Position numbers and translations under genes: made by a program. Of a DNA stretch of 53,686 nt, positions 1 to 53,686 are shown piece by piece. The stretch is from positions 1 to 53,686 of the forward strand of contig JBDREQ010000010.1 in the NCBI GenBank assembly GCA_043819555.1, in the 5' to 3' direction. The stretch comes from Candidatus Zixiibacteriota bacterium. GTDB taxonomy: Bacteria; Zixibacteria; MSB-5A5; GN15; JAAZOE01. The notes under the pieces are model-generated. The model worked only from the letters and a program-made list of their open reading frames with translations. It had not been told where the DNA came from and made no database searches. Each line of letters begins with the position of its first letter. Within the stretch, counting starts at the first letter, position 1.

Positions 1-162
1 CTCACGACAGATCGCATTCAGAGAGGAGAACCTCACACCTTTCAGTTTCCCTGTTTTAAACAGTGAAAGGGCTGTGAGTGAAATACAAATGCGGGTCGAG
101 AGTTCGGTCAAGGACATCTTTCTGCGAGCCAACATCACATCCAGGTTTACTTGTATAGCCAT
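1..162 (-). CDS. Xre/Cro-C1 HTH regulator, YozG-like (partial, runs off the left edge)
   Basis: Manual translation MAIQVNLDVMLARRKMSLTELSTRICISLTALSLFKTGKLKGVRFSSLNAICRE matches the YozG/HTH_26 pattern. Not in the ORF track. Confidence 0.85.
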   Translation of the reverse strand, partial: MAIQVNLDVMLARRKMSLTELSTRICISLTALSLFKTGKLKGVRFSSLNAICRE

Positions 163-296
163 GATTCCAAGATACACAATGTTTTTAATTAGTCAAGTGA
201 AAATTATAAGCTATAATTAAAATATTTTAATTTTACATTAAAATTGTCGAAATGGAAGGACCGGCCTGGCGCGGAATAAGAACGTTGGATTCGAGC

Positions 297-517
297 AAAA
301 AAACAATCACAATTTGGGCACAATAGGGCGTAAGTCCTTGTGCCACAACGCAAGTATGGGGTTCGATTCCCCCACCTCCACCAATATAACTCATTACAAT
401 TCAATAGATTACAGGCCGGACGGGAGTATAATACCCCCCACCCTTGTCTATGTAAGCCTATATCCCCCAATAACACTGAATAAGGTGACACCATTTTGGT
501 CATGATTTGGTCACAAT
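297..517 (+). repeat. attP-like junction repeat, copy 1, with tmRNA/tRNA-Ala 3'-end core
   Basis: Degenerate GGTCACA-x2 arms at both ends; core GGGGTTCGATTCCCCCACCTCCACCA at 358-383; aligns end to end with 5489-5709 and 7556-7772. Confidence 0.9.
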
Positions 518-640
518 GAATTGGAGTGCCTTCACGAAATTCTGACTCCCGTCAAGAAGGTGCGATTTATCGATAATCATTGACGGATTGGCCCCTATCG
601 GCTATATTTATAGCCGTACGATTAGATTTGGAATGAGTGT

Positions 641-820
641 ATGCCAGAACGCCCCAAAGAACCTCCACGTGGACCGATGATTCATATCCGACTTGATGAG
701 ACAACCCACCGCAAGCTCAAGATCCGCATGGCTCACGAAGGCACCACTATTCAACACCTGGTCGCTGACCTGATTTGCCGAGAAGTTGGTGAAGCGGACA
801 GAACGAGCAAAAAAACATAG
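641..820 (+). CDS. Small ribbon-helix-helix (ParG/CopG-like) DNA-binding protein, 59 aa
   Basis: Manual translation MPERPKEPPRGPMIHIRLDETTHRKLKIRMAHEGTTIQHLVADLICREV...; beta-strand IHIRL followed by two helices. Below the ORF-track cutoff. Confidence 0.7.
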   Translation: MPERPKEPPRGPMIHIRLDETTHRKLKIRMAHEGTTIQHLVADLICREVGEADRTSKKT

Positions 821-858
821 TCTGACATCTTGCGCTGCAAAACACCTTAACCGCCATA

Positions 859-3800
859 GTGAGGAGTTGTCTGATGCATCTCTCATTGCGAATCTTGTTT
901 TCAAGTGCCACGATACTTTTTTCTGTAATCGTCACGCTATGCCCTACTGTCACTCAAGCGGAAGTCTACGTCAACATGCTCTGGGATGAGCACACACAAA
1001 GCTACAGGGTGTCATCACTTGGCGGGGAAGGGAGTATCACGTTTGATCGTGACTATCAAAACTCCTACGGTGAGGAAAGAGACTTGGATCCGGGGCCACC
1101 GTTCATCGTTCAGTCAAGTATCCGGTTCGTGGGTGCCGTGTCTTTCGAATCGGGCGGTTTCGACCCGCTGAATCCTTTTGTGGTGCTGGTTCAGATAGGC
1201 GAAGGACACGACGGTCTGATCAGCGGCGGTGCCGGTGTCAATTTTGTTGGCACTTCGTTGGATCCGATTAGGGTTGAGGGTAACTACAAGATTCGATCCG
1301 GGATCGACTACCGATACCATAGTTTTCGATGGACCAATACCGAGTTCCGCTGTACTCACAGTGACATCACCGGGAACAGCACTCCATTTGCAGTAACCGG
1401 GGGATCGGCGCTGATTGAAGATTGCTACTTTCCCGACTATCCCCAGCCGTTCAACCAGCTGATTAGCCTGCTTGATTACGGTGCTGAAAATAGTTGTATC
1501 GTGACCATACGCAACTGTCGGTTTGAGCGCTGTGATTTTCCCAACCAGACCTACCCGATTATCGTGCGCGACGCCGCCGAATTTACGCTTGAGGACTGTC
1601 ATTTCGAAGATGTCAACTTCTGGGAGGACGATCTCAGCGCCTTGATGGACATCCGCGGATGCGGGATCAAGTCGATCAAAGGCAACACGGGTCACAATAA
1701 CAATCAAAACAAATTCCGCCTAGTCGGAGCTCGAGTGAAGGATTCGGCCTTCATCCGTTGCACCGAGAGCCTGCCGATTGTCTCAAGTACGATTACGGTC
1801 GATCCGGGGGCGGCGCTAGCGATCGGCCGAGGCTCGCTGATCAAGTTCCTGATCACCGGTGGGCTGGATGTCGGAGGGCAGCTGTATGTCGACAGTTCGA
1901 TCTTCACTTCAAATGAAGACGACGAGTATGGCGGAGACACCGATCATAAACCCCAACCGGATCCGTTTGTGGGGAACTGGTCGATCAACGGCGTTTGCGG
2001 TATCCTGGTTGACTCGACTGGCTCGGCCAACATTAGGCGGACGCTGATTCGCTACCCGCGAGCAGGCATATACGCCTTCAACCAGGTTACTCTGGACTCC
2101 TGTCAGTTCGTGGATGGCTGGTACTCTGGATTGGTGCTGCGCGGGGCGTACGAAGCGGATTTCAATATCACCAACACCACCATTAGAAATTACACGCGTC
2201 TGGACCCCTATACCGCCGCCATCTTCTATGAGAACCGCACTTTTCACCGCCAATCCCTGACCCTGGACAACGTGAGCCTCCTGTCCAACGCAATGGATGG
2301 CATAGATTTCTTCTACATGAGCGGCGGTCCCACCCGGGTCAAGTTGAACAATTGCCGCATCGCAGACAATACCGGGCGCGGGATAGTGTTCCCCATCAAC
2401 AATGCTCTGGAGAGCATCGATATCACCAACTCCGTCTTCGTCGGCAACGCCTACACGGCGATCGATGGGCTCGACAACTACGGTAGTGGTATCCCGATCA
2501 ACATCGAAAACAACGTGGTGGTCGGCAACGGGCATTACCAGAACGCCACTCGGCCGGACGGGATACACTTAGCCGGGGGTACCTGCCGTATAGTCGGCAA
2601 CACGGTTCTTCAGAACCACCGGGCTGGCATTCTGATCGAGGGCCTGGACAACATCGAGCAGTGTGTCGTGGCTAACAATCTGCTAGTAGGCAACGGCGAA
2701 TGGGGCTTGTACAAATCTGACTACGAAGCGCCGATAGTGGTTGGCAACAGCCACTGGGATAACGCCGATGAAACCCAGGAACTGCGCTACCGAGGGCCGG
2801 ACGGCTGGATTCACACGGTCGAAGAGTTGCAAGCGCTGGGCGGCGATTTCGTCACCAACATCCATGTTGCACCGGGGTTGTTGCCGGAGATTTCCGGTCA
2901 GATCGATACCGTGATTTATGACAGCCCCAGCGGGCTGTCGAAGCTTGTCGATGCCTCGGGGAGCTTCCCGTCGGCTGCGACACTGGCTGGCCGTTTCGTC
3001 TGTCCCGACACGTCCAATGTCAGCTGGAACTATCTCTGGAACGTATCCGGCGACACTCTGATGTTTCTGGGCGATATCAGAGAACATGCCGGCACCGGCA
3101 GCTTTTATCGAATGATTGATTTTCACCTGTCCGAGACTTCGCAGTTGATCGACGCCGGGTTCACGACCCAGACACAGGAGATGTTTGACATCGACGGCCA
3201 GGCGCGGATACTCGATGGTGATGAAAACGGCAGCATGCTGGTCGATGTTGGTGCTGATGAATTCGGCGGGGAAGACGCCGCGTCGTCGATTAGAGTCCTC
3301 CAGCCTTCGAGTGAGAAGCTGCTGGTGGCTTATGGGACCTTCAACATCGAATGGCAGGCGCCGGATAGTGTTGTCTCGGTCAATATTGCCTACAACAGCT
3401 CATACGACCCGGCTTACCCTGATGCCGGTTGGGAGACGATTGCTTCGGGCACCGATGCTAGTTCGGGGTATTACTCGTGGAGCATACCCGATAACGCCAC
3501 CACTATGACCTGCTATGTCCGGGTCGTGTCATCGGCTCATCCCGACATGATCGGGATGAGTGCGCCGTTCAAGATCAAGCACACCGGCCTGACTCGGATT
3601 CGAAACGATTCACTAATTACCTATTCCCATCCTGAGAATAGCTGGCAATTCTCGAACGATTCGGCCAATATGTGGCCGGTGGAAGCCTGGCCGTCGTACA
3701 TTCTAGACAACGACACTATAACCGGCTTCCCGTATCCACTCGAGTTTGCCGATATTAGAGCCAATTCCTCCGATTTTCCGAGTTGGCCGACTTTTGTCGA

Positions 3801-5484
3801 GGCGTTCGGTTTCGACGCCTGTTACTTCGATTACTGGCTGGGACCCCAGTACCGGCCATCGGCAGTCCTGCGCTGGGGGGCGATCAAGCGCAACTGGAAC
3901 GGTTCTTGTCTGGGGCTGGCCGTCACTAACCTGATGGCGTTCGTTGATTCGGCCGCCTTCGCCGATCGACCCGAAATCGGACCCTTCACTAATCTCAACA
4001 GCCTGGGTATGACTGACCAGCGCCGAAGGATGATCAGCCGGTACTTTACTTATCAATTCGGAAAGGCTAATCGCGACCACACCCGGACCGCACGCATCAA
4101 GACACCATCGGAAACCCTGGCCGAGCTGAGAAGCATGTTCAGCAGTATGGTGGCTTCGACAGCAGACCGCGTTATCACGATCTGCGACACCAGTTCGGTC
4201 AACAGCCGGGGGTGTCACACCGTTACACCTTATCTTCTCGAACGAGTCAACCAACAGGACAATACCTGGTCATTGCTGGTCTACGACAACAATGTACCGA
4301 ATGACTTCCCGACGATCGATTTCAACGCCAACACCAACAGTTGGACTTATGCCCAACTGGGCTTGTCGGGGGACAGACTGTTCTTCCTCGAGGATCCTTT
4401 GTCCAACTATGCCGATCCGGCAATAATGACTGCGGCGCCGAGAGAGCTGCCTCCCGTGGCCACCACCACCAGTGACTATTTTGAGATCTATCTGACGAAT
4501 GCTGATTCAGTCCGGCTCGAACTGGGTACGGGCGCAATCGGTCGATACCACGACTCGCTCTTCAACACCGTTCCAGGAGCAATGCCGATAATTCCTCGCG
4601 CCGACGGTCCGGGCGATCCGATCGGTTACCTGGTTCCCGAGGGGAATTGGTCCTGCCGCCTAGCAGGTGTGACGCGGGACCAGGCCCACGTCAGTGTGTT
4701 TTCCGACAGTGTGATCATGTCATATCGCCGCAACGGTGTAGTATCCACCGAGGCCGACCGCGTTGATATCAGAAGTGGTGCGGCCATGCATCTGATCAAT
4801 CCGGACGCTGCGGGCAGAGACTGTGATATCGACTTCGTATTGATCGCTCCCGACCGCGAACGAGTGCTGGCTCTCGACAATCTGCGCCTGGCCGCGTCCG
4901 ATTCCGGGACGGTTGAAGTCACTCAAGCCACCGGCTTACGGGTGACGAATTATGGGCCTGAGTCTGCCTACGACATCGTGCTGCGGGGTGTCGGCAATAG
5001 CGGGCTGCGGGAGTTCACTCACGAGAACGTTACTCTGGAGGCCAACTCAGTTCATCAGTTAGAGCCGGACTGGGTCGACTTAGGCCGCGAAGACCTGATG
5101 ATTGTCATCGATCTGGGGATCAATGGTGTTTTCGAAGATACTATCTTCATAGCGAACAGCTCACCCACTGACGTGGATGACGATGAGTCAGGGACGATTC
5201 TGCCGTACCGGTTTGACTTATCGCAGAACTATCCGAATCCATTCAACCCGGTGACGACGATTGAGTACAGTCTTCCTGAGCGCAGTCATGTTACCATCGA
5301 AGTGTACAATGTCCTTGGCCAGAAAGTGCGATCACTAGTTGATCGCGAAGAGTCCGCTGGGTCTTACACCACAACATGGGATGGTAAGTCTGAAAGAGGG
5401 CAGTCGGTTTCAACGGGCGTTTATCTCTATCGCTTTCAGGCCGGGGATCACGTCGAAACAAAGAAGATGTTGCTGCTGAAATAG
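859..5484 (+). CDS. Large secreted protein: beta-helix repeats, choice-of-anchor-Q-like motif, Ig-like domain, papain-like domain, FlgD-Ig/T9SS-type C-terminal domain
   Basis: Signal peptide; N/G-rich parallel beta-helix repeats; DFHL..S..IDAG..DIDG..R..VDVGADE; C-terminal LSQNYPNPFNP..TKKMLLLK. Confidence 0.85.
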   Translation: MRSCLMHLSLRILFSSATILFSVIVTLCPTVTQAEVYVNMLWDEHTQSYRVSSLGGEGSITFDRDYQNSYGEERDLDPGPPFIVQSSIRFVGAVSFESGGFDPLNPFVVLVQIGEGHDGLISGGAGVNFVGTSLDPIRVEGNYKIRSGIDYRYHSFRWTNTEFRCTHSDITGNSTPFAVTGGSALIEDCYFPDYPQPFNQLISLLDYGAENSCIVTIRNCRFERCDFPNQTYPIIVRDAAEFTLEDCHFEDVNFWEDDLSALMDIRGCGIKSIKGNTGHNNNQNKFRLVGARVKDSAFIRCTESLPIVSSTITVDPGAALAIGRGSLIKFLITGGLDVGGQLYVDSSIFTSNEDDEYGGDTDHKPQPDPFVGNWSINGVCGILVDSTGSANIRRTLIRYPRAGIYAFNQVTLDSCQFVDGWYSGLVLRGAYEADFNITNTTIRNYTRLDPYTAAIFYENRTFHRQSLTLDNVSLLSNAMDGIDFFYMSGGPTRVKLNNCRIADNTGRGIVFPINNALESIDITNSVFVGNAYTAIDGLDNYGSGIPINIENNVVVGNGHYQNATRPDGIHLAGGTCRIVGNTVLQNHRAGILIEGLDNIEQCVVANNLLVGNGEWGLYKSDYEAPIVVGNSHWDNADETQELRYRGPDGWIHTVEELQALGGDFVTNIHVAPGLLPEISGQIDTVIYDSPSGLSKLVDASGSFPSAATLAGRFVCPDTSNVSWNYLWNVSGDTLMFLGDIREHAGTGSFYRMIDFHLSETSQLIDAGFTTQTQEMFDIDGQARILDGDENGSMLVDVGADEFGGEDAASSIRVLQPSSEKLLVAYGTFNIEWQAPDSVVSVNIAYNSSYDPAYPDAGWETIASGTDASSGYYSWSIPDNATTMTCYVRVVSSAHPDMIGMSAPFKIKHTGLTRIRNDSLITYSHPENSWQFSNDSANMWPVEAWPSYILDNDTITGFPYPLEFADIRANSSDFPSWPTFVEAFGFDACYFDYWLGPQYRPSAVLRWGAIKRNWNGSCLGLAVTNLMAFVDSAAFADRPEIGPFTNLNSLGMTDQRRRMISRYFTYQFGKANRDHTRTARIKTPSETLAELRSMFSSMVASTADRVITICDTSSVNSRGCHTVTPYLLERVNQQDNTWSLLVYDNNVPNDFPTIDFNANTNSWTYAQLGLSGDRLFFLEDPLSNYADPAIMTAAPRELPPVATTTSDYFEIYLTNADSVRLELGTGAIGRYHDSLFNTVPGAMPIIPRADGPGDPIGYLVPEGNWSCRLAGVTRDQAHVSVFSDSVIMSYRRNGVVSTEADRVDIRSGAAMHLINPDAAGRDCDIDFVLIAPDRERVLALDNLRLAASDSGTVEVTQATGLRVTNYGPESAYDIVLRGVGNSGLREFTHENVTLEANSVHQLEPDWVDLGREDLMIVIDLGINGVFEDTIFIANSSPTDVDDDESGTILPYRFDLSQNYPNPFNPVTTIEYSLPERSHVTIEVYNVLGQKVRSLVDREESAGSYTTTWDGKSERGQSVSTGVYLYRFQAGDHVETKKMLLLK

Positions 5485-5488
5485 GCAT

Positions 5489-5709
5489 AAAAAACGGTCA
5501 CAATTTGGTCACAGTGCCACGTAAGTCATTGTGCCGCAACGCGAGTATGGGATTCGATTCCCCACACCTACAATAGTATAAACTATTACAATAAAACAGT
5601 TTACCGGTCGGACGGGGGTAGCATACCCCCCACCGTCACGTTTGTAAGCCTATATCCCCCAATAACCCCGAATAACGTGAAACCATTCTGGTCACGATTT
5701 GGTCACAAT
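5489..5709 (+). repeat. attP-like junction repeat, copy 2
   Basis: AAAAACGGTCACAATTTGGTCACA...GATTCGATTCCCCACACC...GGTCACGATTTGGTCACAAT; homologous to copy 1. Confidence 0.9.
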
Positions 5710-5736
5710 AACAGGCGCAACTACTCAGTATAGAAT

Positions 5737-6090
5737 TTATCGATCTGACCAGACCGCCAACTCATTTCCGGCCGGATCGGTGAAGTGAAAGCGTCTTCCT
5801 CCCGGAAACTCGAATATCTCCCGGACAATCTGCCCGCCGTTCAAAATAACTTGGGCTTTAACATCGGCCAAATCCGTAGAATAGAGCACGACTAAGGGAC
5901 CACCTGATGACACTTCCAACGCTACACTAAAACCTCCGGCTAATCGACCATCATTGAAGCTCGTGTAATCAGGGCCATAGTCTGTGAACTTCCAACCGAA
6001 GACCTTTGAGTAAAACCTCTTAGTCTCCTCAATGTCTGTGGCAAGAAACTCTATATAGTCCACACGGCAATCTTGCTCTACCTGGCTCAT
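5737..6090 (-). CDS. VOC/glyoxalase family protein
   Basis: VDYIEF..KRFYSKVFGW..EFPGGRRFHFTDPAGNELAVW. Confidence 0.92.
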   Translation of the reverse strand: MSQVEQDCRVDYIEFLATDIEETKRFYSKVFGWKFTDYGPDYTSFNDGRLAGGFSVALEVSSGGPLVVLYSTDLADVKAQVILNGGQIVREIFEFPGGRRFHFTDPAGNELAVWSDR

Positions 6091-6402
6091 CGCATCATCT
6101 CCTTTTCTTATCTACGTTCAAAGATATTCAAGCGATCATCACAATTATCCGCCTAAAATAGATTGCGAAACGATATTAAAGTTTTGTTAATACTCAAATT
6201 AAGAAGAAGAACGAAAACTGGCAATCACTTTCATGAGATCATAGCTCCAAACAACACCACTAAAAGCCGGCCGCTCCCCGGTAACAGTATTGTCTTTTTA
6301 TTGAATGCATAGTATATTTGTTAAATGAGAATAAATAGATCCACACCTGTTTACAGTTATAGCAGACTAAGAAGTTCATGTGCCCAAGAGTCATTCAGGA
6401 TA

Positions 6403-7527
6403 GTGCGTGCCATTTTGATCTTCTCCATTGCTCTTACATCATTTCCCGCCAGATTACTCGGTCAGGACTCACTACATACAGCCAATACTCCCAAGTTCGA
6501 GCTGCTATGGTCATTCGATACCGGTGGCTGAGTATTTGTTTCGCCCACGGTCGTGGGAGATGTTTTGTACATTGGTTCATGCGCTGGCACCTGCTATGCG
6601 CTTGATAGGCGATCCGGCCAGGTCCAATGGACATACGATATAGGCGAAGTGTCATTTCATGGTGAGCCCATTATATCAGACTCACTCTTGATCATTCCTA
6701 CAGATGGAAGATCTGGGGCAATCTATGCCCTGACTCTTAAAAAAGGACTTCTAATCTGGCAGTACGAAGCTGCTGATCGACCCGAGAGAATAGACGGATT
6801 TACCACCGATCTAGTGCTGGCTGGATCGGGAGTGCTCGGTGTGACAACGAGTGATGATGTTGTCTGTATGGACGCTGAAGATGGAAATGTAATATGGGAT
6901 TTTCCAGCGCTTGTGGTTCCCGATGGAAGGTATTGGAACGTAGGACCTGCAATTCGTGACACTTCGGTATTCTTCATCAGGTATGACGGCTGGCTACATT
7001 GCCTAGATTCGAAAAACGGAAGTGAGGTGTGGAGATCAGATCTTGCCATGAAACCTACGACAAACATGGTGCTTGATGATGATTGCATTTACGTCGGGGC
7101 AAATGATAGCACGATCTACAGAATTGCTCTAACTGATGGAAAAGTAATAAACAGTAAAAAACTCAAGGGACGACCGGGCTTGCAATTGGAGATTGTGGAC
7201 TCTTTGCTTTATGTCTTTACTCAGGAAGATCCTGACTTCACCGGCATGCTGAACCTTTCGGCTCTGAACAAAGATCTCTCACGTGTTGCATGGAAATCTC
7301 CCGCCTCGTATGACACACCTTGGACCATAAAAAAGGTATATGAATACAAAGATTGGATTATCACCGGCAAAGCAAATGGAGAGGTTTTATTTCTTGATCC
7401 ACTAACCGGTCATCAACATGGATCGATCAAAGTAAACGGAGAATTGAGAAGCATAGGTTTCAGTGGCACTGTCCTATATGTAGGCACTATGAATGGGATG
7501 GTCCATGCAATTAGGATGGATGACTGA
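6403..7527 (+). CDS. Secreted PQQ-like (BamB-type) beta-propeller protein with in-frame TGA at 6529-6531 (candidate selenocysteine; otherwise a pseudogene)
   Basis: ORFs 6325..6531 and 6553..7527 share a frame. GTG 6403 follows AGGA and gives a signal peptide. WSFDTGG*VFVSPTVVGDVLYIGSCAGTCYALD is one continuous PQQ repeat. Confidence 0.8.
6541..6560 (+). promoter_or_regulatory. SECIS-like hairpin
   Basis: TCGCCCAC-GGTC-GTGGGAGA; the GGUC apical loop begins 17 nt after the in-frame UGA. Confidence 0.6.
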
Positions 7528-7555
7528 TCTTCAGTTGCCGGTAAACTCCTATCTC

Positions 7556-7772
7556 AAAAACGGTCACAATCTGGTCACAATACGGTGTAAGTCCTTGTCC
7601 CACAATGCGAGTATGGGGTTGGATCCTCCCACCTCCAATAAGATAACTCATTACAATACAATAGATTACCGGCCGGCTGGGTGTATTATACCTCCCACCC
7701 TTGCGTTTGTAAGCCTATATCCCCCAATAACACCGAATAATGTGCAACCATTTTAGTCACATTTTGGTCGCA
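7556..7772 (+). repeat. attP-like junction repeat, copy 3 (core degenerate)
   Basis: AAAAACGGTCACAATCTGGTCACAA...GGGGTTGGATCCTCCCACCTCCA...AGTCACATTTTGGTCGCA. Confidence 0.9.
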
Positions 7773-7812
7773 GTTCTTCCCCTGGTCTGCTTTTCGTCTA
7801 ACACTCAGATAA

Positions 7813-7872
7813 TGTAAGTATTTATTGTCAAGATGTAAATAATACTTGACATGTTGTCGATAATTGTTTACA
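7813..7872. promoter_or_regulatory. Three 18-bp imperfect palindromic operators (TGTMAA-N6-TTKACA-like), 21-bp period
   Basis: Boxes at 7813, 7834 and 7855; the middle box contains TTGACA; the arrangement is conserved upstream of the paralog at 19904-19963. Confidence 0.7.
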
Positions 7873-7921
7873 ATTAGGGCAAGATGATAATGAACGACGT
7901 GGAGGAACTGAAACAAGTCAG

Positions 7922-8131
7922 ATGAAAACGACCCTTCGCAGATTCAGGTTTGAGCGAGGCGAACTCAGCCAACAGCAACTTGCCAATATGGTCTCGGTGT
8001 CACGCCAGACCATAGTCTCAATTGAGAAAGGTGACTACGCCCCATCAGTGAAGCTGGCTTTGCTTCTGGCGGAGACACTCGAAACTACCGTCGGAGAACT
8101 CTTTGTACTGGAGGAGAAAGACCATGTTTAA
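7922..8131 (+). CDS. Xre-family HTH transcriptional regulator
   Basis: LSQQQLANMVSVSRQTIVSIEKGDYAPSVKLA is the HTH_3 signature. Confidence 0.95.
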   Translation: MKTTLRRFRFERGELSQQQLANMVSVSRQTIVSIEKGDYAPSVKLALLLAETLETTVGELFVLEEKDHV

Positions 8132-8813
8132 GAGAGATCCTATTTTCTGGTGGGCGAGCGGCATCTTCGTTGCGGCGCTGGGGCTATTCGCGGCGTCACA
8201 GGACCAGTCCTGGCTGACACTCATGATAGCTTCCTATCTCCTGCGTCCAACTCTGGCATCACTCGGAGTCGGTCGGAAGAGAATCGATGAGCGTCAAATG
8301 ACGATTCATTACCGTTCGGGCAATATTGCGTTCGCCGTTATGATGATTGCATGCGTCATTGCGGCCATCACACTTGCAGCTGAAGACAACCATGCGTATA
8401 AACTCTTCGCTATGGTCATTGTCATTGGGCTTGCTGCCAAAGCACTATTCAATGTGATCCTGGCAAAGGACTTCCAAAAGGCACCAACTCTGATAATAAC
8501 CTCTGTCGGTCTCCTGATAGCGCTATTTGGATTTTTGGAAGGGAGTCCACCATTTCAGGATAAGCTGATGGATGCACTTCCCGGAAGTGCAATTGCTGTC
8601 GTCGGCCTGCTGTCTGGGAAATACCCAAGATCGATTGGCATAGTGATCTTTGCCATAACGGCATTTCTCCTCACGATGATTTTTGTCAGAGGCCTTAACT
8701 GGACATCGATTGTAACAGCGCTTGTTGTCGGTGTGCCACTGACACTTGCCGGCATATATCTCTTCAGGCGGGACAAAATCGACAGCGATTCAGAACCGCA
8801 AGGCACGACGTGA
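8124..8813 (+). CDS. Integral membrane protein with DER motif (DUF2178-like partner of Xre HTH)
   Basis: Multiple TM segments; IDERQMTI motif; ATG 8124 overlaps the HTH stop and follows GGAG. Confidence 0.75.
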   Translation: MFKRDPIFWWASGIFVAALGLFAASQDQSWLTLMIASYLLRPTLASLGVGRKRIDERQMTIHYRSGNIAFAVMMIACVIAAITLAAEDNHAYKLFAMVIVIGLAAKALFNVILAKDFQKAPTLIITSVGLLIALFGFLEGSPPFQDKLMDALPGSAIAVVGLLSGKYPRSIGIVIFAITAFLLTMIFVRGLNWTSIVTALVVGVPLTLAGIYLFRRDKIDSDSEPQGTT

Positions 8814-8841
8814 CAAATTAACTGAATCAGCCAAAGAACAG

Positions 8842-8989
8842 ATGAAACCGCTCGCAATAGGAAGTGAAACCGGCGCTTCTTCGGGAGGAGAAGCTCAATG
8901 CTGCCGTTGAAGAACTGTTTTTGCTGGGGGATAAGCTCAAAGCTGCAGTAGAAGAACTGTTTTTGCTGGAGGATAAGGACTGTGTTTAA
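8842..8989 (+). pseudogene. Degenerate copy of the Xre HTH gene containing a 42-bp tandem duplication
   Basis: Reads EVKPALLREEKLNAAVEELFLLGDKLKAAVEELFLLEDKDCV*, compared with the HTH C-terminus SVKLALLLAETLETTVGELFVLEEKDHV*; same overlap with the next gene; repeat units start at 8891 and 8933. Confidence 0.75.
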
Positions 8990-10316
8990 ACGAGACAAAA
9001 TTTTCTATTTCGCCTGTGGGCTTTGCTGTATCGGCGTGGCACTGGCGGTTATGGACTACGAATTTGCATTGCTATTATTCGTCGTCGCCTATTTGCTCCG
9101 TCCTGCACTTCATGAGTTTGGGATTGCCAGGCAGTACGCCGACGAACGTCAACTTACGATTCACTCCCGTTCAGGCAATATCGGGTTTGTTGTTGTGATG
9201 CTGGCGGCAGTGGGTTTTGCTCTTTGGCGAATCTCTCGAGGACAATACCCGGAAGAACTATACGAATTGATCTTCCTCGGCCTCGCGGCCAAGGCAATTA
9301 CGGGGCTAATAATGGTTGGCGAGTATCGGAAAGCCGGCGTTGTGATAATAAGTGCCGTAGGCGTATTCCTGTCATTGTTCATAATCGCTGAAGGTGGGTT
9401 CTCTGTCGCTTCGATCGTCGGACTTGTTGTTGGGGGAGTGATTGTGGGATTTGGCCAGTTGGCACGTAGATTCCCAAAGGCAATAGCTTTCTTTCTTGCC
9501 GCAGTCGCAATTTTGGCGATTCTCCTATTCGATCTTTACGATTTTCGGACCGTAGGTACGGGCCTGTGGTTGTTCTTCATAGCGCCAGTAATAACCGCAT
9601 CAACCTGCTTATTTCTCGGAAGAGGGGATCAGGAGGAGGAAGTGTCTCCCCGACTCAGAGCATCTGTCTTTGGAACTCTGGGAGCAGGCGCGGCAGTGGT
9701 CTTTATATTGCTCATGATTTTTGGTGGTCGGAATGAACCAGTTACGAGTCGGGTCGTAGCTGCACCGGAAGGAGAAGTAGTAGAAATTCAGGGCATTTCC
9801 TGCGTGGGCTCGGTCGAGTACTACCAGGACGGGAAATTGACATCATGCACGTTAGGACTCGAAGACACACTGTCCGGGCAGCCGCTTCCGGCCGGAACTG
9901 TCATTCATTTAACCCCTGAAGGTTACTTCGACTGGTGCTTTCTCCAGCAGAATACGGAAATCCAGGGGCATCTTTGCAGAGGGGAAAGTCATGGATTCAT
10001 GACTGGTTTTCATCCGAATGGACAACTCAAGACTGCCTGGCTGGCACAAGATGAAGTTATACAGGGGATTCCTTGCGCCAAATTCAAGTTTCTATCTGCT
10101 GTGATGGGATGGATAGAAGGCAGTGGCAAAGATGGCAGCACTAGATTTCATGAAAACGGACTACTTAGATACTGCGCACTTTCGGAAAATTTCACTATTG
10201 AAGAGCAGAGATTCAGAAGAGGGGATGTGGTAAGATTTGATCGTGATGGAAAGTTAGTCGGAGACAAGAAGAAGGCGACAATTTCGAGTCGCCGTGTACC
10301 GACGGATTATCGTTAA
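8982..10316 (+). CDS. Membrane protein (paralog of 8124..8813 N-terminus) with C-terminal MORN/YwqK-like repeats
   Basis: MFKRD..AYLLRP..DERQLTIHSRSGNI shared with the upstream gene; repeated F/Y-H-x-NG-x-L units. Confidence 0.75.
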   Translation: MFKRDKIFYFACGLCCIGVALAVMDYEFALLLFVVAYLLRPALHEFGIARQYADERQLTIHSRSGNIGFVVVMLAAVGFALWRISRGQYPEELYELIFLGLAAKAITGLIMVGEYRKAGVVIISAVGVFLSLFIIAEGGFSVASIVGLVVGGVIVGFGQLARRFPKAIAFFLAAVAILAILLFDLYDFRTVGTGLWLFFIAPVITASTCLFLGRGDQEEEVSPRLRASVFGTLGAGAAVVFILLMIFGGRNEPVTSRVVAAPEGEVVEIQGISCVGSVEYYQDGKLTSCTLGLEDTLSGQPLPAGTVIHLTPEGYFDWCFLQQNTEIQGHLCRGESHGFMTGFHPNGQLKTAWLAQDEVIQGIPCAKFKFLSAVMGWIEGSGKDGSTRFHENGLLRYCALSENFTIEEQRFRRGDVVRFDRDGKLVGDKKKATISSRRVPTDYR

Positions 10317-10387
10317 CGACTGACTGAAACGCCCGCATGTGAGGTGATCCGGCGGCGGCCATTCTGAAAACATGAGAGGAGTTCTTT

Positions 10388-11515
10388 ATGAAACGTATCA
10401 CTCAATTTCTGGTGGATGATCTGCTGCAAAGCCTGGTTGCCCGGCTCTTTGGGGCTGTAGCAATCATCATCGTATGCAGTGGTGTTGCTTTAAGCGGCGA
10501 TATCCAATCGGGCGCCGCAGTTGCTAAGGCGTACCAACTGCGGCTGGACGGCAAGGTGGACGAGGCAAAAACTATGCTTAATGATCACATCACCGCAAAC
10601 CCCGCAGATGCCGCCGGGTACTATGAACTTGCCAGAGTGTATTACTATATGGGTCCCGGAGATATTAAGAATATCCAAAGCACTATCGAAAGTGGTGAGA
10701 AATCAATTCAGAAAGCCGTAGAGCTTGATCCCGGCAATCCTGTCTATCAGTACTTTGCCGCCCGAGTGGCATTCTTCAAGGCATACATGGCTATGCAAAG
10801 CGATGAAGAACACGCCAAGGAACATGTGGCGGCAATCTGTCTCGCTTATGAGGCAGTCCTCGAATCGAAACCTGATTACGGTGAACCAATTCTGAATCTC
10901 ATTGAGCTATATGGTGGTTTGCCGGAGGAATTGGGCCGGGATACGGCTAAGGCAGCTCAATTCGAAGCGAGACTACAGGTCATTGACCCTGTTCTTGCGG
11001 GCAAAGGACATTGCATAATGATGCCCGATGACTTTGATCGGATTGCTTACTGGAAGGATATGGCAAAGCAGCACCCGGGAAATATGCAGGTACTTGAAGA
11101 ATTGGGGAAAACATGTCTCAGGGAAGGCAAAACCGATCAGGGCGTGGACTATCTCAAGAACGTCATGGACGCTGAGCCTTCCAATTCAGTTCTCTATCTG
11201 GTCATTGCTAATCATCACATCATGAACGTCTGGCAAGACGAGCAAGCCAAGGGGAAATCGATTCCGTTGGCGATACAAGCCGTCAATGGCTTCCTGGCTA
11301 CCAAGCCAATCGCGCCATTGAAGGCCTACGCCCTCGGCATATTGGCAAAACTCAATTACGCTCAGGAGAAGAAAGCTGAAGGTGACAAATGCTTTGAGGA
11401 AGCCAAAGCGACCGATGCTTATTTCTCAAAGGCATCCGGCATCCCGTTGGCTGATCTGTTCGTTCCACCGGGAGAGATATCACACAATCACAGGTTTCTA
11501 TTTCAGCCATTCTAG
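10388..11515 (+). CDS. Secreted/membrane-anchored TPR-repeat protein
   Basis: N-terminal hydrophobic segment; helical repeats such as YYELARVYY and KAVELDPGN. Confidence 0.75.
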   Translation: MKRITQFLVDDLLQSLVARLFGAVAIIIVCSGVALSGDIQSGAAVAKAYQLRLDGKVDEAKTMLNDHITANPADAAGYYELARVYYYMGPGDIKNIQSTIESGEKSIQKAVELDPGNPVYQYFAARVAFFKAYMAMQSDEEHAKEHVAAICLAYEAVLESKPDYGEPILNLIELYGGLPEELGRDTAKAAQFEARLQVIDPVLAGKGHCIMMPDDFDRIAYWKDMAKQHPGNMQVLEELGKTCLREGKTDQGVDYLKNVMDAEPSNSVLYLVIANHHIMNVWQDEQAKGKSIPLAIQAVNGFLATKPIAPLKAYALGILAKLNYAQEKKAEGDKCFEEAKATDAYFSKASGIPLADLFVPPGEISHNHRFLFQPF

Positions 11516-11583
11516 TTCCAGACATTTTGTCACTGATGCTTTTGGAGGCGATAATAGACTTTTTGACTCGAAAATAAGCTTAG

Positions 11584-11665
11584 AAAAACGGTCACAATTT
11601 GGTCACAACAGAGTGTAAGTTCTTGTGCCACAACGCGAGTATGGGGTTCGATTCCCCCTACCTCT
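11584..11665 (+). repeat. attR-like half site (left arm plus core only), copy 4, ending the array
   Basis: AAAAACGGTCACAATTTGGTCACAA..GTAAGTTCTTGTGCCACAACGCGAGTATGGGGTTCGATTCCCCCTACCTC; homology to copies 1-3 stops right after the core. Confidence 0.85.
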
Positions 11666-11729
11666 ATTTTATCGTGCCGTGTAGATTTATATAGATTAAT
11701 AAAATAATTATTCAAACAGAAGAGAGTAA

Positions 11730-12365
11730 TTATTTATTTGATAATAAAGCGGCAATGACAGTGTGCGTTCCGAATTTGCCGGGAATTTCAACTGTGTTCA
11801 TCTCAATAATATTGAAAAAAGGCTTATACAATTCTCTCAATTCCAGCTCAGAAGAAAAATACAGGGTCGTTCCCAGGGGAGTCTCTCGATATTTTTCCGA
11901 AGTACCGAATGATTTATCTTCTTCACTGAAACAGACACTGAAATATTGGCCGTTTGCTTTCAATAATTTAAAGACATTTTCGATATATTTCGGCCTGTCC
12001 TTGGGGAAGATATGATGCAATACCTCCCAATCCATAGCCAAATCAAAGCCATTATGAAATTCCTTCAAATCACCCAGAAGATTGCGGGCGAAAAATTGGC
12101 ATTTTGTACCGGATTTTTCGGCCTGCTTTTTCGCATACAATATTGCCTCAGAGCTGATATCTATTCCGGTGACATCGAATCTATTCTGAGCAAGCCAGAT
12201 CGAATAATTGCCAGCTCCGCATCCCAAATCAACAATTTTGCCGGGTTTGATTTTTTCGGAATCAATAAGATTAATCAACAACTTGGGCGGGCTGGAAATG
12301 TTCCATGGAATTTTCTCAAGCGGAATATCCCGATAAATTTTATCCATCTGGTCACGAATATTCAA
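11730..12365 (-). CDS. Class I SAM-dependent methyltransferase (TPMT/TehB-like)
   Basis: VDLGCGAG motif [10 protein letters not shown]-terminal IPW motif. Confidence 0.9.
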
Positions 12366-12525
12366 ACTGCTTTATCGCCTTTCACTTCCATTTATAACGC
12401 CTAATTTGTTAATAATCAAGACCAATAAACGCGCCCAAAAATAAATTTTGGAAGTTTACTCATGCCCGCTTATATTGCGCTCCAAATTAATTCCTTACGC
12501 TTATCAGGATTATGAGGTGGTATAT

Positions 12526-13743
12526 ATGAGCGAGGCGATTGCAAATAATCTTCCCCTAAAGGGATACCGAATTCTCGATCTGTCCCGCATCCTGGCAGGG
12601 CCATATTGCACAATGATATTGGGCGACCAGGGAGCAGAAGTAATCAAAGTGGAACGCCCCGGTTCGGGAGATGATACCCGCACCTGGGGACCTCCCTTCA
12701 GCGGCGGTGAAAGCGCTTACTATCTTTGTTGTAATCGAAATAAAAAATCAATCGTGATTGATTTGAAAACCGAAGCCGGTTTGGAGATAATCCGCGAGAT
12801 GGCAACCCAATCTGATGTATTTGTTGAGAATTTCACTCCCGGACTATCAAAGAAATTCGGGCTCGATTATGAGACACTGCACAAATTAAACCCGCGTTTG
12901 GTCTATGTCTCTATTTCGGCATACGGTCAGGACGGTCCTTATCGAGACCGGCCGGGATATGACATGGTTTTGTCGGCAGTCGGCGGTTTGATGTTTATAA
13001 CCGGTGAGCGCGACGGCAATCCCTGCAAAGTCGGCGTTGCCATTACCGATGTTTTAACGGGAGTTTATGCGTCGGGCGCGATAACCTCGGCCTTATTATG
13101 GAGGGAGCGATCGGGTAAGGGGCAGCATCTCGATATCAGTCTTCTCGATGTACAAGTCTCTGGATTGGCTAACATCGCCAGCAATTATCTTGTATCCGGC
13201 AAAGAGGCGACGCGCTGGGGAACAGCTCATGAATCAATAATTCCTTATCAGGTTTTTTCTGCCAAGGATCGTCCAATCGCGATCGCGGTAGCCAATCAAA
13301 AGCTGTGGGTTAATTTTTGCAAAGCGGTCGGAAAAAAAGAATGGCTCGATGACCAACGGTTTGAATCGAACCCGAAACGCGTTGAAAACCGCGAAATACT
13401 TCTTCCTCTCGTTCATGAATTATTCTCGACAAAAACGTGTGATGAATGGATGGAAATACTGGTAGGAGCGGCCATACCCTGCGGCCCGGTCAATGATATG
13501 GAGCATTTATTTGCCGATCCCCAGGTTAAGCATCGAGGCATGATAGCCGAGCTGCCGCATCCGACTATAGGTAATTTGAAATTGACGGGAATACCGATTA
13601 AGTACAGTGAAACGCCGGGTCAGATTAGAATGCACCCGCCTCTTCTGGGCGAGCATACCGACGAAGTTTTGAGAGATGTTCTTGGTTATTCATCTGAGAA
13701 AATTGAGGAATTGAGAAAGAAAGGCGCGATTGTTCAGAAATAA
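12526..13743 (+). CDS. CoA-transferase family III (CaiB/BaiF)
   Basis: PLKGYRILDLSRILAGPYCTMILGDQGAEVIKVE; RNKKS; PGYD; PPLLGEHT. ATG 12526 follows GAGGTGG. Confidence 0.95.
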   Translation: MSEAIANNLPLKGYRILDLSRILAGPYCTMILGDQGAEVIKVERPGSGDDTRTWGPPFSGGESAYYLCCNRNKKSIVIDLKTEAGLEIIREMATQSDVFVENFTPGLSKKFGLDYETLHKLNPRLVYVSISAYGQDGPYRDRPGYDMVLSAVGGLMFITGERDGNPCKVGVAITDVLTGVYASGAITSALLWRERSGKGQHLDISLLDVQVSGLANIASNYLVSGKEATRWGTAHESIIPYQVFSAKDRPIAIAVANQKLWVNFCKAVGKKEWLDDQRFESNPKRVENREILLPLVHELFSTKTCDEWMEILVGAAIPCGPVNDMEHLFADPQVKHRGMIAELPHPTIGNLKLTGIPIKYSETPGQIRMHPPLLGEHTDEVLRDVLGYSSEKIEELRKKGAIVQK

Positions 13744-13749
13744 ATATTT

Positions 13750-14592
13750 CTAAGTAATGATCCGATGCGGATGGGTAAATATTGTTGCCCGTGTTTCCCG
13801 CACGAAGGCGCACAGGGTAATATTGCATTTTTGAGCCACTTCAATCGCCATAGATGTCGGCGCTGATACAGCCGCAATGATTTCAATCCCCGGCCGGGCA
13901 CAGCGGCTGACCATCTCGAGGCTAAGACGGCTGGTCAGGGCAATTCCCATTCCGGAAGTATCCCACCCGCTTAACAGGCATTTGCCAATGGCCTTGTCCA
14001 ATGCGTTATGACGGCCAGTATCCTCGGCAAAAGTAATAATTTCCCCCTGGCCATTAAACAATGCCGCCCCATGCGTTCCCCCGCTGGCATTGAATAATTC
14101 CTGTCTTTCACGAATTTTTTTGTATACGGAAGGCATGATATCCGCTTTTATTTTCAATTTATTACCAACTTCAGGCAAAGATTCAATTCGCTTTTTAAGA
14201 TTTTCACTTCCGCATGCCCCGCATGAAGAGACAATCATCAGGTTGCGCCCTTCGTCCCCGATATGGGGAACATCACCGGCCAGCCGGATACGAATCGTAT
14301 TGGGATCATCTTCACATTCTTTTATAATCGTGATCTCTTTGATGCTATCAATGATACCTTCAGTAAAGAGAAAACCGACGGCCAGAGCGTGGCTATCGGT
14401 CGGGGTGCAAAGAATAGTATAATCTTCGATGCCCTCGACATCAATTGTCATGGGGGATTCTTTGACAACACAGACATCTTCCGTATTGACCGGAACATCC
14501 TTATCGGCCGTCGATATACGGCTGGCTTGAACATATTTCAGCGTGTCAGGTTTTTTATCTGATTTATCCATGGCAGGGTTTCCTGATTCCAT
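13750..14592 (-). CDS. fdhD: Formate dehydrogenase accessory sulfurtransferase FdhD
   Basis: SSCGACG; GGTHGAA; EDTGRHNALDKAIG; VSAPTSMA. Confidence 0.93.
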   Translation of the reverse strand: MESGNPAMDKSDKKPDTLKYVQASRISTADKDVPVNTEDVCVVKESPMTIDVEGIEDYTILCTPTDSHALAVGFLFTEGIIDSIKEITIIKECEDDPNTIRIRLAGDVPHIGDEGRNLMIVSSCGACGSENLKKRIESLPEVGNKLKIKADIMPSVYKKIRERQELFNASGGTHGAALFNGQGEIITFAEDTGRHNALDKAIGKCLLSGWDTSGMGIALTSRLSLEMVSRCARPGIEIIAAVSAPTSMAIEVAQKCNITLCAFVRETRATIFTHPHRIIT

Positions 14593-14641
14593 AGATTAAT
14601 GGATTGTCGATATCTATCGTGAACCAATCAATCGTCTATAA

Positions 14642-15607
14642 TCAATGAGGCGGTAAAAGCCCGATACCCGGCTTTGGCTCTTTTGGCCGGTGTATGCGCC
14701 GGAAAGCAAATCCCGCAATATTAAGAGTCGGTAACGCGCCGCAAATCAAGACTGCTTGCCGGAGAATCAGTCCGCCAATTAATCCCAAAACGGCTCCGAT
14801 GGCAAGCATTGCTGTCATACCGCTTTCGCTTGAGGCTAAAATGGAATAATAAGCAATCAGCATCAGTATTAGCGGAGCCGCCAGACCAAGAATAAAATAA
14901 CCTACGACAAACATGGTCTTCTTCAGAATTCTCTCAGCCGATTCGCGCGGATCGGGCTGCCGGAAAGCCGCCTGAAGGAAAAATAATATTGCCAGAACTT
15001 CTATTACGACGAGAGCAATTCCCTCAAGAGCCATAGTTTGTAAACCGGCGGCAATGGCGACGGTTTCGCCCGTCAATATCATCCCCAGCATCACGGCGAA
15101 ATGACCGGTTACGGTGGCCGAAACGACAAAGACAACCGGAACTATGCCCGAACGCCAGAAGGGAATCCCTTTGGAAGCGCTCAGCAGGATACCGGTATAT
15201 GCCATCGTTCCAATGGCGAAGACAATACCAGCAATTGAGAGGGCTTGAATACCGACCGTGTTTCCGACATCGGTGAATTGATGGAGAATTAGATGGGCAA
15301 AAGAAATCAATATAAAGGTAAAGATAATCCAGGTTCCTCGAGCGATCCAGGAAGTACCGGGTTTCATGCCCGCTAAAACGGCTCGTGTCGGCGAGCCCAA
15401 ATCGGCAATCAGGAATAGCGATCCGAGCATAATAGCCGGGAAGCTGATCCACAATCCAATCGTTGTCGATAACCCAAGGCCATCTCCCATAAAACTATTA
15501 ATGGCGGCGATTGTATAGGCTCCTCCCGCGACACCTCCGAGGAACAAATAGGCTGCGATAAGCCAACCCCATTCGCGCTGCATTTGACCATTAACTTTCG
15601 GATCCAT
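14642..15607 (-). CDS. NrfD/PsrC-family membrane anchor subunit
   Basis: WGWLIAAYLFLGGVAGG; DLGSP; SWIARG; YTGILL..IPFW. Confidence 0.92.
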   Translation of the reverse strand: MDPKVNGQMQREWGWLIAAYLFLGGVAGGAYTIAAINSFMGDGLGLSTTIGLWISFPAIMLGSLFLIADLGSPTRAVLAGMKPGTSWIARGTWIIFTFILISFAHLILHQFTDVGNTVGIQALSIAGIVFAIGTMAYTGILLSASKGIPFWRSGIVPVVFVVSATVTGHFAVMLGMILTGETVAIAAGLQTMALEGIALVVIEVLAILFFLQAAFRQPDPRESAERILKKTMFVVGYFILGLAAPLILMLIAYYSILASSESGMTAMLAIGAVLGLIGGLILRQAVLICGALPTLNIAGFAFRRIHRPKEPKPGIGLLPPH

Positions 15608-15664
15608 TTTATATCTCCCTAATAATTGTCGTTTGTTTCCATCACGTATATTAATCCCTCGAAA

Positions 15665-16339
15665 TTATCTCGGGAAGAGGTAATAAACTTTGGGCTTGTT
15701 TCCGAATTCGGGATTGAGCACCTGGCCTCTTTCCTTTTTAATTAAAACTGAAATTTCACTGTCGGGATCATTCAAGTCTCCGAATATACGGGCTTTGGCT
15801 GGACAGGTTTGAACGCAGGCTGGTTGTTTGTCTTCGGCTATTCTCTCCCTGCAGAAATCGCATTTCGTGGCCGTGCCGACGCCCGATTTTTTTATCCATT
15901 CCCTCTTTTGAAAAATTTCAAGAGGAGAAAGTTCAAGGCCATCGGGGAAATAGCTTTCCCATTTCTCTACGCTATATCGGGCGCCATAGGGACAACCCAT
16001 GATGCAGTATTTGCATCCCATGCATTTGTCTTTATCGACAATGACGATGCCGTTTTCAAGTTGCTGAGTGGCGCCGGTTGGACAGACTTCCATGCACGAC
16101 GGTTCTTCGCACTGCATACATAGAACCGGCAGAGCCTGACGGACGGCATTGGGGAATTTACCAACTTCACTCATCAGAACCCGCGCCCAGAAAACTCCCG
16201 GCGGAGTGTGATTTGATGTCTTACAGGCCATACTGCAGGCATAGCAGCCATAACACCGTTTCAGGTCAATGACCATGCCGTACTGAGTAACGCCTGCCTT
16301 CGATTTCTTCAGTTGTGCTACTTCCTGGTTCATGGTCAA
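15665..16339 (-). CDS. 4Fe-4S dicluster electron-transfer subunit (DmsB/NrfC/PsrB-like)
   Basis: CYGCYACSMAC; CMQCEEPSCMEVCP; CMGCKYCIMGCP; KCDFC..PACVQTCP. Confidence 0.95.
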   Translation of the reverse strand: MTMNQEVAQLKKSKAGVTQYGMVIDLKRCYGCYACSMACKTSNHTPPGVFWARVLMSEVGKFPNAVRQALPVLCMQCEEPSCMEVCPTGATQQLENGIVIVDKDKCMGCKYCIMGCPYGARYSVEKWESYFPDGLELSPLEIFQKREWIKKSGVGTATKCDFCRERIAEDKQPACVQTCPAKARIFGDLNDPDSEISVLIKKERGQVLNPEFGNKPKVYYLFPR

Positions 16340-19018
16340 TTAATCCTCCGCCTTGTAGATTTTTACTCGGGCACAAATATCCTGATTGAAAGTCAACGGA
16401 TCAGTATGATCCAGATCCATCTCAACCAGATCGTTGAAGAACGTTCCCTTGCCTTTAGCAATCGGCATATATTTGCCCCAGTGGCCGGCCACCGCGGCAA
16501 TTGCCAAATGGTGCGGTTCGATACCTTCTGTCAGCGATACCCATCCGCGAACCTTGTGACCCTGCGGATTTTCGAGCCAGACTTTGTCGCCGTCGGAAAT
16601 GCCTTTTTCGCGCGCCGTATTAATGTGCATTTGTATAGCATAAACATTGGGATCTTCCTGCGAGCATTCGTCAAGATATGGATTCTGCTGGGTCATCGAA
16701 TTGCAGTGCATGACCGCGCGCCAGTAGAAGGTGTGCATATCAAACTCGGGATTCTTTTCGGTATGAGTCGGGCAGGGATACCAATCGGCCAGGGCTTTAA
16801 ATCGGGACCAGTCAAAGTCAAAGAAGTCCTTTCCGTTATATTTATTCCAGAGGGTGTCGATTTGTTCGCCGGAGTCGATGAAGTATTCAAAATAGACTGG
16901 CACGCGTGAAGGATTAAACCATTTCCAGTAAACATCTTCTTTATTCTTAGGCCAGGTAAAGACGCCTTTTTTACGAACATGTTCGAGGCCATGGTCATCA
17001 CCAAATCTATCCCTTAGAAGACGATCGGTAATATCTTCCCAGGTATGGACGACGCTGCCGTCTTCAACCAATTTATTTTTCTCTTCCATCTCGCCGCCGT
17101 AGCGAACGCCAACAGAATCATTGAGACCTTTAAAGAATTTTCCGTGAATGCCGAGTCGCTTGCAGATTTCAATCATAACTTCATTGAAGTCCCGTCTTTC
17201 ATACAACGGCTTGATCACCGGCTGCCGTATCGTCCAGCCCCAGTCATCCTCGCCCTGGGGATGGGAGAATGTCGAGGGAAAACTGACGGCCGGAGTATAT
17301 CGTTCGAGGAAACAGGTGTCCGGAAGCACGATATCGGCGACAGCCTCTTCAAATTCGGTCACATAAAGCTGGAAGGAGAAAATAAAGTTAAATTTCTTGA
17401 GGAAGTTCTCCGTAACCGCCTCGGAGTTGCCCATCGTCATCACCGAATTGGAACCAAAATTAATCATGACATCAGGCTTATATCCAATTTCGAACCGTTC
17501 AAGCATATCGAACCATCTGGGGTCGGTAATGGTAAAGGCATTGTAGATCGAGGTCGGGAACATATCATGCAAATCAAGGCGAGTCGGCGGCGCAGGTTTG
17601 CGCAATGGGTATGGCTTGTGGTCATAAACCCAGGCTCCGGCAACAAGCAGACCATCGGGGCACGGATAAGGAATTTGATATGGTTTGCCGGTGCCTTTAT
17701 AACCTTTGCCGACAGTAGCGCCGAGTCCCATCGCGCTGCCATAGGTGTCGGCGGCACCAACTATGTGGTTGACCATGTCAATCGATAAACAGGTCCATCC
17801 GGAATTGGTATGTCCCTGAGCGCCGCGGAAGAAGTGAGTCGCGACCGGACGTCTTGGAATCTTCCTGGGGCCCATGCTCGTCTGAATTGTAACAGTCGAT
17901 CCGATTTCAGCCGCCTCGCCGAATTCTTTGGCGATACGGCTAATCGTCGCAGCCGGAACATAAGTGATCTTTTCGACATATTCCGGTGTATATTTTTTAA
18001 CGTGCTCTTTCAAAAGCTCAAAGGCCGGCCGGCAATCGACACCATCGACTTTATATATACCGGTCAAGGCAACTTCGTGAGCGACGTCTTCATATTCTAC
18101 TCTTGTTACCGAAGGATCGTTGTGCACTTTGGGGCAATTATCAACGATATCCCAGACCAACGGATTGTTGGTTTCTTTGTCGCGCATATAACGACCATCG
18201 GAGGGACGAATCAAATAGGGAGCATTAGTCTTATACATCAGATATTCGGCATCATATATTCCATGCTCATTGATAAGCGAATTGACAAGGCCTAATGCCA
18301 GCGCGCCGTCGGTGCCGACGCGTATCGGAACCCATTCATGCGCTTTGGATGCCTGCGAACTCTGAAATGGATCAAAGACAACGTTTTTAAATCCGCGGGC
18401 GCGGGCATCGGCTACCTGAGTAGCGTTTTGCACCGCAACATGCCCCGCGCCGTGGCCTTTGGAGCATCCAAAATTGAGAGCATAATTGCAGTTGGCGAAG
18501 TCGGGGATAATCGACCACGATACATGCATGATGCCATTCATGAAGTGGGCGCCGTTGCCGCAATGCAGACCGCCACCGGAAACCCAGTAATTGGGCGTCC
18601 CGAATCCTTTCATGAAACCAATAACACCAAAGCGAATCTCGGATGCCTGGGTCGTTGTCGCCTGGAAAAAGGCCCCGCGAGGATCGCGTTCCTGGCATTC
18701 CTTAAGCTTTTTGATAATTATATCGTACGCTTCCTCCCATGAGATGCGCACAAACTTGGGATCAACCCCAAGACCCTTTTCGGGATTGGTTCTTTTTAAG
18801 GGATAATTAACTCGATAGGGATCGTACAATAATTGCGGCGCGGCAAGGCCTTTGACGCATATATGTCCGCGGCCGGTGGGTGCTTCAGGGTTACCCTCTA
18901 TTTCGGTAATAACCCCATCCTGCCGGTGGGCTTTTATACCGCACATGCAGTAGCACTGGCCACAACAAGTCGGGATCCAAGTATCCTCTTTAACTGAGGC
19001 CTGTGATGAGACGGCCAT
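16340..19018 (-). CDS. DMSO-reductase-family Mo/W-bisPGD oxidoreductase catalytic subunit, no Tat signal
   Basis: N-terminal CGQCYCMC..C(26) Fe-S motif; YDPYRVNYPLKRTNP; GTDGALAL; ADIVLPDTCFLER; C-terminal molybdopterin-binding domain. Confidence 0.93.
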   Translation of the reverse strand: MAVSSQASVKEDTWIPTCCGQCYCMCGIKAHRQDGVITEIEGNPEAPTGRGHICVKGLAAPQLLYDPYRVNYPLKRTNPEKGLGVDPKFVRISWEEAYDIIIKKLKECQERDPRGAFFQATTTQASEIRFGVIGFMKGFGTPNYWVSGGGLHCGNGAHFMNGIMHVSWSIIPDFANCNYALNFGCSKGHGAGHVAVQNATQVADARARGFKNVVFDPFQSSQASKAHEWVPIRVGTDGALALGLVNSLINEHGIYDAEYLMYKTNAPYLIRPSDGRYMRDKETNNPLVWDIVDNCPKVHNDPSVTRVEYEDVAHEVALTGIYKVDGVDCRPAFELLKEHVKKYTPEYVEKITYVPAATISRIAKEFGEAAEIGSTVTIQTSMGPRKIPRRPVATHFFRGAQGHTNSGWTCLSIDMVNHIVGAADTYGSAMGLGATVGKGYKGTGKPYQIPYPCPDGLLVAGAWVYDHKPYPLRKPAPPTRLDLHDMFPTSIYNAFTITDPRWFDMLERFEIGYKPDVMINFGSNSVMTMGNSEAVTENFLKKFNFIFSFQLYVTEFEEAVADIVLPDTCFLERYTPAVSFPSTFSHPQGEDDWGWTIRQPVIKPLYERRDFNEVMIEICKRLGIHGKFFKGLNDSVGVRYGGEMEEKNKLVEDGSVVHTWEDITDRLLRDRFGDDHGLEHVRKKGVFTWPKNKEDVYWKWFNPSRVPVYFEYFIDSGEQIDTLWNKYNGKDFFDFDWSRFKALADWYPCPTHTEKNPEFDMHTFYWRAVMHCNSMTQQNPYLDECSQEDPNVYAIQMHINTAREKGISDGDKVWLENPQGHKVRGWVSLTEGIEPHHLAIAAVAGHWGKYMPIAKGKGTFFNDLVEMDLDHTDPLTFNQDICARVKIYKAED

Positions 19019-19319
19019 AGATCGACTCCTCCTTCAGATCAGTTGATCCGGCACTATCCGGAATCAAGAATAGGGCAACATACACTCTGAAAATTACATA
19101 GTCAAACGGTTTTTTATTTTTACGGGTTAAGAGGCCAAATAATCTTTTTATTCCCTATCCAGGTTCGAAATAATCCGTTTTTGTCCAGGTAGAATTTTGG
19201 CCGGATATAAGTTGCACTCAGGCTGTATAATCATTCTTTAGAATTTTATTGTCGTTTTATCGCTGTGGCATTGACGGCAAGTACAACATCTGATTACGCG
19301 ATCCTATCCTCCGCTGGCT

Positions 19320-19657
19320 ATCAACTTCCCCTGTTCGTTGAAAAGCAATTCGTCGCCTTTTTAAAATTCTTTTCCCTCAATTGTCGCATTATCTGAAAGC
19401 GTGCAAGACCTCAAATGGCCATTATCATGAAAATAGGTGGCATCGCCGCCGCCAAATAGGACAGACATGAAGCGATATTTGGCACAGGGAATTCCCTGTA
19501 TGATCTCGTCCCGCAGACCAAATTCGTGAAGAGCCGGTCGTAACAAATAAGCCGCGACAAAAAGCAGTATAGCCAGTTCGTAACCCAGTATCGCCAGCAC
19601 CACTCCCATGCCCGAAAGGGAACAGGCTGAATAGAATATTCTATCTCGTTTATTCAT
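19320..19657 (-). pseudogene. Internally deleted, prematurely stopped paralog of 8982..10316
   Basis: AYLLRPALHEFGL is fused directly to RDEIIQGIPCAK (about 310 codons missing). TAA at 19361-19363 is followed by the homologous tail KGDELLFNEQGKL. Confidence 0.8.
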
Positions 19658-19859
19658 GATCATATTCCTCCAACTCAAAAAGCACCTCGACTGTTGTCTC
19701 CAGCTTTTTAGCCAAAAGCAAAGCCAGTTTTACCGATGGACTATAGTTGCCCTTTTCGATGGCTACAATTGTTTGACGAGAAACCGAAACCATGTCAGCC
19801 AATTGTTGCTGGCTGAGTTCTCCTCGTTCAAATCGAAATCTTCTTAAGTTCGTCTTCAT
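19650..19859 (-). CDS. Xre-family HTH regulator, paralog of 7922..8131
   Basis: MKTNLRRFRFERGELSQQQLADMVSVSRQTIVAIEKGNYSPSVKLA is nearly identical to 7922..8131. Confidence 0.93.
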   Translation of the reverse strand: MKTNLRRFRFERGELSQQQLADMVSVSRQTIVAIEKGNYSPSVKLALLLAKKLETTVEVLFELEEYDHE

Positions 19860-19903
19860 CAGCCTTATCATGTCTTTCTTCTATATTGTTAACTCGTTAT
19901 AAT

Positions 19904-19963
19904 TGTAAACTAATATCGACATAGTGTCAAGAATAATTTACAATTTGACAAAAATAATTTACA
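19904..19963. promoter_or_regulatory. Three operator boxes, 21-bp period (homolog of 7813-7872)
   Basis: TGTAAACTAATATCGACA (19904), TGTCAAGAATAATTTACA (19925), TGACAAAAATAATTTACA (19946). Confidence 0.7.
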
Positions 19964-20060
19964 CTTGGATTATCAGTAAATTTGATTTGAGTCACTCAAA
20001 TGCCTGGATTTGCGAGAAATGCTCCAGAAGCGTCAGTCGGTAAAGCCAATCCAGAATCTA

Positions 20061-20558
20061 CTAATTATCTTTTGCCGTAAAGACCCAGGGAGAAGGGATA
20101 TCGTATTCCTGCCTGAGGATCAGATTAAGCTGCCCCGCACCATGCTGAACGTGGCGCATATTATACAGATGCAACTCCACTTTGTTAAAATCAACCATAC
20201 CGAATTTGAATCTGCTATCAAGAGCTTCATCGGTCATGGCCATAATTGTCGTTTGGCATTTTTCACGGCAATATTTAAGATAATTAAAAAGTTCAGACTT
20301 CGTATATGTCCGCTCGGGCAGGATTCCGGACGGATCCATTTCCGTCATGCCAAACGGTTCGGGGGGATGAAAATCTTTGGTATTATCGGTTAGATAATAA
20401 TCGAGCCAAAAAATAGTATGGTAAGCGACATACCAAAATATATGAAATTTCGATCGATCATCCCACAGTTCATCAGGGCAAGCGGCCATAGCGTTTTCAA
20501 GTGTATCGATTGCGGCACCGAACTGCCCCCAAATGCCTTTCTTCCATAGATTATCCAT
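20061..20558 (-). CDS. DinB/YfiT superfamily protein
   Basis: ACPDELW; WYVAYHTIFWLDYY; YNMRHVQHGAGQLNLILR. Confidence 0.88.
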   Translation of the reverse strand: MDNLWKKGIWGQFGAAIDTLENAMAACPDELWDDRSKFHIFWYVAYHTIFWLDYYLTDNTKDFHPPEPFGMTEMDPSGILPERTYTKSELFNYLKYCREKCQTTIMAMTDEALDSRFKFGMVDFNKVELHLYNMRHVQHGAGQLNLILRQEYDIPSPWVFTAKDN

Positions 20559-20883
20559 TAAATTCCTTCTCGGTTTAAATTATCTGCATTGAACAGTATA
20601 AATACTTGAAGGCTGGCATGCAACCCGGCGATACCTTTTGATTCATCGCACTAAAAGAAACTCATTATACTCATCGATCGATATTTATCTTGCTGAAAAA
20701 ATCATTTTATGACATAATTCCGAAACGAGACAAAATATATAGTCTATTTTTTAATCTATGCCGATTAGATTATTAACGTATAATTTATCTATTGCGTAGT
20801 TTTTGATTAGGCCGGTTTGTCCAATAATATTGTAAAAGGGAGTTTTTTCGTTTGTGATTTGGAATATAAATCCGCTGCACTCG

Positions 20884-23037
20884 ATGGGACAGCAATCTGA
20901 GCAGTACGCCCGGAATATCAAAGAATACGTAATTAGACCCTGGACAATTCTGCGCAAAGTTCGACGCCAGGATATTCCCGCCGATCTGCTGGCTGGATTG
21001 ACAGTCGCGGCGGTGGCCATTCCACAGGCGATTGCCTATGCTTCGATTGCGGAGCTTCCACCCCACATTGGTCTATATACGGCGGCGGTAGCGGCTATAG
21101 TCGGTTCTTTGTGGGGATCATCCCGCTTTCTGGCGACCGGTCCGACAAATGCCCTCTCGTTGTTAGTTCTGCCTTTATTATTGTCGGTCGCTCTTCCGGG
21201 TACAAGAGAATATCTTTTGGCGGCAAGTTTGATTGCGATTATTGCCGGTGCGATCAGCATGAGTCTGGCATTTATGCGCCTCGGGGTGGTGGTGACTCTG
21301 GCATCACGTTCCGTTTTGCTTGGATTCGTTGCCGGGGCGGCGCTGCATATTGCCGTGGGACAAACCCGGCATTTGCTGGGGCTGGATATTCCGCCATCAT
21401 CGGAGTTGTTCGATATCATCCTCTCGGTTTCGAATGAGATATCTAATACGCATGGCATAAGTCTGATACTGGGCATGGGTTCATTTGCAATGATGATTAT
21501 CCTGAACTTTTTTGGCTCTCGCACACCCGCCGCGCTGTTAATTGTAACCATCTCGGCGCTGCTTGTGTTATTGTTTGGATTGGAGGATCTCGGAGTTCGC
21601 GTAATTGGCAATATCCCCCGTTCACTTCCGCCCCCGATATGGATTTCTACCGGAATGATCCCCGACCTGCAAATGATTCGGGCATTAGTAATCGGGTCGG
21701 CGGCCGTGGCCGCACTGGGTCTGGTAGAAGCGGTGGCCTCCTCCCAAACATTGGCTCGTCAGACTGGCGACCGCCTGGACCCCAATCAGGAATTTTTTGG
21801 CCAGGGTTTGGCGAAAATGGTGTCAGGCTTGTTTTCAGGCTATGCCTCTTCCGGTTCGTTTACGCGTTCGGCTCTGGCTCAACAATCCGGAGCCAAAAGC
21901 CACCTCACCGGCGTCTTTACCGGTCTCTCCATATTAGTAGTAATGATGACCTTCGCTCCCTATGCCAGAATCATACCAAGAGCCTCAATCGCCGGAGTTC
22001 TAATGGTAATTGCCTGGGGGATGGTCGACTGGAAAGCGATTCGGCGCGTCATACGAACGTCTCGCGTGGAAACGACTATCATGGGAATAACTTTTCTGGC
22101 AACTTTGATTCTTCCCCTGGATTTTGCCATCCTGAGCGGAATCGTTTTTTCTCTGGCTTTATTTATTGTCCGTTCAAGTCTGCCGAGAGTTTATTCCGTT
22201 GTTCCTGATTCTACATATCGCCATCTGATTCATGATACCAGATTGCCTGTTTGCCCCCAACTGGGCATTATGAATATCCGCGGACCTTTGTTTTTTGGGG
22301 CGGTTCACCATATTGAAGAAGAACTGCGGCATAATCATGAACGGTATCCTGGGCAGCGCACGCTTGTTTTGCGAATGCACGCTGTCGATCAATGTGACAT
22401 GAGCGGTATTGATATGCTTGAATCCGTAGTTCAAACGTATAGACAGATGGGTGGTGATGTCTTTCTCGTGCGATTGCGATCACCTGTCAGGAAAGTTCTC
22501 GAGCTATCAAGCTTTATTGATGAGACTCTTGGTCGTGACCATATCCTTCATCAGGAAAATGCAATTGAATATCTTTTTGAGCACGATATTGATCCGCAGG
22601 TTTGTATTTATGAATGCGAACATCGGGTTTTCTCAGAATGCCAGGCTGTGTTGAAACACGTTTATGGTGATGATGTGCCATCGGCGTCGTTGGATCCATT
22701 GGGACATCATTTCCAGGTGCCGCCTTTGGAATTTCAAGAGTTAATGGCCAAGCCGGAAGCATTACTGATTGATGTACGAGAACCGGTTGAGCATAGGCGT
22801 GTTCATATTGATGGAGCAGAACTTTTACCTCTTCGTGATTTATTGAGAACCGCCGCAGATTTGCCCCGAGATAAACTTTTGCTTTTGGCCTGTCGCTCTG
22901 GACGCCGCGCGTCAAGGGCATTATATGTTTTGGAAGAACTGGGATTTGATAATTTAGCTGGACTGCGCGGCGGCCTTCTCGCCTGGCGAGCGGCTAAACT
23001 GCCGGTGGTGGTGGAAGATAATCACAAAGAGAAATAA
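20884..23037 (+). CDS. sulP: SulP/SLC26 anion transporter with STAS and C-terminal rhodanese domain
   Basis: DLLAGLTVAAVAIPQAIAYA; NQEFFGQG; GSFTRS; STAS GPLFFG; DVREP..HIDGA..CRSGRRA. Start could be 20854. Confidence 0.93.
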   Translation: MGQQSEQYARNIKEYVIRPWTILRKVRRQDIPADLLAGLTVAAVAIPQAIAYASIAELPPHIGLYTAAVAAIVGSLWGSSRFLATGPTNALSLLVLPLLLSVALPGTREYLLAASLIAIIAGAISMSLAFMRLGVVVTLASRSVLLGFVAGAALHIAVGQTRHLLGLDIPPSSELFDIILSVSNEISNTHGISLILGMGSFAMMIILNFFGSRTPAALLIVTISALLVLLFGLEDLGVRVIGNIPRSLPPPIWISTGMIPDLQMIRALVIGSAAVAALGLVEAVASSQTLARQTGDRLDPNQEFFGQGLAKMVSGLFSGYASSGSFTRSALAQQSGAKSHLTGVFTGLSILVVMMTFAPYARIIPRASIAGVLMVIAWGMVDWKAIRRVIRTSRVETTIMGITFLATLILPLDFAILSGIVFSLALFIVRSSLPRVYSVVPDSTYRHLIHDTRLPVCPQLGIMNIRGPLFFGAVHHIEEELRHNHERYPGQRTLVLRMHAVDQCDMSGIDMLESVVQTYRQMGGDVFLVRLRSPVRKVLELSSFIDETLGRDHILHQENAIEYLFEHDIDPQVCIYECEHRVFSECQAVLKHVYGDDVPSASLDPLGHHFQVPPLEFQELMAKPEALLIDVREPVEHRRVHIDGAELLPLRDLLRTAADLPRDKLLLLACRSGRRASRALYVLEELGFDNLAGLRGGLLAWRAAKLPVVVEDNHKEK

Positions 23038-23133
23038 TTAATTCCTATCCTCCTGCGGATACAAGAGGATAGTTTTCACTTGTTGTAATCAACATATTGG
23101 TATCAATCTTATTGAGCAATCAAAAACACCAAA

Positions 23134-23295
23134 TCAATCATCATTCTTTTTCAATCGCCCCGCCTTCATTAAAGCGCTTCGTAGAAGATACTCAATATGC
23201 CCATTGACACTGCGGAACTCATCGTTAGCCCAGCGCTGCAAATGATCGAGTAGCTTCGGATCGATCCTTATCAGAAATGGTTTTTTCTGCGCCAC
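23134..23295 (-). CDS. Arc-like ribbon-helix-helix protein, 53 aa
   Basis: Manual translation MAQKKPFLIRIDPKLLDHLQRWANDEFRSVNGHIEYLLRSALMKAGRLKKNDD; GTG start 2 bp after the SPFH stop. Not in the ORF track. Confidence 0.85.
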   Translation of the reverse strand: MAQKKPFLIRIDPKLLDHLQRWANDEFRSVNGHIEYLLRSALMKAGRLKKNDD

Positions 23296-23297
23296 GA

Positions 23298-24155
23298 CTA
23301 TTGATACATCGTTCCGGTATTAATCACCGGTTGGGTTGAAGTTTCACTACATAACACAACCAGGAGATTTGACACCATTGATGCCTTTCGCTCATGGTCG
23401 AGCTCGATAATATCCTTGGCCGATAACTGCTGCAGGGCCAATTCTACCATCCCAACCGCGCCTTCGACGATTAACTGACGGGCCGCAATAATGGCGCCCG
23501 CCTGTTGCCGGCGCAGCATCGCCTCCGCGATTTCGGGCGAATAAGCCAGATGACTGATTCTTGCTTCCAAAACTTCAACTCCGGCTTGATCCAATCGCTC
23601 CTGAATTTCTTCCTTCAGTTTTTCGGAAATATCAGCAGTGCTTCCCCGCAGGGATATAATCTCGTCATCCTTCGAATCATAGGGATATTGAGTCGCCATA
23701 TTACGAACCGCCGATTCACTCTGAATCTTGACGAATTCCTCGTAATCATCCACCTGAAAGCAGGCTTCAGCGCTGTCAACAACTTTCCAGACAACGATTG
23801 CCGCGATCTCGATTGGATTTCCATCGACATCATTAACTTTCATGCGGCCCGTTTCAAAATTCCTGACCCGCAGGGATATCCGCCTTTTGCTCAATAGCGG
23901 ATTAGCCCATTGAAGGCCTTCGCGTCGAGTTGTTCCGGAATATTTACCAAAAAGTTGAAGGACCCGGGCTTCGTTTGGATTTACGAAGAATAATCCAACA
24001 AGAAAAAAGATATTAAAAAATATCCAGACGCCCAGTATTATTTTAACAATCGGCGGACCCAAAATAACCATGACCGTCGCCGCGATTAGGGTAGCCAAAA
24101 GAATAAACAGAGCTGCCCATCCTGAAAATGTGTTTCGTATTTGTTCTTTAATCAT
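23298..24155 (-). CDS. SPFH/band 7 domain membrane protein
   Basis: [50 protein letters not shown]. Confidence 0.93.
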
Positions 24156-24320
24156 ACTATCCTCCTTACAAATGATATCATAATGATATTACGGAGATAT
24201 CGCAAGTAAGTTTCATCTTTTTTTTGTTTTTTCATAAATTATTCTGATTAATAGGTTGAATATTGTAAGAATGCGGGTACTGAAGTTCTTTTTTATAAAT
24301 TTTAAAGATTATTTTGGAAT

Positions 24321-25484
24321 CTACGCTCTTAATGAGTCAACAATTTTCATTCGCGAGGCTCTGACAGCAGGCAAGAATCCGCCCAAAAAACCCATAAGCA
24401 AAGAAAAAATAATAGCTGATATAATTATTGGGGAGGACATTTGAAAATTAAAAGCCAGTTCCGAAAAAGTGTCCCAATTAGTTGTTGAGATTCGAACGAA
24501 ATTCAAAAACAACGCGCCAACCACGCCCAACATTCCGCCCAACAGGGCAATAATCGAGGATTCGAATAAAAACGACCAGAGAATAGTAAAGCGGCTGAAC
24601 CCCAAAGCCCTCAAAGTTCCGATTTCTTTGATGCGGCCGGCCACGGCGGCATACATTGTAATCATTGCCCCGACGATGGCGCCCAAACTGAATATAATAC
24701 TGATGATGTTTCCGGTTAAGCCTATAAACGTTGAAAATGCCTGTGATTGGCGGGCATAGTATTCTTTTTCCCGAAGGATTTCAAGAGGCAGGCGGCGGTC
24801 GTCTTCTATTTTAGTTTTTAATGCTCCGAATAGAGTTGTATCGGATAGCCGAAAGGTCACCGAGGAATAAACCGGACGCCGGAAAGCATCGGCGGCCTGT
24901 TCGAGGTCGCACCATACTTCCGATTCACTGCCCGTACCTTCGGTATCAAAAATCCCCACAACCGTCCAGTCACGCGCCCCGAATCTGATTTTGCCGCCGA
25001 TTTGGCAGTTTTCAAATCCTTCGGCAAGGGAGCGGCCGACTATAATTTCTGATCCGGCATTTTCCCACATCCGGCCTTCCGTCAATCTGATTTTAGGCCG
25101 TAAAATCAACGATTTGTCCGTAACGCCTCGAACGACGACATTCCCCTCATTCTCGCTCTTGAGTTTTTTTATTGAAATCAAAACATATATTTCATTCGTG
25201 ATAAGCGGCTGGCCGTTTTCATCCAATGCTATTTCCGGGAAAGTGCTGAGGATTCGCGCCTGTTCATAATTGATTATCGATTGCACTTCCGTTTGGGAGG
25301 CCATCCGTATCGCTACCACGTTTCCATCATGGCCGGAATCGATCAATGTCTGCGACAGGCCATTGGTAAGCATCATTGAGGCGCAAAAGACAAAGACGAC
25401 CAAACTTATTCCCAGAATAGTCAATACTGATGTTATCTTATGTTTGATAATGTTTCTTATTGTGTAACTGGCCGGTATCATCAT
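24321..25484 (-). CDS. ABC transporter permease (MacB/FtsX family)
   Basis: N-terminal TM, periplasmic domain, EIGTLRALGFSR, PAVRASR. Confidence 0.93.
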   Translation of the reverse strand: MMIPASYTIRNIIKHKITSVLTILGISLVVFVFCASMMLTNGLSQTLIDSGHDGNVVAIRMASQTEVQSIINYEQARILSTFPEIALDENGQPLITNEIYVLISIKKLKSENEGNVVVRGVTDKSLILRPKIRLTEGRMWENAGSEIIVGRSLAEGFENCQIGGKIRFGARDWTVVGIFDTEGTGSESEVWCDLEQAADAFRRPVYSSVTFRLSDTTLFGALKTKIEDDRRLPLEILREKEYYARQSQAFSTFIGLTGNIISIIFSLGAIVGAMITMYAAVAGRIKEIGTLRALGFSRFTILWSFLFESSIIALLGGMLGVVGALFLNFVRISTTNWDTFSELAFNFQMSSPIIISAIIFSLLMGFLGGFLPAVRASRMKIVDSLRA

Positions 25485-25493
25485 CTTACCTCA

Positions 25494-26651
25494 TTAATCA
25501 ACAATTCTTAACGCGTCAACAATATTGGCTCTTAAGGCTCGGTTAATCGGAAAAATGGACGCCACAAAACCGACCAATATGGCTATCCCGAAAGATAACG
25601 TATAGGTCAATAAATCGGTCTGGAAACCGGGGAAAAACTGGCTTAAGGCGACAGCGACGCCATTGGCGACTGCATTCAGCAGGATAATTCCGAGAATGCC
25701 CCCCAAAAAAGCGATAAATAGCGATTCGCCCAAAATCAGGCCAACCAAATGATAATTTTGGAATCCGATTGTTCGCATAAAGGCATATTCCGATACTCGT
25801 TCTCGAGCCGTCATGGCCATAGTATTTGCCAGGACTAATAAAATGACGCCAATTATCAAAAACGAAATAATTCGCAAACCGAGTATGATAGCGCTTGACA
25901 TCTGGATGAAACTCAGCTGAAAATCTTTTTCTGTCTCCGTCCTGGTTTCAGCCCAGGAATTATCAAAGCGGGAATCGACGGCGTTACTGATGGCCGCGGA
26001 CATATCGGGATTGGAAATTTTCAAAGCATACCACCCGACCTGCCCGGCCCTCCCCGGAGATTGTATTTTGAGTGTCTCATCGAGATAATCGAACCTGAAT
26101 ATAAACATTGTTTCATCGGTCGATTCATCCCGCCCGGTATAAATCCCTCGAATATTAAATTCCCAGTTGCCGGGATATATAGTGCCGATAAGCGTTATAT
26201 TATCGCCAATTTGCCAACCGAATCTGTCGGCCAAACCCTGGCCAACGATAGCAGCCTTGCGTTCATTTTTAAAATCCTCGAACTGATCCGGGGGAATAAT
26301 TATTTCGGGATACAAATCAAGGTAATTATTATGATCAACGGCAAAGTTGGGGAAGAAATTACGAGGATCAACATAATAAGCGCCAAACCAGCTGGCATGG
26401 CTGACATCCTCGACTCCCTCGATTTTCATTAATTGATCTTTGTATGCGATCGGCAAAGTGAAAATAATGGAAACCGCATGCCGTGTAATGAGGCGATCCG
26501 GCGCAGCCGCCCGCGCCCCGGAATACCAGGCATTGATAAATGTCCGGATGAGCCCGAAGGCCATGATAGCCAAAGCTAATCCCAAAATTGTAAGGAAGGT
26601 CCGGAGCTTTTGCCGAAATGAGTTTTTTCTGACGAGTTTTAAAACCTTCAT
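25494..26651 (-). CDS. ABC transporter permease (MacB/FtsX family)
   Basis: RQKLRTFLTILG; NTMAMTARERVSEYAFMRTIGF. Confidence 0.93.
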   Translation of the reverse strand: MKVLKLVRKNSFRQKLRTFLTILGLALAIMAFGLIRTFINAWYSGARAAAPDRLITRHAVSIIFTLPIAYKDQLMKIEGVEDVSHASWFGAYYVDPRNFFPNFAVDHNNYLDLYPEIIIPPDQFEDFKNERKAAIVGQGLADRFGWQIGDNITLIGTIYPGNWEFNIRGIYTGRDESTDETMFIFRFDYLDETLKIQSPGRAGQVGWYALKISNPDMSAAISNAVDSRFDNSWAETRTETEKDFQLSFIQMSSAIILGLRIISFLIIGVILLVLANTMAMTARERVSEYAFMRTIGFQNYHLVGLILGESLFIAFLGGILGIILLNAVANGVAVALSQFFPGFQTDLLTYTLSFGIAILVGFVASIFPINRALRANIVDALRIVD

Positions 26652-27325
26652 CCGTCTAACTGTCCTTTATCCAGATGTCGTATTTTACTTGCCTTGTCAG
26701 CGGCATTAGGATCATGAGTAACCATAATGATGGTTTTGTTAAATTCATTATTCAAACGAGTCATTAATATTAATATCTCATCAGCCGATTTTTTATCAAG
26801 ATCACCGGTAGGCTCATCCGCTAGAATTAAAGCAGGATCTGATACAATGGCGCGCGCAATGGCCACTCGCTGTTCCTGCCCCCCGGAAAGTTGGCGTGGA
26901 TAATGCTTCATCCGGTCTGATAATCCGACAATTGACAGCGCAGTCTCAACATGTTGCCGCCGTTCTTTTTTTGAAAGATTTGTCAAAAGCAGAGGCATTT
27001 CCACATTTTCAAAAGCGGTCAGAACAGGCAGAAGGTTGTAGAATTGAAAAATAAATCCGATATTATGAGATCGCCATTTGGCCAGGCGTTTTTCTCTCAT
27101 ATTCCCAATATCTTCGCCGGCGACTCGCAGAGTTCCAGAAGTCGGCTGATCAATTCCGGCAATCAAGTTTAAAAGAGTGGTTTTGCCTGATCCGGATGGC
27201 CCCATTAACGCCAGAAACTGGTTTTCCTCAATGTCCAAATCAATATTCTGTAGAACCGGAATTTCAAGTTCATTTCTGAAATATGATTTATTTACGCCGC
27301 GAATTTCGACTATTGAATTATTCAT
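26648..27325 (-). CDS. ABC transporter ATP-binding protein (LolD/MacB-like)
   Basis: [34 protein letters not shown]. Confidence 0.97.
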
Positions 27326-27342
27326 CTGCTTTAACCCTGAGT

Positions 27343-28536
27343 TTAATTACTAATTTCGACCTTATCTCCATCTTTTAATCCTCCGGGAGGATTGAGAATA
27401 ACTTTCATCCCGGCGCTGACACCGGAAATAATCTCGGTCAACTCGCCCATCTCTTTGCCCGGCTCAACTCTGGCAATTCGGGCATATTCGCCGTCGCAGA
27501 CGAAAATAACATCCTTGCCCTCACGTTGAGCGATTGCGTTCCTTTTCACAACCAATACCTGTATTAAATCTTCCGCTTCGTGTTCTTCAACCGGCAGAAA
27601 ATTTACCCTGGCCGACATTTCAGGAAGTACGCCGTCATTTTTCTCCCTGAACGCGATTTTGACCATAACTGTCGCGCGACTGCGGTCGGCCGTGGGAACA
27701 ATCTTTTTGACAAAGCCGCTATATTTAATGGAAGGATATGCATCCAAAATAATCTCGCATGGTTGCCCCGGAACAACTTTTTGAATATTTGATTCGGAGA
27801 CGTCCGCTTCCACTTCCAAAGACGACATATCCGCAATAGTAACGACCGCGCCGCGCGATGACGCCGAAGCGGCCAAAGGCGCCACCATTTCACCGACGTC
27901 GGCATCCTTGGTCAGAACCGTGCCGTCAAAAGGCGCTCGGATAATGGTGTTTTCCAACGCGACTTCGGCAGCCCGTATCTGGGCATTACCGGCTTGTACA
28001 TTGGCAATTGCTTTTTGGAATCCGGCGGTCGCTTGGTCAAAAACCTCCTGAGTCGCAAAACCCGCATCAAGTAATTTTTTCTGTCGATTGTAATGCAGGT
28101 GGGCTTCTATTGAGTCCGCTTGATACTGTCTAAGATACGCTTTAAATAAATCCAGGTTGGCAGTAATATCGTCGTTTTCCAATCTGGCAATGACGTTTCC
28201 TTTCCGCACCATATCGCCCTCTTCGACATTCAGGCTGATCAGGCGGCCGGTCGCCTTTGACGAAACTGACGCCTTAATTTGAGCCACGACATATCCGGTT
28301 GCGACCAGATCAATATTTGCCTCGGGTCCGGACAAATACCGCACAGTATCGATATTTACTTTCTTTGCCGGTGCAACTTCCTTTAACGTGTACTGATAAC
28401 CAAAATAGAGCACGGCGGGGATGAGTATCCAGAAAAAATTGAGCCATTTTTTTTTGCCGCCGGAGCGAGTTTTTTTGGAATCGCGATTAATTTTCAAACC
28501 GGACAAATCTGCGTTTTCTGCGTTTTTTTCTTCCAT
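27343..28536 (-). CDS. Efflux periplasmic adaptor (MacA/HlyD-like)
   Basis: N-terminal TM; lipoyl/hairpin architecture IRAPFDGTV; EADVSES. Start could be TTG 28545. Confidence 0.92.
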   Translation of the reverse strand: MEEKNAENADLSGLKINRDSKKTRSGGKKKWLNFFWILIPAVLYFGYQYTLKEVAPAKKVNIDTVRYLSGPEANIDLVATGYVVAQIKASVSSKATGRLISLNVEEGDMVRKGNVIARLENDDITANLDLFKAYLRQYQADSIEAHLHYNRQKKLLDAGFATQEVFDQATAGFQKAIANVQAGNAQIRAAEVALENTIIRAPFDGTVLTKDADVGEMVAPLAASASSRGAVVTIADMSSLEVEADVSESNIQKVVPGQPCEIILDAYPSIKYSGFVKKIVPTADRSRATVMVKIAFREKNDGVLPEMSARVNFLPVEEHEAEDLIQVLVVKRNAIAQREGKDVIFVCDGEYARIARVEPGKEMGELTEIISGVSAGMKVILNPPGGLKDGDKVEISN

Positions 28537-29003
28537 AATTCCCAATTTAAATTTTTTATTGCCATATAAACATCACTTTTTAGTCATAGTTCACGACAAC
28601 TCAATATATTTCATGACCCATTTCAGGCCAAGTAAATTCTTTATCGGCGATCATAATCTGATAAAAAATAAATCATTATGCTTAATAGGGCTGGTCTAAA
28701 GGACTTACCTTGTAAAACGCCAAAAATGGGCTAATCTTCTTACCCTCAGAAAGGCATACTATAAAATAAATCGTTTTTTACAATAATAAATGTAGGTTTT
28801 TGACGGAGTACTTGTTATGTTGCATAGTTAAAAATTCATTTTTGAGTTCGACCTTTATCGTAGTTTTGTCTTCTACCACATCACACCGCTAAAGCTTAAT
28901 CTCGAATTGATGGCGCAATCATGCGCAATATATCATTTATCCTGAAGCCTCTGTCTTCTTCGGAACGCAGACCTATTCGGGATAAACAACTACGGAGTGT
29001 AGA

Positions 29004-29285
29004 ATGAATATCTACATCGGAAACATGTCGTTCGATACGACAGAAGATCAATTACGCCAGGCCTTCGCGGGTTTTGGTGAAGTCTCTACCGTCAACATTA
29101 TTAAAGACAAGTACAGTGGTGAGCCGAAAGGCTTCGCGTTTGTCGAGATGTCTGACAAAAACGAGGCAATGGCTGCCATCAGCGGCCTGCATGAACAGGA
29201 TCTGAATGGACGCGCGTTGAATGTCAACGAAGCAAAGCCGCGCACTCAAAGCGGCGGCGGCAACGGCTCTCGCAGATCGTATTAA
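29004..29285 (+). CDS. RRM RNA-binding protein
   Basis: RNP2 IYIGNM; RNP1 KGFAFVEM; Gly-rich tail. Confidence 0.96.
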   Translation: MNIYIGNMSFDTTEDQLRQAFAGFGEVSTVNIIKDKYSGEPKGFAFVEMSDKNEAMAAISGLHEQDLNGRALNVNEAKPRTQSGGGNGSRRSY

Positions 29286-29334
29286 TGGCAAAGAAAAGAA
29301 ACCTGCGCTAATTCTGGCGCGGGATCTGTTTCAG

Positions 29335-29369
29335 AGGAGATTGGCTTATGGCTAATCTCCTTTTTTTTT
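29335..29369 (+). terminator. Intrinsic terminator
   Basis: AGGAGATTGGC-TTATG-GCTAATCTCCT followed by a T run. Confidence 0.85.
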
Positions 29370-29428
29370 CCTATTTTTGATGATGCGTGAGTTACAGGCA
29401 GGCACAGTGTCGCATACTATCCCGGGTA

Positions 29429-30994
29429 TCAGGCCGCGCCAAGATTGGGAATTTCACAAGAGGAATATGCCGTCTCTGATTTCGAGAGATAGGCGTTGGG
29501 ATTGTGGAGTATTGCTCCCTCCGGCAGCCAATCCCAAAACTCACCGAGATCTTTACGAATCCTCTCCACGAAATATTCGGGAATCTCGGTTGTCTCTTGT
29601 TCAAAGAAACGCCGGAATGGCGGGTCGGTGTCCAGCCTCTTTCGCATCTCAGTATAATATTTGATTCTGCCAAATCGTTCTGATGAAAACCCGCGAACGA
29701 CATTCAGCCATCTCGGAATAGTCTCTCCATTTGCCAAAAACCGCCGAACCAGCATGCTGGAAGAATAGGAGTACTTCGTAATATCGATAAGATTATCATA
29801 AAGCTCTGACCATGAGTAGTTTTTTGGTCTAATATTCATCTGAACGTTGCTGAGAAAGTGAAAGGGAAACGGCAAGACCCGATTGGCTTTTTGAAATTCG
29901 AGATTCAATGGCGCCGCCAGACCGAATGCCGAGAGCATTGAAAAGGCAGGAAAGGCGCCCGGGCTGAGATCCAAAAACCGCTTGGTAAGTTCAAACGGCT
30001 CTACCCCCGTATCAATATCAAGTCCGAAAATATGATTGGTTTGGACATAGGGGATATGCCGCAGAATCATGTTGACATGATCAGAAACTTTTTTGACCTT
30101 ATCCATCCCCATCGTATCCCCGGTCCTTGATTTCTTACTCAGCTCAAACCAGGATTCAATTCCCGGCAACAAAGCCTTGAAACCATTACGCTTAAGGCGT
30201 TTGACACGAGACTCCGATAGCAATGAAAGGGTCGATTCGGCAACGAAGTCGATGCGGCCGGGAGGCACTACTTCCTCTATTGCCTCCATACAATTATCGA
30301 ATCTGACGCCGAAGTTTGGATCGTGCCATGCCACTCGGGGATGTTTCAATTTACCCATCAGAAAAAGCAGATCTTTTTTCATCCCCTCAGCATCAAATGG
30401 CTGGTAAGGTACCGACGAATCGATACAGAAGTTGCATGAATACGGACAACCCAGGCTGCTTAAGAGGGGAACCAGCTTAATGAATGGCGCTTTTTGCAGA
30501 CTTTTTTCAATGAATTTCCAGCGTTCACTTACACCGGGCAGGCGAACAGGATGCCGGTTGGCGGAGAAATACAAACCAATGGGGCGGTGCTGAGAGCAAT
30601 CCCGCAGGACTTCCAGAATTATCGCTTCATCGGTAAATCCCAGCGCATAATCAAAGTATTTTAGGGCATCATGCGGGTAGCACCGGGCATGGGGACCGCC
30701 AATGGCGGTGATCGCTCCACGCGAACGGAATAGATTACTGAGCGCGTACGATAACAAAGCCGCTTCGGTAAATGAGCTTATAAAAACAAAATCAACCTCG
30801 TCCGGTAATTCCTTAATGAGGTTTTCCCGACCCGTATATGTGACCAGAGTAACTTCATGCCCTTGTCTTTCACACCATGTAGCGATAACCTGAGGCATGA
30901 TGCTAACGAAGTTTGCTCCCATGACGCGCATCCAAATTGTTCGCGTCGGAGCTTTTGCCACAAGATCAATAATACCAATTTTCAGTTTACGCAT
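29429..30994 (-). CDS. B12-binding radical SAM protein
   Basis: N-terminal cobalamin-binding-like domain (IGGPHA); CPYSCNFC motif. Confidence 0.88.
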   Translation of the reverse strand: MRKLKIGIIDLVAKAPTRTIWMRVMGANFVSIMPQVIATWCERQGHEVTLVTYTGRENLIKELPDEVDFVFISSFTEAALLSYALSNLFRSRGAITAIGGPHARCYPHDALKYFDYALGFTDEAIILEVLRDCSQHRPIGLYFSANRHPVRLPGVSERWKFIEKSLQKAPFIKLVPLLSSLGCPYSCNFCIDSSVPYQPFDAEGMKKDLLFLMGKLKHPRVAWHDPNFGVRFDNCMEAIEEVVPPGRIDFVAESTLSLLSESRVKRLKRNGFKALLPGIESWFELSKKSRTGDTMGMDKVKKVSDHVNMILRHIPYVQTNHIFGLDIDTGVEPFELTKRFLDLSPGAFPAFSMLSAFGLAAPLNLEFQKANRVLPFPFHFLSNVQMNIRPKNYSWSELYDNLIDITKYSYSSSMLVRRFLANGETIPRWLNVVRGFSSERFGRIKYYTEMRKRLDTDPPFRRFFEQETTEIPEYFVERIRKDLGEFWDWLPEGAILHNPNAYLSKSETAYSSCEIPNLGAA

Positions 30995-31254
30995 TAATCT
31001 CCAGTCTTAAAAAAATTCTAACCGCACAATAGTTAGATGTGCAAGAACTATCTTCTAACCAATCACCAAACCACTCATTGCTCTGTGAGGTTGCGAGAAT
31101 TACCGTATTTATTCCAAAACGATTAACGCCACAGGAGCCAGTAATGGTAATCTATATCAATGTTACGCAATTAGAACGATATTCCCAATCATTCAAAGGA
31201 TTGAAAAGAGAATTAGTCCCTAAGATTGAGATGCTATGAATTAGTCTCTGAGTT

Positions 31255-31923
31255 TCAATTGCGAGATTGCCTGACCATTCCCTCGGAAAGGGCGAAACTG
31301 GCCAGCTCCAACCGGCTATGGAGAGCAAGTTTTTCCAACGTGTTATGGACGTGGCTCTTGACCGTATGAACCGCGATATTAAGTTCGCGGGCAATTTCCT
31401 TGTTGCTCCTTCCCCTTGCAATGAGATCGACAACTTCGTGTTCGCGTCGGGTTAACCTGACCGCTTTCATAAAACGGTCAGCTTTCCCGCTTTGGACCGC
31501 GTATTCAACAATGTGGGAAAAAAGAGATTGGGTAAGAGACGGCGGCAGTACTTTCTTTCCTTCCGCGACCGACCTTATGGTATGCAGAAAATCATCGATG
31601 GTAGCGTCTTTGAGTATGAAGCCCGAGACGCCCGCCTTGACGAATTCGACGACTTCGGCCTGTACCGGCATCAGATCCATCACCACGATTTCGGCTTTTG
31701 GATAGTCCCTCTTGATAAGTTCCGCGATTCGCAGGCTGTTTTGGCTCCTCAGGCCAAGATCGAGAAGAACAACCTGAGGCTTGATTCTCTTCGCTTTCTC
31801 CCGGGCATCGCCATTACCCGTTGACGACACAGCCCGTATATCCGGTTGTTCATTAAGCATGGCGGTTATGCCTTCGCACAAAAGACGATTATCTTCTATC
31901 AAAAGCACGCGAATCTTCGGCAC
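31255..31923 (-). CDS. NarL/LuxR-family response regulator (no kinase in this window)
   Basis: Receiver IED..LLDLGL..GFILK; LTRREHEVVDLIARGRSNKEIARELNIAVHTVKSH. Confidence 0.95.
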   Translation of the reverse strand: MPKIRVLLIEDNRLLCEGITAMLNEQPDIRAVSSTGNGDAREKAKRIKPQVVLLDLGLRSQNSLRIAELIKRDYPKAEIVVMDLMPVQAEVVEFVKAGVSGFILKDATIDDFLHTIRSVAEGKKVLPPSLTQSLFSHIVEYAVQSGKADRFMKAVRLTRREHEVVDLIARGRSNKEIARELNIAVHTVKSHVHNTLEKLALHSRLELASFALSEGMVRQSRN

Positions 31924-32295
31924 GTGTAATTTCTCCTTAATTATTGAAGACCCTGCTAATAAATAAAATATAACCTCAATTTGTCAACAGGAAAACTGGG
32001 TTTTCTGAGAAACTTTGTATACTGCAAGAAACTCCTTGACATCATTACGATTTTAATGACTATGTTTTTGCCAGTGAAGATAAAGTATTTAGATTTTTTT
32101 GGGATATTCGCTCTGGAATGGCAAAGCATAAAAACTGTTAAATATAGAATATTTTGAACCAGATAATGTGCAATGAAACGTAAGGCTTTATTAAACAATT
32201 AATTATAGCAGTTTTCCCTTGTGCGGCTCAGGAAATTGGGCTGATTATTTTTTGAAGATTTTCTAAAATAATTCAAAAAAATGCAAAATTTTACT

Positions 32296-32345
32296 TGACC
32301 AATATGTCAAATATGACGATACTGTCAAAAATGACAAAGGTGTCA
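32296..32345. promoter_or_regulatory. Three TGAC-N6-GTCA operators, 18-bp period
   Basis: Boxes at 32296, 32314 and 32332, overlapping the TetR gene start. Confidence 0.75.
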
Positions 32346-33020
32346 AATTTGGTTGAAGAAACAATAAGGACTAAAAGCCCAATTCGGGGAAAGCAGTCAC
32401 GGCAACGACGTGGGTATGAGCGGACTCGAGAGAAACTAATAAATGCGGCCAGATCCGTTTTGACCGAAAGGGGGCTTTCCGCTTCGGTGGATGAGATTAC
32501 TCAGCGAGCCGATGTTGCCCGCGGTAGTTTCTATTACCACTTTAAAAGCAAGGGAAGGCTAATAAGTTTACTGGTCGATGATATCCTTGCCAAATTGACT
32601 CAAAAAATGAATGATGAGTGCTCTAATAAGAAGGGTCTTGAGTCAATGCTGGATGGAATTATTCAGGTCCATATTAAATTCTTCTCTGAGCGCTGGGAGG
32701 ATTTTGTTCTTTACTACCAGGGACGCGCCGATTTGACTCTGGATGATTCGTATGACGGACTTGAAAAACCGTTTTTAAAATATGCCAAGAGCATAGAAAA
32801 GTTGTTAGATGCCAGCATTTCCGAACCAATTTCGGATACCAGGCTTCGTCGTGTCGCCAACGCTATTGCCGGATTTATTTCGGGATATTACTCTTTTGCC
32901 AGCGTGGCTTCACCGGAACAGGATATCGACAAGGAGTTTCAATCGTTAAGGACCGCCTTTGTCACCAGCCTCGCTCGATTCGCAAGAGAGGCCATGCCCG
33001 AGAGTCAGGTAAAGTGGTAA
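32331..33020 (+). CDS. TetR/AcrR-family regulator
   Basis: TREKLINAA..SVDEITQRADVARGSFYYHFKSK. Start uncertain (32331 or 32349). Confidence 0.93.
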   Translation: MTKVSNLVEETIRTKSPIRGKQSRQRRGYERTREKLINAARSVLTERGLSASVDEITQRADVARGSFYYHFKSKGRLISLLVDDILAKLTQKMNDECSNKKGLESMLDGIIQVHIKFFSERWEDFVLYYQGRADLTLDDSYDGLEKPFLKYAKSIEKLLDASISEPISDTRLRRVANAIAGFISGYYSFASVASPEQDIDKEFQSLRTAFVTSLARFAREAMPESQVKW

Positions 33021-33405
33021 GGCATGGATAAATCAAATCTATTTAAATGGAGATTCCAATTTCGGTTGGCAGTCAATTATTTCCAAAAGTCAACCACTCC
33101 TGCGGAACATTTTGTATTGAGTCGTCAAGTTGGTTCGGTTCACGAGGAGACTTAACCGGACACGGGGAAGGCGGCTTCAGGCCTACCGCCTGAATCACGT
33201 ACCTTTGCAGCCCGTATCTGAGGATTGCGAGGAATAGAGTACATATCAAGACAAGTGAATAATCAAACCGAAAGGTTCGACAAACATTTGCGAATCGGCC
33301 AGAACTCGTATGGTGCAAAGAACTGCCCAAGCGTTCGAATGACCGGCATTTAATGAGGCTTTTGTGTGACATGAAAATAATGTTAGAAAATTGTGGAGAT
33401 ATGTA

Positions 33406-33966
33406 ATGAAAACGAAGTATTGGATCTTGGCTACATTAGCTGTCATGCTAATTATCATACCGTTTCTCAATACCGGTATGGGACAAGATCCCGAGGATCC
33501 TGTTGACGAGCCAATTGAAGAGTATGAGTATGAAGAGGAAATCCTACCCATACTGAGAACGGCAAAAGAATATGGATCGCTTGATACTTTTCTGTTGCTC
33601 TTGCGCAAATGCGGTCTAAATGAGGAATTGAATGGGGATGGGCCTTATACACTGTTTATTCCCGACGATTCCGCATTTGCCGATCTTAAACCAGAAATAT
33701 GGGAGAAACTAAACGCCGATGGTGATTATCTTAAGGCGATTATTTCCCAGCACATAGTTATCGGTCATGAAATTGAATTCGGCGAAGAGTCTCGGACTTT
33801 TACCATCAAAGTCCAAAGCGGCGATGAAATCAGCGCCGAGGTTACTGAGGAATCGGTGCGTCTTGACCACTCATGGATAATCGATGAATGGATTGAGTGC
33901 ACCAATGGTGTAATTCATGTTATTGATTCCGTCCTTCTTCCTCTAAAAGGGAAGCAGAAGGGCTAA
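33406..33966 (+). CDS. Secreted fasciclin (FAS1) domain protein
   Basis: Signal peptide; GPYTLFIPDDSAF; CTNGVIHVIDSVLLP. ATG 33406 follows GGAG. Confidence 0.92.
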   Translation: MKTKYWILATLAVMLIIIPFLNTGMGQDPEDPVDEPIEEYEYEEEILPILRTAKEYGSLDTFLLLLRKCGLNEELNGDGPYTLFIPDDSAFADLKPEIWEKLNADGDYLKAIISQHIVIGHEIEFGEESRTFTIKVQSGDEISAEVTEESVRLDHSWIIDEWIECTNGVIHVIDSVLLPLKGKQKG

Positions 33967-33969
33967 CCG

Positions 33970-34013
33970 GAGCGCATCCTGCTTTCGGCATTACGGCATT
34001 AGCGGATGCGCTC
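33970..34013 (+). other. Intergenic stem-loop (no U tract)
   Basis: GAGCGCATCC / GGATGCGCTC perfect 10-bp inverted repeat. Confidence 0.6.
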
Positions 34014-34027
34014 AAAACCAACTCTTT

Positions 34028-34492
34028 ATGGAGTGCCAAACTGTGAAAACAAAATTTGCGGCCGGCGCCGCTGTAGAACAGGCCGTTGAACGGCTGACGG
34101 CTTATGAGGAATTAAAACAATTTGGTTCCGATGAAATCGAAAATGCCTGGGGATTGGCTTGTAGTTTTGATATTTATGATTGTAATCCCGATACCATTCG
34201 TAATGCCGATGAAATCAAAAGATTCGTTTATGAACTGTGCGAATTGATTGAGATGAAAAGATTCGGCGAATGCGTGGTAGTTAATTTTGGTGAAGACGAA
34301 CGCGTGGCGGGTTTTTCAATGACCCAGCTTATAGAAACTTCCCTTATCTCGGCTCATTTTGCCAACGCCTCCAATACGACTTATCTGGATGTATTCAGTT
34401 GTAAACCATATGACCCGGAAGTCGTGGAAGAATTCGCTCTTGATTTCTTTGGCGGTTCACGTTGCGTTACAAATGTGTCTTTGAGGCTTTAA
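34028..34492 (+). CDS. Pyruvoyl-dependent S-adenosylmethionine decarboxylase-like proenzyme
   Basis: DIYDC; GFSMTQLIETSLISAHF; YLDVFSC. Start may be GTG 34043. Confidence 0.85.
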   Translation: MECQTVKTKFAAGAAVEQAVERLTAYEELKQFGSDEIENAWGLACSFDIYDCNPDTIRNADEIKRFVYELCELIEMKRFGECVVVNFGEDERVAGFSMTQLIETSLISAHFANASNTTYLDVFSCKPYDPEVVEEFALDFFGGSRCVTNVSLRL

Positions 34493-34494
34493 CC

Positions 34495-35493
34495 ATGCGT
34501 CAGATTCGTATTATCACAGATTTACGGGAATGTCGCCGGCTCTGGGAACAGGTAATTCCAAAAGAGTTGGTTTCAGACCTCTGGCAAGTCCGCGCCTGCT
34601 TTCAAAATCAATATGGACATCCGCCTTGCTTCATTTTGGCCGAGGAGGATGGTAACATAACCGGTTTTCTGCCTCTCAGCTGGAACAATGAGACAGGTCA
34701 TTACAATTACTTTCCCGGAGAAACATGGGAAGGCAAAACCTGGCTGGAACAGAATCGTATTATTGTTAAGGATCGCCACACTCTTGATGCCATGTTGGCC
34801 GGTTTGGATAAACCGTATCATCTCAGATACCTTCGCAAAGATGGGAATTGGGATAAGATCGATGAGGGTACGGATGAAACGGGTTATCTTTTTATTCCCG
34901 ATAATTATGATTATGATATGGATCGCTACTTCGATGCCTTTTCGCACAAAACTTCCAAAAAGCTCAAGAAGGAATTAGCTGTCTGGGATAATCATAAGGT
35001 AGAGTGGCGATTTGACAAGCTGGAAGATTTTGAAATTCTATGCCAGATGAATATCAGCCGATATGGACGGTTGTCATATTTCCATGATAATCGTTTTTTA
35101 GAAAGTTTTCGCTCTCTTTTGCGATTTTTGGACGACCAGAATTGGCTGCGCATTGTGACTGTAATCGTTGACGGTGTCCCGGCGGCTGTGGATATGGGCA
35201 GTCTTTACAATGGTATGCTCACCATGCTTGCGGGAGGGACCAATGGAGACTTCCGGGGTATCGCCAAGCTGATTAATATACATCACATGACCTATGTCTG
35301 CGAAAATAGGTTAGACAGCGTCGATTTCCTGTGCGGCGATTTTAATTGGAAAACTCTGTTTCACTTGACGCCGGCGCCTCTATATGTTCTTGAGGGTAAC
35401 CCGGAAGCGATATCTAAAAAGGCCTTAGCCGCATCAAATTATTTCGCGCCGCGGGTCCCTGTGCACGGCATGCGGGGAGCGCCTCATGCCTGA
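34495..35493 (+). CDS. GNAT-fold (CelD/BcsL-like) acyltransferase
   Basis: ITGFLPL; YFDAFSHKTSKKLKKE; GIAKLIN..VDFLCGDFNWK. Confidence 0.75.
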   Translation: MRQIRIITDLRECRRLWEQVIPKELVSDLWQVRACFQNQYGHPPCFILAEEDGNITGFLPLSWNNETGHYNYFPGETWEGKTWLEQNRIIVKDRHTLDAMLAGLDKPYHLRYLRKDGNWDKIDEGTDETGYLFIPDNYDYDMDRYFDAFSHKTSKKLKKELAVWDNHKVEWRFDKLEDFEILCQMNISRYGRLSYFHDNRFLESFRSLLRFLDDQNWLRIVTVIVDGVPAAVDMGSLYNGMLTMLAGGTNGDFRGIAKLINIHHMTYVCENRLDSVDFLCGDFNWKTLFHLTPAPLYVLEGNPEAISKKALAASNYFAPRVPVHGMRGAPHA

Positions 35494-36838
35494 TCGTCGG
35501 GTATTGGTAGTCGGGACCACACCGGATTATATTGCTTATATCGATAAGCATTATCCGGGGCGGGCTCTGTTTTTAACCGATACTATTCACCGTACCGGCA
35601 TCAGTGAAACTGTGCCTGATGCCTCCAGCGAAATTGTCACCCATCTATCTGATTCAAGCAATGTTCCGGATACCATAGAAAACCACCTGAAGGCAAAACG
35701 TCAGAGCCTGTCCGGGGTGGTATGCTACGACTGCGAATGGCTAATTTTGGCGGCCACACTGGCCGAGCATTTCGACCTGAGTTTTCCTTCGGTCGAATCG
35801 GTCCGGCTAAGCAGAGATAAATATTTATCGAAAATCAGATGGCTTGAAAAAGGTATACGCTGTCCCAGAGTTGAATTGATTAATAATGCCTGGCAGGTAT
35901 CCGGTCTTACCGAACGTATTGGCGGCTCAGTTGTCCTTAAACCGCTGACTGGTTCGGGAAGTGAATTGACTTTTCTCTGCCATGATAATTATGATTCAGC
36001 CATTACCTTTCGCGCAATAAGAGAAGGCTTATTGTGGAGATCCGATAATCCTCTATACAAAACAAATCATACTAATGAACAAAAGGCGATTGAACCGGTG
36101 GTTTTGGCCGAAGAATTTTTTGAGGGCCGCGAATACAGCGCCGATTTTATAATTGCGGACACCGGTATTCAATTAATCCGAGTCGCAAAGAAACTCCGCG
36201 ACGAATCTCTTCCGTTCGGCACGACAGCGGCCTACGTTGTTCCGGCTAAACTCCCTGAAGGCATCAATCATGATGAGCTTGCGGCAAAACTATTCAACGC
36301 GGCAGAAGCATTGGGTCTGGATAATGCCGTCTGTATGGCGGACTTCATCATCAATAAAAATGATATAGTTATTCTCGAACTGACTCCGAGGATTGGGGGA
36401 GATTGCCTGCCTCCACTCATTCGGCATTGCTGCGGCCTTGATACGATTGGACTGGCATTCGATTTGGCGGAAGGCCGCAGGATATCTATTCCTTCGCGGG
36501 AAAAATGGCGTGTAATGGTCGGATTGCGCTTATTTGCATCCGATAATGGAACTCTGCGGAAAATCGATTGCACGGCTCTGAACGATGATCCCCGGGTGAA
36601 AGAGATTTATCTGAAACGGATACCGGGTCACGAGATTGCGCTTCCACCGGATGATTATGATTCAAGGATATTGGGCCATGTTATTTTTGAGCCGCATCCC
36701 GATCAGCAGATTTCCCTGCAATGTGATCAAATAAAAGAAAAAATTTCGATTATTGTGGAGCAGTATCATGACCAGGAGCTCTTACGGTTTAATAATGAGA
36801 TTCGCCGAATTGCTCAAGCGCCAGATCCCCAGGCTTGA
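35486..36838 (+). CDS. ATP-grasp amino acid/amine ligase-like protein
   Basis: SRDKY; VVLKPLTGSGS; EEFFEGREYS; ILELTPRIGG; C-terminal LAL-type domain. Confidence 0.88.
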   Translation: MPDRRVLVVGTTPDYIAYIDKHYPGRALFLTDTIHRTGISETVPDASSEIVTHLSDSSNVPDTIENHLKAKRQSLSGVVCYDCEWLILAATLAEHFDLSFPSVESVRLSRDKYLSKIRWLEKGIRCPRVELINNAWQVSGLTERIGGSVVLKPLTGSGSELTFLCHDNYDSAITFRAIREGLLWRSDNPLYKTNHTNEQKAIEPVVLAEEFFEGREYSADFIIADTGIQLIRVAKKLRDESLPFGTTAAYVVPAKLPEGINHDELAAKLFNAAEALGLDNAVCMADFIINKNDIVILELTPRIGGDCLPPLIRHCCGLDTIGLAFDLAEGRRISIPSREKWRVMVGLRLFASDNGTLRKIDCTALNDDPRVKEIYLKRIPGHEIALPPDDYDSRILGHVIFEPHPDQQISLQCDQIKEKISIIVEQYHDQELLRFNNEIRRIAQAPDPQA

Positions 36839-38135
36839 TCCAAAAGAACTGAAAATTTTTGTTCAATCATTTCTCGATCGGCGCGATGATTTCCTCCTGT
36901 TGGCTGAAAAAGAAGGCTGCCCCCTGTATGCTATTGATCGGGATGGGCTCATAGACAAGTCTAAACGATTCCGGAACGCCTTTGCTGAAGCCTTTCCAGC
37001 TATCCGCGTTTATTACGCCCTCAAGAGTAACAATCATCCGCTTATTGCATCAACTTTGGTAAAAGAAGGTCTGGGGCTTGATGTTTCAAGCGGCCTCGAG
37101 TTGAAGCTCGCCCTTGAATGCGACTCCCGGGATATTATCTTCAGCGGACCCGGCAAACAGCCCGACGAACTCAGGCTTGCCATTGAAAATTCCAATCGTG
37201 TGACAGTTTTATTGGATAGTTTCAGAGATTTGGCCAAATTGGAGAGTACTGCCAGCCAGTCCGAAACCAGGATGCGTGCCGGTGTGCGGCTTACTACTGA
37301 CGAAACCAGCATATGGAAGAAATTCGGGATACCCCTAAATCGGCTGAAACAATTTTTCGAAGAGGCGCGGGAATGCAAGTGGGTTGATCTTTGCGGTTTG
37401 CAGTTTCATATTAGCTGGAATCTCTCCCCGAAATCGCAGGTTATTTTTATTGCCGACCTGGGGACCGAATTGCGGAGACTGGATAAAAAATTCCGAGAGA
37501 AAATTAAATTTATTGATATTGGCGGCGGCTTTTGGCCCGAAGAAGGTGAATGGCTGCAGCCGGCGGCCACTCCGCGGGGAATTCTCCAGAAGGCTTTATC
37601 GGATAATACAATTAATGGCCTGGAGCATTATAAATATTCAGCCAGCTCCATTGGTGATTTTGCCGAGCAAATTTCCGCATCATTGGGAAATAATTTGCCC
37701 GAAGATATTAACTGCACTATCTGTTTCGAACCGGGACGCTGGTTATGTAACAATGCCATGCATATTCTTGTCAAGGTTGTCGACGTTAAATCTCATGATA
37801 TAGTAATAACCGATGGCGGAACTAATGCCGTCGGCTGGGAACGATTCGAATCTGACTATTTCCCCGTCATCAATCTGACTCGGCCCGGCCTGAAGGAACA
37901 TGAATGCCTGATTGCCGGTTCACTCTGCACGCCGCATGACCTCTGGGGCTATAGTTATTTTGGCGATAAAATTGACGAGGGCGATATTCTATTAATTCCC
38001 AATCAGGGCGCCTACACATACAGCCTCAAACAGGAATTCATTAAACCGCCGCCCAAATGCGCCTTACTCGCAACCGAGATTTTAGTCACTGAGTCAAAAA
38101 AACTAATGGCAAAGCAGTTTAACAGTCGGGAGTAA
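36768..38135 (+). CDS. PLP-dependent fold-III decarboxylase (LysA/ornithine decarboxylase-like)
   Basis: YYALKSN; DVSSGLE; SGPGK; KFG; DIGGGF; FEPGR; GSLCTPHD; GAYT. ATG 36768 follows GGAG. Confidence 0.9.
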   Translation: MTRSSYGLIMRFAELLKRQIPRLDPKELKIFVQSFLDRRDDFLLLAEKEGCPLYAIDRDGLIDKSKRFRNAFAEAFPAIRVYYALKSNNHPLIASTLVKEGLGLDVSSGLELKLALECDSRDIIFSGPGKQPDELRLAIENSNRVTVLLDSFRDLAKLESTASQSETRMRAGVRLTTDETSIWKKFGIPLNRLKQFFEEARECKWVDLCGLQFHISWNLSPKSQVIFIADLGTELRRLDKKFREKIKFIDIGGGFWPEEGEWLQPAATPRGILQKALSDNTINGLEHYKYSASSIGDFAEQISASLGNNLPEDINCTICFEPGRWLCNNAMHILVKVVDVKSHDIVITDGGTNAVGWERFESDYFPVINLTRPGLKEHECLIAGSLCTPHDLWGYSYFGDKIDEGDILLIPNQGAYTYSLKQEFIKPPPKCALLATEILVTESKKLMAKQFNSRE

Positions 38136-38139
38136 ACGC

Positions 38140-39561
38140 GTGAAGGCCGGTGCAAGTCAAATCAATGATAGGGCGGAATTCAGCTCGGGACTATTTGACG
38201 GGAAATCACGTAACGGGTCGTCTGTGCTTATCTGGGAAGGCGCCTACTCAAACATATTCATTATTCTAACAGGCGGAGCATTTCTCACTGGCATGGCTCT
38301 ATTTCTCGGGGCCAATGATTTTGAAATAGGCGTTTTGGCAGCTGCGCCGTTTTTAATGCAGAGCGCTCAACTAATATCGCCGTTTCTATTCAAAGATATC
38401 GATGCATCAAGAAAAAATATTGTTTTGACGCTTGGAATAAGCAGGCTTTTGTGGTTGGCCGTTGTACCTTTAATGTTTCTAACGGGCTTATGGAGATTGC
38501 CGATTCTCATAGGCATCGTCGTCTTATCGGGACTATTGACAATGGTTACGGCCCCAGCATGGTTATCGATAATGGCCGATCTTGTTTCTCAAAAAATGAG
38601 GGGCAGATTTTTCAGTCGCAGAAATGCTTATGTCGCGGCGACAACAGTTGTAGCAACGGTATTGGCAAGTTTGATTCTTGACTGGTCCCGTAGCAGAAAC
38701 CTCGAAGCTTTTGGATTTACTATAATTGTATTTTTTGCGGTTATCGGAGCATTGTTGGCCTGGCGGGCAATGAAAAATATTCCGGCAAATTCGAGCCTTA
38801 GGGAAAAATCTGTTGCGCCGATGCCATACTTTCTTGCTCCATTGCGTGACCAGAGATTTCGTAAGGTTTTAATCGTTTTTGCGGTATGGAATATGGCTGT
38901 AGGCTTATCAGCGGCATTTTTCGCGCCGCATATGCTTATCAACCTGAAAATGAGTTTTTTCCAAATAGGTCTTTATAGCTGCGCGGCCGCTCTAATTGCC
39001 GTTGCCTCCAGTTCTCTTTGGGGACGCTATATTGACCGCTTCGGCTCCAAGACGATTCTTAATATTTGCGCCTTTGGCATTTCGTTAATACCTCTTATCT
39101 GGCTATTACCTCATGAAAATTCAATATGGATATTAATACCGGAGGTGGCATATTCGAGATTACTCTGGGCTGGTTTTAACGTAGCCGCGTTTACTCTTCC
39201 GCTGGATAAAAGTCCCCGCATAGATCGCACTGTCTATTTGTCGGTTTTTGCCGCCATAACGGGATTGGCGTTTTTCGCGGCTTCAATTCTGGCTGGATTG
39301 GCGGCAGAAGCTTTTACCGGCTGGACTCATGCAATCGGCAGTTATACGTTCGTCAATTACCATCTGCTTTTTGTTGGTTCTGCGATCCTTCGTTTTTTGA
39401 CGGCAGTCTTGATTGCGTCGTATCATGAACCAGCCGAAATGCGCCTGCCTGCTGTTATCCAACTCATGGGTTATGCTGTACTAAAAAGAATGTCAATTGG
39501 GCGGCAGATATTCCCATTCACTGCTTATGCGGACGAACCGGACAAAAATAATGAAATCTGA
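38140..39561 (+). CDS. MFS transporter
   Basis: About 12 TM segments; WLSIMADLVSQKMRGRFFSRR; WGRYIDRFGSK. Confidence 0.9.
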   Translation: MKAGASQINDRAEFSSGLFDGKSRNGSSVLIWEGAYSNIFIILTGGAFLTGMALFLGANDFEIGVLAAAPFLMQSAQLISPFLFKDIDASRKNIVLTLGISRLLWLAVVPLMFLTGLWRLPILIGIVVLSGLLTMVTAPAWLSIMADLVSQKMRGRFFSRRNAYVAATTVVATVLASLILDWSRSRNLEAFGFTIIVFFAVIGALLAWRAMKNIPANSSLREKSVAPMPYFLAPLRDQRFRKVLIVFAVWNMAVGLSAAFFAPHMLINLKMSFFQIGLYSCAAALIAVASSSLWGRYIDRFGSKTILNICAFGISLIPLIWLLPHENSIWILIPEVAYSRLLWAGFNVAAFTLPLDKSPRIDRTVYLSVFAAITGLAFFAASILAGLAAEAFTGWTHAIGSYTFVNYHLLFVGSAILRFLTAVLIASYHEPAEMRLPAVIQLMGYAVLKRMSIGRQIFPFTAYADEPDKNNEI

Positions 39562-39728
39562 TAGATGGTTTTTCAATTTGAACTTAATGCGAAAGGACTT
39601 TTTGAAGATTTGGTATAGCGGTAATAAGCGCGGAATTGAATGTCAGGTTGCGAAAAGGCTGTTAAAACCCCGCGTCAGTGCAGTAAATTTGATTCTGTGA
39701 GTTTTGAAACTCACAAGGAGTATGTGTC

Positions 39729-40790
39729 GTGGCAACAAAAATGAAGGTATTTGTCATGAATGGGATTGGTAAGGTTGGTTTTAGCGAAAAGCCGATTCCC
39801 AAACCGGGTCCCAACGATGCTATAATCAAAACAACGCATGCGTTAGTTTGCACCTCTGACGTGCACACGGTTAATGGCGCCATAGGTGATCGTAAGAATC
39901 TGACTCTTGGGCATGAAGCGGTTGGTGTCATTCATGAATTGGGCAAAGCCGTTACCGAGTTTAAGGTCGGTGACCGTGTTGCGGTTAACGCCATTACCCC
40001 CTGCTATAAGTGTGAAAACTGTCTTCGCGGATATACGTCACAATGTACCCAGATGCTGGGCGGCTGGAAATTTGCCAACATAAAAGACGGTGTCTTTGCC
40101 GAGTATTTTAATGTAAATGATGCCGAAGCCAACCTTGCCGTGATCCCCGACGACGTAAGTGAAGAAGCGGCCGTTTACACGACCGATATGATGTCAACTG
40201 GCTTTATTGGAGCTGAACATGCCAATATTCCCTTGGGAGGTTCGGTGGCGGTGTTCGCTCAGGGGCCGGTTGGATTAATGGCCACCGTTGGGGCAAGGTT
40301 GCTCGGTGCCGGGTTAGTTATCGGTGTGGAATCGGTGCCCAATCGCAAAAAACTGGCCAAACATTTTGGCGCCGATCTGGTCGTTGACTTTAAAAAGGTT
40401 GATCCGGTTGAAGAAATCAAAAAATTAACCGGGGGACAGGGGGTCGATTCGGCGATTGAGTGCCTTGGAGGTCAATCCACATTCGAGGCTTGTGTCAAAG
40501 TTACCCGTCCCGGCGGTACGATTTCGATTACCGGATATTTTGGTGAAGGGGATTTCGTCAACATCCCGCGCCTCGACTGGGGAGTAGGTATGAGCGATAA
40601 GACGATTCGAACCGGACTATGTCCGGGTGGTCGTGAGCGTATGAAGCGGCTCATGCGACTTATTCAGATGCGGCGAGTTGATCCGACACCGATGACAACG
40701 CATCGATTCAAATTCAAAGAAGTAGACAAAGCATTTCAATTGATGGCAACCAAAGAGGACAATATAGTTAAACCTTTAATAACGTTTTAG
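39729..40790 (+). CDS. Zn-dependent alcohol dehydrogenase (secondary-ADH-like)
   Basis: CTSDVHT; GHEAVG; CYKCENC..C structural Zn; AQGPVG; LCPGGRERM. Confidence 0.93.
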   Translation: MATKMKVFVMNGIGKVGFSEKPIPKPGPNDAIIKTTHALVCTSDVHTVNGAIGDRKNLTLGHEAVGVIHELGKAVTEFKVGDRVAVNAITPCYKCENCLRGYTSQCTQMLGGWKFANIKDGVFAEYFNVNDAEANLAVIPDDVSEEAAVYTTDMMSTGFIGAEHANIPLGGSVAVFAQGPVGLMATVGARLLGAGLVIGVESVPNRKKLAKHFGADLVVDFKKVDPVEEIKKLTGGQGVDSAIECLGGQSTFEACVKVTRPGGTISITGYFGEGDFVNIPRLDWGVGMSDKTIRTGLCPGGRERMKRLMRLIQMRRVDPTPMTTHRFKFKEVDKAFQLMATKEDNIVKPLITF

Positions 40791-40844
40791 AAAAAAGGTT
40801 TAAGATCGCATAATCATTTTTTTGTTCTGAAAGGATTTTTCCAA

Positions 40845-41060
40845 ATGGGACGCTCCAAAAAATCAAGACAGTGCCCGCGCTGTGCGAGCAAGGATGTAAT
40901 TCTCCAGGATACTTACGTCGATGGAGTTAATCTTTATGTGTGTGCTGATTGCGATTATGAATTTGAAGTGGGCGGATATCGATCAAAGAATCGGGGCCGT
41001 GAGTTCGATCAGGATGATTATTCCGATTTCCCATCAATGAACAATGATTGGGATGGATAG
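40845..41060 (+). CDS. Small Zn-ribbon protein with acidic tail (LysW-like?)
   Basis: CPRC..CADC; ends NNDWDG; preceded by AAGGA. Confidence 0.7.
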   Translation: MGRSKKSRQCPRCASKDVILQDTYVDGVNLYVCADCDYEFEVGGYRSKNRGREFDQDDYSDFPSMNNDWDG

Positions 41061-41114
41061 CCCAGGTTATCGTCGATGAATGGAATCTTCCGGGATACCG
41101 CGAAGGACTAGTAA

Positions 41115-41765
41115 ATGAATAAAATTAAGCCGGGGAGAAAAATTCCCGGCAGAGTTGATCCGTGCCGTATCGTAGCCAGGCTAAAAAATTCAGGGACTCT
41201 GGTTAATCTGGCGGGCAATTATGATTACCTGAGCAGCGGTTACTATTTATCCCAGGACCGCGAAAACAGCGGACATATTATCCGGCCGACGTGCAAAGAA
41301 ATGCTTGATGCTTATGTGCCGCCGCTATTCCTTGAAAAAGCCAGGCTGGCGGGCATTCTTGTTCCGGAATATTATATTAGCAACGGGTATTTTGAGTCGC
41401 CGGTGATTGTCGATCCGATTAATCCCTTTACCCTCAAAGGTAGAGTCATCCTTAAGTCCGGGAAAGCAAGGACCATAGCCAAATCTCTGACGCGCAATTA
41501 CACTTATGCGATTTGCTGTCAGGAAATCCCAGCATGCGGAAAAATAAAATACTTCCGATCGGTATTGGGATGGTCGGTTTCTCCTAAGTATCGGGAACTT
41601 TCTAATATTGTCTGGGAGGTATTTGACATTCCACTGGCCAGAGTCAGAGTAATTTGTACTGCCAACGGCGAATGTCTGCTGAGTGATATCTCTCCTCTAT
41701 TCATTGAAGATCTCGGTGTTCGTGAAATCCGTTATGTACAGGAGCATGTCTCGTGGGACAATTAG
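41115..41765 (+). CDS. RimK-like ATP-grasp N-terminal (RLAN) domain protein
   Basis: LVNLAGNYDYLSSGYYLS..GHIIRPT matches the RLAN pattern. Confidence 0.8.
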   Translation: MNKIKPGRKIPGRVDPCRIVARLKNSGTLVNLAGNYDYLSSGYYLSQDRENSGHIIRPTCKEMLDAYVPPLFLEKARLAGILVPEYYISNGYFESPVIVDPINPFTLKGRVILKSGKARTIAKSLTRNYTYAICCQEIPACGKIKYFRSVLGWSVSPKYRELSNIVWEVFDIPLARVRVICTANGECLLSDISPLFIEDLGVREIRYVQEHVSWDN

Positions 41766-42631
41766 GCATGTACGTTGAGCGATATACGATTTCAAGTTCG
41801 GATGAGATGAATACTCTCATGCGATTGAGCCAGGTGGCCCGCAGAATGGGACATCGGGTGGATTTTTTGTTCCGTCCGGACATGTACAAGATTCGGGAAT
41901 ATGATGCAATTTTCATCCGTGCTCTGACTGATCCATTGAACTCGGCCTATGTGGCGGCTCGCACGGCCGAAATGAACGGTATCAAAGTAATCGACGACCC
42001 CGACTCAATTAGAATCTGCTGTGATAAAGTTAATATGTATCAGCGCCTGATAAACAGCGGAATTCCAATACCGGAAACACGAATAATTAACCGTACGGAA
42101 GTCAATTCCACTATGGCCGGGAAACTATTCAGTGATCTTGGCCGTCCGGTTGTGATCAAGGCTCCTAACAGCAGTTTTTCGCGAAACGTTGAAAAGGCTT
42201 CGACAATCGAAGAGTTTGCGCCCATCGCGCGCCGTTTTCTCCGGCGTGCGGATCGAGTCGTCGTACAGCAGTTTATTCAGTCTTCTTTTGATTGGAGAGT
42301 TGGCGTGCTTGACGGAGAACCGCTATATGTCTGCCAGTACACGATCCCGAAAAAACGCTGGAAAATCCTAACCTATACACCCGACGGGAAAACTGTTCAT
42401 GGCCCGGTCAAAGGAATTCCTTTGCACAAAGCTCCCGCCAGGCTGATCAAATGCGCGCTCAAAGCGGCCAATTCAATCGGAAACGGTCTTTATGGTGTTG
42501 ATTTGAAGCAGACTGATAAAGGATATGTCATAATCGAGGTCAACGACAATCCAACCATTAACGCCGGAGAGGAAGATAGAGTGAACGGTGAATTGTACGA
42601 ACGCCTGATCCGCTATCTATTCTCGCAGTGA
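41753..42631 (+). CDS. RimK/LysX-family ATP-grasp ligase
   Basis: IDDPDSIRICCDK; VVIKAPNSSFS; FDWRVGVL; YGVDLK..IEVNDNP. Confidence 0.9.
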   Translation: MGQLGMYVERYTISSSDEMNTLMRLSQVARRMGHRVDFLFRPDMYKIREYDAIFIRALTDPLNSAYVAARTAEMNGIKVIDDPDSIRICCDKVNMYQRLINSGIPIPETRIINRTEVNSTMAGKLFSDLGRPVVIKAPNSSFSRNVEKASTIEEFAPIARRFLRRADRVVVQQFIQSSFDWRVGVLDGEPLYVCQYTIPKKRWKILTYTPDGKTVHGPVKGIPLHKAPARLIKCALKAANSIGNGLYGVDLKQTDKGYVIIEVNDNPTINAGEEDRVNGELYERLIRYLFSQ

Positions 42632-42637
42632 AATAAA

Positions 42638-43759
42638 ATGAGAAAAAAATACCGTATCAGATTGGCGACCGAGCACGATTTGAATGTGTTGGTTAGACTC
42701 GAAGAAGTAGCCTTCGAAACGGATCGCTTTACCAAAGACCAAATCGATTATTTCCTGACCGAATCCCGGGCTACGAATTTAATCATTGAAACGGGAAACA
42801 AGATTGCGGGAGCGGCCTGCGTTCTCTGGCGTCGGTCATATCAGGGAGCGAGGCTCTATAATATTGCCGTTGATCCCGCGTTTCAGGGGCAGGGGTTGGG
42901 CGATAAATTGCTCAATGAATGCGAAGTTGAGGCCGTCCGACGGGATTGTAACAAGATGGTACTTGAAGTGCGCGAGGACAATCACGGCGCCATCAAATTC
43001 TATGAAAAAAGGGGATATATTATCCTGCGGTCAATGCCTGACTATTATCAGGACGGAACCCCCGGCCTGAAAATGGCAAAAATGCTTCAAATGGATATTC
43101 CTAATAAACAAAAACTCAATGTGCCCTATTATCCTCAAACGCTTGATTTTACATGCGGCCCGGCGTGCCTGCTGATGGCGTTGAAATACTTCAACCCCAA
43201 CACAGAATTGACACGAGCTTTGGAAATGACGCTCTGGAAAGAAGCGACTTTGATTTTCATGGCGTCCGGTTTCGGGGGCACCGATGGATATGGACTGGCG
43301 CTATCGGCCCTAAATCGCGGTCTGTCCTGCCATTTAGTTATGTCAATGGATTCGACGCCTCTTCTAAAATCAGTTCGAACACCCAAAAAGCGGGAAGTCA
43401 TGAAAATCGTTCATAGCGACCTGAAGCGAAAAGCCAGAAAGGCCGGGCTGGGGAGCGCATTTTACGAATTCGGAATGGAAGAGATTATTTCTGCATTGTA
43501 TCGAAATATGGTGCCAATAGTTATGATCAGTACCTATCGGCTAACGGGTGATCGCGTGCCCCACTGGGTCGTTGTCACCGGATGTGACAAAGAAAATATC
43601 TTTATTCACGATCCCGATGTAGCATCCTATAAGAAAAATCGTTCTCGAGCCCGTCATCTGCGCATCGAAAAATCAGAATTTCTTCGCATGTCACGCTATG
43701 GGAAAGAAGTCTATCGTTGTCTTTTGCTTCTGGAAAACAGTAAAAAACTTATCAAATGA
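42638..43759 (+). CDS. RimI-like GNAT fused to peptidase C39-like (DUF3335-type) domain
   Basis: AVDPAFQGQGLG..LEVREDN..FYEKRGY; YYPQTLDFTCGPACL; PHWVVVTG; IHDP. Confidence 0.9.
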   Translation: MRKKYRIRLATEHDLNVLVRLEEVAFETDRFTKDQIDYFLTESRATNLIIETGNKIAGAACVLWRRSYQGARLYNIAVDPAFQGQGLGDKLLNECEVEAVRRDCNKMVLEVREDNHGAIKFYEKRGYIILRSMPDYYQDGTPGLKMAKMLQMDIPNKQKLNVPYYPQTLDFTCGPACLLMALKYFNPNTELTRALEMTLWKEATLIFMASGFGGTDGYGLALSALNRGLSCHLVMSMDSTPLLKSVRTPKKREVMKIVHSDLKRKARKAGLGSAFYEFGMEEIISALYRNMVPIVMISTYRLTGDRVPHWVVVTGCDKENIFIHDPDVASYKKNRSRARHLRIEKSEFLRMSRYGKEVYRCLLLLENSKKLIK

Positions 43760-44283
43760 ATATTTAATATGGTTTGTATCAAACCACCCATAATCAAAAA
43801 CGTGCTTTCTGTAAAGACATATTTTACAAATACCGGGGAATTTTATAACTTCTTTGTAAATAATATAAAATGCTCTCCCAACTGGACGTTATTAGAACTT
43901 TTGGACCTGTTATAGAATATATTCGAAGAGTTGCATAAATCGTTAAACTCTCTACTAATTAATCTGTTGCGCCATTCTATTGTCAAACATCATCTGTATA
44001 AATACATGCCGTGCGCTTCGTTAAAATGGTGAAGGGTAGGCTGCGAATAACTAAGGGTCGGGTGTAATCTCAAACGATAAGAGGCTTTCTATTGATTCGT
44101 CTTGATGGGGTAATCCGGGATGTTGTCGGCCTTTGTTCTTAATTGTTACGCGGATTACCGAACACGCTTCACACGGTTCCATAAAAGTGTGAGACGGCGG
44201 AGCCAAGTCAAAAGTTAACAGAATCGGAATGCGTGTTCAATTATGAATGATTGGCAACCATATTGTTCAAAAATTAATACTCA

Positions 44284-44817
44284 CTACTCCCCAATTGTAA
44301 TCTCACCCTCCCAGTCGGCTGTAAGGGTTGTATTCGAAGTAAATTGACCCGTGTAAGTGCCACTCCCCTGAATATTTTTGTACTTGCCGGTCCCGCCAAT
44401 GTATGAAAATCTACCCTCGAAACTCGTGACTTTTGTTCCGCCCGCCGCAAGAGTGGTGGTGGTGATTTTGCCTTTCCATTGAGCAAATGTCGTACCGTCA
44501 TCTTTAGTGAATTCGACATACCCCTGATGAAATCCATTTCCTTGGACTATGTCAGAAAACGACGAGTTGCTTATCGTGGCTCCGGCCATAAACTCATTAT
44601 CTCCCATCTTAGCGTTAGTACCCTCATATACTTGCAGGAACATGTGATGACCCTCAGTATCTGTAATGGCAAGTGTATCAGACTTGACAATTTCCATGGT
44701 CATCTTGCCTGCGACCTTAGTCGCTGGTTCAGCATAGATACCACCCACAAATAATATGCAGACCAAACCCACAAGGCTTGATACCGCAATCAACGCATTT
44801 GATTTGTAGGTATACAT
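44284..44817 (-). CDS. Secreted beta-rich hypothetical protein
   Basis: Signal peptide; GGTGKYKNIQGSGTY motif; RBS GGAG. Confidence 0.75.
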   Translation of the reverse strand: MYTYKSNALIAVSSLVGLVCILFVGGIYAEPATKVAGKMTMEIVKSDTLAITDTEGHHMFLQVYEGTNAKMGDNEFMAGATISNSSFSDIVQGNGFHQGYVEFTKDDGTTFAQWKGKITTTTLAAGGTKVTSFEGRFSYIGGTGKYKNIQGSGTYTGQFTSNTTLTADWEGEITIGE

Positions 44818-44983
44818 AATAGACTTCTCCCTCCCTGGGTTAAATAGTGTTATATGAAAGCCTGCTATCCATAATTATTCCTAAAAATAGCATGGTTGCC
44901 ACCATATAGCCCCAGAAAATTAAAATTTTGAATGTACCTTTTGAAGATATCCCAAGAACGCAAGTTCAATATAGTAATTAAAA

Positions 44984-45078
44984 AAGATAAATCAAGAGAC
45001 ATCTGAGGCAATATGTGAAGGGCCGGCCTCACTCGACAAAGGCTGGCCCATTATCTCAAAGAGATATAAAGACTTTCT
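44984..45078. repeat. Imperfect direct repeat of ~95 bp, copy 1 (copy 2 at 45434-45529)
   Basis: TATGTGAAGGGCCGGCCTCACTCGACAAA..ATCTCAAAGAG vs TATGTGAAGGGTCGGCCTAACTCAACAAA..ATCTCAAAGAG. Confidence 0.8.
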
Positions 45079-45117
45079 GCTGCTCTCTAAAAAATTAGAA
45101 TCGCATCCGAGGTCAAT

Positions 45118-45145
45118 AAAAAACCCGCAATCCTAATGAATGCGG
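45118..45145 (-). terminator. Probable intrinsic terminator
   Basis: CCGCA/TGCGG stem plus a T run on the minus strand directly after the 45146 stop. Confidence 0.55.
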
Positions 45146-45361
45146 TCACGGAGTGGATTCGTCCCCTTTTTTCCGGGACTTTGTGAAGCCGCCGATTAAC
45201 AGGGCAACGCCCACGATAATAAGAATTAGTGGCCAACTATCTGTAAGATATGGCAACCACCCCATATTGACCATCAGAAATAATCCACCAATCCCAATCA
45301 GTATGAAACCGCCTATGAAATAGCCCTGACGCCCCTCATCTTTACTCTTGCTTTGATTCAT
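45146..45361 (-). CDS. Small two-TM protein (LiaF-TM/DUF5668-like)
   Basis: GFILIGIGGLFLMVNMG..WPLILIIVGVALL; RBS GGAGG. Confidence 0.85.
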   Translation of the reverse strand: MNQSKSKDEGRQGYFIGGFILIGIGGLFLMVNMGWLPYLTDSWPLILIIVGVALLIGGFTKSRKKGDESTP

Positions 45362-45433
45362 CCTATACCTCCTGCCAATATCGTTTTATCCAGCCAAAAG
45401 TTACCAAAAATCGATTTAGTATAGCGATAAAGA

Positions 45434-45529
45434 AGGTTAAATCAAAAACCACTAAAGGCGTTATGTGAAGGGTCGGCCTAACTCAACAAAGAGCTGTCCA
45501 TAATCTCAAAGAGAATATAGCGGCTTCCT
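45434..45529. repeat. Imperfect direct repeat of ~95 bp, copy 2
   Basis: Homologous to 44984-45078. Confidence 0.8.
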
Positions 45530-45537
45530 ATGTGAAC

Positions 45538-48036
45538 TTACTCACACCCCGCACACGGTGCCGGGCCGCCTTTGAAGACGTGGTTTATCATGTACACCGC
45601 GTCGCCAACATTGCATTCAACGTCACAGTTGGAGTCGCAGGCTTCAAATGGATCGGGTGCCGGTCCGCCCTTGAAAGTATGGTTAATGATAAATACCGCA
45701 TCGCCAACATTGGCCTCGTTGTCCCCGTTGGCATCACCGCATCTATAATCGCAGACATCGCCTAAGCCGTTTTCATTTTCATCTTCCTGATTCGGATTAA
45801 CTACCTCAGGGCAATTATCACAACTATCGGGAACAGTATCTGAATCATAGTCGTTGGCATCATCATATCCTTCACATTTATCACACCCATTAGGAACTCC
45901 ATCATCATCTGTATCCACATTATCATCAAAGCCATCGCATATATCACATCCATCAGGTACCGTGTCATCATCGGTGTCTATTGTGTCATCATGTCCTTCG
46001 CATTCATCGCATCCATCCGGAACCGTATCTCCGTCGGTATCTACTGCATCATCATAGCCTTCACATTGATCGCATCCATCAGGAACAGTATCTCCGTCAG
46101 TATCTACTGCATCATCATAGCCTTCACATTCATCGCAGCCATCGGGAACAGTATCTCCGTCAGCATCAAGCGCATCATCATAGCCTTCACATTGATCGCA
46201 GCCATCACCAATCAGGTCTCCATCAGTATCCTCCTGATTGGGATTTACAACTGTGATACAATTGTCGCAGCTGTCACCAAGCAAATCTCCATCTGTATCC
46301 ATTTGCGCAGGGTTGAAATCATTCGGACAAATATCCTCATCATCCGCAATCCCGTCGTTGTCGATATCATCAAAACCCACACATATTTGCCCCCACCAGG
46401 TTCCCCATTTGTCATCTGATTCAGTTGGACCTACATCCATAGCAGCATATTCCTGAATAGTCCAGGCACAAAGGTCGTTGGAAGGATCAATCATGGTTGC
46501 ACTGTAGTCTCCCCAGCGGATACGTGCGTAACCAAAATCTTTGATATAACTGTCTTCACCAGCCTTCAGTACGCGTATAACATCCATCGTTCCCAAGGGG
46601 TCAGCAGACAAACGGCCTGTATAAACGGCCTCGGCAAAAATAGTGGGATCAGAGCGTGAAAATCCAATAAAAGCATCACCATTAGCATTTGCAGTAATAC
46701 TTGGATAGAAATGATGAACATTGGCTCCACCATCAAGTACGCCGGACTGAACAATGGGGTTTGGCATTGCGCTTGGATCAAGCTCGTACCAGAAAACGGC
46801 TGTACGGTCCACCGCTCCTATTGGAAGACCGCCGCTATGGCAGGTCCAGATATGGCCGTTGCGAAACACGGCATTTAAAAACCGGTACGAACCTGTATTT
46901 ATAAGTGAAGACGTTCCCGCCTGGGAAGCGTCAATCTGAGACTCAAAGTCGTTTGCAGCATTGAACCACCCCGATCCGCTAGTTGATGAACCGGGCGTGG
47001 CTGACCAGACTGGAGCGGAAGCTGTTCCCGTGATTTCTGAGATTCGCAGATGACGAGTAGTACCAGTATACCAGCCATGATCAACAATGTATAATTTAGA
47101 CTCGGAACCAAAAGTATGGCAGACGCGCAATGTTAAGCCGTAATAACCTCCAAAAGTATCAGATCCTACCGGGAAAAAGGTCAAGCCTAAGGCACTGCCG
47201 GCCAGAGCTGTGGACTTGTCTATCACCCACATGGCATTGCCGCTCCAGGAATCACTGCTCACGGTAAACATATTATTAGTAATGGCAATCCAGGTATTGT
47301 TAAAACCTATATCCGGAAAATCGGCCCAGTTGACATCGGTTGGATCTGCATCAATTTTGTAGAACGTCCAATTACCAGTAGGGTCATCAGTGTCACTGAT
47401 AGCAAAGAGAACTGCTGAGGCGGCCGATTGTCCCCTGGCGTCACAGGTAGCCAGCCAACGGTCGGTACTTTGATCATAGATTATCCTGGGGTCATAAGTG
47501 CCGTAAGTTCCTGCCGGTGACCAGAAGGCAGGCAGAGTAATGGTACTAATAATATTGCCCAACTTATCTTGAATCCTGACCTCGGTATTGAGCATCGTCA
47601 TTGCATGATTTTTACCTATAGCTCCATGAGTATCTGGCGGTATCTTATTGATATTATCTGGCAAAGCCTGAAAATTGACACCTACGGGTGGAATAGCTGC
47701 AACTCCCCATTCAACATTAGGTCCCGGACCAATTTTCGCCTGTGGTTCTGTTTTAATATCATTAAGTGGTTCAGGTTTAGGTACCGTCATATAGGGTACA
47801 ATTGTCTTTGTCGGCTCTGACTGTTCCGATAGAGCCTGAGATAACCGTACCAGTTCATCCCAGTTTATTTTGGCCGATGGAGAAACACTCATCCTCTGGC
47901 TGGCCGGCCTGGTAACCGCGCCGACGCCGTCAGTTAGTTTGTCCTGAGAATTAATTGTCTTCGGCACTTCGGCAGATGTGACCGATACTATCAGCAATAA
48001 AAAAATTGTAATGAAGATATAACTACTGAGTTTCAT
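45538..48036 (-). CDS. Secreted protein with thrombospondin type 3 repeats and C-terminal dockerin-like domain
   Basis: ATG 48036 follows AAGGAGG and gives a signal peptide; PPD..YDP..RWGDYS domain; [14 protein letters not shown] repeats (60-bp period); [23 protein letters not shown] twice. Confidence 0.88.
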
Positions 48037-48201
48037 GGATTCCTCCTTATCAAATGTTCCCCGCCTGCAGGACATTACTGTTAATTTATAATCTGCTATA
48101 TTTTTCTGGCGCAAAATTGTCCCCAAGAAGTAGTACCTGCTAATAATACAAAATTATACTGTTTTGTCAATGAATTAAGCGGTGTTGAGCGGTACCTCTC
48201 T

Positions 48202-48306
48202 TCACTCACACCCCGCCCACGGGGCAGGGCCACCTTTGAAGACGTGGTTGATTAGGTAAACGGCATCCGCGATATTCGTACAGCAACCTCTAATAGCATC
48301 ACAAGA
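48202..48306 (-). pseudogene. Orphan dockerin 3'-end fragment
   Basis: [34 protein letters not shown], similar to the end of 45538..48036; no upstream gene body. Confidence 0.75.
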
Positions 48307-48458
48307 CGTCCTATCGCATAAAAGTTCCCGTGCGAGAATATGATTAAATTTCGTCAAGTTGACTATCCCCAAGGAGATGAAATTAATATATATGGGAATA
48401 TGGATAAGTCAATGGATTATATAGAGCTGAAGGGGTGGCCCAGCTTCGGAGAGTGCAG

Positions 48459-48780
48459 TTTTAAAGACGCACAGACGCACACATCAAGCTTCAGTATTAC
48501 TATCTTCCGGGTGAACTGGAACGTGAGATCGAGCAGTTTGTAGAGTATTACAATAATGAACGGTATCATGAGTCACTGAACAACATAACTCCGGCAGATA
48601 TGTATAATGGTAAAGATAAACAAATCCAATCAAAACGTGACCGTATTAAACGGGAAACGATGAAATTGAGAAAATATCACAACTTAAAACAATATGTGAT
48701 GGCATAAGAAAGTATTTGTATTGAGAAAAAGTGTCTCTTATATTTGAATTACAAAATACGAAAGGTTTTGACGACGCACA
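48459..48780 (+). mobile_element. Truncated IS (IS3/IS481-type DDE transposase C-terminus and right end)
   Basis: 48483-48707 reads IKLQYYYLPGELEREIEQFVEYYNNERYHESLNNITPADMYNG..*; terminus TTTTGACGACGCACA at 48780; a similar TTTTAAAGACGCACA lies at 48459-48473. Confidence 0.8.
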
Positions 48781-48867
48781 GACAGCATTGATACGAAAAT
48801 CAATAAGATTTGGGGTATAACCGATAGTTTTTCACCTTTTGCATTAGGCATTGACAACTCCGCGACT

Positions 48868-48972
48868 TATGTTTGCGGCGATGCCAATGGTGATGGCGGT
48901 GTGAATGTTTCTGATGCCGTTTATCTGATCAATCTTATTTTCAGAGGTGGGCCAGAACCATGTTATTCATAA
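48868..48972 (+). pseudogene. Orphan single dockerin repeat fragment
   Basis: YVCGDANGDGGVNVSDAVYLINLIFRGGPEPCYS*. Confidence 0.75.
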
Positions 48973-49145
48973 ATAAAAGTTACAAAGAGATTTTTGGATT
49001 AGTGATAACTGCCGAATTTCACTTTAGAAATGTTTGTTGAGTTCGAGGATCCATTTAGGGGGGTTAGGATATTAAAAAGGCATAGATTTATCAAAGTTTA
49101 TATTTAGCGCCGAGTATCAAAATACATTTTTGGGGGAGCTGTCTT

Positions 49146-52100
49146 ATGTATCGCCATCTTTTATTCAATCTAATAGTTATATCAATCGTTTTCTTCTATT
49201 TTCCAATCCTTTGTCTGGCCCAGCTTGATGAGGTCTATGATATCCCTCTATCGGTGCATTCGCCAGATGATGAATGGCCACCGTGGCCGCATATAGCGGT
49301 TGATGATTCGGGCTGTGTATATGTCACTTGCCGTGTCAATTGGGCAATAGAAACCAGGAAGCTGGATAGCGCCGGCAATTCGGTCTGGACTCAGATCATA
49401 TGCAATGGCCTCGCGTGTGCTCCTCACGATATTGAGCTGGATGCGAATGCCAATGTGTACGTACTCGGCACGACTGACTATGTTTTCAATGATACAATCA
49501 TGGGCAACTGCAATCTGGTGTTGATAAAGTACGATTCGGCCGGTGTCCACCAGTGGACAGCTACCTATCCGTTCAATACGGATATACATTATCCCAATAT
49601 TCATGCTCTTGTGGGATCAGCTGAGAATAGTTCAATCTATGGGCGATTAGAAGTTTCACCAAATGGCCACTCGTATATTTGGGGCCACCGATGGGATCGG
49701 TATTTTGATGGCGTCCATGTTTCGCGCCAAAAAAACGGGTTTCTTCTGATTTGTGATCCTAGCGGTACTGAAATAAAGAACCAGACGTTCGAATGTCCAA
49801 TTGGGAAACCTTCTCGCCCGGGGGTACCGGGCGACCGTGTCGAAGGAGTACATGCCATTGACCACCAGGGAAACGTAAGCATCGTGGCTTCTACTTGGGC
49901 GGACCTGGAGATCTGTCCCTATAATCCCGAGGATCTTGATACTGCTTATCAGGATGCATTTTGGCTTCATGAAGCAAGTGCAGATGGCTCACCAGTATTT
50001 GAAGAACAGCACTTCCGAGATAATATCATGTGGGGGCCGTGCATGTACTGGGGAGATGGAACCAGAGGTGTTGAAATAAACTGCTTAGCAAACGATATAA
50101 GCACCGACTTTGCCGGCAACAAGTATGTCTTTGGGTCGGTTGACTACTGGTATAATGACGACCACATCTACCATGGATTCTTAACCAAATTCGACCCGGG
50201 TTGGAATCAGCTCTGGAGTTATGATCTCAATAAGGCACCATATGCCCAGTACCCCCTCTATTCTGAAATAGACGCCGATAGCGCCGGCAATGTAGTGATT
50301 GTCCGGTACTACGCCGAAAACGGCCAGCGGGTAATTCGTCTTGATCCGAATGGCAACTTGGTGGGAGTCGATGGGTATAGTGCCGGTGTGGCTAGGATGG
50401 ATGATGCCGGTAATACGTATGTCGGCTTCAATGGAATACGAAAATACGATGCCAGCTTTAATACCGTCTGGAGTACGTGGTGGGGATTAGACATATATGT
50501 AAATGAAATGGAAGTCGATCGACAAGGAAACATATACTTGGCCTACATAAACTGGGAGACCGTTGGGGCTATTGCTAAATTCGAACAAAGCGCCACAATG
50601 GTGATTCGCGACGCCCATAACGACACTATCCCGAATGTCGAATTTGAATTGATTAAAGTCAGCAACGATCCGCCGGTCTATACAGAAGATACGCTTGGGA
50701 CTTTTACTACTAATGATCTCGGCCAGCTAAAACTTCGCATGGTAAGAACAGATAGCCTGCTTTTCCCGGCTGGCCCCGGCAATGACACCCCCGACAAAAT
50801 AGCAATCGGCGATACTATCAAAGTAGCCAGGTATGTCGGTTCTCAGCCGTCATTCAAAATACCAACATACACAGCATATAACATTCATATTGATAATGGG
50901 AAATTTGATCCCGATGGTGTTATATCTTTTGATACGGTAGCATTAGAAAAGTTTGACGTTAAGCTAAATCATACTGAGGTTAGGGTAAATCTTCGGGCGG
51001 TCGTGGAGTGGGAGGCAACATCCGGCTATATGGCAAACTTACAGGATAATTTCCGGTATATGTCTAATTACATGTACGATGTTAGTGATGGTCAATTACG
51101 TTTAGATACAGTGAGGATTTTTGACAATGGTGGTTGGATTCAGGCAGACATGAGGATTTTTGCTAATAACCAGTTATTAGCCAATGCCAACGCTGGTGGT
51201 ATGTTTGGACCAGTGCTGGAAAGATACATTAATGTACCTAGGAAAGATTATTCATCGTTCGCGAATATGAGAAATCTAACAGATGTCAATCCGTTACCTT
51301 TGATCGATAATTCTGATGATTACCGTACGAAAACTCATGAACTTGGTCACTACATGTTGAGATTCTACGATGAATATCAATTTCTAACAGACACCGGCTA
51401 CTCTATTGATCATAGCCTGCGCTGTTTTGCATTCCCACTATCCAATTATGGATTCATGGATCATCATTATGAGCATCTTGGTGAGAAGTCGTCGGAAATG
51501 TCGAGCGCCTATCGTTATGAACTTGGCCCATGCCAGAATACGGAACAATGGGGCCTTAATGGCAAGTCATGTTGGGACCAGTTTGAAGAAACTTTTGAAG
51601 GCATTTGGGGTGCCGACAATATCTATGCGCCGATCTTAAAGCCGGACGCCGATGATACACTAGAAAACCACCACCTGACTGCCACTTATCTTTTCCCCGG
51701 CCCCAATGATGATATCAATAACCTGAATTACGATGTCGGCAGCCAGATTGTATTTCCACATCCGCCAGAACCTCAGGCAAATGATTATAAAAATGTACAT
51801 GTAGCGGTGGAGGGTCTTAGCAATCCAGGCGGAGTCGATGTTGAACTTGTCAATAATCCCCTTACAAGAAATGAAAATAGGATAGAGCAAGGACAGACGT
51901 CTGACGCTGGCCGTATATGGGTGCTGGGGGCCTATGATCCGGCTTACTCTATACATGCTTCAAGAGGCAGGGTTGACCAATTGTTTAATCGCGCACTTTC
52001 AGCTGACCAATTTACGAAAACATGGCTATATGGCATAGCCGAGCCTGATGGCGCACTTGATAGCATAACAATTTCGATGCAGGAAGTGCAGGGAAATTAT

Positions 52101-53090
52101 CCTCTGGTTTGTGATGTAGGTTTGCAGGAGGATAATTTCACTTTCGATCTTATGGTCGCCCAACTATTTTCGGAGGAGCCATCTCTTACGATTTATCCTG
52201 ATTACGATTCATCCTTTAGCTATGATTTCATGCCAGGTACAGATGGTTATTCAAAATTAATAAACGACAGCATTGGCAGTGACGGGTCGATTGATATTTG
52301 GGCTGTGGATGATTCAGCCAATCAATTTTTCTTTTCAACAAAGTACAGAGTTGTTGAAATCGATTATTCTCAGTCAATAATAGATTTTTGCGGATACGCC
52401 AATCATTCAAGATTTATATTAGATACTACAAATGCAGGTATCGAAAAAATAATGGTTCTTTCATCGCCTTATCCGGTTATATTTACCGGCCTTGATCCCA
52501 ATGCCATACAGGCGGGAGAATCGCATTCTGTTTCAATTTATCCGTCTCTTGAACCGACCGGGTCAAGCATTATGATTCGCTACTCAGACGCTGATTTATT
52601 AATTGGAGATAATAAAATTGGCGATGAATCGACACTGGAGGTTTATTATTGGCAGGATGTAACTAATGGATGGCAGTTGGTAGACGGTTCGAATGTAGAT
52701 ACTGTCCGCAATGAAGTGATGGCGCCGTTTACAAAAAGCGGAACCTATGCAGCATTCACCACCAATATCTTAACTGACGTTGAAGATGACGAATATGGAG
52801 ATAATCTCCCTTATAAGTTCGAGTTGTCCCAGAATTACCCTAATCCATTCAATCCTGTAACGACGATTGAGTATAGCCTGCCTCAACGAAGCCATGTAAC
52901 AATAGAAGTTTATAATCTACTTGGTCAGAAAGTCATAACATTAATCGATTACGAGCAGATTGCGGGAAATTACACGATTGTCTGGGATGGGGAAAATGAT
53001 ATCGGTGTATCTGTGGCAACAGGAGTATATCTATATCGTTTCCAGACTGATGAGTATACCGAAACCAAAAAGATGTTACTGGTAAAATAG
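49146..53090 (+). CDS. Secreted protein: SBBP-like beta-propeller, CLCA-like HExxH metallopeptidase domain, FlgD-Ig/T9SS-type C-terminal domain
   Basis: Signal peptide; IAVDDSGCVYV / KYDSAG repeats; HELGHYMLRFYDEY; LSQNYPNPFNP..TKKMLLVK. Confidence 0.85.
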   Translation: MYRHLLFNLIVISIVFFYFPILCLAQLDEVYDIPLSVHSPDDEWPPWPHIAVDDSGCVYVTCRVNWAIETRKLDSAGNSVWTQIICNGLACAPHDIELDANANVYVLGTTDYVFNDTIMGNCNLVLIKYDSAGVHQWTATYPFNTDIHYPNIHALVGSAENSSIYGRLEVSPNGHSYIWGHRWDRYFDGVHVSRQKNGFLLICDPSGTEIKNQTFECPIGKPSRPGVPGDRVEGVHAIDHQGNVSIVASTWADLEICPYNPEDLDTAYQDAFWLHEASADGSPVFEEQHFRDNIMWGPCMYWGDGTRGVEINCLANDISTDFAGNKYVFGSVDYWYNDDHIYHGFLTKFDPGWNQLWSYDLNKAPYAQYPLYSEIDADSAGNVVIVRYYAENGQRVIRLDPNGNLVGVDGYSAGVARMDDAGNTYVGFNGIRKYDASFNTVWSTWWGLDIYVNEMEVDRQGNIYLAYINWETVGAIAKFEQSATMVIRDAHNDTIPNVEFELIKVSNDPPVYTEDTLGTFTTNDLGQLKLRMVRTDSLLFPAGPGNDTPDKIAIGDTIKVARYVGSQPSFKIPTYTAYNIHIDNGKFDPDGVISFDTVALEKFDVKLNHTEVRVNLRAVVEWEATSGYMANLQDNFRYMSNYMYDVSDGQLRLDTVRIFDNGGWIQADMRIFANNQLLANANAGGMFGPVLERYINVPRKDYSSFANMRNLTDVNPLPLIDNSDDYRTKTHELGHYMLRFYDEYQFLTDTGYSIDHSLRCFAFPLSNYGFMDHHYEHLGEKSSEMSSAYRYELGPCQNTEQWGLNGKSCWDQFEETFEGIWGADNIYAPILKPDADDTLENHHLTATYLFPGPNDDINNLNYDVGSQIVFPHPPEPQANDYKNVHVAVEGLSNPGGVDVELVNNPLTRNENRIEQGQTSDAGRIWVLGAYDPAYSIHASRGRVDQLFNRALSADQFTKTWLYGIAEPDGALDSITISMQEVQGNYPLVCDVGLQEDNFTFDLMVAQLFSEEPSLTIYPDYDSSFSYDFMPGTDGYSKLINDSIGSDGSIDIWAVDDSANQFFFSTKYRVVEIDYSQSIIDFCGYANHSRFILDTTNAGIEKIMVLSSPYPVIFTGLDPNAIQAGESHSVSIYPSLEPTGSSIMIRYSDADLLIGDNKIGDESTLEVYYWQDVTNGWQLVDGSNVDTVRNEVMAPFTKSGTYAAFTTNILTDVEDDEYGDNLPYKFELSQNYPNPFNPVTTIEYSLPQRSHVTIEVYNLLGQKVITLIDYEQIAGNYTIVWDGENDIGVSVATGVYLYRFQTDEYTETKKMLLVK

Positions 53091-53438
53091 GCCTACGTTC
53101 AAATCTGATCCTGCTATGTATGATGGGTGTGAATAAGTTCGAAAATCCATTTAGGGTGCAATTTTATATCATTGGGAGATAACGTCTTATAAAAAGCTCC
53201 CCTAACTGTCCAGAACTCAGAACTTTTAAACTGGTTTTCGTGATTTGATGAGTCTCGGCCAATTTGACTTATGGCGGGGTTGAAGTCACAATAGACAGAA
53301 CTTTTCATTTCGAGTTCAGTTTATGATAATTCCCCCAACAGGACGATTATAGGACTTTTCAGTTGGTGGTGGACTATTTGAGATGGGCGTGTTATTATCA
53401 GGAATCGGGGTTTGCGAGAGTATGAATCCCGATTCTTC

Positions 53439-53561
53439 TCACGGAGTGGTTTTTTTTTGCTCGTCTCGCTTGTCCTGCTTCTTTTTTTCTTTTTGACTCT
53501 CTTTTCTTTTCTTCTGTTTCTTACTTTTGTCCTTATCCTTTTTCCCGCCTTTGTCTCCCAT
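53439..53561 (-). CDS. Small lysine-rich protein, 40 aa
   Basis: AAAGGAG RBS precedes MGDKGGKKDKDKSKKQKKRKESQKEKKKQDKRDEQKKTTP; hairpin at 53402-53435 downstream. Confidence 0.7.
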   Translation of the reverse strand: MGDKGGKKDKDKSKKQKKRKESQKEKKKQDKRDEQKKTTP

Positions 53562-53686
53562 AGTGTATCTCCTTTCCATTTGCCATTTTTCGTCTCGCCG
53601 AGAAGAGCGCAGCGAAACGTCGCTTCCGGGACTGCCTATCTTCATTGCCCTGAGGACCAGCAAAATATTATTAACACTTTCTTATA

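Follow-up and report, generated by a model that had tools for sequence, protein, structure and literature searches.

A probable cassette array at the 3′ end of ssrA, made of small non-autonomous integrative units, in a Candidatus Zixiibacteriota bacterium

We analyzed a stretch of 53,686 nucleotides from a Candidatus Zixiibacteriota bacterium (hereafter, the window), which is one entire contig (C10) of its genome. Small integrative cassettes that are not autonomous probably form an array at the 3′ end of ssrA, the tmRNA gene, and positions 1-11665 would be the distal half of it. Taken together with this assignment, the best reading, to which we give a fair degree of confidence, is that the cassettes are CIME-like and owe their movement to a tmRNA-specific integrase encoded by a helper. 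The array represents, in cassette-like form, a known kind of pile-up of mobile islands; its nearest precedents come from Dehalococcoides (ssrA islands) and from streptococci (CIMEs).

A repeat search and blastn confirmed the three homologous units of ~220 bp, and the fourth ending at the core, that a preliminary description of this DNA had reported. As shown in Table 1, all four units lie on the plus strand. The full units (unit 1 at 297-517, and units 2 and 3) were 81-85% identical in pairs over 214-222 nt, and unit 4 matched the opening 75-82 nt of the other three at 85-89% identity. The arm motif GGTCACAATTTGGTCACA, searched with up to 3 mismatches, occurred seven times in the 53.7-kb window, always on the plus strand and always within units, against 0.05 copies expected from shuffles. 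GGTCACA repeats had been described in pairs at both ends of each full unit; two arms departed from this, the left one of unit 1 (AATCACAATTTGGGCACA) and the right one of unit 3, with 3 mismatches each to the motif. Similarly, the tmRNA-like core was complete (...ACCTCCACCA) only in unit 1, whereas those of units 2-4 were mutated. Because of these mutations in cores and in some arm repeats (GGGGTTGGATCCTCCC in unit 3, for example), some sites may be dead. The unit boundaries have the form P-core-P′ with direct heptamer pairs, and no attC-like sites were observed there. The P arm was kept across units of Zixibacteria and Ignavibacteria, and a conserved G5-loop-C5 hairpin was present in the P′ arm. 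To judge from their sequence, the repeats in the window are true recombination sites. The anatomy of the units supports the earlier assignment of units 1-3 as P-core-P′ junctions, and of unit 4 as one terminal P-core-B′ site, of a putative tmRNA-directed site-specific recombination system.

Table 1. Features of the array and of the start of its flank, in window coordinates
Feature	Position	Strand	Evidence or detail
Cassette 0 cargo: 5′ part of Cro/C1-type HTH gene, rest on C60	1-177	-	Pfam HTH_26, E 2.7e-11
Unit 1 P arm	297-357	+	Belongs to cassette 0; degenerate arm repeats 305-322
Unit 1 core, GGGGTTCGATTCCCCCACCTCCACCA	358-383	+	Copy of tmRNA T-arm and 3′ acceptor strand, CCA included
Unit 1 P′ arm, of cassette 1	384-517	+	
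T-arm-like hairpin in unit 1 P′ arm	417-442		
Box AATAACACTGAATAA in unit 1 P′ arm	469-483		
Arm repeats GGTCATGATTTGGTCACA in unit 1 P′ arm	498-515		
Cassette 1 cargo: small ribbon-helix-helix protein, 59 aa	641-820	+	Pfam RHH_10, E 0.0015, under curated cut-off
Cassette 1 cargo: beta-helix protein of 1541 aa with C-terminal sorting domain for type IX secretion	859-5484	+	Pfam Beta_helix, Por_Secre_tail, FlgD_ig
Unit 2	5489-5709	+	Cassette 1 P arm (arms 5496-5513), mutated core 5549-5572, cassette 2 P′ arm (arms 5690-5707)
Cassette 2 cargo: glyoxalase/bleomycin-resistance-fold protein, 117 aa	5737-6090	-	Pfam PF00903, E 5.8e-10
Cassette 2 cargo: PQQ/BamB-like beta-propeller protein, 324 aa	6553-7527	+	Pfam PQQ_2, E 1.3e-31
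Unit 3	7556-7772	+	Cassette 2 P arm (arms 7562-7579), mutated core 7615-7637, cassette 3 P′ arm (degenerate arms 7755-7772)
Cassette 3 cargo, four genes	7922-11515	+	Pfam
Cassette 3: HTH_3 regulator	7922-8131	+	Pfam
Cassette 3: DUF6442-like membrane protein	8103-8813	+	Pfam
Cassette 3: 444-aa protein	8982-10316	+	
Cassette 3: TPR protein	10388-11515	+	Pfam
Unit 4, terminal attR-type	11584-11665	+	Cassette 3 P arm (arms 11590-11607) and mutated core 11643-11665; without P′ arm
Conserved chromosomal flank, start	11730-13743		Pfam; methyltransferase 11730-12365 (-), family III CoA-transferase 12448-13743 (+)

The unit core is the 3′ end of the tmRNA of the same genome. The tmRNA gene (C71:31395-31752) has the 5′ end GGGGGTG, as had been predicted from the core, and the 3′ end GGGGGTTCGATTCCCCCCACCTCCA; the four co-oriented copies in the window match it. 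According to ARAGORN, the window has neither a tRNA nor a tmRNA gene, and Rfam over positions 1-14000 gave only sub-threshold matches to the tmRNA 3′ end (13.3 bits versus a gathering score of 47) and one chance lncRNA match. To the left, the last 141 nt of C60 equal window 1-141 exactly, and the HTH gene translations overlap across the join. C60 contributes two more junctions, P_B-core-P′_B and the hybrid P_B-core-P′_A, where A and B denote arm families. On C71, the tmRNA is followed by a family-B P′ arm; the link from C71 to C60 is by gene content only (matching AbiE/TOTE cargo and family-B arms), with no overlap. Further junctions on C46 and C42 of this genome do not fit a simple chain from C71 through C60 to C10, and these may stem from strain variants. 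To the right, homology to a same-genus genome (G013) begins at ~11738, just past unit 4. The flanks of the two genomes were 83-87% identical at the nucleotide level, with 83-84% identity and synteny to contig C42 of G013 over the part listed in Table 1. On that contig, the tmRNA lies 4.1 kb from the methyltransferase flank, with different content between. Since this distance is only 4.1 kb in G013, the array probably forms a variable insert that separates ssrA from the chromosome.

The cassettes in the window's genome measure 1.2-5 kb and hold two to four genes, with their own regulators and with genes on both strands. Cargo had been described as ending 4-70 bp from the next unit, and the measured distances of 4, 28, and 68 bp agree with this. 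The GC content of the beta-helix gene of cassette 1 is 54-57% versus 43-50% in the flank. Where both ends of a cassette were available, the P′ and P arms belonged to one family (A-A or B-B) in five of five cases, as expected if each cassette had entered as a separate circle. All five complete cassettes had both arms and were without recombinase, relaxase, or coupling protein.

Cargo free of recombinases, as claimed earlier, was what we found. Pfam detected no recombinase family in the 13 window proteins scanned, nor in further ORF sets (0/24, 0/15, and 0/57), and a six-frame whole-genome search with PF00589 gave nothing on C10, C60, C71, C46, or C42. Integrase matches or fragments were likewise absent from ~25 cassettes, many only 1.2-5 kb, of eight other Zixibacteria and Ignavibacteria genomes, and none of the scanned cassettes contained leftovers of integration or transfer genes, a result compatible both with an origin by decay of an ICE or IME and with another origin. 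The six-frame search returned five matches elsewhere in the window's genome (two on C7 and one each on C18, C6, and C53), none of which was accepted as the cognate enzyme. The two genes on C7 are Xer-like by size and score; the C18 recombinase is of an unrelated, IS91-associated type and located away from the array contigs; the C6 gene is a tRNA-Met island integrase with an excisionase-like gene upstream; and the C53 gene is truncated at a contig end. At the end of C65, an integrase N-terminus lies beside tRNA-Leu; its arm repeats (GGTCACAATGTGGTCACA) are nearly the same as those of the units but face the opposite way. This integrase was also rejected as the trans-acting enzyme; relatives of it occupy tRNA-Ser, tRNA-Met, and tRNA-Leu sites, and its identity to the tmRNA-linked clade is only ~30-35%. 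The leftward extension that the preliminary description had called for yielded the expected further junctions but no resident integrase: the cognate enzyme was not assembled in this 97% complete MAG, where its best relative was 32% identical, or in the 13 other genomes of the family, with 33% identity for the best match overall. It was also absent from G015 and G016, despite their large contigs.

A matching integrase was observed in G014, a complete Zixibacteria chromosome. There, the tmRNA is followed by a P′ arm with AATAACACCGAATAAC and GGTCACAATTTGGTCACAAT and then by a 336-aa integrase (PF00589, 111 bits), at a locus with GGTCACA arm repeats as in the window units. The gene sits inside a 44-kb mobilizable island with two Replic_Relax genes, a TrwB-like coupling protein, Phage_rep_O, and defence genes. 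The island ends in a family-A P arm, after which come three integrase-less segments bounded by family-A units. The island and the window cassettes have the P arm in common; what the P′ arms of integrase islands and cassettes share is limited to the AATAAC...GAATAAC box and the heptamer pairs. A 54%-identical integrase was found in the first island behind the tmRNA of G017 (Ignavibacteria), and in six-frame searches of G014-G017, integrases appeared only within the tmRNA-proximal island of G014 and G017. Among eight metagenome relatives of the G014 integrase (81-99% identical), paired GGTCACA arms lay just upstream of the integrase ATG in seven, and the tmRNA 3′ end lay ~175 nt upstream of the integrase in six and 1.2 kb upstream in one more. 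A helper phage with a contiguous family-A attP was considered and rejected, as the arm motif occurred at 18 IMG/VR loci, none with the unit, and the G014 enzyme has only a 29%-identical relative in viral contigs. Across the genome collection, the arm motif was found in at least 120 stretches, and 79 loci were examined. Many of the matches listed are integrase-type arms that follow tRNA genes at a distance of ~60 nt, in numerous phyla; therefore, the motif alone is not specific to the tmRNA cassette system.

Relatives were then compared for cargo, and, as the preliminary description had anticipated, their att sites belong to the same family, and cargo and order vary. Cassette 3 also adjoins the tmRNA in G002:C15 (90-92% nucleotide identity) and G015:C9 (88-90%). 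In both genomes, homology stops within the cores with both arms kept, and the neighbours of the cassette differ in all three genomes. The tmRNA genes of G002 and G015 are 74% and 67-70% identical, respectively, to that of the window's genome. The 88-92% identity of the cassette against 67-74% for the tmRNA, together with the differing neighbours, indicates a horizontal move of an integrase-less cassette. By this comparison, cassette 3 has evidently crossed genus boundaries with no integrase of its own. The single public sequencing run containing the region (X1) matched 5% of the sampled words and gave 11 short, low-depth contigs over window 1-12500, with no joints, and was uninformative on excision.

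We propose that each cassette would be a core-to-core segment with its P′ arm on the left and its P arm on the right, so that an excised circle would hold one complete P-core-P′ attP. Each junction unit would then join two cassettes, by the P arm of the left-hand one and the P′ arm of the right-hand one, around a copy of the final ~25 nt of the tmRNA. A lambda/P4-type, tmRNA-specific tyrosine integrase would integrate and excise the cassettes and carry them between cells, and its N-terminal arm-binding domain would recognise the paired GGTCACA heptamers. The integrase gene would reside on a larger integrative-mobilizable helper island with the same att arms, which would act in trans or co-excise with adjacent cassettes (accretion and cis-mobilisation); a later solo exit of the helper would leave orphan cassettes. 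The findings support an integrase from outside the cassettes as the only way in which they could move. We infer that a G014-type integrase would bind these arms and recombine these sites; the route of transfer between cells is likewise presumed, and the cassettes in this genome may still be mobile. In a further-reaching version, which we hold only tentatively, the cassettes may be a distinct minimal mobile class (attP plus cargo, 1-9 kb) and not decay products, being taken out one by one, swapped, and put back at ssrA by tyrosine integrases of a dedicated tmRNA-specific clade that visiting helper islands carry.

Other explanations were weighed against the helper-integrase reading. The cassettes could be decayed autonomous, integrase-bearing islands, with disused sites and a region that is fixed though variable. 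The absence of the cognate integrase from genome and family, the mutated cores of units 2-4, and the degenerate arms of units 1 and 3 all favour such a fossil array, and decay to CIMEs is the standard model in the literature (PMC5704250). However, neither integrases nor their fragments were found in the ~25 cassettes, many of them small, cassette 3 spread between genera with both arms intact, and the P-arm sequence was kept over two phyla while the tmRNA genes diverged; we consequently regard a fossil array as rather unlikely. Still far less credible is a dispersed non-coding repeat, either MITE-like or a tmRNA-derived regulatory or terminator module, spread by duplication or homologous recombination. 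The units are intergenic, and their P′ arms contain the conserved hairpin, as such a repeat might. However, blastn of the units against all 79 contigs gave matches only on C10, C60, C46, C71, and C23, with short cores on C41, C42, and C55; the copies are co-oriented and limited to contigs forming the ssrA array, and are not scattered like a MITE. Moreover, each unit is chimeric, its tmRNA core being framed by arms specific to two cassettes, in one case as an A/B hybrid, and the same arms flank an integrase-bearing island.

The preliminary description had suggested that the array works like an integron. An integron array is headed by the tyrosine recombinase gene intI, with attI and the Pc promoter beside it; attC sites, which are imperfect inverted repeats forming hairpins, bound its cassettes, mostly single promoterless ORFs in one orientation. 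Similarly to integrons, recombinase-less cassettes are gathered here at one chromosomal site, and each could in principle form a one-site circle. A fixed chromosomal integrase beside ssrA that captures single cassettes under a common promoter would be compatible with this layout and with the position of the integrase directly behind the tmRNA, at the array head, in G014 and six of the eight metagenome loci. In contrast, the integrase lies within an att-flanked mobilizable island and not in the chromosome proper, and its presence is patchy, most array-bearing genomes having none. Neither intI, attI, and Pc nor attC-like sites were found, and the att sites here are double-stranded and lambda-type; the cassettes are multi-gene and self-regulated, with genes on both strands. 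The integron-like working was thus not upheld; such a platform is improbable, and the resemblance is one of layout only.

Integrase-less, att-flanked tandem islands at ssrA are already known (Dehalococcoides islands, PMC3146451; CIMEs, PMC5704250). The Dehalococcoides islands (McMurdie et al. 2011, PMC3146451) similarly lie in tandem downstream of ssrA with direct repeats of its 3′ end and strain-variable content; 15 of them have no integration module and were proposed to be cis-mobilizable. They differ in using the serine recombinase DsiB and simple 20-bp repeats, in contrast to a tyrosine integrase and ~220-bp lambda-type sites with heptamer-pair arms; here, furthermore, every assembled cassette in the genome is without integrase and smaller (1.2-5 kb). 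In the accretion-mobilisation of the ICESt1 family of ICEs and IMEs, reviewed in PMC5704250, CIMEs likewise have attL and attR flanks and no integration or transfer genes, and those in tandem with a helper of the same att specificity are moved by its integrase. CIMEs are described there as decay products, usually single beside an ICE, whereas the present arrays are long, free of remnants, mostly helper-less, and found in two phyla. The E. coli H47 island (PMC3191183) is also recombinase-less with long, imperfect direct-repeat flanks, and excises and integrates without its own recombinase in a 'parasitic strategy'; it is a single 13-kb island and not an ssrA array, with mobility shown experimentally, whereas the cassettes here are known from sequence alone. 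The tycheposons of Prochlorococcus (bioRxiv 10.1101/2020.12.28.424599) similarly have a tyrosine recombinase, a tRNA/tmRNA target, and repeated integration at the same site, which leaves partial tRNA copies and cargo in variable islands. However, tycheposons have their own integrase, and their integrase-less units are described as degenerate remnants, not a conserved class of att-bounded cassettes. In Islander-type tRNA/tmRNA islands with tyrosine integrases, a regenerated target gene and displaced direct repeats of its 3′ end mark the island ends; such repeats are present here, but an integrase of its own for each island is absent.

The CIME and ssrA-island concept is extended here to arrays made up nearly entirely of non-autonomous units, with comparative evidence for genus-crossing. 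The ~220-bp P-core-P′ site and the 336-aa integrase form a defined candidate att/integrase pair, which could become a genetic tool for lineages that have none. If the cassettes are truly a distinct class, they would be a double-stranded, lambda-att counterpart of integron cassettes in Zixibacteria and Ignavibacteria. The array shows how uncultured bacteria of the FCB group (Zixibacteria and Ignavibacteria) may assemble and exchange accessory genes, including secreted adhesin-like proteins, toxin-antitoxin systems, TOTE/AbiE defence, metal and arsenic transporters, and hydrolases. Such genes would be transported on minimal att-bounded cassettes at one safe site, and not on full islands.

We examined the repeat units of the window by repeat search and blastn, which bore out three ~220-bp units and a fourth that ends at the core. 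Each full unit consists of a P arm, a core copied from the 3' end of tmRNA, and a P' arm; a cassette is the segment from core to core. When up to 3 mismatches were allowed, the paired heptamer GGTCACAATTTGGTCACA occurred seven times in the window against 0.05 expected by chance, always on the + strand and within a unit. The paired GGTCACA repeats claimed for the unit ends in the preliminary description were thus recovered, although two of the seven pairs carry 3 mismatches. Likewise, the core with CCA that it described is intact in unit 1 only, whereas the cores of units 2-4 carry point mutations in their T-loop or acceptor portion. In the proposed recombination, the crossover would fall inside GGGGTTCGATTCCCCCCACCTCCA. 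Within the window, ARAGORN predicted neither a tRNA nor a tmRNA gene, and Rfam gave only weak matches to tmRNA 3' ends. The P' arm also holds a second, degenerate tmRNA T-arm copy, with equivalents in units 2 and 3 by alignment. The loop sequence of its G5-loop-C5 hairpin varies, but units from both Zixibacteria and Ignavibacteria retain the hairpin; in one relative (G010, contig C65) a tmRNA-like segment is joined directly to it. This T-arm-like hairpin may be what is left of a tmRNA end displaced at an earlier time, or may represent a second site of the core type.

Repeat units, cassettes and related sites in the genome of the window (G000) and in compared genomes
Feature	Location	Position	Content
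Unit 1	window	297-517	~220 bp; units 1-3 81-85% identical over 214-222 nt
Unit 2	window	5489-5709	as unit 1
Unit 3	window	7556-7772	as unit 1
Unit 4	window	11584-11665	85-89% identical to first ~80 nt of units 1-3; stops at core
Arm pairs with 3 mismatches	window	305-322; 7755-7772
Core with CCA	window	358-383	unit 1, ACCTCCACCA
T-arm copy	window	417-442	CGGACGGGAGTATAATACCCCCCACC
Cassette 1	window		RHH protein; 1541-aa beta-helix protein with T9SS sorting domain
Cassette 2	window		glyoxalase-fold protein (- strand); PQQ-like propeller
Cassette 3	window	7615-11659	HTH_3 regulator; DUF6442-like protein; 444-aa protein; TPR protein
tmRNA gene	C71	31395-31752	5' end GGGGGTG, 3' end GGGGGTTCGATTCCCCCCACCTCCA
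tmRNA-nearest cassettes	C71 (L194); C60 (L191)	32.0-33.2 kb; 1-6185	AbiEi/AbiEii and AEP-TOTE primase-helicase in both
Element 1	C60		AEP-TOTE/helicase gene, 3' part
Element 2	C60	1862-2085	P_B-core-P'_B junction
Element 3	C60		AbiEi, AbiEii, AEP-TOTE-helicase
Element 4	C60	6387-6559	hybrid P_B-core-P'_A junction
Element 5	C60		194-aa ORF
Element 6	C60		HTH_26 gene, 3' part
Stray junction	C46	1885-1960	family-A P arm and core, then unrelated sequence, ECF sigma factor, MMPL transporter
Stray junction	C42	224-385	third arm family (TTGTGCC x2) and partial core
tmRNA 3' end	C41	105-138	contig begins with 3' end of different tmRNA (acceptor ...GCCTCCACCA)
P-arm-like site	C55	33351-33368 (-)	isolated AAAAACATGGTCACAATTTGGTCACAAT directly ahead of SnoaL-like gene, ~130 nt from end of rve-type IS transposase (contig end)
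Array	G005:C93	behind tmRNA	RES-domain protein; D-serine dehydratase-like protein and RidA; two beta-lactamase-fold proteins; then P-core site
Array	G006:C62	behind tmRNA	1.2-kb cassette
Cassette 3 homologue	G002:C15	first behind tmRNA	92.1% / 89.6% nt over 1325 / 2570 nt; tmRNA 74%
Cassette 3 homologue	G015:C9	first behind tmRNA	90.1% / 88.6% over 1236 / 1354 nt, without 444-aa gene; tmRNA 67-70%
Island, 44 kb	G014		Replic_Relax x2; TrwB-like coupling protein; Phage_rep_O-like protein; HTH regulator; helicase/methylase defence genes

Next, the host tmRNA gene was located. The assembly (79 contigs, 3.35 Mb, 97% complete) contains one such gene by whole-genome ARAGORN, on contig C71, and its two ends confirm that the core matches the organism's own tmRNA at its 3' end. 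Directly behind the gene lies a P'-like arm of a second, related att family, B (heptamers TGTCACG), which has an AATAAC..GAATAAC box in common with family A, to which the window units belong; 1430 bp further on, the contig ends within an AbiEi/AbiEii pair. Contig C60 (7.4 kb) is the window's left neighbour, since its final 141 nt are identical to window 1-141 and an HTH_26 gene is continuous over the join, and it supplies two of the further junctions that had been expected leftwards. From cargo and arm family only, we infer that C71 leads into C60. All five cassettes with both ends known have P' and P arms of the same family (B-B once, A-A four times), as predicted if circles that each carried an attP integrated one after another.

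The two tmRNA-proximal cassettes are paralogues, with about 79% nt identity over their alignable parts, and by their AbiE/TOTE content the head of the array is conflict-system cargo. The CCA in the unit 1 core is not encoded by the host tmRNA gene (…CCTCCAATTT), which hints that this junction derived from another lineage; tmRNA genes adjoining integrases of the G014 type described below do encode CCA. The junctions on C46 and C42, outside the C71-C60-C10 chain (C10 being the window), may belong to versions of the array from other strains. Besides the tmRNA end on C41, there are two complete tmRNA genes in genome G015 (contigs C9 and C3; L092, L173), which encode different tags and each have a cassette array of their own behind them; these extra tmRNAs mean that ssrA is present in a second copy or that the assemblies mix strains.

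The cargo of cassette 1 has a GC content of 54-57% compared to 43-50% in the flank. Pfam detected no recombinase family among 13 window proteins scanned or in 24 of 39 ORFs scanned from C60, C46, C42, the C71 end, C23 and C55. Of the five hits in a six-frame search of the whole genome with PF00589, none fell on C10, C60, C71, C46 or C42; the cassettes covered by these searches lack a recombinase, in line with the preliminary description.

Comparison with the same-genus genome G013 showed 87% identity to C71 over the upstream region and tmRNA, and 83-84% identity to the window from 11738 onward. In G013, the tmRNA and this right flank are only 4.1 kb apart with different genes between them; in G000 they are at least 20 kb apart. 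The array lies inserted with ssrA on one side and a conserved flank on the other and varies between genomes, and unit 4 is, as proposed, the terminal P-core-B' site.

Unit 1 was matched in 10 of the 13 other genomes of the family, in G001 by the core only. The same att family lies behind the tmRNA in G005 (three cassettes) and G006, and in G002, where it bounds the homologue of cassette 3. An exact-motif scan of a species-representative genome collection yielded, among the matches listed, arrays behind tmRNA in Zixibacteria (L062, L063, L070, L092), in Ignavibacteria/Ignavibacteriales (L049, L071/L093, L095) and at L043 and L057. Of 88 ORFs called at nine such loci, the 57 in or beside arrays were scanned and none matched PF00589, and six-frame searches of the whole genomes G014-G017 found no integrase within unit-bounded array parts. 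About 25 integrase-less cassettes were surveyed in eight genomes besides G000.

Core-to-core comparison, with G000 as reference, was then employed for cassette 3. Homology to it in G002 and G015 ends inside the cores. The three genomes showed no similarity across six kb upstream of the tmRNA, and the flank CoA-transferase is missing from G002 and 34-43% identical in G015. Cassette 3 is the last of the array in G000 and the first in the other two, where in G015 a serine-dehydratase cassette comes after it; the neighbours thus differ in all three genomes. Judged from these alignments, cassette 3 has evidently moved horizontally without an integrase.

A candidate cognate enzyme was found in G014, a complete Zixibacteria chromosome. 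Right after its tmRNA 3' end lies a P' arm with AATAACACCGAATAAC and GGTCACAATTTGGTCACAAT, and about 50 nt past these elements, in the same direction, a 336-aa tyrosine integrase (PF00589, 111 bits). The next 44 kb hold a predicted gene set that is of the integrative mobilizable element type. A P arm of family A, which shares 94% identity with positions 11-72 of unit 1, closes the island together with half a core; beyond it come three segments that lack an integrase and are delimited by family-A units, reaching as far as a P-core site that lies 100 kb from the tmRNA. Similarly, the Ignavibacteria genome G017 has a 54%-identical integrase in the first island behind the tmRNA, then five integrase-less cassettes. 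Relatives of the G014 integrase at 81-99% identity were found on eight metagenome contigs; a GGTCACA pair precedes the integrase ATG by 40-50 nt in seven of these, and the tmRNA 3' end lies about 175 nt upstream in six and 1.2 kb upstream in one more. This type was not found in the 14 genomes of the window's family (best match 33% identical), nor in G015 and G016 (36% or less). The integrase expected upstream in G000 was likewise absent from C71, C60 and C10, the best match in the genome being 32% over residues 99-334. A separate, broader integrase clade, present in the window's family and many phyla, is found next to tRNA-Ser, Leu and Met genes and uses pairs of TGTG(A)CC heptamers that lie between its promoter and its start codon. 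A widespread attL layout (tRNA 3' end, TTGACA-type promoter, two TGTG(A)CC heptamers 4 nt apart, integrase ATG) was observed at C65:13787-14297 of G000 and at L021, L024, L029, L030, L032 and others, in integrase-bearing islands beside tRNA genes of many phyla; from their position, the arm sites could autoregulate int.

Taken together, the site anatomy, matched arms, variability, horizontal spread and arms in common with an integrase-bearing island all point to integrative cassettes that are not autonomous and that a tmRNA-specific tyrosine integrase, encoded by a helper, would serve. An integron-like reading would need the cassettes to move singly as circles as well. Helpers would bring or move cassettes and then depart, leaving orphan arrays. 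Such departure, which is how PMC5704250 models accretion and cis-mobilisation for CIMEs, would explain the orphan arrays most simply. In Dehalococcoides (PMC3146451), ssrA likewise carries tandem islands, 15 of them without an integration module and proposed as CIMEs; however, a serine recombinase is associated there, whereas the enzyme matching the present arrays is a tyrosine integrase. The H47 island (PMC3191183) lacks a recombinase and is mobile through host-supplied functions. Tycheposons accumulate at tRNA and tmRNA genes with their own integrases aboard (bioRxiv 10.1101/2020.12.28.424599), in contrast to the present cassettes. Our full-text literature searches, to which any claim of novelty is limited, located no account of cassette arrays with lambda-type P-core-P' sites at the ssrA gene of Zixibacteria or Ignavibacteria. 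Some sites in G000 are mutated, and its cassettes may be immobile for want of a helper. The feature is real and beyond the ordinary, yet it falls within a known category rather than a new one.

Follow-up and report, generated by a model that had tools for sequence, protein, structure and literature searches.

A single gene in the window (the whole stretch of Candidatus Zixiibacteriota DNA analysed here, 53,686 nucleotides) contains an in-frame UGA codon that, judging from sequence comparison, is very probably read as selenocysteine (Sec), which would make the locus one intact selenoprotein gene for an exported, eight-bladed propeller. The mature product is predicted to comprise about 350 residues after signal removal and to be a BamB/PQQ-like beta-propeller with Sec as residue 43. 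The features on which this reading is based are collected in Table 1.

Table 1. Positions of the candidate selenoprotein gene, its elements and its flanking repeats in the window
Feature	Position	Strand	Remarks
Upstream direct repeat	5490..5707	+	bounds unit with glyoxalase gene and candidate selenoprotein gene; tmRNA 3'-end look-alike inside
Glyoxalase gene	5737-6090	-	within repeat-bounded unit
Candidate selenoprotein gene, whole	6403..7527	+	374 codons plus terminal TGA 7525-7527; start taken as GTG 6403
Predicted N-terminal export signal, about residues 1-27	6403..6483	+	probably Sec-type
Residues 31-39, predicted outer strand closing blade 8	6493..6519	+	AlphaFold2 strand E31-39; encoded 5' of the TGA
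Probable Sec-UGA codon (residue 43)	6529..6531	+	TGA column common to orthologues; Cys in three homologues
Predicted SECIS hairpin	6542..6559	+	5' arm 6542-6548, GGUC loop 6549-6552, 3' arm 6553-6559
Cys60 codon (TGC), GSCAG motif	6580..6582	+	modelled turn after strand B of blade 1, follows E54-59
His86 codon (CAT), FHG(D/E)P motif	6658..6660	+	modelled loop before strand A of blade 2
Downstream direct repeat	7556..7772	+	81% identical to 5490-5707; start-to-start spacing 2,066 bp

One reading frame crosses the UGA

The initial annotation had described an in-frame UGA within one reading frame of a secreted PQQ-like propeller, and the open reading frames and Pfam domains bore this out. The gene occupies a single forward frame whose sole internal TGA is in frame with both an upstream open reading frame (6325/6403..6531, ATG 6325 being an alternative start in the same frame) and a downstream one (6553..7527), and read-through translation across the codon gives ...ELLWSFDTGG-X-VFVSPTVVGDVLYIGSCAGTCYALD... 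The protein exceeded the Pfam gathering thresholds of the PQQ_2 / PQQ repeat superfamily, scoring 96.8 bits against PF13360 (cut-off 27.6) and 35.4 bits against PF01011 (cut-off 26.7), as expected of a PQQ-like propeller, and alignments of full-length orthologues span the entire gene. One 210-nt metatranscriptome contig covered 6700-6908, 3' of the TGA, at a depth of 2.35, and possibly represents DNA carry-over; the other two of the three metatranscriptome runs contained nothing matching the gene. Coverage of this extent is insufficient to establish that transcription extends over the TGA. The GC content of the gene is 0.42-0.48 and the window mean is 0.46; composition therefore gives no sign of recent transfer.

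The eight nearest database proteins (30-73% identity) all start at or just after the column that holds the UGA, and one entry of 343 aa carries the annotation 'PQQ-binding-like beta-propeller repeat protein'. If the UGA encodes Sec, these entries would reflect a systematic annotation error, being truncated at the Sec codon and missing the signal peptide and the first strand. Gene callers annotate the locus in just the manner expected if translation terminated at the UGA, leaving a secreted peptide of 42 residues and, from GTG 6553, a propeller of its own in the cytoplasm; such a split locus is nonetheless extremely unlikely. GTG 6553 is unconserved, with GCG or GCA in 5 of 10 unbiased sequences, and between the TGA and 6553 the protein sequence is conserved, P48 and V50 being invariant. 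Furthermore, residues 31-39 are encoded 5' of the TGA and are predicted to close blade 8, W36 and G42 are invariant, and termination would detach the signal peptide from the propeller that is to be exported.

The UGA column is conserved in a large family

A six-frame search of 61 relatives returned three strong orthologues (30-41% identity), each with one TGA. When a six-frame profile search was performed on 285 genomes of the same phylum, the full-length Sec form was found in 10 genomes (27-38% identity), and the TGA occupied the identical column in 10/10; this search was protein-based and unbiased. A DNA pattern scan of species genomes, in which the pattern prescribed a GGTC loop and, for two stem pairs, the Y/R class, and which recovers hairpin-bearing copies only, yielded at least 117 loci, at least 115 of them family members with the TGA. 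The combined set covers at least 121 species-level genomes, made up of six phylum-search loci absent from the pattern scan and the at least 115 scan loci. The family is large, and most of its members come from uncultured bacteria of soils and sediments; according to record titles, the genomes of the 69 intact copies listed are labelled Acidobacteriota, Gemmatimonadota, Candidatus Eiseniibacteriota, the phylum of the window and, in one case, a Bacillota bin. In a search of representative proteins, giant multi-repeat PQQ proteins made up 125 of the best 150 matches, so that overall match counts are uninformative on family size.

The initial annotation had called for homologues with TGA or Cys at this column and had named Trp or variable residues there as evidence against Sec. 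Both TGA and Cys forms were recovered, and neither Trp nor a variable residue occurs at the column within the family. A recent TGG-to-TGA nonsense mutation, a pseudogene or a sequencing error is effectively refuted by the TGA shared among the 10 unbiased orthologues and the at least 115 scan loci, by the lack of Trp in the family column, and by flanks that are open and conserved on both sides. Accidents of this kind do occur elsewhere in the family: among the matches listed, 11 of the 81 loci with a visible gene end, all 11 in metagenome-assembled genomes, carry early stops or frameshifts, and one of these copies (L088) has an in-frame TGA in a motif in which L077, a close relative, has Trp instead.

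A FastTree phylogeny of the 69 intact copies listed (unrooted) placed the window copy with copies from G026 and G099 (support 99), and copies from the window's phylum were scattered among those of Acidobacteriota. This scattered placement hints at transfer or old paralogy.

A minimal hairpin of the fdhF type follows the UGA

The hairpin CCCAC-GGTC-GTGGG, noted initially with its loop 17 nt after the UGA, was confirmed at 6544-6557 (CCCAC 6544-6548, GGTC 6549-6552, GTGGG 6553-6557). In the window copy the five core pairs are followed by a G.A mismatch and then by a closing C-G pair; the hairpin starts 10 nt after the UGA, and its loop begins 17 nt past the A of that codon. The hairpin alone has an energy of -8.1 kcal/mol and the fold from the UGA -12.3, and folds started at the TGA include the hairpin. 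The fold of 6520-6600 was unremarkable (z = -0.14; 82 of 200 shuffles equally or more stable), and its minimum-energy structure does not contain the hairpin; it is conservation and covariation across relatives, not energy, that raise the hairpin above chance.

Conserved hairpins in homologues, a further check suggested at the outset, were found, and they covary. In the 10 unbiased sequences the covariation score was 0.397 against 0.196 in shuffles, with none of 500 shuffles reaching 0.397 and a maximum of 0.089 in slid controls, although related sequences can beat shuffles without any structure. Pair 34-41 is A-U in five of these sequences and G-C in five, and is never broken; pair 33-42 is C-G in six, U-A in two and U-G in two. 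The GGUC loop is invariant in the 10 unbiased sequences and is fixed by the search pattern in the set of 121 (at least), where only pairs 29-46 and 30-45, and pairing within the Y/R classes, are informative. Pair 30-45, which links two third-codon positions and lies outside the constraint of the search pattern, is paired in 99 of 121 distinct sequences with six pair types among the matches listed. The alignments thus indicate that the hairpin is maintained by compensatory changes, some of them at synonymous codon positions. The hairpin is absent from L070, a Cys form.

Section 5 of the 2026 review of prokaryotic selenoproteins (PMC13188914) describes bacterial SECIS elements as having a loop of 3-9 nt, a stem of 4-16 bp, a G within the first two loop bases, a spacing of 16-37 nt and a minimum free energy of -7.5 or lower; the window hairpin falls within every one of these ranges (loop 4, stem 5-7 bp, GG, spacing 17, -8.1). 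Its GGUC loop, likened in the initial annotation to that of fdhF, is identical to the fdhF loop as given in the consulted text of PMC4489274, where it occupies positions 22-25 counted from the U of the UGA, compared with positions 21-24 here. In both genes the Sec-UGA is followed by a hairpin within the open reading frame, and a Sec/Cys pair is found among homologues. The window hairpin differs from that of fdhF in that its stem is minimal (5-7 bp), lacks a bulged U and is not extended by a supported lower stem around the UGA, and the protein itself is unrelated to formate dehydrogenase. On this comparison of sequences, the hairpin is best described as a predicted minimal bacterial SECIS of the fdhF type.

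An extended lower stem suggested by RNAalifold, in which ACCGG 5' of the UGA would pair with CCGG near Cys60, was rejected, since mismatches are frequent and compensatory changes lacking; candidate pair 10-72, for example, is GC in 59 and GG in 31 of 121 sequences among the matches listed. A search of 6400-6700 against Rfam gave no match at E up to 10.

The host encodes the machinery for Sec decoding

As the initial annotation had advised, the genome was searched for selA, selB, selC and selD. The first, second and fourth of these scored above their NCBIfam cut-offs (selA 485.7 bits, selB 322.4 bits, selD 389.4 bits), and ARAGORN identified a tRNA-SeC(tca) at C25:38574-38668. Among family-bearing genomes of other phyla, selA was present in 5 of the 5 tested. 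Within the window's phylum it occurs in 264 of 285 genomes, and because it is nearly universal there, its co-occurrence with the family is uninformative. The host selD has its own TGA and its own hairpin, with a loop that differs from GGUC. A strict genome scan for a TGA, a GGU-loop hairpin and an open frame returned this gene and one probably chance match on C51, and nothing else; the GGUC type is therefore not the general SECIS of this host.

Sequence comparison demonstrates translation of the codon but cannot name the residue, which leaves some room for readthrough, or for a suppressor or near-cognate tRNA that inserts Trp, Cys or Gly, the hairpin merely stimulating the event. Such non-Sec decoding is very unlikely. 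The aligned residue is Cys in all three TGA-free homologues (G099:C4 (L070), P0128 and P0147), which retain Cys60 and His86; the loop is of the SelB type with spacing like that of fdhF; and the Sec machinery in the genome is complete. It had also been argued initially that global reassignment is improbable given that other genes end in TGA, and this was upheld: TGA terminates 15 of the 37 window open reading frames of at least 200 aa and 37 of the 70 intact family genes among the matches listed. As a frequent normal terminator, TGA is not generally reassigned. Altogether, these data favour Sec as the residue at position 43.

Predicted fold, export and invariant residues

The AlphaFold2 model (pLDDT 88.1, pTM 0.84) is a single propeller of eight four-stranded blades. 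The 11 family proteins aligned are all hydrophobic at the N-terminus, and in the model pLDDT is below 50 over residues 1-27. None of the 11 aligned N-termini contains a twin-arginine motif. A lipobox cysteine is the criterion for a lipoprotein signal; the window protein has none, nor any Cys in residues 1-42. Together these features suggest that the signal peptide is of the Sec type.

Foldseek comparison of the model gave BamB (YfgL) as the best structural match (E = 1e-23, TM 0.75-0.84), and BamB is also the best NCBIfam match, in agreement with the size and the eight blades. Several properties nevertheless set the window protein apart from BamB. Identity is only 16-18%, and the scores lie far below the cut-offs of both BamB models (TIGR03300, 95.5 bits against 285.2; NF008351, 80 against 423). 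BamB is a lipoprotein according to PDB entry titles, whereas no lipobox cysteine is present here, and it does not have the Sec/Cys/His motif. The Sec form is also patchy, being present in 10 of the 285 phylum genomes searched, which is unlike a housekeeping factor. The host genome contained nothing above the TIGR03300 or NF008351 cut-off. PQQ-dependent dehydrogenases and the cofactor-free tetrathionate hydrolase (6l8a, 7cqy; Foldseek E about 1e-19 to 1e-20) share the eight-bladed propeller and PQQ repeats above cut-offs, but they have about 500-600 residues compared with about 350 here, and the score against the PQQ-dependent dehydrogenase model TIGR03075 was below cut-off (67.5 bits against 480.05). 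Blade 1 of PQQ-like propellers usually has a GSxDG turn, in place of which the window protein has GSCxG, with Sec located ahead of the first strand; at the position of GSCAG, PQQ-like proteins of more distant relationship show GSDD, GGND or GSSK.

The initial annotation had drawn attention to the Cys of GSC in the same blade as the UGA, and this residue proved to be invariant. Among the 69 intact Sec members listed, W36, G42, U43, P48, V50, C60, G72, H86, W165, G206 and G322 are invariant (69/69), and D101 (67/69), D136 (64/69) and R349 (64/69) are nearly so. By blade topology, Sec43, Cys60 and His86 would be located in loops of the same propeller face.

A putative Sec/Cys/His site

SelB-mediated insertion of Sec at a UGA by way of a hairpin is the standard mode of Sec decoding in bacteria. 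In the window gene, SelB carrying Sec-tRNA(Sec) would bind the GGUC hairpin while the ribosome is positioned on the UGA, resulting in Sec insertion. From the strand layout of the model and general propeller topology, the loop that enters the innermost strand of blade 1 would carry Sec43, the B-C turn of that blade Cys60, and the corresponding loop into blade 2 His86. Asp101, Asp136 and Arg349 would be close by, around the central channel on the top face that these loops share, and the six residues may form one pocket. In the proposed chemistry, Sec43 would attack the substrate, Cys60 would resolve the intermediate through a selenenylsulfide, and His86 would act as base. Such chemistry would make the protein an oxidoreductase of the periplasm or the extracellular space, with a small sulfur, selenium or peroxide compound as its likely substrate. 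This redox-couple chemistry is put forward tentatively, at somewhat under an even chance.

With the same gene and the same Sec decoding, Sec43, Cys60 and His86 could instead bind a metal (e.g., Cu, Zn, Ni or Hg) in a periplasmic metalloenzyme or metal-binding protein, a reading that we consider rather unlikely although several observations are compatible with it. Sec, Cys and His are classic soft-metal ligands, and their invariance and placement on one face would suit a metal site; Foldseek also matched the sulfur-chemistry propeller enzyme tetrathionate hydrolase, and Table 1 of PMC13188914 includes several metal-linked selenoprotein families. Against a metal, no conserved metal-handling gene is found near the gene across at least 121 loci, and the apparent Sec-type signal, with its lack of a twin-arginine motif, would allow metal loading only after export. 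A Sec/Cys redox centre is favoured over a metal site.

Genomic neighbourhood

The gene was initially thought to be on a mobile cassette, and this was supported in part. It belongs to an accessory unit of 2,066 bp between direct repeats of roughly 220 nt that copy the 3' end of a tmRNA gene, and this unit sits in an 11.7-kb stretch without synteny in a same-genus genome; however, the contig contains no recombinase gene. Among the matches listed, the gene has no conserved neighbour (the largest cluster of neighbours comprises 13 of 121 loci), and adjacency to senA/senB is restricted to Pyrinomonadaceae-labelled loci and L123. In the window's genome, nothing scored above cut-off for SenA or SenB.

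Implications for selenium biology

The majority of known bacterial selenoproteins either are redox proteins with a thioredoxin fold or belong, as subunits, to a few metalloenzymes. Table 1 of PMC13188914 counts 119 families and subfamilies of prokaryotic selenoproteins, and neither that table nor the main text of the review, as consulted, names a propeller, PQQ or BamB family; NCBIfam has no model for the window family either. The family is thus not in current selenoprotein lists, as represented by the 2026 table, or in NCBIfam. Like the tabled families, it represents a predicted selenoprotein of prokaryotes that has a single Sec, homologues with Cys and a bacterial SECIS. Most of the families in that table have a thioredoxin fold or are small redox proteins, with UxxC or CxxU (PMC13188914, Table 1), whereas Sec and Cys are 17 residues apart here and on neighbouring strands.

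If the UGA is decoded as proposed, Sec would be present in a fold that is not known to use it elsewhere, and the range of structures in which selenium is used would widen to include an exported propeller of eight blades whose Sec/Cys/His cluster is invariant. In Pyrinomonadaceae-labelled genomes the gene repeatedly lies directly 3' of the selenoneine genes senA-senB, an adjacency that could point to handling of selenoneine or selenosugars outside the cytoplasm. We regard as improbable the full form of this idea, in which a new class of extracytoplasmic enzymes that depend on selenium would use the top-face pocket (Sec43/Cys60/His86 with Asp101/Asp136/Arg349) as active site and act on small sulfur or selenium compounds. 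The gene would in addition offer a compact, testable case for selenium biology, because its minimal, fdhF-like hairpin may be readable by E. coli SelB.

An in-frame TGA within a propeller gene

The initial annotation had placed a single reading frame with an internal TGA at 6403..7527, encoding a PQQ-like beta-propeller, and this observation was confirmed by the sequence of 6200-7800 and by the ORF list, in which two ORFs lie in the same frame (see table). Read-through from the GTG at 6403 yields 374 residues with residue 43 as the sole internal stop, in the context ...KFELLWSFDTGG-X-VFVSPTVVGDVLYIGSCAGTCYALD..., and the product falls in the PQQ-like propeller superfamily, because its matches to PF13360 (96.8 bits) and PF01011 (35.4 bits) both exceed the Pfam cut-offs. 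TGA terminates 15 of the 37 long ORFs in the window and 37 of the 70 intact family genes among the loci listed, which indicates that TGA is not reassigned genome-wide, in agreement with the initial annotation.

Coordinates of the propeller gene region, the repeats and the Sec machinery (positions without a contig name are those of the window)
Feature	Location	Strand	Remarks
In-frame TGA	6529-6531		residue 43
Upstream ORF	6325..6531	+	68 codons
Downstream ORF	6553..7527	+	324 codons; same frame as upstream ORF
Hairpin CCCAC/GGTC/GTGGG	6544-6557	+	loop starts 17 nt past TGA
Direct repeat	5490-5707		upstream boundary
Direct repeat	7556-7772		downstream boundary; 81% identical to 5490-5707, 2,066 bp apart
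Further repeat copy	299-515
Partial repeat copy	11584-11664		first ~80 nt
Repeat copies on short contigs	C46:1881-1960; C60:1857-1963 and 6502-6561
Repeat-related stretch	C71:31729-31779		at tmRNA contig
tmRNA gene	C71:31395-31752
Glyoxalase-family gene	5737-6090	-	divergent from propeller gene
Beta-helix protein gene	859-5484	+	1,541 residues
Methyltransferase gene	11730-12365	-	4 kb downstream
selA and selB	C33		adjacent
selD	C63:76059-76982	-	selenoprotein gene itself; TGA within SGAG-U-ASKIGP
tRNA-SeC(tca)	C25:38574-38668		single

Full-length homologues carry TGA or Cys at this column. In 61 related genomes, searched in all six frames, strong orthologues numbered only three (41%, 30% and 30% identity); every one contains a single internal TGA, and the TGA column was identical in all three. 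A profile search of the 285 genomes of the phylum returned full-length family matches in ten genomes, and in an eleventh (G151) a piece of the C-terminus located at the end of a contig; U occupied the same column in 10/10 genomes with a full-length match, within the motif (D/A)(T/S/A)GG-U-(V/I)(F/Y)xxP(A/T)V(A/V)...(G/A)SC(A/S)G...FH(G/S), so the Sec form is present in only 10/285 genomes, and none of the 13 further genomes belonging to the window's taxonomic family has a family match. A second paralogue in one genome of the phylum (G099) has no TGA and carries Cys at the U column (...ETHG-C-LPHH...GTCARS...VHGNP), with Cys60 and His86 kept. Among the best 150 matches in representative proteins, P0128 and P0147 were full-length Cys forms, the latter reading DAGG-C-IFVTPTVVGD...AACSG...QFHADP; 23 were single-stretch proteins of 311-358 aa starting at profile positions 51-87, of which the three inspected each begin 0-2 residues past U; and the remaining 125 were giant multi-repeat PQQ proteins, which are uninformative. 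The eight closest relatives in a word-indexed protein database (30-73% identity) all begin at or just past the U column, and a 343-aa truncated member has the public annotation 'PQQ-binding-like beta-propeller repeat protein'.

A covarying hairpin follows the TGA

The hairpin of the initial annotation, including the distance of its loop from the TGA, is seen in the sequence. The fold of 6520-6600 alone was unremarkable (z = -0.14) and its minimum-energy structure did not contain the hairpin, so thermodynamics alone would miss it; folds starting at the TGA include it. In ten sequences found through protein similarity alone, which form an unbiased covariation set, the GGTC loop was invariant (10/10) and the stem covaried: pair 34-41 (alignment columns) was A-U in five, G-C in five and broken in none, and pair 33-42 was C-G in six, U-A in two and U-G in two. 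The covariation score was 0.397 compared to a shuffled mean of 0.196 and was reached by 0/500 shuffles, with slid controls at or below 0.089. The stem covariation imposes a coupled residue change, P-T-V-V versus P-A-V-A. No comparable hairpin was found in the G099 Cys paralogue.

A DNA pattern taken from the TGA/hairpin region matched at least 117 loci in a species-genome collection, at least 115 of them family members, including the frameshifted L123; two non-family loci among the matches listed were L102 (labelled Verrucomicrobiota) and L139 (labelled Ktedonobacter). Pairs were counted in 121 distinct sequences; the loop, and for two pairs the purine/pyrimidine class, had been set by the pattern itself. 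Within these constraints, pair 34-41 was G-C in 57, A-U in 53, G-U in 2 and A-C in 9, while the pattern-free pair 30-45, which joins two third-codon positions, was paired in 99/121 with six pair types, and pair 29-46 was paired in 103/121.

Section 5 of a recent review (PMC13188914) describes consensus bacterial SECIS elements as having a loop of 3-9 nt with a G as one of its first two bases, a stem of 4-16 bp, a spacing of 16-37 nt and an energy of -7.5 or lower; the present hairpin, with a 4-nt loop opened by GG, a stem of 5-7 bp, a spacing of 17 nt and an energy of -8.1 kcal/mol, lies within all of these bounds. The proposed likeness to fdhF also held: in Salmonella fdhF, according to PMC4489274, a functionally important GGUC loop occupies positions 22-25 counted from the UGA's U, compared to 21-24 here; unlike in fdhF, the bulged U is absent. 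A candidate long-range lower SECIS stem was rejected for want of support, and no Rfam family matched the hairpin region.

Two family copies contain a second in-frame stop with homology extending beyond it, namely L088 (TGA at codon 112 past U, aligned with Trp in a close relative) and L147 (TAA at codon 166 past U), and nine other copies among the loci listed appear frameshifted. Rather than second Sec sites, these lesions probably reflect errors in MAG assembly or copies in decay. Taxon labels of family-bearing MAGs should be taken cautiously: a genome search places L091, L115, L085 and L121 in the window's phylum, and their submitter labels differ ('uncultured Ignavibacteriales' for the first two, 'Candidatus Zixiibacteriota' for the others). 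The bin containing L105 is labelled Heliobacteriaceae.

The host encodes Sec machinery

At 3.35 Mb in 79 contigs, the window's genome is 97% complete and contains selA, selB, selD and tRNA-SeC(tca). A GC-rich G-loop hairpin begins ~13 nt past the TGA of selD, and its loop differs from the GGUC of the propeller gene. selA was found in 5/5 tested family-bearing genomes of other phyla and in 264/285 genomes of the window's phylum, where it is near-universal, and co-occurrence within the phylum therefore carries no information. The comparative evidence supports Sec decoding at UGA-43, in which SelB carrying Sec-tRNA(Sec) would bind the GGUC hairpin and deliver Sec by the established bacterial pathway. 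Taken together, the evidence strongly supports 6403..7527 as, very probably, a selenoprotein gene.

Predicted fold and a candidate active site

The AlphaFold2 model (11-row alignment; pLDDT 88.1, pTM 0.84) contains eight four-stranded blades, with disorder limited to residues 1-27. In the model, blade 8 has as its outer strand residues 31-39, which are encoded 5' of the TGA; because this strand closes the blade, the propeller would not close without the upstream ORF, and this predicted requirement argues strongly against the locus yielding two separate products instead of one read-through protein.

In the 69 Sec members that are intact, which share 25-41% identity with the window protein, W36, G42, U43, P48, V50, C60, G72, H86, W165, G206 and G322 were invariant (69/69), and D101 (67/69), D136 (64/69) and R349 (64/69) were nearly so. 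In the model, Sec43 lies in the loop joining the closing strand to blade 1 strand A (49-51), Cys60 just past strand B (54-59) and His86 just before blade 2 strand A (90-92). In a standard propeller blade the D-to-A loops and B-C turns share the 'top' face around the central channel. Sec43, Cys60 and His86 are thus predicted to lie close together, and with Asp101, Asp136 and Arg349 would form one top-face pocket.

BamB structures were the best Foldseek matches (E = 1e-23, TM 0.75-0.84, 16-18% identity), and a match was also obtained to tetrathionate hydrolase, a propeller enzyme that carries out sulfur chemistry without a cofactor (E about 1e-19 to 1e-20). Unlike BamB, the window protein has no lipobox cysteine, and a BamB identity was rejected on its score of 95.5 bits against a curated cut-off of 285.2, which no protein in the window's genome exceeds.

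The protein would be exported through its putative Sec-type signal. Of the redox or metal site initially proposed, a redox cycle is tentatively favoured, in which Sec43 would attack the substrate, Cys60 would resolve the intermediate via a selenenylsulfide and His86 would act as base; that the same pocket instead binds a metal is somewhat less likely. No conserved neighbour was found across the family (the largest cluster held 13/121 loci), and gene context therefore does not separate the redox cycle from the metal site.

Gene neighbourhood and direct repeats

In seven Pyrinomonadaceae-labelled loci (L071, L074, L079, L088, L100, L124 and L147), the propeller gene is immediately preceded, on the same strand, by the selenoneine genes senA (model NF041186) and senB (TIGR04348; 360 bits, cut-off 300) together with a small cupin-like ORF, and part of this arrangement occurs in L077, L116 and L133. 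In L123, labelled Thermoanaerobaculia, SenA is encoded three ORFs downstream of the propeller gene (519 bits; cut-off 420). Neither senA nor senB was found above cut-off in the window's genome. This adjacency may link the propeller protein to selenium small-molecule metabolism, or may reflect lineage synteny. At the edge of the block syntenic with a same-genus genome, the window encodes a methyltransferase whose Pfam matches are TPMT and TehB-like, families associated with the methylation of thiopurines, selenium and tellurium.

The propeller gene and the glyoxalase-family gene sit between direct repeats of a family of ~220-240 nt (81-84% identical) that starts AAAAACGGTCACAATTTGGTCACA and ends GGTCACGATTTGGTCACAAT; every repeat holds look-alikes of the tmRNA gene 3' end and its immediate downstream flank. 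Repeats divide gene units within the window's first 11.7 kb, for which the same-genus genome shows no DNA synteny, while 11738-14000 matches at 81% identity. One such repeat-bounded unit encodes a protein that combines a right-handed beta-helix region with a type IX secretion sorting domain at its C-terminus, at a GC content (0.50-0.59) above that of the rest of the window (0.46). The repeats may represent an array of accessory units (islets) at ssrA-type attachment sequences. Of the mobile cassette initially suggested, the repeat-bounded unit and the non-syntenic stretch stood; however, a Pfam search of the first 14 kb found no mobility gene, none of the five tyrosine-recombinase matches in the genome is on the window's contig, and the GC content of the propeller gene is ordinary for the window, so that mobility of the unit is only plausible.

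A probable propeller scaffold among selenoproteins

Table 1 of the 2026 review (PMC13188914) sets out 119 families and subfamilies of prokaryotic selenoproteins, and its main text and section 7, parts 1-2, hold no propeller, PQQ or BamB entry. The portions consulted of deep-Sep (PMC12013277), BSepDB (PMC13326102) and a 2022 review (PMC9312934) do not mention propeller, PQQ, BamB or quinoprotein, and these are likewise absent as protein terms from the portion examined of the BSepDB supplementary file. No paper linking selenoproteins or selenocysteine to a beta-propeller, PQQ or BamB was found in the full-text library searched, recent literature on new selenoprotein families yielded BSepDB and reviews and no propeller family, and the family lacks a model of its own in NCBIfam release 20.0. 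Recoding here follows the usual mechanism; the novelty lies in the protein family and in its fold serving as scaffold for a selenoprotein, and a probable propeller selenoprotein is of relevance to selenium biology and to genome annotation.
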